Shown: piece by piece, positions 1 to 64,000 of the stretch | How the letters are laid out: each line of letters begins with the position of its first letter | How positions within the stretch are numbered: position 1 is the first letter of the stretch | Assembly (NCBI GenBank): GCA_964016885.1 | Contig: OZ024741.1 | Span: forward strand, 205,096,001 to 205,160,000 | Reading direction: 5' to 3' | DNA length: 64,000 bases | Source: Eledone cirrhosa | Taxonomy: Eukaryota | Position numbers and translations under genes: made by a program | The notes under the pieces: model-generated | What the model was told of the DNA's origin: nothing | Database searches by the model: none | What the model saw: only the letters and a program-made list of their open reading frames with translations

Positions 1-1490
1 AAACTCCATTCCTATCCTGACTTTACTGACAGCACTTCTGTACAAAGTTTGCACTGTCCTCACAAGCCATTCCTCAACACCTAGTTTCCTTAGGGCCCAC
101 CAGATGACAGATCGGGGTACCCTATTAAAGGCCTTCTCTAGGTCAAGAAAGGCTAAGTATAGTGGCTTATTCTTCTCTAAGAACCTCTCTTGTAATTGTC
201 TCACCAAGAAGAGGGCAACTGTTGTACTTTTCCCAGGCACAAAACCAAACTGCATCTCATCTAGTTTGACCCTTTCTCTGATTAGTTGTGCTAATATCCT
301 TTCTGCCCCTTTCATAACCTGATCCATCAGTTTTATACTGCTATAATTGCTTCTCTCCAGAGCATCCCCTTTACCTTTGTAGCAATTTATGAGAATACTG
401 CTGCACCAGTCTTTGGGTATGACACCATCATATATAGCCTGATTGATGATGCGTGCAACCAGTTTAGTGTCTACGTCCCCTGATGCCTTCAGCATCTATC
501 TCCGACGGTCCAGCAGCTTTACCATTTTTCATTTCCTTAATCGCCTCTTGGACCCTATATTCGTCAATCTCAATAGCTGGTCCCTCTGTTGGATCTACTG
601 AGGGTAATTTCTCTCTCTCCCATTCGTTCTCCACATTCATCAGTCTCTCATAATGACATTTCCAGGCCTCCTTTTTCTGGTCATTCTTGACACTAAGTAT
701 AGCGGCATCATTCCAGACACATTTATCTCCAACAACATCCTGATTTACATTGACACACTGCCTTGCAATGTGGAACACCGCACGCCTCTGATCTTCCCAT
801 CGCAGAACATTGGCAAACCTCCTACTCTCAGCCTCCCTGCATGCTAAGTACACCTGACGTCTAGCTTCTCTCTTAGCGGCTGTATATCCTTCTCTACTCC
901 CACCCTTTTTCCAAGCCTTCCATGCTAGTCTTTTGTCTCTAATAGCCTTATCTACTGTGCTGTTCCACCACCAGGTCACTCTCTGTCTGGTTGGAGCTCT
1001 GCTCCAGCCACAAGTTTCATAAGTAGCCTGCAGTAAGTTGTCACGTAAGAAATTCCAGTTATTATCTATGTCATACATCTCTAAATCGTCTTCTTTTTCG
1101 TCATACACATCTTGAAGGGCTTTCCTAAATTTGTATTTTAGTGAAAGGTCTTTTAGCTTCCAGACCTTTCTTCTCCACACCTTCCTGTATGTCTCATTCC
1201 ATCTCTTGCTTACTGAGATATTACTAACGACTAACCTATGCTGTGGGGTACATTCTTCCCCAGGGTATATGCCTTGGTATTTGACACCATCTGCCTGTCC
1301 CGCTGCCTAACTAGTAAGAAGTCAATCTGGCTTATGTGCTCGCCAGATTTGTAGGTTATTAGGTGGTTGGCAGGTTTCTGGAAGTTAGTGTTGCAAATAG
1401 TCAGTGTACTTGCATCACAAAATTCAAGAAGTCTCACTCCTTTTTCTGATCATTCGTGACACTAAGTACACCGGCATCATTCCGGACACA
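1..1490 (-). mobile_element. RTE-type LINE fragment (endonuclease C-term to RT), 5'-truncated, runs off the window
   Basis: Minus-strand ORFs (LEFCDAS..NTNFQK, TWWWNS, NGKAAGPSEI). Nearly identical by eye to the reverse complement of the copy at ~16820-18630. Confidence 0.93.
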
Positions 1491-1596
1491 AAGCTAATTA
1501 TAAATTTGTTAACTAATTATAAATTACTTGTGTTACTGACCTATCAAGATGTAAATATATTTGCCATAGTGACTATATATGAAGTGTGGTCCTTAA

Positions 1597-1829
1597 CCCT
1601 TTAAACTGGCCATATCCGACCAGAATTCTCTCACCTCTTTCTGTTCAAACTGGCTGCTCATACCTACACTAAGGTATTGTTCTCCAAATAAACAATATCA
1701 AAATCTCATAGATTTGATATTCATCATCATCGTTTAATGTCCATTTTCCACACTAGCATGGGTCTGTGAGATAAAGCCTTTACTGTGAAAATATAATAGT
1801 ATATATAAAGTAATGTAAATGCTAAAGGG
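1597..1829. mobile_element. piggyBac-like MITE
   Basis: TTAA|CCCTTTA...TAAAGGG|TTAA termini; homologous to the copies at 3985-4159 and 49046-49251. Confidence 0.75.
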
Positions 1830-1993
1830 TTAAATGTCGAAGTTGACATCTTAATAACTTTGATGAAGTATTAATTACTATAAAAATATAGTCAGAAGAT
1901 TTATAGTTTTGTTAAAAAGCATTTAAAGATTTCCATTAAAAAATAATGGTTTTAACATAAATACTATATTATTTTATCAATTCTTTTCAACAG

Positions 1994-2077
1994 ATTGTGA
2001 ATTTATTACATGATGTCCAGGCAGGCAAGACAATCCCTGTTATTGAGGAATCTAACTCGGGCTGCACAATTCTATAA
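1994..2077 (+). CDS. MIEN1: Terminal coding exon of a MIEN1/Rdx12 (SelW-like Rdx family) protein with a CaaX box
   Basis: Acceptor ttcttttcaacag precedes IVNLLHDVQAGKTIPVIEESNSGCTIL-TAA. This aligns without gaps to the recalled human MIEN1 C-terminus [27 protein letters not shown]. Upstream exons lie outside the window. Confidence 0.62.
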   Translation: MVNLLHDVQAGKTIPVIEESNSGCTIL

Positions 2078-3194
2078 AACTAATAATGTGTCTCCAAGAA
2101 ATTGCTGCAATTATGTTACACCTTAGAATGTTTTTTTCTTTTTCTTTTAATATGTATTAAAGGCCTTGACAATCATATTTCTTTTTCAAATCCTCATGGC
2201 ACAAATACACAGAGGATGGACTAGGATTATATTACATCATAAAACCTGTTTTGTGAACCTATCTATCCAGTATGTGTTGCTATTCTTACATATTATACTC
2301 TTAGTGTTTCCACAATCAACAGAGTTCATTTGAATGAGTAAACCTTGTGTTTAGAGGGTAGCTACAAATACTGGCTGGTGCTGTGCATTCTGTTATGATG
2401 GTATTGATGCATTTGTGTTGGGCAAAAGATGATTATTAATTCCATGTGATTGTAAGTATGTCCGTAGGAGTATCTTTGCAAATAGATACTATTTGGATCT
2501 TGAAAACTTCCATTCACTATCTTTATTTTGCTCAACATAAAAATACCACTTCACCGATTGTGTGGCCTAATTACAGTCTGCCTTCATGATGAGGTGCAAA
2601 CTGACTTTACACACGTGGGTTACATCCTCTCTCTATACTTTTTCTTCATCTCTTATTTTCTTTTTTCTCCCTGTTCATACTTACCATAATCCAATCTTTA
2701 TTTCTCATTCTCTGTTCTCCAGCTATCTCTCTTGTAAGTTGTACTCTTCATAATTTTTGGCAGGGTTTTTCTAGCTGATGCCCTTCCTATCACAGCATGG
2801 ATTGGGTGCATTTTATCATACTATCAGCACTTAGCCATATTTTTATGAAGTATTCTATTTCCGTAGACAAATAAACAAATAGTTAATAGTCAAGGCCAAA
2901 TTCTAAATTATTCAATGTTTTTTCCCTTTGAAAATTCTGTGTATAACAATCATTATCCTAAAAATACTCTTTTGTTTAACATCTTTCATTTGGTTTTCTT
3001 ACTGGTTATTTTTAACTATGAAAACACTGGTCTAAACCTATATTGACCAGAGTTGGATAAATTCCGAGGGATAACCAGTGAAAAACTCAACTGAAAATTA
3101 ATTGTATGGAGATTAAATTAAAAAATAACTATATTGTGTCTGAGTCTTGATTTTCTTTACTTTTAACTTCCACTTCTCTCCCCCCCGCCGCCGT

Positions 3195-3600
3195 TGTTTA
3201 ACGTCCATCTTCCACGCTAGCATGGATTAGATAGTTTTGTTCCATTTGATGCGGGGAACGGTTGGAGACCATGTCTCGCTCGCATGGAAGTGTCTCTGGC
3301 AGGTTTTTTTTTTTACAGCTGGATGCCCTTCCTAACACCAAGCACATTTACAGTCTGGACTGGGAGCCATTTCACCGGGTCTCCTACACGGCCACCTTAT
3401 AGTGTGGACTGTTGTGTCATCGACACAGTGGACGGAGAGGGGGGTGTGTGGCGGTGGGGCGTACATTGAGTTAAGAGGTGCCTACTGACTGTAGGTTTGT
3501 ATGCAATGGTAGTCGGGTCTTTTGTACAACTGCATGGCACCAAAGGTCTCAATCCAGTGTCATTATCTTGGAGAGGTGTAGGTGGGCAAGGTCAGTGTCT
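3195..3600 (-). mobile_element. RTE 3'-end fragment with the pseudoknot-like module
   Basis: Reverse complement of the CCATGCTAGCGTGGAAGATGGACGTTAAAC tail and of GTTAGGAAGGGCATCCAGCTGT. Confidence 0.75.
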
Positions 3601-3984
3601 TAAAATATTCATGCCTTTGTTACTTCCACACATTGATGTTCATATTTGTGTTCATGTTTTTCCATTACTGATGCAACAATCAAATGCATTTGGCACATTC
3701 TGTAGAGTATGGGAATGTATGTAAGCAGGATGCAGATCCCAGTCCATCTGAGATGTTAGTGGCTCCGATATGTGATGATCTGTTAAACCCTTCTAGCAGA
3801 GAAAACAGCTGTGAACTAATGATAATTGTGTTTCAGATTCATTATTTTACCTATGGCTTTTCATATAACTATCTGCTCATCCATTTTACTGTGAACCGAC
3901 CAAATGCTAAGATTCACACAAATTTAGGTGACACTAGACTACCCATGACCCATTGGGTCACGTTCACTTCAAAATAATTTTTAA

Positions 3985-4159
3985 CCCTTTAGCATTCACA
4001 TTTTCATGGTAAAGGCTTTACCTCACATAATATCGAATCTATGAGATTTTGAAAGTATTTATTTTGAGAACTAAACCATAACATCAGTTTGAGCGACCAG
4101 TTACAGCCAGTTTCAGCAGAAAGAGGTAGAGAATTCTGGCTGGTTTGAACATTAAAGGA
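3985..4159. mobile_element. piggyBac-like MITE (degenerate)
   Basis: TTAA-CCCTTTAGCATT start and TAAAGGA-TTAA end; internal similarity to 49046-49251. Confidence 0.65.
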
Positions 4160-5130
4160 TTAAATAAAATATACAGACATGTATATAATGTGAAATGAAA
4201 TGTGTGTATATATATAAATGTGTGTGTCTATATAATAATAATAATAATAATAATAATGAAATATTGTGTACAGTGCACTACAACTCATCAAAAAGTGTAT
4301 GTATAGTACATAGGGTAATGTACAAACGTCAGGAAAATGAACAGTGCATGAGTCATAATAGACACGTGTGCATGTGTATGGAAGGGGTACATCATATGTA
4401 CATGTGGGTGTCTGATCTCTATACACTCGTCACACACATATATATACAACAGCACCACCAGCTCTCTCTTCCATTCCCCTCCTTTCTATGTCTCTATTTC
4501 AATCTACTGTCTCACCTTGTTTTATTCCATTTGTATTTGCATTTCAGGGTCAACATCCTTTCAAAGTATTTTCCCATTATGCATCCTTTTGGCTGTATTA
4601 CATTACAGGCAAGCAAGCAATCACAAAGTTTTAGTAGTATATAGATGATCAATGTAAATATTCGCAATGAATGCACAATTACCCTTTCTTCAGTCTCATT
4701 TCCTCAATAAAGCCCTTTTATAACATAAATATTAAAATGTGTTCTGCACTGTATTTTGTAATTTATGTTGAAAGTATTAACTTATAACATCTTGTAATAA
4801 TTTAGCAGAAAATATCTAAAAATGTGTTTGTTGAGAAAATTTGCAGTAAATTTAATTTTTAATGACATAGTATGGTGCTGTTTTGTACTTTTCAAGAATG
4901 TCTTGTTAATGCACTTTCATACAGTGTTTTGTAATTCATATTAATAGAAATATACTCTATCTGTACTGAATCCAAAATTAATGCTCTAAATTTGAAGTTA
5001 TATGGTCACATAAATGATGAAGAAATATCTTTTCTGTTATCTTAACTATAATAAAGGAATGGTCTGTGGGATTGCGTCCAGAATATATTTTTTTACCCCA
5101 TTTGTAAAATAAGTTGGATTACTTTGAATA

Positions 5131-5303
5131 AATAATTGTTTCTACTTTTGGCACAAGGCCAGCAATTACCCAGTGTATTACTGGTACTTTATTTTATCGA
5201 CCCCATAAGGATGAAAGGCAAAGTTAACCTCGACGGGATTTGAACTCAGAATGGCAAGGGCCGTAACTCTGCGTCAAAGCATGGCGTCCGACCCTCTACC
5301 AAT
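5131..5303 (-). mobile_element. tRNA-derived SINE with a Nin/Deu-like domain
   Basis: Minus strand reads GAGTTCAAATCCC (B box) then TTTGCCTTTCATCCTTATGGGGTCGATAAAATAAAAGTACCAG. Confidence 0.8.
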
Positions 5304-6146
5304 ATGAATGAATATTACATAATTTATGTGCTAAATTTTGTGGCTGTTGATTAAATATATTTTATAGCTTATTTAAACATCTTTAAAATTATCAAATGTC
5401 AACACTTTCGGTTAGCGGCCGTTATATTATAACACTTATAATTGCATATATTTCCGTCCCTAATTTTCTCCTTATGCAGTTTATATATAACGTCGTCTTT
5501 TTTTTTAATATATCGTGGATTACTGATTACAGGAGACAGTGTAACATAAGCTTTGTTCAATTTCTGTGTATATTGTCAATTACGATTTTATTTGATGTAT
5601 CATATTTACATGCATATATATTTGTGTATAATATCAATATACACACTACACATGCTAGCAGAAAACCACCTGTAGGGTGGTTTTTCTGCTAGTTGTTATA
5701 ATTGTTCATGTCTGTTGTAGTTCATTTCTGTGATGTTTTTGTTGTTGCTTAAGATGGGAAAGTGTGCTTGTATCAATAATAAAGGTAATATAAACCAGAA
5801 AAAGAACATGGTTGCTCGACCTGCATGAAATAGCAGCCAAATATCTCTGAATTCACATCCTACCACCTTAAAAGAAAAAGTAAAGAGGCACATTGTATAA
5901 TAGTCCTATATACCTCTAAAGAGATGAGATGGTCATTGCAAGAATGCTTTGATCATTGGTTTGCTCAATCGAGTTTGATCCAAGGTTAAATAAATAACAT
6001 AAGCAGAAAATATGTATAAGAATTCTTTATCTTAGATTCTCATATCGAATAGATGTGATGAAAAATAATAAAAATATTTGCATGATGAATAAGATATCCC
6101 ACCCCCTAAATGATGTTATTTCTGTACAATCAGAGATGAATAAGTT

Positions 6147-6324
6147 TTAGTCCCAGAACTTGATGATGCCATCCCAGCCAGCTGTTGCTACTTTGGACGT
6201 CTCATGGGGGTGCCATAAAGTAGCTACACAGACATCATCATGGGCCTTAAACTGGCAGTAAAGTTTTGTGGTTTTCCAATCCCATATGTAAAGTTTGCCA
6301 TCAGCATCTCCACATATGATGTAA
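6147..6324 (-). CDS. CDC40: CDC40/PRP17 last coding exon (WD40)
   Basis: cag acceptor; (S)YIICGDADGKLYIWDWKTTKLYCQFKAHDDVCVATLWHPHETSKVATAGWDGIIKFWD-TAA matches the CDC40 C-terminus. Confidence 0.97.
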
Positions 6325-6424
6325 CTGAGGAAAAAAAGAAAAAAGAATTTAATCAAACCATTAAATAATATAAATATATAGTATAATTTTGGAGTGTGTG
6401 TGTATATATAAATAAATATATTTA

Positions 6425-7430
6425 CGTAACTAAGTTCAGAGAGCTTATACCACTATTAGCCGCTAGAGGGTTCTCCCTAAAAATGAAAGGCAGGTTATAC
6501 GATGCCTGCATACGAACAGCAATGCTGCATGGCAGTGAGACCTGGGCATTGTGTGCAGAGGATATACGCAGACTAGAGAGGAACGAAGCTTGCATGCTCC
6601 GCTGGATGTGCAATAGTAATATACGTGAACGGCAAAGCATAAACGAACTAAGGAAAAAATTAGAAATAAGAGGGATCAGATGTTGTTTACTCGAGAGAAG
6701 GCTACGTTGGTACGGTCACGTGATGCGCATGAAAGACGACAGCTGTATAACAAAGTGCAGGGCAATAAAGATAGACGGTAGCCACGGAGTAGGCAGACCC
6801 AGAAAAACCTGGGACGACATGATAAATTCCGACCTCACACGCTTACACCTCTCCAAGACAATGTCACTGGACCGAGACCTTTGGCGGTACTCAGTAATAG
6901 AGAAGACCCGCCTTACCTAAATACAAAGTAAAAACCTACTACAGTCAGTAGGCATCTCTATCAAAACACACCCCCGTCCCACCACCTCCATCCCATCCAC
7001 ACCGCCCCTTTCAATGTAAAGTTATGTTGGTCCCACAACATCCAGGCCGAAACAAATGAGATCGTGTAGGTGTCACGACAAAAAAACACACAGTCCACGC
7101 TGTAAATGTGGCCGTGTAGGCAACATGGTAAAAACCTCCCAGCCCCACACTGTAAATGTGGTTGGTGTTAGGAAGGGCATCCAGCTGTAGAAAACCCGCC
7201 AGACAGTCCACGCTGTAATGTGGCCGTGTAGGCAACATGGTAAAAACCTCCCAGCCCCACACTGTAAATGTGGTTGGTGTTAGGAAGGGCATCCAGCTGT
7301 AGAAAACCCGCCAGACAGTCCTATGCGAGCAAGACAACCACTCTTGCCTCAAGTGGGAAAACCCCCGTCCAAACCCATGCAAGCGTGGAACACGGACGCT
7401 AAACCCGATGATGATGATGATGATGATGAT
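6425..7430 (+). mobile_element. 5'-truncated RTE-type LINE (RT C-term, 3' UTR with repeated module, (GAT)n tail)
   Basis: ORF KGRLYDACIRTAMLHGSETW..RLRWYGHVMRM..GRPRKTW; near-identical copy at 58531-59334. Confidence 0.92.
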
Positions 7431-7511
7431 ACACATACATATACTTATATATACGTATATATACATATACTTATATATACATATATATATATACATACAT
7501 ATATATACATA

Positions 7512-7549
<38 letters not shown>

Positions 7550-7570
7550 CATTCATATATATACATACAT

Positions 7571-7633
<63 letters not shown>

Positions 7634-7635
7634 AA
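7431..7635. repeat. (TA)n/(TACA)n microsatellite
   Basis: Seen directly. Similar tracts occur at ~10453-10530, 20287-20330, 45113-45305, 53537-53585 and 60583-60635. Confidence 0.95.
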
Positions 7636-7639
7636 TAAT

Positions 7640-10125
7640 ATGTAAATAGAGTGAATGACAGAATAATTAAATTAAGACGAGTTCTAAATAGAACTACTGT
7701 GACAATAATATCCGCTTATGCACCCCAATCTGGTCTACCTGACGTTATAAAGGACAGGTTCTATGAGATGCTAATGCACACTACCTCCCAAATAACCGAC
7801 AGCAACTACTTAATTATTGCTGGTGATCTAAACGGTCACGTTGGACAACATAGTGATGGCTATGATGGAATCCATGGAGGTTATGGGGTCGGAAATAGAA
7901 ATGAGGAGGGCTTCAGAATCCTGGAATTCTGTGATGCAAATAGTCTAACTATCTGTAACACAAACTTCAAAAAACGTGAAAACCACTTGATCGCCTATAG
8001 ATCAGGGGAACACGCCAGCCAGATAGATTATATCCTTACTAGAAGATGAGAAAAAGTGTCTGTTGTAAACACTAAATCCCTCCTCTGTGAAGAATGCACC
8101 TCCCAACATAGTCTAGTAGTTAGTGACCTCATAGTCAGGAATAAACGTACTCGACAACGGAGGAGGCCTACCTTGAGGAGAAGAATATGGAAGTTGAAGG
8201 ACCCCATAGCCAGTGACAAATTTAAAAGCTTATTACTTGATGCCTTTGACAATAAGGAAGAGCAATTAGAGACGTGCGATATAGAGGAACAGTGGCAATT
8301 CTTGAAAGTGAACCTGCTGAAAGCAACGGTTGAAATCTGTGGCTGGAGCAGGCCTATTGGCAGGAGGAGAGTAACTTGGTGGTGGAACAGTAAGGTGGAA
8401 GAGACAATCAAGGCCAAAAAGCAGGGCAGGATGGGGGAAGTAGAGAGCACTATCAAGTGGCCAGGAGAGTAGCTAGGAGACAACTGTACCTTGCAAAAAG
8501 GGAAGCAGAGGATAGAAAGTTCAAGCATGTTCTACAACGTGAGGACCAAAAACGTGAGGTGTTCAGGATTGCTAGACAATGTGTCAAGGAAAACCGTGAT
8601 ATTGTCGGGGAGAAGTGTGTCCGTAATGATAACGGTGTACTTGCCCTCACTGATACTGATAAGAAGATAGCCTGGAAGTGTCACTACAAGAGACTATTAA
8701 ACGAGGAGAATAAATGGGAAAAAGATAGTCTGCCCCAAATCGATCAAATAGAAGGACCAGCGGTGCAAGTTAAAGGTAGTATAATAAGTAAGGCAATCAA
8801 AGAAATGAAGAGAGGCAAGGCAGCTGGGCCTTCGGAGATAGTTGCTGAGATGTTGAAGGCATCTTGTATGGTGGGACACACTATGGTCACACATATAGTT
8901 AACCAAGTAATACAGAATGGGGTCATACCGAAAGACTGGCGTAGCAGCATCATCATTAACTACTACAAGGGTAAAGGGGATGCTCTAGATGGGGAAACTA
9001 TAGAGGCATTAAGTTAGTTGACCAGGTCATGAAGGTCACAGAAAGAATTATAGCACAACTAATCAGAGAGCGAATTGATCTAGATGAAATGTAGTTTGGG
9101 TTTGTGTCAGGTAAAAGTACCACAGACGCTCTTTTCCTTGTACGACAACTACAAGAGAAGTACCTAGTTAAAAGTAAACCCCTCTACTTAGCTTTTGTAG
9201 ACATGGAGAAAGCCTTTGACAGAGTCCCCCGCTCCATTATCTGGTGGGCTCTTAGAAAACTAGGTGTAGATGAATGGCTTGTGAGAGCTATACAAGCTAT
9301 GTATAATGAAACAGTCAGTAAGGTTAACAATGAATATTGTGAAGAATTTAGTGTAAAAGTTGGCGTTCATCAAGGCTCTGTCCTTAGCCCCTCCTATTTA
9401 TTATTGCCCTTCAGGCTATAACAGAGAAGTTCAAGACCGGCTGCCCATGGGAACTCATATACGCAGATGATCTAACGCTCATAGCTGAATCAATGGCTTA
9501 ACTAGAGAAGAAATTCCAAACATGGAAGCATGGCCTAGAATCAAAAGGCCTTAAAGTTAACTTGTCTAAGACTAAAGTTCTAGTTTGTAGAAAGGAAAAC
9601 AGGGCACAGGTGCCCTCAGGGAAATGGCCATGCTCAGGGTGTAGGAAAGGAGTAGGTAGAAATTCCATTTTATGTCCCAAATGCAAATATGGGTACATAA
9701 AAGATGTAGTGGGATCACAGGTAAACTATCTAAGAAGGTAGACTTTATATGTGGCCGATGCTCAGGTGCAATAAGTAGCAAGTGCCCACAGTGTACTAGC
9801 TCCTTCTATTGCCCAGATGGTTCTATAGAAATAGACACTTTCCGTTACCTGGGTGACGAAATCAGCAGTGGTGGAGGGTGTTCTGAAAGTACAGTAGCCA
9901 GAGTCAGAACGGGATGGAAAAAGTTGGCCACAAAAGGTTTCTCTCTAAAAATGAAAGGCAGGCTGTATGATGCCTGTATACGAACAGCAATGCTACATGG
10001 CAGTGAGACATGGGTATTACGTGCAGAGGACCTGCGCAGACTGGAAAGGAACGAAGCATGCATGCTCCTTTGGATGTGTAATAGTAATATACATGAACGG
10101 CAAAGCATAAATGAACTGAGTGAGA
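7640..10125 (+). mobile_element. RTE-type LINE, truncated at both ends, with stops and frameshifts
   Basis: APE motifs (SAYAPQ, GDLNGHVG, SQIDYIL), RT motifs (KAFDRVP, GVHQGSVLSP, YADDL), PHD-like insert and FRYLG. Confidence 0.93.
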
Positions 10126-10452
10126 AATGTTATCCGCCCACAACAAAAATCTCACTCACATCTCATAACAACAATACGGCACAATTATTTCACCTCAATT
10201 GGCCCTGCTCTCTTTAACATTACACCAAAACACATTGAAACAGAAACAGACCCCATCAAGTTCAAGAAGTCTTTGGACAAATTCCTTCAAGAAATCCTGG
10301 ATAAACCTCCTACACCCGGATATGGCCCTGTAAAGAATAACTCTTTACTTGAGTGGGCCATGGTGCCCAAATCCTTATTTGAAAGACTTCGCCAGGTGGT
10401 GCTATTAAGTTAGACATGGCCTGGGCCAATACTGGCCGAAACCTATCAAAGT
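10126..10452 (+). mobile_element. 3' end of a different LINE (CR1/L2-group-like)
   Basis: NYFTSIGPALFNITPKHI..FKKSLDKFLQEILDKPPTPGY resembles CR1/L2-group ORF2 C-termini; it abuts the RTE copy. Confidence 0.65.
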
Positions 10453-11360
10453 TATATATATATATATACACACACACATATGTATATATACATATATATA
10501 TGCATACATATACATATATATATATATACATGATGGCTGCCTCCTCGTTATCGAGTATGGCCATTGCACGATATACCATTATTAATAATAATTAATTAAT
10601 TCTATCGTGCAATGCTTGTGCGTGAGGATATTTTTTAAAGTGACGAAAGACTGTGCACTGAGCCAATCCCACTCTCTGAGCGACAGTAGCTATAACCCAA
10701 AAAGAAGAAAAGATCAACATCATCGGTAACTACTGTGTATGTATATGTGTATATGCATGGGTGCATGTGTATGTATATGCGCGGACACATAGAAATAGTC
10801 GGGCTGGACACCCGATCGCGCGGTTAAACCACTGGGAGTGAAGGACCCCTAGCCTTTCTCAGGGCATTCTTCTAGGAGAAGGCAACTCAGGAAACTGGGA
10901 AAACTCTGATATATATATACATACATACATACATATATAAGGGAGCTCATAAATAGGACAACACACTGTTTTTCGTGGGGGTCAGTTTTTATTAACTTTT
11001 GTATTCTGAAAGATCAAAATACAACAAAATATTTGCTCATTGGACTCCGGGGAAATGTTCTGACAAAAGCTGTGGAAGCTACAGAAATATTCCATATATT
11101 TTTCCAGAGCAATCTCTATTTAAATTTTACATTTTATGCTTACTTGTCCCCCATTGCAAAATGGTCAGAAATTCAAATTTTGAAAAGAGAGGAAAAAGGA
11201 CAAGTGAACTATGAACTTGATACATCTCACTGCCCCCCGCCACCACAATAACGTCTACACTCACTCACCACCACATAAGTCATTACCCTATCTACACTAA
11301 GATGTCTGACTTGTTGACAAACTCCTAACTCCTTTGTTGAATGTGTGTATATATATATAT

Positions 11361-11401
11361 CTCAGTCGATGCGACCAGATTTCAACACAGCAACAACAAC
11401 T

Positions 11402-11435
<34 letters not shown>

Positions 11436-11580
11436 CTCAGTCGATACAACCAGATTTCAACACAGCAACAACAACTACAACAACATATATATATATATAT
11501 CTGTCGATGCGACCAGATTTCAACACAGCAACAACAACAGCAATTACAAGAACAGCGACAGCAACAACACTATTGTCTGT
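11361..11580 (+). repeat. Composite minisatellite, 3 units of GTCGATGCGACCAGATTTCAACACAGCAACAACAAC separated by (TA)n
   Basis: Three copies seen; related sequence resumes at ~15650-15700 after the LINE. Confidence 0.85.
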
Positions 11581-11769
11581 GTTGAATGTGTGTGTATGTA
11601 TATATATATATATATGTGTATGTATATATATATGTTCCCCTTTCGCCCATTGTATGTATATATATATGTTCCCCTTTCGCCCATTGTATGCGCCCATTCC
11701 ACCTCACTCATCTTGAAGCTATTGAAGAGATAAGACACTCTATTCTATCGGCTAAAATGAATCACTAGA

Positions 11770-14700
11770 GTTGATTTGGATTCGTTCCAGCCACCCATCC
11801 ATACAAATTTTTCGAAGGTATTTAGCTTTTATTACGCTATTATTATTAATATTATTGTTGCTGTATTATCGGTTAGTTTGTTAGCCTTGCTGTATTATTA
11901 TATCGGCTATTTGCCATGCAGTATTTTATCGGTTAGTTTGTTAGCCTTGACGTCGACCCTCAGTGCCTACCTCACAATTTTCCGCCCACCCACCCCCTCA
12001 CACCACCAGAGCCTATTCGACCAATCAAACCTCAGCATGCCATTTCTTCTGCTGCTACTACTACTACTACTACCTAACTAACTCTCTCCTCCCCTGTCGC
12101 AGCCCAACACACCCTGCCATTATCCCACCACCACTGTTCTTCTAGCCCTCAATTTTCCCACCGTTATGGATGGATGGGCTGAGAATAAATTTGAGCAACT
12201 CTGAATCAATAGATGAAATATGAATCTGTGAGCTACCAAGCACCCATGTGAAGCGCCAATCCAGAGACCCTTCCCTACGAGTGTCGACAAATGCCCAAAA
12301 CTCCGAGTTGGTACCATCAATATAGGCTCAATGAAAGGAAGAGCAGGAGAAATCGTAGAAATGCTAGAGCGAAAGGAAATTGATGTATGCTGTGTGCAAG
12401 AGACTAGATGGAGAGGAGAGTCTGCCAGAGTCCTTGTAGGAAAAAGTCGGTGCTACAAATTTTTCTGGGTGGGAAATGACGATGGGATGGGTGGTGTAGG
12501 TATACTACTAACTGACAAGTGGGTAGATAAAGTAATCTCAGTGTACAGGGTAAATGCAAGAATCATTAAACTCAGACTAGTCCTGAATAAAACAATTACC
12601 ACAATAATATCAGCTTACGCACCCCAATCGGGGCTGCCAGACGAACTTAAGGATAGGTTTTACGAGTCCCTAATGCACACTACTGCTCTAACAGACGACA
12701 ATGACTTCCTAATCATCGCAGGAGATTTTAACGGACACGTAGGTAAACACTGCGACGGCTTCAATAGAGTACATGGAGGCCATGGGGTTGGCACAAGAAA
12801 TGAGGAAGGATTCAGACTTCTAGAATTCTGCGACGCCAATGACATGTCAATATGTAACACAAACTTTAAAAAACCCGACAACCACCTGATCACCTATAGA
12901 TCAGGGGAGCACTCCAGTCAGATAGATTTTATCCTCATCAGAGGACATGACAGATGGACGGTCGTAAACACAAAAGCCTTCCCTAGTGAGGAATGTACAT
13001 CCCAACATAGCTTAGTTGTCAGCGACCTCACGGTCAGAACTAGACGAACCTGGAAACAGAGGCCAGCCTGGAGAAGAAAGATCTGGAAGCTGAAAGACCT
13101 GTCAACCAGTAACAGATTTTAAAATATTTTACTCAACGCCTACGACAGTAAAGAAGAACAGATAGAGACATTCAATGTAGAAGAGAAATGGGAGTTCCTA
13201 AAAAATAATTTACTAGAGGCGACGGATGAGGTCTGTGGCTAAAGTAAGACTACAAGCAGGAGGAGAGTGACTTGGTGGTGGAACAATAAGGTAGATGAAG
13301 CAGTTAAGGCCAAGAGACAGGCATGGAAAGAATGGAAGAACGGGGGGAGCAGGGTACATTACATAGAGACCAAGAGGGAAGCTAGGCGACAAGTATACTT
13401 AGCTAGGAGGGAAGCAGAGGATAGAAAATTCAAGCATGTTTTGCAACGTGAGGACCAGAAACAGGAGGTGCTCAAGATTGCGAGGCAGTATGTCAGAGAT
13501 AGTTGTGATGTCATTGGAGAGAAGTGTATCCGGAATGATAAAGGTGAGCTTGCCCTCACAAGTGCTGAGAAGAAAGATGCATGGAAGAGTCATTATGATA
13601 GATTACTAAATGAGGAGAATGCGTGGGAAGAAGAGACCCCCCCCCCCCCCCCCCCCCCAAGTAGACCCTATAGAGGGGCCAGCAGTAAAAGTCAGCAGCA
13701 ACGTAGTAAGTAAGGCAATCAAAGATATGAAGATGGGGAAAGCAACCGGTCCATCGGGTATAGCTGCCGAGATGCTGAAGGCACCTGGGTCTGTAGGTCA
13801 CACTATAACCACACGTATTGTTAACCAGGTAATACTAGAAGGTGTCATACCAAAAGATTGGTGCAGTAGCATCATTGTCAACTGCTACAAAGGTAAAGGT
13901 GATGCACTAGATAGAGGAAACTATAGAGGTATAAAGTTGATGGACCAGGTCATGAAAGTAACAGAAAGAGTTATAGCACAGTTGATTAGGGACCGGGTGA
14001 AAATAGACGGGATGCAATTTGGGTTTGTACCAGGAAGAGGCACCACTGATGCCCTCTTCCTTGTGAGGCAGGAAAAGTACCTAGCTAAAAGTAAGCCACT
14101 CTACTTGGCATTTGTCGACCTTGAGAAAGCCTTTGACAGAGTTCCACGTGCTGTAATCTGGTGGGCTCTTAGAAAACTATGAGTAGATGAATGGCTTGTG
14201 AAAGCGGTACAAGCCATGTATAGGGGAGCAGTCAGCAAAGTTAGGATTAGCAATGAGTATAGCGAGGAATTTAGCGTACAGGTTGGGGTCCACCAGGGCT
14301 TTGTTCTTAGCCCCCTCCTGTTCATCATAGTCCTGCAGGCAATAACGGAGGAGTTTAAGACCGGATGCCCATGGGAACTCCTGTATGCTGATGACCTCGC
14401 ACATATAGCTGAATCTATGGTAGAACTAGAGAATAAATTCTAAACTTGGAAGCAGGGACTAGAAAGAAAGGGTCTCAAAGACAACATGACAAAGACTAAG
14501 GTCCTTGTAAGTAGACGAGAAAACAGAACCCAGATCCCCTCAGGGAAATGGCCTTGCTCAGTATGTAGGAAAGGTGTAGGTAGGAACTCCATTCTCTGCC
14601 CCAAATGCAAACAATGGGTACACAAGAGATGTAGCGGGATCTCAGGAAGCTTAATTAAGAATGTAGGCTTCACATGAAGCAGCTGTGCTGGGACAGCAAG

Positions 14701-15627
14701 CAGCAAACAGCCACAGGAAACAAGTACCACCAATCTCTGGGAGGGCTCTGTAGAAACAGTAGACAGCTTGTGCTACCTAGGTGACTGAATTAGCAGCGGA
14801 GGCGGGTGTTCAGAAAGTACAATAACTAGGGTAAGAACGGGATGGAAGAAGTTTAGGGAACTACTACCACTGCTAGCTGCAAAAGGCTTCTCCCTCAGAA
14901 TGAAAGGCAGACTATATGATGCGTGTATCCGAACAGCAATGTTGCATGGTAGTGAGACCTGGGCGCTGAAGGTGGAAGACTTATGTAGATTAGAAAGAAA
15001 CGAAGCCTGCATGCTCCGATGGATGTGTAACAGTAATATACGTGAACGACAAAGCATAAATGAATTGAGAGAGAGACTGAGCATAAGAGGAATCAAATGC
15101 TGTGTGCAGGAGAGGCGGTTGCGCTGGTATGGACATGTGATGCGTATGAAGGATGACATCTGCATAAAAAGGTGCAAAGCACTAGAAGTCGATGGAAACC
15201 GCGGAGTGGGGAGACCCAAGATGACCTGGGATGAGGTGATAAAAGCCGACCTTACCCAATTACACCTCTCAAAGGCAACACACACGACCGTGACCTCTGG
15301 CGTCACGCAGTAATACAGAGTACCCGACATCCCATGGGTACAAGCTGAAGCATATAGACAATATGCCCCCATGGAGGTGCCACGGCAAAAAAGCACCCAG
15401 CCCACACTGTAGAGTGGAGGTGTAGGCGCCACGAAAAAGCACCCAGCACTCACTGTAAATGAGGTTGGTGTTAGGAAGGGCATCCAGCTGTAGAAATCAA
15501 GCCAAATCAGTTCCTGTATGAGCAAGGCATGGTCAGCCGACCAGACACTGCCCACAACAGGACAACCCGTCTAACCCATGCTAGCGTGGAAGAACGGACG
15601 TAAAGTGGTGATGATGATGATGATGAT
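11770..15627 (+). mobile_element. Near full-length RTE-type LINE (APE endonuclease-RT-PHD), decayed
   Basis: RVGTINIGSMKGR, CVQETRW, GDFNGHVG, QIDFIL, YRGIKL, KAFDRVP, YADDL, CxxC..CxxC..HxxC, RLRWYGH; several stops; 3' UTR module and (GAT)n tail. The 5' boundary is approximate. Confidence 0.93.
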
Positions 15628-15991
15628 CACACACGCGAAGTGAACAAATTTCAAAATTTCAACCCAGCGACTACAACAGCAACAGCACCATTGTCTGCAG
15701 CAGCAGCATCAATGAAGTGAGCAACAACAACAGCAACAACAACAACAACTGTCACCACCATCACTGACACCATCCACCACACCACCATCACCGACACCAT
15801 CCACCACCAGCGATCAGGCCTTAAAAATAACTATAATACTAAATAACTATTCTGTTCTTGGCACGGAGCAGCGATTGTCCCAGCGCATTGCTGGTGCCTT
15901 GTTTTTGGGCCCGGAGAGCAGAGAGCCATTGCTCTTTGTTGTAAAGCAAACAATTATTATTATTATTATATAAAAACTGAACTGGAAAAGT

Positions 15992-16038
<47 letters not shown>

Positions 16039-16119
16039 AGTGGCGTGTGTGTGTGTTTGTATGCATGAGTGTTGGTGTGTGAGTGTGTGCCGTGAGTGTC
16101 AATAAGTGGTGTTTTTTTT

Positions 16120-18303
16120 TTTATGACCATGCTGTAAAATGGAGGGGTAGAGAGGACCCATGAGTCCAGTAAGACATCCTCTCTAGAGCTGGTGGCACAA
16201 ACAAAAGCACCCAGTCCATGCTGTAAAGTGACGCTGGTGTTAGGAAGGGCATCCAACCAGTGTATCGATGACAAAACGATTATAAGCACAGCAACAAGTA
16301 TATAGGAACAACAAAAATATGAAGACGTCGCATCTCAGAGTTGCAACACTTAATGTTGGCACTCTCTCAGGTAGATCTGCTGCAGAGAAGACATGTGGAT
16401 GTGTGCTGCGTGCAAGAGGTGAGATGGAGAGGTGCCTCTGCGAGGCTAGTCGCAGGCAAACATCTTAGCTTTAAGCTTTTCTGGCTAGGTAAGGATGATG
16501 GGTTAGAGGGAGTAGGCATTTTCCTGGCAGAGAGATGGATCAATAAGACAATAGAGGTAGTTCGAGTTAGTAATCGAATAATTAAGCTTAGATTAGTTGT
16601 AGGTAGGAGACTGCTGACAATCATCTCTGCCTATGCTCCCCAAGCAGGCCTAGGCAAAGAAGAGAAAGACTGCTTTTACGAGCAACTTTTACAAACAACC
16701 GCAATGACAGAGGACGGAGACATCGTTATGCTAGCAGGGGTCTTCAATGGTCATGTTGGACAGCTCCAGGATGGTTACACTGGGGTACATGGTGGGCACA
16801 GTTACGGCTCAAGAAATAAAGAAGGAGTGAGACTTCTTGAATTTTGTGATGCAAGTTCACTGACTATTTGCAACACTAACTTCCAGAAATCTGCCAACCA
16901 CCTAATAACCTACAAATCAGGCGAGCACATAAGCCAGATTGACTTCTTACTAGTTAGGCAGTGGGACCGGCAGATGATGTCAAATACCAAGGCATACCCT
17001 GGGGAAGAATGTACCCCACAGCATAGGTTAGTCGTTAGTGATATCTCAGTAAGCAAGAGATGGAATGAGACATACAGGAAGGTGTGGAGAAGAAAGGTCT
17101 GGAAGTTAAGACCCTTTCACTAAAATACAAATTTAGGAAAGCCCTTCAAGATGTGTATGACGAAAAAGAAGACGATTTAGAGATGTATGACATAGATAAT
17201 AACTGGAATTTCTTACGTGACAACTTACTGCAGGCTACTGATGAAACTTGTGGCTGGAGCAGAGCTCCAATCAGACAGAGAATGACCTGGTGGTGGAACA
17301 GCACAGTAGATAAGGCCATTAGAGACAAAAGACTAGCATGGAAGGCTTGGAAAAAGGGTGGGAGTAGAGAAGGATATATAGCCGCTAAGAGAGAAGCTAG
17401 ACGTCAGGTGTACTTAGCACGCAGGGAGGCTGAGAGTAGGAGGTTTGCCAATGTTCTGCGATGGGAAGATCAGAGGCGTGCGGTGTTCCACATTGCAAGG
17501 CAGTGTGTCAATGCAAATCAGGATGTTGTTGGAGATAAATGTGTCCGGAATGATGCCGGTGTACTTAGTGTCACGAATGATCAGAAAAATGAGGCCTGGA
17601 AATGTCATTATGAGAGACTGATGAATGTGGAGAAGGAATGGGAGACAGAGAAATTACCCTCAGTAGATCCGACAGAGGGACCAGCTATTGAGATTGACGA
17701 ATATAGGGTCCAAGAGGCAATTAAGGAAATGAAAAATGGTATGCCGCTGGACCATCAGGCTGAGATGCTGAAGGCATCAGGGGACGTAGGCACTAAACTG
17801 GTTGCACACATCATCAATCAGGCTATATTTGGTGGTGTCATACCCAAAGACTGGTGCAGCAGTATTCTCATAAATTGCTACAAAGGTAAAGCGGATGCTC
17901 TGAGGAGGAGCAATTATAGGGGTATAAAACTGATGGATCAGGTTATGAAAGTGGCAGAAAAGATATTAGCACAACAATGGAGGCACATGGCTTAGTGGTT
18001 AGAGCATTGGCCTTGCAATCAAAAGGTTGTGAGTTCAATTCTCAGACCGGGTGATGTGTTGTTTCCTTGAGCAAGACACTTTATTTCACATTGCTCCAGT
18101 TTACTCAGCTGTAGAAATGAGATGATAGAGATTGAGGTCCCAGTCCCTATCATTCCACTGCAAAGTGGTCGTGGAGGTGCCACGGCAAAAAAGCACCCAG
18201 CACTCACTGTAAATGAGGTTGGTGTTAGGAAAGGCATCCAGCTGTAGAAATCAAGCCAGAATCAGTTCCTGTCCCACCCTTGCAAGCAGGGAAAAGCGGA
18301 TGT

Positions 18304-18341
<38 letters not shown>

Positions 18342-19752
18342 TGAATTAGAGAAAGTGTCAAACTAGATGAGATGCAGTTTGGTTTTGTTCCTGGGAAAAG
18401 TACCACAGTTGCCCTCTTCTTGGTGAGACAATTACAAGAGAGGTTCTTAGAGAAGAATAAGCCACTATACTTAGCCTTTCTTGACCTAGAGAAGGCCTTT
18501 GATAGGGTACCCCGATCTGTCATCTGGTGGGCCCTAAGGAAACTAGGTGTTGAGGAATGGCTCGTGAGGACAGTGTAAACTTTGTACAGAGGTACTGTCA
18601 GTAAAGTCAGGGTAGGAATGGAGTTTAGTGAGGAATTCCAGATACAAGTAGGAGTACATCAAGGTTTGGTCCTCAGCCCGCTCTTGTTCATTATAGTCCT
18701 CCAAGCCATAACAGAGGAGTTTAAGACTGGCTGTCCATGGGAACTTCTCTATGCTGACGATCTGGTTCTTATAGCAGAATCAGTAGAGGAGCTAAAGAAT
18801 AAATTCTGGCTATGGAAAAGGCAGTTGGAAGCAAGAGGACTGAGAGTGAACCTAGCTAAGACAAAAGTGTTGATGAGTAGAAAAGAGGACAAAACCCTGA
18901 TTCCGTCAGGGAAATGGCCATGTTTGATATGCAGAAAAGGAACTGGCATAAATTCTATAAAATGCACACAATGCAAATCCTGGGTACACAAGAGATGTAG
19001 TGGGATAGCAGGCAAACTAACAGGTAGGGAGAAATATGTATGCAGTAGATGTACAGGGAAATTAGACAGTAGAAGTTGCATTGATAGACACATTTTTCAA
19101 ATGCAGGGGGGTGCTATAAAAGTGGTGGATAGCTTCCGGTACCTAGGAGATCAGATTAGCATGGGAGGGGGGGTGTTCCGAAGCCATAATATCTAGAATA
19201 AGGACGAGTTGGAAGAAGTTTAGGGAGCTGCTTCCTCTGCTGACAAAGGGTTTCTCCCTGCGTACGAAAGGCCGGTTATATGATGCCTGTGTGAGGAGCG
19301 CGATGCTGCATGGTAGTGAGACATGGGCAGCAACTGCAGAGGATATGCGATGGCTGGAGAGAAATGATGCAAGCATGCTCCGTTGGATGTGCAATGTCAA
19401 TGTGTGCGAATGACCCAGCATGAATGTGGTGAGAGAGTAACTGTGTCTGAGAGGGATAGAATGTAGTGTGCGAGAGAGGAGACTGAGGTGGTATGGACAT
19501 GTGATGCGCATGGAGGATGACTGATGGGTGAAGAACTGCTAGGAAATGCCAGTTGAAGGAAGACGTGGTAGAGGTAGACCACAAAAAACATGGGCGGAGG
19601 TGGTGAGAACAGACCTCAGATCACTGAAGCTCACGGTGGAGATGACGAAGGACCGTGACAAGTGGAGAGATGCTGTGCTGAATAAGACCCGTCCCACCCT
19701 TGCAAGCAGGGAAAAGTGGACATAAAATGATGATGATGATGATGATGATGAT
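16120..19752 (+). mobile_element. Near full-length RTE-type LINE (second subfamily) interrupted by a SINE
   Basis: APE and RT ORFs at 16341-19196 and beyond; tail CCCACCCTTGCAAGCAGGGAAAAGTGGAC-(GAT)n; the module lies in its 5' UTR. Confidence 0.93.
17979..18340 (+). mobile_element. tRNA-derived CORE-like SINE with an RTE-derived tail, inserted in the LINE ORF
   Basis: A box TGGCTTAGTGG, B box GAGTTCAATTC, CCTTGAGCAAGACACTT core, module and (GAT)n tail. The LINE frame resumes after it (IAQ..IRESVKLDEMQFGF). Confidence 0.9.
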
Positions 19753-19899
19753 ATATATATATATATATACATACATGTATCCGCCTTGCCTGTCCCTTCA
19801 ATCTTTTTAATTTCTCAATCTTTCTTCTGATGAAGAAACATGAAGACACTCTTCCTGCTATTTCAAGCATTAAACTAATATATTTCTTCCATATACTGT

Positions 19900-20283
19900 A
19901 TCGTAGGCACCTCTTAACCAAATATACACCCCAACCCACTGCCCCTACTCCATCCGCCCACTCCCACCAACACCACCCTTTCTCTGTAAAGTTATGTTGG
20001 TACCACAGAACATCCAGTCGACACTAAAGAGGTTGCGTAGGTGTCACAGCAAAAAGCACCCAGTCCACGCTGTAAAGTGGTCATGTAGGAGACAGGGTAA
20101 AAAGGCTCCCAGTCCACACTGTAAATGTGGTTGGTGTTAGGAAGGGCATCCAGCTGTAGAAAACCTGCCAGATACAATCCTGTACGAGTGAGACATGATC
20201 ACCCGATTATCTTGCCTTAAGTGGGACAATTCCCTTCTAGACCCATGCTAGCATGGAAGATAGACATTAAATGATGATGATGA

Positions 20284-20286
<3 letters not shown>
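19900..20286 (+). mobile_element. RTE 3'-UTR fragment with a tandem module
   Basis: Homologous to 6950-7430. Confidence 0.75.
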
Positions 20287-20330
<44 letters not shown>

Positions 20331-20692
20331 GAAGGCACATGGCTTAGTGGTTAGAGCATTAGGCTTGCAATCGAAAGGTTGTGGGTTTAATTCTCGGATC
20401 GGGTGATGTGTTGTTTCCTTGAGCAAGACACTTTATTTCACGTTGCTCCAGTTTACTCAGCTGTAGAAATGAGATGATAGGACTGGGGTCCCTATCATTT
20501 CACGGGGGTCCCTATCATGCCACGAAAAAAAAGCACCCAGTACTCACTGTAAATGAGGTTGGTATTAGGAAGGGCATCCAGCTGTAGAAATCAGGCCAGA
20601 ATCAGTTCCTGTATGAGCAAGACAGGACAACCCGTCTAACTCATGCTAGCGTCGAAGAACGGACGTAAAACGGTGATGATGATGATGATGAT
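20331..20692 (+). mobile_element. tRNA-derived CORE-like SINE, alternative tail
   Basis: Same head as 17979. The tail GGACAACCCGTCTAACTCATGCTAGCGT is shared with the LINE ending at 15627. Confidence 0.88.
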
Positions 20693-20835
20693 ATATACAT
20701 ACACACATATATATACATATATAAATATATATATATATATATACATACACACACACACGTACACATACATATATGAATATATACATACACAAACACACAT
20801 ACGTACACATACATATATGAATATATACAAACATA

Positions 20836-21179
20836 CACATGGCTTAGTGGTTAGAGCATTGGCCTTGCAATCGAAAGGTTGTGAGTTCAATTCTCAGACC
20901 GGGTGATGTGTTGTTTCCTTGAGCAAGACACTTTATTTCACATTGCTCCAGTTTACTCAGCTGTAGAAATGAGATGATAGGGACTGGGGTCCCTATCATT
21001 CCACTGTAAAGTGGTCGTGGAGGTGCCACGGCAAAAAAGCACCCAGCACTCACTGTAAATGAGGTTGGTGTTAGGAAGGGCATCCAGCTGTAGAAATCAA
21101 GCCAGAATCAGTTCCCGTCCTACCCTTGCAAGCAGGGAAAAATGGACGTAAAATGAAATGATGAAATGATGATGATGAT
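20836..21179 (+). mobile_element. tRNA-derived CORE-like SINE
   Basis: Near-identical to 17979-18340 and 60829-61163. Confidence 0.9.
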
Positions 21180-21577
21180 ACACATATATATATATATGTA
21201 TACACATATATACATACACACACATATATATATATATGTACATGTGTTTCATTCAAAAGAAATCATCAGGAAAGTTGGCTGTTGTAAAACAGTTGTATTT
21301 ATATATTTTCTGGTGGTTAGAGATGGTAGTGGTTTGGGGGATGGGTGGAAGTCATTGGCTGAGGAATTATAAAGAACAGGGATTCTTTGAAAAATATTTT
21401 TAGATATGTACACACTAATACATAGTAAAGGTTCACATTCACACATAAACACACACACACACACAAACGCCTACACCCTTAGCATATATCTATACAAATG
21501 AGATGTATGCATATATATATACATACACTGATATATATACATATATATGTATACATATACATACACACACACACACA

Positions 21578-21960
21578 TGAGTTACTCTCAAGAAGTTTTG
21601 AGACTTTTTTCTTTTCAGGCACTTTTAATTGACCTAAGACGAATTGGAAACTTGATATGCAATAAAGTTTTGTGTCAAGCTTGGCAAAAACACTGCAGAA
21701 ACTTATGAAGTTATCAAAACTGCTTATGGACTAACTTTCATGAGCTGGGCGACTGTTTTCCACTGGCATATGAGGTTCCAGGAGGGTAGGGAGCAGGTGA
21801 AGGACGATGAGAGGTGTAGCAGGGAGAGGGACATCAGGACACCAAAGTTGATTGACAAAATTTGAAAATTTCTGGATGAGGACTATCGTGCATCTTTTCT
21901 GACGATTGCTAAACAATTTGAAGTGGCTGAGAGTACTGTGCACAGAGTCATTCCCTATCA
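21578..21960 (+). mobile_element. mariner transposase remnant (N-terminal HTH)
   Basis: IKFCVKLGKNTAETYEVIKTAYG..VFHWHMRFQEGREQVKDDER. Confidence 0.8.
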
Positions 21961-23201
21961 GAAATAATTGTTGTTGCTGTTTAATAGATGGTGACACTCC
22001 TACTGATATCACCACATATGGAGAGAATTACATGAACATTGGAACAAACTGGTTTGCAGCATTCAATTATATCCTTTTGTAAAAGTGTATGACATTATGG
22101 TTTGGTTCTCAACCATAATGGCATGACACAATTGCTCTTTGTGTCCTTGAGCAAGATACTTTTTTCTATGTTGCTTCATTACACTCAGCTGAAAAAATGA
22201 GTCTTACCTCTACAAAAGGCCAGCCTAGTCACACACCATGTTATGCAGTGTTAAGGGTACATTTGTCTAAGGGTACATTAAAACTTTTCTGAATGCTCAG
22301 CCATTTGCATGTTAATTTCAGAAGCAGGTTGTTCAATTGGTCAAACAACTGGGGAATTCATTGCAATTTATAGTCCAAAATCAAACACCTTTTATATATT
22401 AAATGGGAAGTGGAGGAACAGCATAAAATAAAATACTGCAGCATTCATGCCTTTCCAATAGGCAATAATTAACAGCAATAGAAATGAAATGGGTTTTAAC
22501 TAAGAACAGTAGCTAGGCTTTAGGCTTAGACTATCCTCCTTCAGTGTGGGCTTACTGAGGCATAATAACAGCTATCACGAAAGAGAGAGAGAGAGAAATA
22601 AGAAAACTAAAAGCTGAAAAATTTGTAGTAAAATCACATTTGTCCAATATGCTCTGCATACACCTTCATCACCGCCTCCCTACCCTTACCCACAACAGTG
22701 TCCTTGCCCCAAAATAGAAATGGTTTTATCAAATTTCTCTGCAATCTCAGTCTAGAACAAAGTTCTTTGTTCTGCAGAGAACCTACATGGTGTGTAACCA
22801 TGGCAATACTACAGATAAATAAACCACCTAAATAGGATATGAGAAACACAGCAAATTAAATATATCATCATCACCATTTTACATCCATTCTTCCACGCTA
22901 GTATGGGTTAGATGAGTTGTCCTGTTGTGGGCAATGCCAGGTCATGTGACCATGTCTTGCTCATACAGAACTGATTCTGGCTTGGTTTCGACAGCTGGAT
23001 GCCCTTCCTAATGCCAACCTCATTTACAGTGTGGGCTGGGTGCTTTTTGTCGCGACACCTACACAACCACTTTACAGTGTCGGCTGAGTGCTTTTTGCTG
23101 TGTCACCATCATGACTACCTTACAGTATATATCTATATATATACTCAATTTGCTGTGCTTTTGCTTCATTTAGAATTTTTCTTCAATTTGGAATTTTTTA
23201 A

Positions 23202-23440
23202 CCCTCTCGTTACTGTATCTAATGAAAGACACAGTATATGGTTTTCAAATAACTTTGAAAATAATCAAGAATTATCAATATAACTAATTTTTTCATTACT
23301 AAATTGGTGTTAGGAACATAACTTAGCAAAATTCCTTACATAACATTATTATGGAAGTATTTTAGTTGAAAATACACTTTAAAACAAAGTTTTGTATTGT
23401 TGAGCAAAGGGTGGTTTCAGGAATTTTAGTATAAAAAGGG
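23202..23440. mobile_element. piggyBac-like MITE, second family
   Basis: TTAA|CCCT...AGGG|TTAA; related degenerate copies at ~48930-49365, 57480-57725 and 58050-58245. Confidence 0.6.
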
Positions 23441-23914
23441 TTAATGAATGAAAGAAAATTAATTCACATATCACACATTGCATGAGCCAAACCAAGAGAC
23501 TCAACACATTTGCTCAACCTATTAGAACTAGCAGCCAGATTTCATTTAAAAAAAAACAATGGATAATGATGCCCTAGATTCACTATATCTGCAAAAATTA
23601 AAGATGGGAACACCCAATATTTTGCGCAATTAGGCTTCATCTGGTATGCAACATACACAGATGCACACATATATTTAAATGGGATTGTGTAATATCTAAT
23701 ATGTCTTTTCCTTATGTAACATTGTAGGATGTAATTAAAGCAAGATTTGGCTGCTATTTCTAGCATGTTGCGTAAGCACATAGACACTTTGGGTGAATAA
23801 ATAAAATGTTATGAGTTGATGAAAGATTGTAGTAAAAGCCCGAAGAAAATTCCTCATAGTGATATATATATATTAGAAAAGGAAAGTAAGGATTCTATAC
23901 AAAACAGTGGATAT

Positions 23915-23985
23915 AGAGAAAAGATGAAGTTGGAAATAGCACGGGAAATATATCGCAGGAACCCGTGCTATTTCCAACTTCATCT

Positions 23986-23992
<7 letters not shown>
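23915..23992. repeat. Perfect 31-bp inverted repeat with a 16-nt loop
   Basis: AGAGAAAAGATGAAGTTGGAAATAGCACGGG / CCCGTGCTATTTCCAACTTCATCTTTTCTCT. Confidence 0.9.
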
Positions 23993-24027
<35 letters not shown>

Positions 24028-24129
24028 GATAGATAAGAACTGCGAAACCGGTAAAGGAACCAAATAAATATATATATTTTTTTTAAAAATAAGACTCCAG
24101 TTGCATTTTCGATTTCATCTCTTTTTCTT

Positions 24130-24160
<31 letters not shown>

Positions 24161-24230
24161 CATCATCATTGTTTAACAATGTGCTCAACCAAACAGAGAG
24201 AGAGGAGAGACTGTTATAAGGAGCAAAATG

Positions 24231-24462
24231 TTACGATAAATTAACGGAGCCTATCTCCTGTCAATAATGTGCTCAAAGGAGAAGGAATCCCGAGCCCTTT
24301 ATAATACAATATGACAGTTTGACTGATGGCGCACTGTCTATCTCTCTCTGGTGTGTTATCTTTTCTACATATTGTATTATAAAGGGCTCGGGATTCCTTC
24401 TCCTTTGAGCACATTAATGACAGGGAATAGCGAGAGTCTATGGCTCTGTTAATTTATCGTAA
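24231..24462. repeat. Long inverted repeat (49-bp perfect core, extended imperfect arms)
   Basis: 24265-24313 is the exact reverse complement of 24368-24416. Outer arms are TTACGATAAATTAACGGAGCC / GGCTCTGTTAATTTATCGTAA. Confidence 0.9.
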
Positions 24463-24988
24463 TATATGTATATATATGTCATCTATTTATGTTCATTTTC
24501 CAGGCTGGTTCTGGGACTAGATATGTCAGGGAACAATGTCTTGCTCATAAGGTCCATTATGATATGCAAGGATACAATGTACCAATTTTAAAACAGGATA
24601 CATACAGTTAATTGGGATATAAATGATTTCTTCTTGTAAATACTTAAAGGGAGATACTATAGTTGATGAATTAACACTGATACTTCAATGGTGGTCACAC
24701 TGGAACAATCTGAACTCAAAACATAAGATACCAGACTATCCTGTAAGTATCTTTACAAGCTGTAAATCACTACAAACAAGCCAAAGAATGAAAAAGAAAC
24801 TGCATTTTCCGCACCTCTTCTAGAAAATTAATTGTACAAACAAAAAACAATATAATGTTAAATGGTTTTAATCAGAAATTGAAACCTAGTTACCGGCTAT
24901 TGTCCAACCAAACCCTAACTACTATTTACCCTTTGTCTAATTTAAGTACTTACATAACAACAACAAAAACATCAAAGCATATATTTAC

Positions 24989-25032
24989 CTCATGTCTGGA
25001 GAGAAGTCAGTTGTGCAAGCATACCCTGACAC
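24989..25032 (-). CDS. CDC40: CDC40 44-bp exon
   Basis: ttttctag|VSGYACTTDFSPDM(S)|gtaaat; phases 0/2 fit the neighbours; human equivalent VAGYACQVDFSPDMS. Confidence 0.95.
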
Positions 25033-25200
25033 CTAGAAAAACAGAGAGAGTAAGAAAGGTTTACATGTGGAACGAACCCCTAAATATAGCAGGTCAACTT
25101 TGATCTTTACCACTTTGTGATTAATAAAAATGGAATGGATCTTCAGTTTCGATAATGGGTGTTGTAGTTGTTTGAAAAACAGAATGCCAGCTCATGAAAT

Positions 25201-25388
25201 TAATTGTTTCTACTTTAGGCACAAGGCCAGCAATTACCCAGTACATTACTGGTACTTTATTTTATCGACCCCGTAAGGATGAAAGGCAAAGTCAACCTGG
25301 GCAGGATTTGAACTCAGATCGTAAAGGGACGTAACTATGCTGGAAAGCATGGCGTCCGTCCCTCTACCGATACTGCCAATCCACCACC
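25201..25388 (-). mobile_element. Nin/Deu-like SINE
   Basis: Same family as 5131-5303. Confidence 0.82.
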
Positions 25389-26049
25389 TAGCTCATGAAA
25401 TTAATGTCAGTGGCTGAGTATTCTACAGTCACGTGGGTTGTAAATTTAATTTGATTTTTTTTTCATATACACAATTACATAAATTTCAAAACAAAACATA
25501 AGAAATTACCTCCTAAGTATTATTTTTATACTTTTGAATTAACAGACACTGGATAGCAGAATTGGTAAAGCAGCAAATAAAATGCATTGCAGTATTTACG
25601 TATGACTGTTTATGAGCCCAGTTAAAATTCCATAGAGATTGGCTTTTCCTTTCTTTGGTGTCAATAAAATAAAAAAATGTGTGGTGCTGGAGAAGACCAG
25701 CCCATCTGAGCAGGCACGGCAGAACAGATGTTAAAATAGTGGTAGGAATGGTGGCTGGGAGGTATAAAATATCTAAATTTTGGTTCTCTCATCCAAAATG
25801 TCTCTAATAAGTTTCCATTTACTTTCCCCCATATCTGTCACTCACTGTACTATACAGTTCATATAACCAGTGGTAGCATTAGATCTGTCTGGCACTCATC
25901 TCTGATGTTTATTCACCAACTCTCATATCCACTGCACAATGCCGATTTCTGTGCACCCTCTCCCTAACGCTACTTCTCTCATTAATGATCTCTTTACTAT
26001 CCATCACTTAACAGCAAACATGTAGCTACCATTACAGTCTCTCTTTCAA

Positions 26050-26232
26050 GATTGGCAGTATCGGTAGAGGGTCACGCCATGCTTTGACGCATAGAATTAC
26101 GGCCCTTGCCATTCTGAGTTCAAATCCCGCCGAGGTTAACTTTGTCTTTCATCCTTACGGGGTCGATAAAATAAAGTACCAGTAATGTACTGGGTAATTG
26201 CTGGCCTTGTGCCAAATGTAGAAACAATTATT
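26050..26232 (+). mobile_element. Nin/Deu-like SINE
   Basis: TGGCAGTATCGG A box, GAGTTCAAATCCC B box, CTTTCATCCTTACGGGGTCGATAAAA. Further degenerate copies at ~29243-29375, 29790-30020, 31360-31500 and 62030-62170. Confidence 0.82.
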
Positions 26233-26678
26233 TCCTCTAACACTGTTATTTTCCCATTACTTTCCCCTCTAAAATCTCCATCATACCATTGTGATCTTTT
26301 TTCATTACTCTCTTCAGTACTGTCACTCTCTCTCTCCTACTATTCCCTCACCCAAAGCACTGTTTCTCCTACCACACTCTCTAACTCCCTTTATCCATTC
26401 TTGCCATTGCTCTCTCTTCTGTTCACCTATTGACTTAAATGAAGTCAAAGTAAAGTCAGAAACATTTAGTTTTGCATGATACAAGGCAACCTTATTTGCA
26501 CAAAATACACCCAATAAGGTGACTGCTAATAAAACAGAGACAACACATGGTCAAGAAAACTCTTTAGTCCAAGCAAGGACATATAACAAGTACACACTGT
26601 AAAGTGGGCAGTGTTAAGAAGGGCATTCAGCTGTAGACACCACATCAAGAAATATATGTGAAAAAACTTTATATTTAC

Positions 26679-26779
26679 CATATGCCCAGTAAACATCTTT
26701 TTCTTCATGAATTTAAATCTGTTGAGAACATTGAATATACAAATCTTGTTGTCCATTGACTGACATGCTAGCCATTTTC
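26679..26779 (-). CDS. CDC40: CDC40 exon
   Basis: tag|(G)KWLACQSMDNKICIFNVLNRFKFMKKKMFTGHM|gtaaat. Confidence 0.96.
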
Positions 26780-26899
26780 CTAAAAAAGAAATTATAACAA
26801 TAGATTATATTTTTCTAGTAATGTAGTATAACTAATTGTAACAATGTGGTATATGTTACTGTAACAATATAGTATAAGGACATCACAAGAGATTGGGTC

Positions 26900-27283
26900 C
26901 TGTACCAGGATAACGTGTATGCTCACAGCACTTTCAATTAGAACAAAACATTTTAAGAAAAGCATTCCCATTCTTCCACATCCTCCCTACAACCCAGATC
27001 CAGCTCTGTGTGATTTTTACCTCTTTCCTAAATTGAAATCAAAGTTGAAGCATCATTATTTTGGAAAGTGTGGAAAACATACCAAAAATTTGTAACCAAT
27101 GAGCTAAGAGGACACTCACAGAAAATGACTTCCGATACTGCTACAATCAATAGAAAATACGTTGGAACCACTGTGTGACTTCCCAAGTGTTGTATTTGGA
27201 AGGAGATAACTTGTAATTTCATGTGCACCTGATATACACTTAAATAAAACATCAGTACCCTTACTTTTGGGACAAACCTCATA
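26900..27283 (+). mobile_element. mariner 3' remnant with TIR
   Basis: HPPYNPDPALCDFYLFPKLK-like motif; end TTACTTTTGGGACAAACCTCATA. Confidence 0.7.
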
Positions 27284-27808
27284 CACATTATTGCAACAAT
27301 GTAGCATACATTATTGTGACAAGGTAACACATGTCAGAGTGATAAGGTAACATATGTTGATCTGTCAATATATTTTTATATCATTTCAATAATTGTCTCA
27401 ATAAGGACAATAACTGGGAGCTAAATAATTGATTCTACAAATAAGCATTCAAATCATACTTCAGCTGCTGTGTTGAGCCAATGAACAAGGTACTTGTATC
27501 GTTGTTAAAACAGTAAAAAATAAAATATACAAAGGAGAGTAAGGCACGTTGAAGCAACAGTAGACTTATTTTGGCTTCTTTCTTGCTAACAAAACTTGTT
27601 AGGTTTACTTGATTCTAGGCATTATTTCTACATTGGAACTCCTCCTTTAAATCATTGAGAGGTTCATCAATGAGAATTGGGTCATTGGCATATAAAAGTT
27701 GTCATGGACAGCTAGAAATCAAGAAACAAACGACTGTGTATGTTTGTATGTTTTAAGAAGCGAATGCATATATAGCAGGCAATATGAAACACCCTTTCAA
27801 AATCTTAC

Positions 27809-27885
27809 CATTTGGTGATAAAGTGACAGCTGGCATAGAATGCATTGAAGGGTCTGCAATGTATTTGAAATCAACTGGTACATCC
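27809..27885 (-). CDS. CDC40: CDC40 exon
   Basis: cag|(W)DVPVDFKYIADPSMHSMPAVTLSPN(G)|gtaag. Confidence 0.96.
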
Positions 27886-29594
27886 CTGAAATAAACAATC
27901 TATATTGAATGGCAGAAACAGGAAATGACCCAATGACATAAAGTTTATTACCTGAAGAAGTGTAATTTTCTTTCTTTTTTTTTTACCTTTTGGAATAGTC
28001 TGAAGGAGAAAACCTCTGAAGCTGGTGGAAGTTATTCTCAGATCAATAACTAGGTCTGAAAGCTTGCAACAAAGTGAACTCTACTCTGCTAAGTGCAGCC
28101 AAGGACCAAGTACTGTTGTTAAACCAGATACAGTCCATCTAATAAGCTTTTAGACAATTTTCATCTGCAAAGTTTCCACACACACAAAGCTTCCATAGCC
28201 ACTTATGGCTCTAGAAGACATATATTCAAGGTACTGTGCAGTGGAATCAAACTCAGAACTATGTATTTGTGAAATAAGCTTCTTAACAACATAACCATAC
28301 CTGTACACATATGGTGTTATAATAACTGCATATCAACTGCAAGGTAGAGACAGATAAATGCTCCACCTTTAATACTTGTCTATGTAAACTGCTCTAATAC
28401 TGTAGTTTTCTTGGTCAGTTAAAAAACTTGATACTAAGCTTACCAAAACTGGTTCTGGTTGTATGAAACAAAACCATCCATTTTAAAGGGTTTCTAATTA
28501 AATTAAAATTTTCCAACATAATTTTATATAAGAACCCTATGTTAAACTAATATCTTAGTAATGAAATAATTAATAATTTTAGTAAATCCCTCAAAATTCT
28601 TCATCAATTAATTGAAATACAATCAATTAAATGATAAGGTTATTATGCAATGTCTTCTGACATAATGTATAAAAAACAAAATCAACTATTTTTACACTAC
28701 AAGACCTAATTTCTGTTAAAAGAAAACCATGAGTAATTAACAAATGCTATTACATGGAGTGTTGCACAAATGAATCCAAAGACCTAGGTTTTGAAAATAC
28801 AACAATGATTAATCCTCATCACTCTCATCATTGTTTATTTTCCATGCTTGCATGGGTTAGATGGGTTGTTACATACTTAAGATGACCATGTCTTGCTTAT
28901 ACAATCTGTTTTTCAATTGATTTCTACAGTTGGTTGCCCTTCCTCATGCCAACCACTTTACAACATGTACTGGGAGTATTTTATCATGACTCCAGCGTTA
29001 CTGCTTTACAGAGCAGAATGGATGCTTTTCATTGTGGTATGAGCATTACCACTTTATAGGCTAAAGATAATCTGTTTATGTATACTGAAAATGTAGATCT
29101 GAGAATGAATTCTTTGAGACATTCAAGCATAACCAAAAGGTGGTAAGATAATAGTTGGAACTTGACAAATTGATTTGGAAGTGAGATCAGATACACTTAA
29201 AGAAAGAAATAGCCTTGTTATGAATAAAAGTAAAAGTAAGATGGTGAATTGGCTGAGTTGTTAAGGCGTTAGATTAAAAATGCCTTGGTATTGGTTCTGG
29301 CTCATGGCACTTTGACCCTAAATCCCGCCAAGCCCAACTTTGTCATTCATCCAGTCAAGTACTGAGTTTGATTCTCCCCTCTCTTTCTTAGGAAGAAATT
29401 GGCTGTGTTCAAATCTGGAGAGGAGATGGATTCTACCAAGTTTTAAAATCTTAAGACATGTCATTAAGAGCCCCTCTCCTCATATATGTAAAAGAGTAGG
29501 GAAGAGGCCATTTATCCACACAATTCGAAATTAGCCAGGAAAAGAAAAATTATAAAAAATCCAGCATTAGAAACTGCCGTACAATTGAACTTAC

Positions 29595-29728
29595 CATTCC
29601 CAGACACGAAGACTTTTGTCATCTGAAGTGGTTACAAATCTACGGTTTTGGTCAACAAAGGTTATAGTATTTACAGCTCCTAAATGTCGATCATATTCCT
29701 GCATGACATCACCAGAACGAATGTCCCA
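29595..29728 (-). CDS. CDC40: CDC40 exon
   Basis: tag|[44 protein letters not shown](W)|gtaag. Confidence 0.97.
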
Positions 29729-30737
29729 CTAGAAAAACAACAAAAAATATTCGTAGTAGTAGTAGCAGCAACAGCGGTGGTAGTGGTGATGCTTTCTATC
29801 ATTGGTGTAAGGGTACAAATTGTTTTTTTATTTTTTTAGAAGAGAAGTCAATATTAGATTAATCACAGTATTAGACTGGTACTTTATTAAATCTAGTATA
29901 TGGCTGATACTTTATTTTATCTACTCAGGAAGGAGAAAAATCAAAATCAAATCCAACAGGATCTGAACTCTAAATGTATAAAGTGACATGACAAATTACC
30001 ACACTACCAATTTTGCCAATAACAGTAATAACAAAAAGGCTGTTTCATCCAATCCCTCAGAAAGTTGAAGCCATGACTTCTTCTAATGGCTGCTTTACAA
30101 CAATGTATTGCTACTTCTGTTACAAGCTGATACTATCTGCTGGTTGCAACTTTTGACAGAAGGAGATTTGAACTAAAATTGGACAGAGCCAGATCAGATA
30201 CAGCAAAACACTCTACCTGAAACGATAATAAATTTCACTAATCTACAGCTTCTGGACTTATACTTCATTTATTGATCCCAAAAAGAAGAATGATAAACAT
30301 GTAATTGACACTAAAAACAGAAAGCTGAAGTAGATGTATCCTAAAATAAGATAGAGAATCATAAAATTATTGGTTAGATATACATATTGATATGTCTGGT
30401 GGACGCATGAGCAGAAGGATGTGTTTTTTCTTGCCGCCGGCATATCACAAATGCATGAATTACATCTTGATTGCATGGGAGAACCGTTGAAATAATTATA
30501 ATGAATAAACGATTTATGTAATCAGCATCTTTATTAATATTATTATTATTATTATATAAATATATATAATACAATTTATCAAGGATTTTGAAAGATTTCA
30601 AATTTCAAACACTGATATACAAAATTTGATTCTCTGTGGATTCTGGCTACTTATTTTCTCTCCCGAAGGGTATTTTACCTGATTTTCTGATGCTAGGATT
30701 ATTGTAGCAAATCTGAGTTTGGATTTCAAAATTTCTA

Positions 30738-30788
<51 letters not shown>

Positions 30789-31519
30789 CTTGGTCACAAT
30801 ACCAGGCACCGAAGGTGAGAGAAAGACTAAAAGAATCCTTCCCTGTTGCTGATAATTGCTCATTATAATTAAAAATATCTTGAACTATAATGAGAAATGT
30901 TTAACGTATAACTGTTTCATAGTGGATTCTAATTTAGGCACAAGGCCAACAATTTTGGGGGGAGGGGAAAGTCCTTGGAAGGATTTGAAACCAGAATGTA
31001 GAGGGCTATAATATGATATGCTGCAATGCATTTCATCTGACACACGAATGATTCTGCCAATCCATGGCTCTCAACAACAATAACAATAATATATATATGC
31101 ATGCAAATCGAGTTAAATTTTTACCCTTGCTATATATATACAGATCCTGTTGGATTTGATTTTGATTTATGCATGCAAGTCCTGTAACTCCTGTGGGAAT
31201 CGTAGAGGGGCTGTATTGACATACAACATTTCCTGGGCATTTTTTAAACCTGGCAGAGATCAATCCTCTCCATGTCTGAATACAGCAGATTTCTTCCAGA
31301 GAAGGATAGAGAGTGGGAGAATGGAAGTGTGAAAGAGACACAGAGAAAGAATCAACTCCAGTACTCAATTGGTACTTTTTTTATCGACTTTGAATGGATG
31401 AAAGGCAAAGTTGACCACAGTGGGATTTGAACTCAGAGAGTAAATGACTGAAATGAATACCTCAAAACATACTATTTGATGATCTAATAAGTCTACCAAT
31501 TTGCCTAAATATGTATATT

Positions 31520-32130
31520 CATGCAAGATGACCGAACACATCAAGCAGAGATATTGCATCAAGTTTTGCCAAAAGCTTGGTGATATTCAAGCTCAAACCA
31601 TTCAGAAGATTCAGCAGGCCTTTGGCGATGATGCCATGGGCAAAACTCAGATCAAGGAGTGGTACAACTTCTTCAAATATTGCCACACCTCAGTGGAGTG
31701 AGGTACACTCAGGTGGGCCAGCCACAAGCCAAAACGAGAAGCCGATTGAGAAGGTTCAGCTTATAGTCATGAAAGACTGTTGTGTAACAATCCAGGAAAT
31801 TGCTCATGGAGTGGGAATAAGGACAGGATCATTGCCTTCCATTTTAACGGAGGAATTGTGCATGTGGAGGGTGTTGGTGAAATTTGCCCTCAAGGTGCTG
31901 GCAGAGCAGCAGAAGAAACTCTGCATGGAAACCACTCAGGACATGCTGTACTGTGCAAACCACAACCCAGACTTCATGAAGACCATCATCACTGGTGTTG
32001 AGACATGGGTTTATGGTTACAAACCAGAAACCAAGTTCCAGTCCTCCCAATGAAAGCACCCATTATCACCAAGGCCCCCAAAAGCAGCAATGTAAATGTA
32101 ATGTTGACCTGTATCTTTGACGCCTGTGGT
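31520..32130 (+). mobile_element. mariner transposase pseudogene fragment
   Basis: QRYCIKFCQKLGD.., ITGVETWVYGYKPETKFQSSQ*; frameshifted. Confidence 0.85.
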
Positions 32131-32684
32131 AGGTGACATGACAAAAAACACCCAGCACACTGTAAATGCGGTTGGTGTTAGGAAAGATGTCTAGCCATAG
32201 AAACTAAGCTAAAACCAGTTCTGTATGAACAAGACATGGTCATTTGACCTGGCTTGTCTCACAACGGGGCAACTCGTCAAACCCATACTATCATGGAAAA
32301 ATGGATGTTAAATGGTGATGATGATGTATATTTATCAATGTATCTATTTTTTTCAATAGCAGTCCAAAGTTAATGATTAAAGAAAACAATTGTAATTGAT
32401 TTAAATGAATGTAAAATGAAATATGGTGATAGCTGGACTGTCAAGAGGGAGAAGGTGAAGGAAAATTGAAGATTCAAGTATCTTTACATAGAATGCTGTA
32501 AGCAAGGAACTACTGAATATTTTTTACCATAAACCTCATCATTTTTCTTGGGCGCTATACTAGTATATATATATATATGTATCTATATCTATATCATCAT
32601 CATTTAACGTCCATCTTCCATGCTAATATATCTATATCTAAACACACACACACACAAAGATAAGTATATAAAAACAATATTTAC

Positions 32685-32800
32685 ACAAACAATCTTCTTG
32701 TCTGAAGTTCCCGCTACAAATAAATTCTGTTTATCTTCATCAGGATTGAATTTCACACAATATGGTACTTTACGACTAGAAAAGTGAGAAATGCATTCAC
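32685..32800 (-). CDS. CDC40: CDC40 exon
   Basis: tag|(G)[38 protein letters not shown]|gtaaat. Confidence 0.97.
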
Positions 32801-33041
32801 CTAGAAGACAAAATAGAAGAAAAACAAACATAGCAATAAAATAATATAAAATAAATAAATAAATACAAAAACTAACATATCTCATTAAATCCTTTCATTA
32901 ACATATTTCTAATGAAAGAAACTACTTTTGATTTTCAGATAATTAAAAATTGGGAAGGATTTAGTAATATAACTTTTTCATTATCAAGTTGGTACTTGGA
33001 ACATTTCCATTATATAAAAAAAAAATGTTGAATGCTTTTAC

Positions 33042-33189
33042 CAGTTTCAGTATCCCAGAGTTTACAATATCGATCATAAGCACAGCTGAGGAAACTTGTG
33101 CCAGTATTATTGAAGCAAATATCTCTGACTGCCTGCTTATGTCCCAAATATGTCCTCACACACCGACGTTGATTGTATACTTCCCAAAT
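33042..33189 (-). CDS. CDC40: CDC40 exon
   Basis: tag|[49 protein letters not shown](G)|gtaaa. Confidence 0.97.
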
Positions 33190-33497
33190 CTAGAGTGAAA
33201 AAGTAAAGATAATAATTTCTTTATTAGCCACAAAGGCATATACATCGAATACAATAAATGCCAACATAGTTCAGCAGAAAATATTAAAAACGGACTTGTT
33301 AATATAAATGCTTATAGTATCATTACTAGTGGACAGATTATTGTGAAAATTTGCAGGAAACTAAAGTAAAAACTTAAAATTTTAATGTGATGAAATTATA
33401 GTGTTTGTTGCTAGGAATCGCTTACTAATACAGTTTCACCATGAGATGAATTCAATGACACCATGTGAGCACAAATAAATTCTTCATAATGTAAGTG

Positions 33498-33703
33498 TCT
33501 GTTCTACTGAAATTAAGGAGTTTGTCTCATACAAACTACTTTTATCTTTATGTATTAATTTTGTTCCTTCTCATCATTATGTGTTTAGAATGTAACACTC
33601 TATAACAGTATCTGTTTTACTGAAATTAAGGAGTTTGTCTCAGATAAACTACTTTTATCTTTATACATTAATTTTGTTCCTTCTTATCATTATGTATTTA
33701 GAA
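33498..33703. repeat. Direct duplication, ~93-bp unit with period 113
   Basis: TCTGTTYTACTGAAATTAAGGAGTTTGTCTCA...TTTAGAA at 33498 and 33611. Confidence 0.85.
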
Positions 33704-33845
33704 GACTGAAAATCTTAATAACAAACATTGCGCTGTATTTAATTTGAGTTTTTGAACCATTTTTTTAATAAACCACCATCAGAATTTAATAAAAAATAAC
33801 ATTGAAGAACAATTATATATATATATATCCAATTGCTCTTCATGT

Positions 33846-35390
33846 ATATCATCATCATCGTTTTAAGTCTGCTTTTCCATGCTTGCATGGGATGAACAGG
33901 TCCTTCTCAGCACAGCATCATTCCACTTGTTGCATTCCTTCATCATCTGCCAGTCTTAGCAGATTTGAGGTCTGCTTTCACAATCTTTGCCCAGGTCTTT
34001 TTTGGTCATCCTCCAACTGCAAGTCTCGCCAGTAGTTTGCAAAAGGTTGTCATGTAAGAATTTCCAGTTGTTCTCTATGTTGTATATATGTAGCTTATCA
34101 TCCCTCTCATCAAGTGCATTCTGTAGAACCTTTGTAAACCTATATTGAGCTTCCACACCCTTCATCTCCATATTTTCCTGCGTGTTTTGTTCTCTCTTTT
34201 GTTTATTTTGATGTCACTAATAAGTAACTTGTCATGGGTAGTGCATTCTTCCCTAGGGAAGGTCTTAGTATTTATTACAGTCTGTTTGTCTTGTCTAACA
34301 AGTGAGTAATCAATTTGGCTTGTGTGTTCACCAGATTGATATAAAATCAGGTGGTTGGCTGGTTTCCTGAAATTTGTGTTGCAGATGATTAATTCATTTG
34401 CATCACAGAATTCCATAACCTTAGCCACCACGAACTCTGCTGAATCGATCCTGGTACTGTCCAATATGTCCATTAAGGTCACCTGCCAGGATGATGAGGT
34501 CTCTTTCATCAGTACCTGAAGTTGTCTGTAAAAGTTCCTCATAGAACCTGTCCTTTTGTTCTTTACCCAGTCCTGCCTGCGGAGCATAGGTAGATGTGAC
34601 TGTCACCAGTATATTTCCTACAGTTATTCTAAGCTTGATAATTTTGTCACTTACTCTACCTCTATCACCTTATCTATCCATTTCTCAGCTAGTAGGATGC
34701 CCACACCCCCTACTCCATTGTCATTTCCTACCCAGTAGAGTTTATATCTAAGTTACTTGCCTGTGATTCGTCTCACTGAGTCAACTCTCTATCTTACTTC
34801 TTGTACACAGCATACATCTACTCCTCTTCTCTCTAAAAGTTTCACAATTTCCCCTGATTTGCCTTTCAGAGTTGCCAACATTGAGGGTGGCAATCCTGAG
34901 ATTTGTACTTTGATAGTGGTTAGTGTTCCTTGAGTAGCAGTGCTTTGTACTTGGAAGGGAAAAATGCTGTATGATTGCTTGATGGTAGTCGAGGAATTCT
35001 TGCACATGACTAGTTTGGTCATCTCACTATCATGCACAGCACTAAGATGACTAGTGTTAGCCCTGTATATGCAATTAGTGTCAATCTTATTTGTTGTGCT
35101 TTCCATAATTTTGGCAGGATTTTTTGTGGCTGGATTCCCTTCCTATCACCAATCACTTTACAGTGTGAACTGGGTGCATTATTTGTGAAACCAATACTAG
35201 AGAGGTTGTCTTACTGGACTTGAAAGTCCTCTCTACATCACATCAAGTTTTTTATTCAGAATATCTACTCTCCTACTCTCCTAGATGGGCTGCCTTCACT
35301 ACAGTTTACAGTGTCCACACCTGCCCTGTGCAGTCATTTTTAATCGGTGTCACTGTCCTCCTAGACAGGTTGCCTTCACTACAATTTAAT
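33846..35390 (-). mobile_element. Internally deleted RTE LINE (5' UTR and endonuclease joined to the 3' tail)
   Basis: ATLNVG..CCVQEVR, TYAPQAGL, GDLNGHIG, SQIDY; tail at 33846-33990; the module lies upstream of the ORF at ~35110-35220. Confidence 0.85.
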
Positions 35391-35974
35391 ATATACATAA
35401 ATATGTTGTTGTTAGACCTCCATGGGTTTCGATAAGTGTTCTAGTTGTTAGAATAATGGAACTGCTTGCTTATGAAATTAACATACCAGTGGCTGAGCAT
35501 TCCACAGTCACATAGTTCTCAGGGAGATATGATTGGTTCCTTGAATTACAGACAAAACTCATTTTTGCCAGCTCAGTAAACTGGAGCAATGTGAAATAAA
35601 GTCATATATAAAGCTAAATCTGTGGAGAATTAGAGACGATATTCCAGGTATAGAAGAAAAACCTAGAATCCAAAGGACTGAAAATAAACTTAGCAAAGAC
35701 TAAAGTCCTAATAGGTAGGAAAGAGGACAGGAAACTGATACCATCAGTGAGGTGGCTTTGCTTGATGTGTGGAAAAGGCTTGAGGGGCACACACAGAAAT
35801 GCAATATGATTGCAGGCAGGTTAAAAGAGAAGATAGACTTTATATGCAATAGATGCTCATGTGAAATTTTGTTACCTAGGTGACCAAATCAGCAGTGAGG
35901 GAGTATGCTCTGAAAGTGTGATAGCCAGGGTAAAAATTGATGGAGGTCCAACAACATATTTAAATATATATATA

Positions 35975-36165
35975 GGAAAAAGTATGACCCCGATGGCAGA
36001 GCTCAAGCTGTTTCAACGGCTATTTCTGGACAGAAATAGCCATCGAAACGGCTTGAGCTCTGCCGTCGGGGTCATACTTTTTCCTATTTCCCACTCTACT
36101 ACCCTAAGTATTGAGTACCCTGGTGTGTTATGGTCCATCTGGTTCCTTACCACAATTCCTTTGTT
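35975..36165 (+). mobile_element. Unclassified ~190-bp hairpin element in (TA)n
   Basis: ~56-bp inverted arms (35972-36087) plus a unique tail; reverse-orientation homolog at 60636-60820. Confidence 0.75.
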
Positions 36166-36262
36166 ATATATATATATATACATATAATTGGTGTGCAATG
36201 CTTAAAGCGTCCGTAAGCGGTAGGCCATTTGAGCACTTGATGCTCTTACAGAGCAGAGTATA

Positions 36263-36405
36263 ATATCACATAAGAAACGGAGAATCAGTGGTGCGACGAA
36301 TAAAATTTATTCGACATATTACAATCGTTTCTCTGGCGACCAGCTCGAGGCACGATCGATGCAATGATCGAACCTGACTCTGAATTCTCCATTTCTTATG
36401 TGATA
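36263..36405. mobile_element. Small element with ~25-bp terminal inverted repeats
   Basis: ATATCACATAAGAAACGGAGAATC / GAATTCTCCATTTCTTATGTGATAT. Confidence 0.6.
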
Positions 36406-37539
36406 TATATATATATGTATGTGTGTAATATATATACATATATACACACACATAGATACATACATAGGAAGGATAAACCACAGTAGCAGCCATGCCAAAA
36501 GGGTCGGTCAAGAGGACTCTGCACTTGTGTCAATGGCGTGACAATCTGTCTAATGTTGGTGGGCGATCTACGTGATAAGAGCCCCAGTACACATTGTAAA
36601 GTGGTTGGTGATAGGAAGGTCATCCAGCAGTAGAAATTTTGCCAAACAAAGGGTTGGCAGGACCCTCCCTCCAACTTCTCTAGTGCTGGTGTAGCACTAA
36701 AATGCTCACATTGGAGTGTGGGGTTGTGAGCAAGATGTGGAGCCTCGGTCTGTCTGGGAGGCCAGTAACTCCGCTTAAGTACTGACTTGGTCTGTGAAGA
36801 CTCGTCTAACCCTTGCTAACAGTAAAACACTGCCTCAAAAAATCCCTTCCCTTAACTTTGCTCTTGGTATGTTTCTAGAGGGTAGAAACAAATAGTTTTT
36901 TTTTAATGCCAAAGTAAGAGGGGGGGGGGGGGAGAAGGCAGAGCCTGGATGGACTGAGAGAGAAGCTGGATTTAAGAGGAATCTGATGAGTGAAGAAGTG
37001 CCAGAAAATGCCAGTGGATGGAAGCTGCAGTAGAAATAGACAGAGAAAGACCTGGGTAGAGGTGATGACAAAGAAACGTGGCCAGTGGAGAGATGCTGTG
37101 CTGAAAAGGACCTATCCAAACATGCAAACATGGAAAAAAGAACGTAAAAACGAGGATGACGATGATGCTTGTAAGCAAGCAGTTGCAACACTTCCAGCAG
37201 ATGCCAACTTAATAAAGAAAAAAAACCCCCATCAAAAATGAAGCATTCTTATATTAGGAAATAGAAACATAATCAAACAGGGGGTTTAAGTAAGGTAGTA
37301 GATGACATGTAGGAGTGGTACTGTGTGAGAGTTTAACAGTGTTTCTGTTGGAAATCTTATGATGATGATGTTGTGGAGGCTAGTGCTTTTTTAAAAGTTA
37401 AATAAGCGTCTTAGCTATTGGTATGACAACCTCAACATTGTGTGGACGGTTGAATCAAGTACTTTTTCAGGTGCAGAAGCACCTACTGGGTCCTCTAATG
37501 TGTAGAGGGTAGTAAGAAAATTTCTCATTGTATCTGCTC

Positions 37540-50710: not shown

Positions 50711-51333
50711 CTGTAATGTTTAAAAAGAAGAAAATGAAAAATAAAGAAGCCAAAACAAATAAGATATTGTATGTATATATATATATGGACCCATAACACC
50801 TAGTGGAGTTACAGGGATGCTACAGTGATATATAGTGTTTTGGGACATTTTAAATCTGTAAGAGCCCAACCCTCTCCAAGTTTGAACAAAGCAGATTTCT
50901 GAGAAGGCCACAGATCAGGGTAGTACTCAATGCATGTTTAGATATAGAATTGGTATAGTAATTAGTAAAATCTCAAAGGAGACCCACTCTGTTTTGGCTG
51001 GCCCACAAGCTGATTGGCTTTCAACTGTTTATTCCTCGTCAAAATCCAAATCTTAATTAGTCCAACAAAACACCCTGAATATCTGGTTTGAGTTGTGGCT
51101 ACTAGATAAATTAGTACTATATATTCCGTAGGACACTAAATAGTTATTAGTCCACACAGTATTAGAAAATGATAGAATTTATATAATTTTTCCTTATACA
51201 ACCTTACCTAACAACAAAATACAACAAACCTAAACTAGTCAAAAGCACGCCACACAAAATAGAATTACCCAATTAAATAAAATTCAAATCAAAACCACAA
51301 TAGAATACATTTATATATTATACGTCAACTGAC

Positions 51334-51476
51334 CTCATTTGGCTTCATCACAGCCTGTTCATCTACAAATTTACCCCAAGGTCCAAGATAACCATCAACA
51401 TCTCCAGCATCATTGTTCCGTAATCGTTTTCTTTTATCACCAGGTCGACACTTGGTTTTTTCAAAAACAGTCAGAT
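51334..51476 (-). CDS. CDC40: CDC40 exon
   Basis: cag|(H)LTVFEKTKCRPGDKRKRLRNNDAGDVDGYLGPWGKFVDEQAVMKPNE|gtcagt. Confidence 0.96.
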
Positions 51477-51820
51477 CTGTATTATTTATGGGAAAATAGA
51501 CATTAAATAATGATGATATATACATATACATATATATAGGTGTCACGACAAAAATCACCCAGCCCACACTGTAAAGTGGTCGTGTAGGAGTCACAGCAAA
51601 AATCACCCAGCCCACACTGTAAATGTGGTTGGCGTTAGGAAGGGCATCCAGCTGTAAAAATCTAGCCAGAAACAGTTCTGTATGAGCAGGATATGGTCAC
51701 CTGCCCCAACCTGCCTCAAATGGGACAACCCATCTAACCCATGCTGGTATGGAAGGTGGACGATAAACGACGATGATGATATATATAGATAAGCAAAAGG
51801 GATATTTAATTAATTATTTG

Positions 51821-51881
51821 TATTTTATCTGATGAGAGCATACCAAAGTTTTGGTACCCTTGAAATATATATAATAGAATA
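51821..51881 (+). ncRNA. Degenerate minimal type I hammerhead motif (Penelope-type)
   Basis: Stem I TATTTTAT/ATAGAATA, CTGATGA, stem II GAG..TACCAAA/TTTGGTA..CTT, GAAA, palindromic short stem III, ATA site. Confidence 0.55.
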
Positions 51882-51937
51882 AATATGGTTTTATAAATAT
51901 AGTTTCTATTTATTTAATATCATTGAATATATATATA

Positions 51938-53198
51938 CAGGGTGTGGACGACATTTGTTCGCAATTTTCAACTGCTAATTTTATGCAAATATTTTTTACT
52001 TCTGTTGTCACTCTTGTCTTCATAAAAACAGTGACTATATTTCCATTATTTATTTTCAGAATAATTGATTATGAATAATTTTGAACCTCCAAATTTGTGG
52101 AAGAGACACGGAGTTCTTCTTGGAATCCGTGCCGGGAGGACAAATAAGGAAATTTCAGACTTTCTCAGTGTCAGCAGGAGAATGGTGGAAAAGGTCAGAA
52201 AGGAATTGGAAGATTCAGGATTCAACTACGAAGCAACATCAGAGAGGAAAACACATGATCGACGATCTGACGCCTTCAGAATGCCCGAGTTCGTCGCTGA
52301 AGTTCAGGATATCATCAACAATGAACCTAGCAAGGGAGAAGGGCGTGGATGAAAAGCTCATTAGGCTGGTGGTACATGAAGACATTCGCTACGTTTCATA
52401 CAAGATGAGGAAAGGACAATTTCTGTCAAAGGCGATGCAAGAAAAGCGACCGAAGTATGCAAAGAAGCTGATCAACAAGTTGAAACACCCACTGGAGCCA
52501 GACATGCTGTGGTTTTTCTCCGATGAGAAAAACTTCTGTCAAGACCAGAAGATCAACTCCCAGAACAACAGGTGGTTCGCAGTCTCATCCAAAGACATGC
52601 CCAGAGTCATGCAGACAAAGTTTCCAGTGACAACATTGGTCTTAGGTGTCGTCAGCAGTCAAGGTGACGTCATGCCACCTCACTTCTTCCCTGAGGGCTT
52701 CAAGCTGAACACCGATGGCTACATCCGCGTTCTGAGTGAGGTAGTAAATCCCTGGATCGACCAGGTAGCTGTAGGTAGGCCGTGTGTGTGGCAGCAAGAC
52801 TCAGCGCCCTGCCATACCAGCCGAAAGACCCAAGCCTGGCTGTCAGAGAACTTCGTCGACCACACTTCACCTGACTGCAACCCCCTCGACTTCTTTGTGT
52901 GGGGCGCAGTGGAACGAGACACCAACAGATCTAGCTGCAATACGAAAGACGATCTGAAGGCCAGGATCACAAGTGCCTTTAGGGGCCTAAGTCGGGGGAC
53001 AATGACGAAGGCCTGTAGCCGGTTCCGAGGCCGCCTTGAGGCCGTCATCAAAGCCAATGGCGGGTTTATCGAGTGAGATCGAAAGAACAAGTCATGAAGA
53101 CAAACTGATCCAAGTTTGATAAATAAATCTTAAAAAATAAAACTACTGTTATTTTTTCCTAGACAGTAATCTTGCGAACAAATATCGTCCGCACCCTG
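51938..53198 (+). mobile_element. maT/DD37D-type Tc1/mariner transposon, full length but defective
   Basis: TIRs CAGGGTGTGGACGACATTTGTTCGCAA / TTGCGAACAAATATCGTCCGCACCCTG; transposase motifs FFSDEKNF, WQQDSAPCH and SPDCNPLDFFVW; frameshift near 52340. Confidence 0.9.
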
Positions 53199-53199
53199 T

Positions 53200-53534
53200 T
53201 TCATCATTTCATTTTATGTCCGCTTTTTCCCCTGCTTGCAAGGGTGGGACGGGAACTGATGCTGGCTTGATTTCTACAGCTGGATGCCCTTCCTAACACC
53301 AACCTCATTTACAGTGAGTGCTGGGTGCTTTTTTGCCGTGGCACCTCCACGACCACTTTGCAGTGGAATGATAAGGACCTCAGTCCCTATCATCTCATTT
53401 CTACAGCTGAGTAAACTGGAGCAATGTGAAATAAAGTGTCTTGCTCAAGGAAACAACACATCACCCGGTCTGAGAATTGAACTCACAACCTTTTGATTGC
53501 AAGGCCAATGCTCTAACCACTAAGCCATGTGCCT

Positions 53535-53536
<2 letters not shown>
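53200..53536 (-). mobile_element. tRNA-derived CORE-like SINE
   Basis: Reverse complement of the 17979/20836 family. Confidence 0.9.
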
Positions 53537-53588
<52 letters not shown>

Positions 53589-53826
53589 AAAGAAGAGTAA
53601 CATGGTTGGCTGTACAATAAGGGCTTTATTTAAAGTACTGACAATTGTTTCGTTGATCAGGTGTGTCTAGAGTTCGCTAATCACTTGAGGTTGCGTCAAT
53701 CAAACAAAGCCGTACGTTAAAACCATTCACGACGCGGAGTACTCTAACTGGATTACGTATAACGATAATTTGTTATCCCATATATATATATATATAAATG
53801 AAAATATATATATATATATATCCCCA

Positions 53827-53869
53827 GTCACTGAAGAGGTCACAGAATGTGTGACGAAAGAACTTTGAC
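53827..53869 (+). ncRNA. Minimal type I hammerhead motif
   Basis: GTCA-CTGAAGAG-GTCAC(agaatgt)GTGAC-GAAA-G(aa)CT-T-TGAC. Confidence 0.6.
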
Positions 53870-54283
53870 AATATATAAACAACCATCTGGTTGTGGAACC
53901 AACCAACCAACCGGAAATTTATAAATTTATTATATATATATATGAAAAGTTCATTTGTATAGAAAACTGGTTTTCTATAAAAACTTTTCAGTTTCATACT
54001 CTATAAATCTTCAAGCATACTATCAAATTACATATATATACAGTGTAGGTGATTCAGCGAATTACTGGTGGTGGTAACAAAACAAGCACTCTATGCACAG
54101 GGAGAATATATATATTGAAAATAACGAAGTTTCGTTTACATGTATCTAGATTTTTATTGTGTATTGACCTGTTACACATGACTGAGCGAATCCTAAAACA
54201 TGCATAACAGGTCAATACACAATAAAATCTAAATACATATAAACGGAACTTCATTGTTCTTTTTAATATATATATATATATAT

Positions 54284-54322
<39 letters not shown>

Positions 54323-54532
54323 AAGAAACGATCGACTTTCGTCAAATCGGACCGAGGGAACAATGTTTCCGTTGGTCTTTCCAATTGCTAATACTATCTA
54401 TCGGTCGCAACTCCAGGTAGAAGGAGCAACGTCAAATAAAGTGTCTTGCTCAAGGACATAACGCATCGCCTGGTCCAGGAATCGAACTCACAACCTTACG
54501 ATTGCGAATATATATATATATATATATATATA

Positions 54533-55031
54533 CTAGCTGAATTACCCATACCTTGCTGCATTTCACACATTTTATTTTTGTAAGAAAATGATGATTAATT
54601 TAAAATCAGTGATATAATTTATGGAGAAAAACTCTGCATTTCAATATTACTCATTGTAAAATGTAATGCATGAAAAATTGGAAAACATTATTTTTTGTAA
54701 TATATTAAATCAAAATTACATTATTAAATTTTATTCTTATTTTGTTTCTTGTAAATAATTTTTTTCAAAATATCAATTCAAAACTTTTGTGAATAGGTAT
54801 TATATCTTGTCATTTACCTATGGTTAAATTTCATATAAATCGAAGGGAAAAAATTTTCAGCGGCGGTTTGTGCCCCCGGAGAACCCTTTCATTAAAATGA
54901 AATATACTTATCCAAGTACCCTGGGCAATGTAGTTTCAGAATATATATGGTTATGGGGGTCTATCTCCAAAACCACAGGAGGAGTTAATGAACAAACAAA
55001 CAGACAGGAACTACAACTTTATATATATAGA
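54533..55031 (-). mobile_element. Non-autonomous Helitron-like element
   Basis: Minus strand reads A|TCTATATATAT...GGGTAATTCAGCTAG|T, i.e. 5' TC, 3' CTAG, an AT target and no TSD. Confidence 0.7.
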
Positions 55032-55612
55032 TATATATGAGGTGCATAATTTCATCCAACTCGAGCATTGAATTCTCCTAGGATGAGGAGCCTGCAACTC
55101 ACTGGGATCCTAGAGACAAGATAGGACAGTTAGTGATTCTTCCTTTACATTTCCTTTTGAGGTGAGTTTAGGGACATAGATTGCAATTAGTGTGTAGAGT
55201 AAGCCCTTTTCCAGAAGGACCCTGAGTGTCATTCACCTGTGACAGCCAGGACAGCGAGGCTGAGAGTCGATTTTATTATTAGTTAGGTAACTAATCCATT
55301 TCTTGGCTAGTTTAGTAACAGGATCATTAGTAAACCATGATATTTAAAGCTCTTTCAGCATACATTCCGTGACTGTGTCAATGACACGTGTATCCACTCC
55401 GTTTTAATTTAATTTTATTTACTCCTTGTCAATTAAATATGACAAATAACCATCTGGTTACTAAACTAACTGAGTAATGAATTAGTTATTTGACTAATAA
55501 TAAAACCAAAATGAAACTCAACTGAATTATAACAATATCTATCTCACATCAAGAATCTTGCAAAACAAATACAAAAATGAAGTGTATATATGTGTCTACA
55601 TATTTCATATAT

Positions 55613-56403
55613 GAGGCGTCAGAAAAGAAACAGGACTGGGATCGCAAAAAATATTTCAAATCAAAACTACGTTTTCTCCTTCGAAATAAACATCCTTGAG
55701 TCTAATGCATCTTTCTCTGCAACATCTCCATGTAATCCTGGAAGGATTCTCTGAAGCTCTTGATGGCTTCCATGTCTGGAAAACAGATTCCCTTGATGAC
55801 CCTTTTGAGCTTGGAGAGCCAAGTCGAGTGAATAGCGAGGTTGTTCCAGCATGGCATTGTTCTTCTCGGTCAGGAAATGCCAGATCGTTCAGCAGCTTTG
55901 GCACCATCTTCACGCAGATCTTCCACATGCCCAAATCTTCGGTGATAATCTTCCAAATGCTGTCACGGTTCATGCCAAGCTCACTTGTGATCAAACAGTC
56001 AGCTGTTTGCTTAATGCACTCAACATTGACCTCAGTCCTACTTGCTGAAAGTCCTCTGCATCTGGGGTTGTCTTCCAAGTTCTTGTGTCCATCTTTTGTG
56101 CCACTTGAAAACCCATGAGCGCAACATCATCTCATCTATGTACACTTGCTGCAGTATTCCAACCACTTCTGATGGGCCAGAAACTTCAGGTTGGTTCATT
56201 GCTCTTTGCCGATCACTCGACAGACTAAAATTGAGGAGTTGTTAACAAAAGCACATGAAAAAACAATCAATTGTTGCAGAGAGCTGAGATAGCAGTTATA
56301 TACTTCCTGGATATTATGTCACATGGTAACACAACCAGCTAATCCCTACCTTATTCATAGCTCACACAGCACACTAAGTCCTGTTACTTTTCTGACATAC
56401 CTC
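55613..56403 (-). mobile_element. Internally deleted mariner element
   Basis: TIRs TGAGGCGTCAGAAAAGAAACAGGACT / AGTCCTGTTACTTTTCTGACATACCTCA; EDNPRCRG..ITEDLGMWKICVKMVPKLL and QPRYSLDLA. Confidence 0.82.
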
Positions 56404-58530
56404 ATACATATTAAAAACCAACTGAATGTAAAGAATAGATTTTTTTGGTTAACAAAAAAGAAAAGAAAAAGATATTAACATTCATAGTAATTGAACCGTG
56501 TATTATATACTTGCTTACTGAACAAGTAATAATTTTTTTTCTTCTTGAGTTTATTCATTAAATATACAAAATCTCTCAATGTCATGAAAAACCATTAACA
56601 TTATATAAAAATAATTGAGCAGTATCTAATACAAACAAAACACACGATTAAAGGGAGAAAAAGAAAGAAGGATCAAGCAACATAAGAAAGGGAGAAGGGG
56701 AGAGACGGACACTTCACCCCAGCTATGCCCCTCCCCCCCCCGACAAAAACGGCAAAAGTGTTATCACGGAGAATAGCCAGAGACACCCACTGCAACAGCC
56801 ACCCCACCCCATGCAGTAATAAATTGTGTTCTATCTTTCACATTGATGTGAATATTTTTTTCCATCTCAAATTATTAGTCACAAATATCACACATTCACT
56901 TTTGTTGTTGTTTAGCTACATGTCAACATTACAAAAATCTATGATCAAAGACAGTCCAGCCATGACAACACCAACTTTTTATGGATATCTAGAAATACAT
57001 TATCCAATATGTCCTTATTTCCAAGACAGCAGTGCTTGATTTGAGGGAGATTTGCCTGCTATTTTATAGCAAATCAAGCAACCAGCAGAGGCTCCCCAAG
57101 TTGGCTCAGTATGTGTACATGACTGTATGTGTGTGTGTGTGATTGTATGCATGTATCTACATATATAAATTTAGAATATTTTACTAACACACTTCTGCAT
57201 CATTCTTAACACATTTTTTCAAATTTTCGTAGCATATATAAAACATATGGTATTCGGTTTATTTAGTAATGCTCAAGTTTTTTCTGGCTTATATTAATGT
57301 TTTTGTGTGCGCGCGCGTGTGTGTGGGGTGGTGGGGGTGGGGGGTTCTTTTAAACTGTCTAGTCAGAGCGGAAAGAGTAGTGTGCATGACCCTTTTCAGG
57401 GACTGAGTGGAGTGGATTCCACTAAACGCACCCAACAACCATGTGGTGGTATTAAACTGGAGGATGGATTAATATTTTTGTTACCATATTTCTTAATGCA
57501 AAATCTCTACCTATGAATTTCAAATAATTTTGAAAATAATTAAGAATTTGGGGTGATTTAACAAAATAACTTATTTCCTAAATGTTAAATTAATGTTTCG
57601 AACAACAAACATTCTTGCATAAGATTATGATGGAAAGTTTTTGATAAATATAAATACTTAAAAATCAACAGCTTTGTATCACAGAACCATGGGCAGTGTC
57701 ATTTGGTTTGGTATCAAATGGGTTAAAGTGTGGGGATGAATTAAGTTTACCACCCAAGTAGGCCATAATGTGATTTGAACATAGAATGCAAAGAGCAAGA
57801 ACAAATACTGCAAGGCATATATATATACAACACTGTAAGAATTGTGCCAACCCATCACCCTGGACAGGTATTTTACCATGATAAGTTTTGAGTATAGAGA
57901 GCCAGAGAAATATCACAAACCTTTTTGTCATATGCTTAACGACTGCCAATTCAAACCTAAATCAATACCAATGATACATCTACCCTAGTATACTCCTTAC
58001 AATAAAGGCATAGAAATAAAAAAGATAAATTTAATAGATTATAATTTAACCCTTTTATTACCATATTTCTAATAAAATATACTGTATTTGCATTAATTAA
58101 TATAGACTATGGAAGAACTTACTAAAAGTATTATTTCATTAAGACAAATTTGTAACATGAAAATTTCTCAGAAGATTTTCATTTAAAAAAAGTGGTTTTG
58201 TTTTATAGAATTAAAGGCAGTATGGGTCGGGTTCGTATAAAAGGGTTACATTTTTCAGACTATTAGAGAAGAAAGATTTGTCAATATTTTAAATCTACAC
58301 TGTGTTCCAATGAATGTTATCTTTGATGCTTATAATCAACACTATATGTGAGATGTGAGCCCTCAGCCCATTTCAGAGATCAGTAGCTCCAAATAAATAC
58401 TGGCTTGGTCTGCGATGACCCAACCTTTGCTAGCAGGGAAAACAAATATTAAATGATTATATATATATAGCAGTTCATTATATAATTCAGTGGGAATATT
58501 GTTGGCAATCCAACAGTGATGGATTACTGA

Positions 58531-59334
58531 CTGTATGATGCCTGCATACGAACAGCAATGTTACATGGCAGTGAGACCTGGGCATTGTGTGCAGAGGATA
58601 TACGCAGACTGGAGAGGAACGAAGCTTGCATGCTCCGCTGGATGTGTAATAGTAATATACGTGAACGGCAAAGCATAAACGAACTAAGGGACAAATTAGA
58701 AATAAGAGGGATCAGATGTTGTTTACTCGAGAGAAGACTATGTTGGTATGGTCACGTGATGCGCATGAAAGACGACAGCTGTATAAAAAAGTGCAGGGCA
58801 ATAAAAATAGACGGTAGCCACTGAGTAGGCAGACCCAGAAAAACCTGAGACGACTTGATAAATTCCGACCTCACACACTTGCACCTCTCCAAGACAATGT
58901 CACTGGACCGAGATCTTTGGCGCTACACAGTAATAGAGAAGACCCGCCTTACCTAAGTACAAAGTGAAACCTACTACAGTCAGTAGGCACCTCTAACAAA
59001 ATACCCCCCCCCCCCCCGTCCCACTACCCCCACCCCTTTCAATGTAAAGTTATGTTGGTACCACAACATCCAGGCCGAAACAAATGAGGTCGTGTAGGTG
59101 TCACGACAAAAAAACACACAGTCCACGCTATAATGTGGCCATGTAGGTAACACGGTAAAAACCTCCCAGTTCCACACTGTAAATGTGGTTGGTGTTAGGA
59201 AGGGCATCCAGCTGTAGAAAACCTGCCAGATAGTCCTATGCGAGCAAGACAACCACTCTTGCCTCAAGTGGGAAAACTCCCGTCCAAACCCATGCAAGCG
59301 TGGAATATGCACGTTAAACGATGATGATGATGAT
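58531..59334 (+). mobile_element. 5'-truncated RTE LINE
   Basis: Near-identical to 6495-7430 but with fewer module repeats. Confidence 0.9.
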
Positions 59335-59344
59335 TTCTTATAAT

Positions 59345-60045
59345 AATGATTTCTACTTTAGGCACAAGGCCAGTAATTTGAAGGGAAGGGGAAAGTCGAT
59401 TAAATCGACCCCAGTACATTACTGGTGCTTTATTTTATCGACCCCATAAGGATGAAAGGCAAAGTTAACCCTGGCAGGATTTGAACTCGGAACATAAAGG
59501 GCCGTAACTATGTTGCAAAGCATGGTGTCCGACTCTCTACTGATACTGCCAAGCCACCACCCTCATGATTTCTTATAATAATAATAATAATGGTTACTAA
59601 TTTAGATACAAGGCCATCAAAGTTGATGGAAATAACCCCATACTTTACTGGTACTTTATTGTTTTGACCTAGGAAAGATTAAAGGCGAAGTTGACCTCGG
59701 TGAGACTTGAACTCAGAATATGAAGAAGCAAAACAAATACCACAATAGCATTTTATCCTACGGTCTACCAATTCTGCCAATCCACAATCCTCAACAATAA
59801 CAAATTAAATACTGCAAGGCATTTTGTTCAATACTAAATAATACTAATGATGGTTTCTTTTAACAATAATAGTAATATAGTTTCATAATAATAATAATGA
59901 TTTCTACTATAGGCACAAAGCCAGCAATTTGGGGCGAGGGGAAAGTCTATTAAATTGCCCCAATGCATTACTAGTGCTTTATTTTATTGACCCCATAAGG
60001 ATGAAAGGCAAAGTTAACATCGGCAGGATTTGAACTTAGAACATA
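59345..60045 (-). mobile_element. Cluster of three Nin/Deu-like SINEs in the same orientation
   Basis: Copies at ~59345-59562, 59590-59780 and 59895-60045. Confidence 0.8.
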
Positions 60046-60580
60046 ATAACAACAAAAATAATTCCTCAAGTACGCTTTCCAGTGGATCCTGTCAGAAGCA
60101 AGTCTCCAATTGATCTGGCTGGATCCCCCGTGAGACCAGCCGAGCTGCCTCCAAAACCCTTCCAGGAATAAGTGGGCAAAGAAAAAGATAATATTTTGAA
60201 ATGAAGGAGTGAGTATCCAGCAATGCCTACTAAAAGAGATGTATCTATAGCTACTTTTCAAGAGAAGTTAAGCTACAAAACTTCTTTATCTCCACCTGTT
60301 TATACTTAGATTTCCCTTTCTTTTTTTATCTTCTAATATTTCTTTTTACATCCACACCCAGTAAAGAAAAAGAAAGATGAAGAGAGAGACTGTGTGTATG
60401 TATATATATATATACACACAGTCTCTCTCTCTCTCGACATTGAGTACACCTCTGATTTGTGGGCTTTCTGATGCCCATACCACAGACTATACCACTGCTC
60501 CTGAAGTTGAGCACTATTCCTGACCTTTAACCACCTAACCAGCAATCATCTTTACCTCCTCTCACAATCAACACACACAC

Positions 60581-60635
<55 letters not shown>

Positions 60636-60637
<2 letters not shown>

Positions 60638-60820
60638 CAAAAAGGCCGCCGTAAGATACCAGGTGGGCCATAACGCACCAGAGTACTCGATACTTGGGGT
60701 AGTAGAATGGGAAATATGAAAAGATTCAAGACCCCGACGGCTGAGCTCCGGCCATTTTGACAGCTAAATCCGCTGTTGAAACAGCCGGAGCTGAGGCGTC
60801 AGGGTCCTGAATATTTTCAT
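60636..60820 (-). mobile_element. Second copy of the (TA)n-inserted hairpin element
   Basis: The reverse complement aligns along the full length of 35975-36165. Confidence 0.75.
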
Positions 60821-60828
60821 ATATATAT

Positions 60829-61163
60829 GGAGGCACATGGCTTAGTGGTTAGAGCATTGGCCTTGCAATCGAAAGGTTGTGAGTTCAATTCTCAGACCGG
60901 GTGATGTGTTGTTTCCTTGAACAAGACACTTTATTTCACATTGCTCCAGTTTACTCAGCTGTAGAAATGAGATGATAGGGACTGGGGTCCCTATCATTCC
61001 ACTGCAAAGTGGTCGTGGAGGTGCCACGGCAAAAAAGCACCCAGCACTCACTGTAAATGAGGTTGGTGTTAGGAAGGGTATCCAACTGTAGAAATCAAGC
61101 CAGAATCAGTTCTCCTCCCACCCTTGCAAGCAGGGAAAAGCAGATGTAAAATGATGATGATGA
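60829..61163 (+). mobile_element. tRNA-derived CORE-like SINE
   Basis: Same family as 17979. Confidence 0.9.
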
Positions 61164-61179
61164 TATATATATATACACA

Positions 61180-61258
61180 CAGGGTGTCCCCCCAAAAAAT
61201 GAATACACATTTCAACAGCATTCTAATAAAAGTATGTATACATTTTTTGGAACACTGT
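61180..61258. mobile_element. Tiny Tc1-like MITE
   Basis: CAGGGTGTCCCCCAAAAAATG / CATTTTTTGGAACACTG-TA. Confidence 0.6.
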
Positions 61259-61300
61259 ATATGTATGTGTATATATATAATGTGTGTGTGTGTATCTATC

Positions 61301-61331
<31 letters not shown>

Positions 61332-61334
<3 letters not shown>

Positions 61335-61427
61335 TATCAGTTGATGGTGGTGGTGGAGTTTTAGTTGTATGTACTCCCAAACACACATACATAACTAAAC
61401 GTCCACCACCATCATCAACTGATATGT
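61332..61427. repeat. Imperfect hairpin
   Basis: ACATATCAGTTGATGGTGGTGGTGGA..TTTAGTT / AACTAAA..TCCACCACCATCATCAACTGATATGT. Confidence 0.8.
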
Positions 61428-63447
61428 AGCTATCAGCAACTGTTATGTAGATATAGATACCTATAGATACAGTTTGCTATAGAATGTATGTGTGTGTGTA
61501 TGACAGACAGTATGAAGACATGCTAATATACAAAACAGATGTTGAAACACTTTTGAGAAAAAATATAAAATAAATATAAAGATATTTTAAAAAGAAAGAA
61601 AAAGCACTGAGGTTGAACTGGTTTCGCTCAGTTTATTCAGTCAAGAAAACAGGCTGATATCTTGTGATCTTAATTACATAATAGATTCTTTTATTGGCAA
61701 CAAGACATGCTGATTTAACAGCTCTTCTGTACTTTCCTCAGACATTCCAAGACTTTCATCCAAGTTACACACTTCCAATATAGGGTCTACCATGTAAGCA
61801 ATCTTCAGTCAAAGCATTTAATGGTTTCTACTAGATCACCTGTGTCCTGTTGACTAAAAAATATAGGCCTAGTTGATGTTGAAGCAGAGATATGGCTGAT
61901 GTGGTTGGCATACAGTAGGGGAAGTACAACATAAATAGGGAACTTCTTACTTTATGTTCCAGGAAGGATGTCATCATTACTGACATTATTTCCAAACAAA
62001 GAAAAACAGAAATTAACTCGGATGCAGGCAGCAAATTCGCAGAGTTATTAGGGCATCAGATTGAAAATGCCAGGGTATTTTTTCTGGCTTGCTGTGCTCT
62101 GAGTTCAACTTTGCTTTTCATCTTTTCAAGGCCAATAAATAAAGTACAAATCCAGTACTGGGGTAGATTCTCTAGAAGAAATTGGTTGTGTACTGACCAG
62201 GAGAGGGATGGGCTCCATTAGGTTTTAAAATGCCTAAAATATGCTGATCCAGGATGGCACACCTATGGCACCTCAAGAATTAAGAGCCCTTTACCTTTTT
62301 ACAGTAACCTGGATGAGCCTGAGCTCAAAAAATTGGCATCTGTTTGTCCACATCAAAACCAGGCAGCAGGATACAGGTAAAGTACACATGACAAAGGTGA
62401 TTTAAAAGAGACCATTAAAGGCTCTGATTGAAGATAGCTTGCATAAATAGGTTTAGATCACCCATACCCTCTAAGCTGGCAATAGGGAATTTAGTAGGGA
62501 ATGTAAAGATCATTTTGGAAAGGGGTATAGAAGAAGCTCGGGAATTTTGGGAAACAAAAACCAAATCAAGCAGCAATAAGCTAGTTATTTTGTTTCCATG
62601 TACCATGTTGTAGGTCGTTACCAGCATTATTACAAAAAAAAAGTAGATTCACATCTTGTGTATATATATATAGATACAGGTACATGTATATGTAGAGTTT
62701 GTTGGTGTATATGGAACAGGGGGAACACACTGTTGCACTTGCATTGCAGTAATGAGTTCATGTCCTCACACCACATCAACTTGTGATGCAGCAAAAAGAA
62801 AAATACACAGAAATGAACCAGGTGTTTCTACAAGAGGTACATAATACACTAGTTACAAGACAGTAGAATTCTTACTTCTGTTGCAGAAGTAAGAACGGCC
62901 ATTGAGGAATGTGGGGCTGCAGCAGAAAGATGAAAACAATGATAAAGTGGAAGAAGACAAGTAAAAAAAGAGGATATAGCTAATGAAGTAAAAGTAGATA
63001 AAAAGAAGAAAAAATGCAAAGTAAAAGAGGAAAGCAGAATAATAATAAGAACAAAGGTGGAAGCATGGCTGAATGGTTAAGAAGTTTGATTAGTAACTGT
63101 GTGGTTCCACATTGAATTCCAGTGTGCAGCACCTTGGGCAAATGGCTTCCACTAAAACTTTGGATCGACTAATATCTTGTGAGTAAAATTTGGCATACAA
63201 ACTGTGCAGAAGTTTGCCATAAATATATGGGAAATTAATCATTGTGTTAGCCTCAACCATGTCCACATATACATGTGTGTGTGTGCACACATTTCCCCAT
63301 GTTTATTTTAACACCAGTCTAAAAATTGTTGATGCTGTTTATTCCATGTTATTTTATGTCTAGTAATTTAATGGTCTGACAATAAGTACTGTGGTTGATA
63401 TGATTGACTAAAACACTTGTATACAGTATCCTAGTATGACTGTCGAC

Positions 63448-63746
63448 CAGTGATTCCCAACGTGGGGCACACACTACACAGGGGGGCAATTTGAAAACGA
63501 TATTAATGAGAATAAACTTAAGGTTTTACTTTATTACTTTTATACCAAGGCAACTTTAGTATACATTACTGTCAGAAACTCCTGTCTTACCTCTTCCACA
63601 TATTATTGTATATCTGGCATCACCTATACACCAATTCCTTTACACTTTGCAGTTGATCATTGCTGTTTTCATATAAATGGAGTGGGGCATAACAATATTT
63701 TAGATGTTGAGGTGGGGCATGTTACATAAAATGTTGGGAACCACTG
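63448..63746. mobile_element. hAT (Charlie-like) MITE
   Basis: TIR CAGTGATTCCCAAC / GTTGGGAACCACTG; 8-bp TSD CTGTCGAC / CTGTAGAC. Confidence 0.85.
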
Positions 63747-63787
63747 CTGTAGACCAATAAAATAAGGAGAAGAAATGTTTAACTTAC

Positions 63788-63868
63788 GTTTATTTGCTTC
63801 AGCTTTAGCAACATCTCCAATGACAGTAGTTGTTGCTTCTATTTCAGTGCTGGGGTCAGTAGCATAAC
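63788..63868 (-). CDS. CDC40: CDC40 exon (most 5' in the window; the gene continues beyond 64000)
   Basis: tag|(G)YATDPSTEIEATTTVIGDVAKAEANK(H)|gtaag; human equivalent GYALDPS..YIGSVEEAEKNQG. Confidence 0.93.
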
Positions 63869-64000
63869 CTATATAAGACATATAGAAATAAACATTATAC
63901 AATGTCAACAATCTATTAAAAATTAACTATTTGATGGACTGTACCTATAATTTGAGGGCTTCCTCTTCTCACAAACTCATTGTACTTTTAGGTTTACTCC

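What the first reader, a model, noticed from the sequence alone, without database searches (positions are those of the whole stretch)
7060..7320. Tandemly amplified ~47-nt covarying pseudoknot-like RNA unit in retroelement UTRs
Seen: a unit of the form CCACACTGTAAAGTGG-TCGTG-TAGGTGT-CACGAC-AAAAAG-CACC-CAG is repeated about 1-5 times before a constant cap, GTGGTTGGTGTTAGGAAGGGCATCCAGCTGTAGAAA. Locations include 7060-7320, 15369-15500, 20030-20165, 44857-44995, 46865-47115 (-), 47528-47705, 51538-51660 and 59085-59225. Stem 1 covaries: GTCGTG/CACGAC in the consensus, GTCATG/CATGAC at ~44892, CGTGG/CCACG in the SINEs. Stem 2 also covaries: loop GGTG with CACC, GGAG with CTCC at ~20088 and ~3365 (-), GGGC with GCCC at ~36560. 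Two interleaved stems with an A-rich linker define an H-type pseudoknot. Inference: this is a structured RNA array of variable copy number, possibly for RT binding, nuclease protection, translation control or an uncharacterised catalytic role.
Basis: partly seen in the sequence, partly recalled or inferred. Interest (0 to 1): 0.75.

Follow-up and report, generated by a model that had tools for sequence, protein, structure and literature searches.

The report
Retrotransposon tail repeats, not a pseudoknot
The repeated 47-base unit and its constant cap are the shared 3' tail of a very abundant family of jumping genes (LINEs) and their small dependent partners (SINEs); the tail likely folds into simple hairpins that the element's copying enzyme would recognise, and the proposed pseudoknot is not supported.

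Summary
The cap's 23-mer occurs 75,134 times in the 3.0-Gb genome, against 0 for a reversed control.

It is the 3' UTR module of related single-ORF (endonuclease, reverse transcriptase, PHD-like finger) non-LTR retrotransposons, RTE-like by layout. A SINE with a tRNA-like head carries the same module. All copies end in a second hairpin and a (GAT)n tail.

Each unit holds two short hairpins, an A-run and a C-rich tail. Arrays carry 1-4 units as a rule. One locus has 18 units, and a 112-nt higher-order repeat reaches 8 or more copies.

The hairpin before the cap covaries cleanly between lineages (A:U 66, U:A 54, unpaired 6). Stem 1 shows lineage-level compensation, but its CpG-type double changes are no commoner than chance. 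Stem 2, which would make the pseudoknot, is unpaired at its two variable positions in 65 and 42 of 148 units. It is weakest in the youngest, most active lineage.

Folding energies are ordinary, RNAalifold predicts no pairs, and Rfam has no match for the module. Verdict: an ordinary LINE/SINE tail with reiterated hairpins.

The parts
6387..6920 (+). C-terminal end of the LINE-A open reading frame (stop at 6918-6920), directly upstream of the 3' UTR that holds the finding
   Evidence: This is an open frame. Residues 90-251 of the C-terminal piece of a related copy (L123) match 6432-6917 at 98.8% identity.
7055..7091 (+). LINE-A unit 1. It is partial: the stem-1 hairpin GATCGTG/CACGAC, an A-run and the tail CACACAG.
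   Evidence: nhmmer hit covering profile positions 7-42; sequence.
7098..7141 (+). LINE-A unit 2. It holds hairpin A, a 7-bp stem 1 (GCCGTGT/ACATGGT) with loop AGGCA, then AAAAA and CCTCCCAG.
   Evidence: The stem-2 register gives only 2 of 4 pairs.
7143..7193 (+). Terminal hairpin (CCACA, loop CTGTAAA, TGTGG) followed by the 36-nt cap
7202..7321 (+). Second copy of the 112-nt higher-order repeat: unit 2, terminal hairpin, cap and ACCCGCCAGACAG. It is bounded by the 7-nt direct repeat ACAGTCC.
   Evidence: TRF finds a 112-nt period, 2.1 copies, 99% matches. The junctions are read. Other copies of this LINE carry 1, 2, 3, 4 or at least 8 repeats.
7375..7429 (+). 3'-terminal hairpin CCATG-CAAG-CGTGG, then the (GAT)n tail that ends the element
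   Evidence: The hairpin and tail are present in all aligned LINE and SINE tails.
12232..15313 (+). Degraded LINE-B body with endonuclease and reverse-transcriptase frames
   Evidence: Pfam gives Exo_endo_phos and RVT_1. Identity to the LINE-A pieces is 65-79%.
15370..15499 (+). LINE-B 3' module: a partial unit 1, unit 2 (degenerate stem 1, loop GGCG), terminal hairpin CTCA/TGAG and cap
16323..19700 (+). Degraded LINE-C body (endonuclease, reverse transcriptase, PHD-like finger), interrupted by a SINE insertion near 18000-18340
20025..20165 (+). LINE-C 3' module: unit 1 (GGTG/CACC), unit 2 (GGAG/CTCC), terminal hairpin and cap
18156..18253 (+). SINE copy: one unit (GNRA-type hairpin CCACT-GCAA-AGTGG, 7-bp stem 1), terminal hairpin and cap
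21002..21099 (+). SINE copy: one unit, terminal hairpin and cap
53268..53365 (-). SINE copy: one unit, terminal hairpin and cap
60828..61165 (+). Whole SINE: tRNA-like head (60838-60895), central body, unit (61000-61043), terminal hairpin, cap (61059-61094), 3' hairpin and (GAT)n
   Evidence: The tRNA model scores 28.1 bits against a cut-off of 29, E=7e-4.
22983..23126 (-). 5'-truncated tail copy: two units, terminal hairpin and cap
44854..44994 (+). 5'-truncated tail copy: two units with GTCATG/CATGAC, terminal hairpin and cap
46865..47104 (-). Tail copy with four units, the largest array in the window
47526..47707 (+). Tail copy with about three units
51537..51663 (+). Tail copy: a partial unit, one full unit, terminal hairpin and cap
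59083..59223 (+). LINE-A' tail without the 112-nt duplication (loop AGGTA)
3297..3404 (-). LINE-E tail: one unit (GGAG/CTCC), terminal hairpin and cap

Best explanation
The 47-nt unit and its cap are the common 3'-UTR module of an abundant family of single-ORF non-LTR retrotransposons and of the SINE that carries the same tail; the module likely acts as the site the family's reverse transcriptase would recognise on its RNA, through short hairpins and conserved sequence rather than a pseudoknot.

Shown:
- The module lies between the stop codon and a 3'-terminal hairpin plus (GAT)n tail.
- LINE lineages whose proteins are only 53-79% identical carry it, and so does a SINE with a tRNA-like head.
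- The terminal hairpin and the cap are its most conserved parts.
- Each unit is hairpin A (conserved loop CTGTAAA, or a GCAA tetraloop), stem-1 hairpin (6-7 bp), an A-run and a C-rich tail.
- Unit number varies between insertions.

Inferred:
- The LINE protein would bind the module in cis, and SINE transcripts would borrow it.
- The (GAT)n tail would prime reverse transcription at the target.
- Arrays grow and shrink by slippage or template switching between the repeated motifs. The 112-nt duplication is bounded by a 7-nt direct repeat.
For: Identity as a transposon tail:
- The cap 23-mer occurs 36,965 + 38,169 times in the genome, against 0 for the reversed control.
- The module follows endonuclease/reverse-transcriptase frames.
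- Relatives are 1,030-1,100-aa EN-RT-PHD proteins on contigs of 3.4-4 kb.
- The SINE head scores 28.1 bits on the tRNA model.
- The aligned tails share terminal hairpin, cap, 3' hairpin and (GAT)n.

Constraint:
- The cap 23-mer is exact in LINE copies that are 53-79% identical in protein.
- In the aligned window tails, the LINE-A', LINE-B and LINE-C copies read the same from GGTTGG to the cap's end, while their flanks diverge.

Hairpins:
- Terminal hairpin: 90.9% of cells paired. Pair 46:77 is A:U 66, U:A 54, other 6, among 131 distinct tails of 189.
- Stem 1: 86.0% paired against 81.0% in shuffles, and 58 doubly changed cells against 37.6 (0 of 500 shuffles reach it). Pair 23:43 is U:G 60, C:G 37, U:A 20; pair 30:38 is G:C 51, U:A 47.
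- Hairpin A occurs as CCACC/GGTGG, CCACT/GGTGG and CCACT/AGTGG, a path through a wobble pair.

Copy-number change:
- Arrays of 1, 2, 3, 4 and 18 units number 87, 86, 7, 2 and 1.
- The 112-nt repeat occurs 1-4 and at least 8 times.
- ACAGTCC lies at both duplication junctions.
Against: - Structure is weak by energy: z-scores of ten folds run from -1.71 to +0.97, and the young 112-nt repeat gives +0.97.
- RNAalifold predicts 0 pairs on the 148 units.
- Covariation rests on few independent lineage events. The shuffle control does not correct for relatedness.
- LINE-B unit 2 has only a 4-bp stem 1.
- Older, divergent copies have only about 3 bp in the terminal hairpin. Conservation may therefore be of sequence rather than of pairing.
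- Binding by the reverse transcriptase was not tested.
- The RTE assignment rests on layout and size, not on a tree.
Confidence: 0.62

Rival explanations
1. One reading: each unit folds as an H-type pseudoknot. Stem 1 would be joined by loop GGUG pairing with the downstream CACC across an A-rich linker. The array would then act in RT binding, nuclease resistance, translation control or catalysis.
For: - The geometry is plausible in some units. In the SINE unit, stem 1 is 7 bp, 1 nt precedes GGUG, and a 7-nt A-rich linker follows.
- Full 4-of-4 complementarity occurs in GGTG/CACC (80 of 306 unit hits) and GGAG/CTCC (6).
- The GG and CC columns are nearly invariant.
- There is a small excess of doubly changed cells: 11 against 6.3, reached by 14 of 500 shuffles. 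For T:A against A:T, Fisher p=0.01, uncorrected for relatedness.
Against: - The two variable pairs are unpaired in 65 and 42 of 148 distinct units.
- Of the abundant unit types, only the SINE / LINE-B unit 1 keeps 4 of 4 pairs. LINE-A unit 2 (loops AGGCA and AGGTA) keeps 2 of 4. LINE-B unit 2 and LINE-A unit 1 keep 3 of 4.
- The series GGAG, GGAA, GGTA, GGCA on CTCC tails loses pairing towards the youngest lineage. That lineage has at least 40 copies at 99-100% identity.
- Only one compensated lineage exists.
- In 5-nt loops, four of the five bases would have to pair.
- The CACC tail can instead pair with GGUG of the cap in nested minimum-energy folds.
- No Rfam match.
Confidence: 0.1
2. No RNA structure matters. 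The units would be neutral minisatellite-like duplications inside a tolerant UTR. The conserved letters (CTGTAAA, TAGG, the A-run, CCCAG, the cap) would be linear protein-binding motifs, or would simply reflect recent common descent.
For: - Ordinary folding energies and no RNAalifold consensus.
- Free variation in copy number, including an 18-unit single-locus array and arrays of at least 8 copies of the 112-nt repeat.
- A degenerate stem 1 in LINE-B unit 2.
- CpG double changes at chance level.
- Old copies keep the sequence but only about 3 bp of the hairpin.
Against: - There is a clean A:U to U:A swap in the terminal hairpin, with only 6 of 126 counted cells (5 of the 131 tails have a gap at this pair) unpaired.
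- Stem 1 shows wobble-mediated paths: U:A, U:G, C:G.
- Hairpin A shows C:G, U:G, U:A.
- These changes are fixed in high-copy lineages, which neutral drift in a source gene would rarely produce on both sides of a pair.
Confidence: 0.25

Closest known systems
Stringent-type LINE/SINE pairs that share a 3' tail, such as eel UnaL2/UnaSINE1. Kajikawa and Okada 2002 is cited in PMC5786205, where I read passages; the details are recalled.
   Same: A LINE and a tRNA-derived SINE carry the same 3' end, with a conserved stem-loop and a short tandem-repeat tail. In those systems the reverse transcriptase recognises that end.
   Different: Here the conserved block (terminal hairpin plus cap) lies 150-200 nt upstream of the 3' end. 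Reiterated two-hairpin units precede it in variable number. The LINE looks RTE-like rather than L2-like. Nothing has been tested at the bench.
RTE-clade LINEs and the SINEs derived from them. Malik and Eickbush 1998 appears in the reference list of PMC9115989. The same paper describes octopus RTE elements; I read passages.
   Same: One ORF of about 1,050 aa with endonuclease and reverse transcriptase, an element of about 3.6 kb, a microsatellite tail and SINE partners.
   Different: Clade membership was not tested with a tree. A PHD-like finger follows the reverse transcriptase. I could not compare with RTE-2_OV, because no sequence of it was available to the tools.
CORE-SINEs, including octopus OR1/OR2. 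Ohshima and Okada 1994 is cited in PMC4824008 and PMC4758252; I read passages.
   Same: A tRNA-like head, a central body and a LINE-derived tail. By recall, the body here resembles the CORE domain.
   Different: Identity with OR1/OR2 or with the CORE domain could not be tested, because no SINE library is on hand.
H-type pseudoknots of retroelement and viral RNAs, such as the R2 3' UTR and luteovirus frameshift signals (recalled).
   Same: Some units have a hairpin whose loop is complementary to a stretch beyond an A-rich linker.
   Different: The second stem is not conserved or compensated across lineages, and the loops are often only 5 nt.
Tandem exoribonuclease-resistant RNAs in flavivirus 3' UTRs (recalled).
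   Same: Duplicated structured units in a 3' UTR.
   Different: No Rfam family matches the module, no three-way junction is predicted, and folding energy is ordinary.

Membership tests
LINE/SINE shared 3' tail | The module lies at the 3' end of an element that encodes an AP-type endonuclease and a reverse transcriptase | tested here: met
   Pfam gives Exo_endo_phos and RVT_1 upstream of the modules. tblastn maps LINE bodies that end at the modules.
LINE/SINE shared 3' tail | The same tail is on a short element with a small-RNA-derived head | tested here: met
   The SINE copies share unit, terminal hairpin, cap, 3' hairpin and (GAT)n with LINE-B. The head scores 28.1 bits on the tRNA model, 0.9 bit under the cut-off. 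ARAGORN calls none.
LINE/SINE shared 3' tail | The element ends in a short tandem repeat | tested here: met
   (GAT)n or (ATG)n follows the 3' hairpin in the copies read.
LINE/SINE shared 3' tail | The tail is required for reverse transcription by the partner LINE | not testable with these tools
   This needs a mobility or binding assay.
H-type pseudoknot | Loop bases of stem 1 pair with a downstream stretch in most members | tested here: not met
   Pair 36:57 is unpaired in 65 of 148 units and pair 37:56 in 42 of 148. Only one of the five abundant unit types keeps 4 of 4 pairs.
H-type pseudoknot | Compensatory changes support the second stem | tested here: inconclusive
   One compensated lineage exists (GGAG/CTCC; 6 and 5 doubly changed cells). 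14 of 500 shuffles reach the observed count. Relatedness is not corrected for.
H-type pseudoknot | The pairing is seen by chemical probing | not testable with these tools
   No probing data are available, and no RNA run is listed.
Exoribonuclease-resistant RNA (Rfam families) | The sequence and structure match a curated model | tested here: not met
   No match at gathering scores in the window. There are only chance-level hits at E up to 10 in 6900-7420 and 60800-61200.
RTE clade of non-LTR retrotransposons | A single ORF with endonuclease and reverse transcriptase in an element of about 3.2-4 kb | tested here: met
   In L123 the element spans about 3700-7400, with EN, RT and PHD-like frames. 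Relatives are 1,030-1,100 aa on contigs of 3.4-4 kb.
RTE clade of non-LTR retrotransposons | The reverse transcriptase groups with RTE in a phylogeny | not tested
   No reference RT sequences were available to the tools. The database names were uninformative.
CORE-SINE | A central CORE domain | not testable with these tools
   The resemblance is recalled only. No SINE or Dfam library is on hand.

The most novel reading that the evidence does not exclude
The units are reiterated copies of one protein-binding hairpin that also sits in the SINE's central, CORE-like body.
- The body holds ACTCAGCTGTAGAAATGAG. The terminal hairpin holds ACTCACTGTAAATGAG. The cap holds the same 12-mer, CAGCTGTAGAAA.
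- If so, this LINE family carries, in variable dose, the element that the long-unexplained CORE domain of SINEs imitates. In the SINE-type unit it may be stiffened by a GGUG:CACC pseudoknot.
- That would give the CORE domain a testable function: recruiting the LINE's protein.
Probability: 0.12. Interest if true: 0.6.

Novelty: new member of a known kind. Interest (0 to 1): 0.2.

Why it matters
As it stands, this is routine repeat annotation.
- It explains a motif that fills this genome: at least 75,000 copies of the cap.
- It shows which parts of the tail are constrained. These are the terminal hairpin with loop CTGTAAA, the cap, and the 3' hairpin.
- It gives a clean case where apparent covariation seen by eye is partly CpG decay and shared descent.

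It would matter more if the conserved hairpin and cap proved to be the binding site of the LINE protein. The SINE/LINE pair would then be a tractable system for studying tail recognition in an RTE-like element. The link to the SINE's central body could also be tested.

Tried and rejected
- RNAalifold on the 148 aligned units gave no consensus pairs.
- Single-sequence folds of whole tails were inconsistent between copies, apart from the local hairpins.
- Folding z-scores showed no unusual stability.
- A nested alternative for the C-rich tail, pairing with GGTG of the cap, appears in minimum-energy folds. Covariation does not support it, because the cap does not vary: pair 36:84 is A:U 67, other 59.
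- Sequencing runs: no RNA holder is listed.
- Contigs of four runs were laid on 6900-7420. Two organisms hold near-identical tails and a third holds the cap region. Contigs cannot show RNA ends.
- Naming the LINE clade from database names failed; the hits carry no useful names.
- ARAGORN found no tRNA gene.
- Rfam found nothing for the module.
- The search for homology between the SINE body and the LINE tail gave only a 12-mer: score 24 against a shuffle mean of 14; 0, 1 and 2 of 500 shuffles reached it in three tails. In the fourth tail the score was 19 and 26 of 500 reached it.
- Paper searches: the cap sequence occurs in no held paper. Searches on octopus or cephalopod SINE/LINE tails, with passages read in five papers, gave no description of these units. 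Ohshima and Okada 1994 and Akasaki 2010 are not in the library, and supplements were not opened. They may hold related sequences.
- Earlier-findings look-ups returned nothing.

Full report
**What is there.**
- The region 7060-7320 reads as a partial unit, a full unit, a terminal hairpin and the 36-nt cap. The last three, plus 13 more bases, are then repeated once: a 112-nt period, 2.1 copies, 99% matches.
- The cap's 23-mer has 19 matches with up to 3 mismatches in the window and none in 100 shuffles.
- The 16-mer that starts the unit has 24 matches, against a mean of 0.55 in shuffles.
- A profile search finds 27 unit hits in the window.
So do about ten others: 3310(-), 18228, 20568, 21074, 22986(-), 26617, 28921(-), 36614, 53271(-) and 61072.

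**What it belongs to.**
- The window is part of a 3.0-Gb genome.
- The cap 23-mer occurs there 36,965 times forward and 38,169 times in reverse. The reversed control pattern occurs 0 times.
- In the window the module always sits at the 3' end of one of two kinds of element.
- The first kind follows frames with an AP-type endonuclease, a reverse transcriptase and a PHD-like finger.
  - tblastn with pieces of one copy maps about a dozen related LINE bodies in the window, at 27-99% protein identity.
  - A nearly full copy (L123) spans about 3.6 kb.
  - Database relatives are 1,030-1,100-aa EN-RT-PHD proteins on contigs of 3.4-4 kb.
  - That layout is RTE-like. I did not test the assignment with a tree.
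- The second kind is a roughly 330-nt SINE.
  - Its head scores 28.1 bits on the tRNA model, against a cut-off of 29 (E=7e-4). ARAGORN calls no tRNA.
  - By recall only, its central body looks like a CORE domain.
- Downstream of the cap, every lineage runs on through a variable stretch. It then reaches a second small hairpin (CCATG, loop C[A/T]AG, CGTGG) and a (GAT)n tail.
- Of 190 caps in a 741-kb sample, 57 are of LINE-A type, 36 of LINE-B type, 45 are SINE, 47 are other, and 5 lie too near an end to classify.
- The sample is not random. It consists of the window, 200 kb beside it, 20 scattered 10-kb stretches, and stretches chosen because they held exact caps.

**Anatomy of the unit.**
- A unit reads hairpin A, stem-1 hairpin, an A-run of 5-7, then C[A/T]CCCAG.
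- Hairpin A has a conserved loop. It is CTGTAAA on stems such as CCAC/GTGG, or a GCAA tetraloop on CCACT/AGTGG or CCACC/GGTGG.
- Stem 1 has 6-7 bp in four of the five abundant unit types.
- The last, partial unit is a hairpin (CCACA or CTCA, loop CTGTAAA, TGTGG or TGAG) that runs into the cap.
- The start of the cap resembles the start of stem 1, so the array looks like repeated partial duplication of the terminal region.

**Copy number.**
- In the sample, arrays hold 1, 2, 3, 4 and 18 full units in 87, 86, 7, 2 and 1 cases.
- The 18-unit array is a single-locus expansion.
- The 112-nt higher-order repeat of the young LINE-A lineage occurs 1, 2 or 4 times in unselected copies.
- Among copies found with a two-copy query, it occurs 2, 3 or at least 8 times.
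- At least 40 genomic copies of the duplicated form are 99-100% identical.
- Both junctions of the duplication carry ACAGTCC. This fits slippage, unequal exchange or template switching.

**Is it structured?**
- I aligned 148 distinct full-length units.
  - Of 306 hits, 225 were full length and 162 of those were distinct.
  - The first 150 were taken, two with long insertions were left out, and the 18-unit array counted once.
  - On these units:
    - Stem 1 is paired in 86.0% of cells, against 81.0% in shuffles.
    - It has 58 doubly changed cells against 37.6 expected; 0 of 500 shuffles reach that.
    - It is far above the slid controls.
- The informative stem-1 pairs differ between lineages. 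Pair 23:43 is U:G 60, C:G 37, U:A 20. Pair 30:38 is G:C 51, U:A 47, and unpaired in 49.
There the double changes number 4 against 3.4 expected (p=0.46) and 4 against 2.5 (p=0.23). This is what independent CpG decay gives.
- The terminal hairpin is the best case. In 131 distinct tails of 189, 90.9% of cells pair. One pair is A:U in 66, U:A in 54, and unpaired in 6.
- These are few events, and they are shared by many copies.
- Against strong structure:
  - RNAalifold predicts no pair on the 148 units.
  - Ten folds give z-scores from -1.71 to +0.97.
  - Old, divergent copies keep the letters but only about 3 bp of the hairpin.

**The pseudoknot.**
- Stem 2 would pair loop GGTG with CACC beyond the A-run.
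- Its two G:C pairs never vary, so they say nothing either way.
- Its two variable pairs are U:A 75, A:U 6, unpaired 65, and G:C 97, A:U 5, G:U 4, unpaired 42.
- By unit type:

| Unit type | Stem-2 pairs kept |
|---|---|
| SINE / LINE-B unit 1 | 4 of 4 |
| Small GGAG/CTCC group | 4 of 4 |
| LINE-A unit 2, loops AGGCA and AGGTA | 2 of 4 |
| LINE-B unit 2 | 3 of 4, with an inner mismatch |
| LINE-A unit 1 | 3 of 4 |

- On CTCC tails the loops run GGAG, GGAA, GGTA, GGCA. Pairing is weakest in the lineage that is youngest by copy identity.
- There is a small excess of doubly changed cells: 11 against 6.3, reached by 14 of 500 shuffles. For T:A against A:T, Fisher p=0.01, uncorrected for relatedness. 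It comes from one lineage.
- Minimum-energy folds pair the C-rich tail with the cap instead. The cap does not vary, so that alternative has no covariation either.
- I conclude that the pseudoknot is not supported, though it is not excluded for the SINE-type unit.

**What is constrained.**
- LINE-B and LINE-C copies are 65-79% and 53-77% identical to the LINE-A protein pieces. They carry an exact cap 23-mer.
- Their aligned tails read the same from GGTTGG to the end of the cap, while the flanking UTR has diverged.
- Contigs from other organisms also hold the cap.
- The cap and the hairpin before it are therefore the likeliest functional core. The upstream units look like dispensable extra doses, since the most successful element, the SINE, keeps only one.

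**How it most likely works (inferred).**
- The LINE protein would bind the terminal hairpin and cap of its own RNA.
- SINE transcripts with the same tail would compete for that protein.
- The (GAT)n end would anneal at the nicked target to prime reverse transcription.
- Jumps between the repeated CTGTAAA hairpins would add or remove units.
- This is how other LINE/SINE pairs with common tails are thought to work. The literature on that is recalled, and is cited in passages I read in PMC5786205 and PMC9115989.

**Comparison and novelty.**
- No Rfam family matches the module.
- The cap sequence is in no held paper.
- The papers on cephalopod and mollusc repeats that I read in passages do not describe these units. 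The original octopus SINE paper is not in the library.
- I file the finding as a new member of a known kind, a LINE/SINE common 3' tail. Its local peculiarity is that the hairpin module is reiterated. Interest is low.

Noticed in passing
window 41555-41634 (+): An HDV-like self-cleaving ribozyme: the Rfam CPEB3_ribozyme model scores 55.7 bits against a cut-off of 35. It lies about 1.3 kb upstream of a degraded RT-like frame (42933-43574, 27% identical to the LINE-A RT). It is probably the 5' ribozyme of a different LINE family.
   Followed up: partly
L046:1404-2292 (G000:C7:10001404-10002292): The unit has expanded at one locus into an array of 18 or more near-identical copies, like a minisatellite. 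In this variant, stem 1 carries an A:T pair where a related three-unit array (L081:1086-1236) has a mismatch.
   Followed up: partly
L001 and L008 (G000:C3:145213968-145220267): The 112-nt higher-order repeat of LINE-A forms arrays of at least 8 copies in each of two adjoining loci. Together they may be one array of 16 or more.
   Followed up: partly
window 60940-60975 and 61046-61097 (+): The SINE's central body holds ACTCAGCTGTAGAAATGAG. This equals its own terminal hairpin ACTCACTGTAAATGAG apart from two inserted G. It also shares the 12-mer CAGCTGTAGAAA with the cap (score 24 against a shuffle mean of 14; 0, 1 and 2 of 500 shuffles reached it in three of four tails, while the fourth scored 19 with 26 of 500 reaching it).
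   Followed up: partly
window 18579-19196 (+); L123:2221-3357 and 6176-6931: A PHD-type zinc finger follows the reverse transcriptase in these LINE frames (Pfam PHD, E about 1e-6). I do not recall this as usual for RTE-like elements.
   Followed up: no
window 20500-20590 (+): In this SINE copy, hairpin A and the 5' arm of stem 1 are replaced by a duplicated piece of the body hairpin (GGGGTCCCTATCAT twice).
   Followed up: no
L121:6080-7078: A 28-nt tandem repeat of 36 copies lies directly upstream of a LINE-A 3' UTR, where the ORF should be.
   Followed up: no
window 7238 (+): The window copy reads T where all laid contigs of two other organisms, and most genomic copies, read C (ACATGG against ACACGG). 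This is a CpG decay in the 3' arm of stem 1 that turns a G:C pair into G:U.
   Followed up: no
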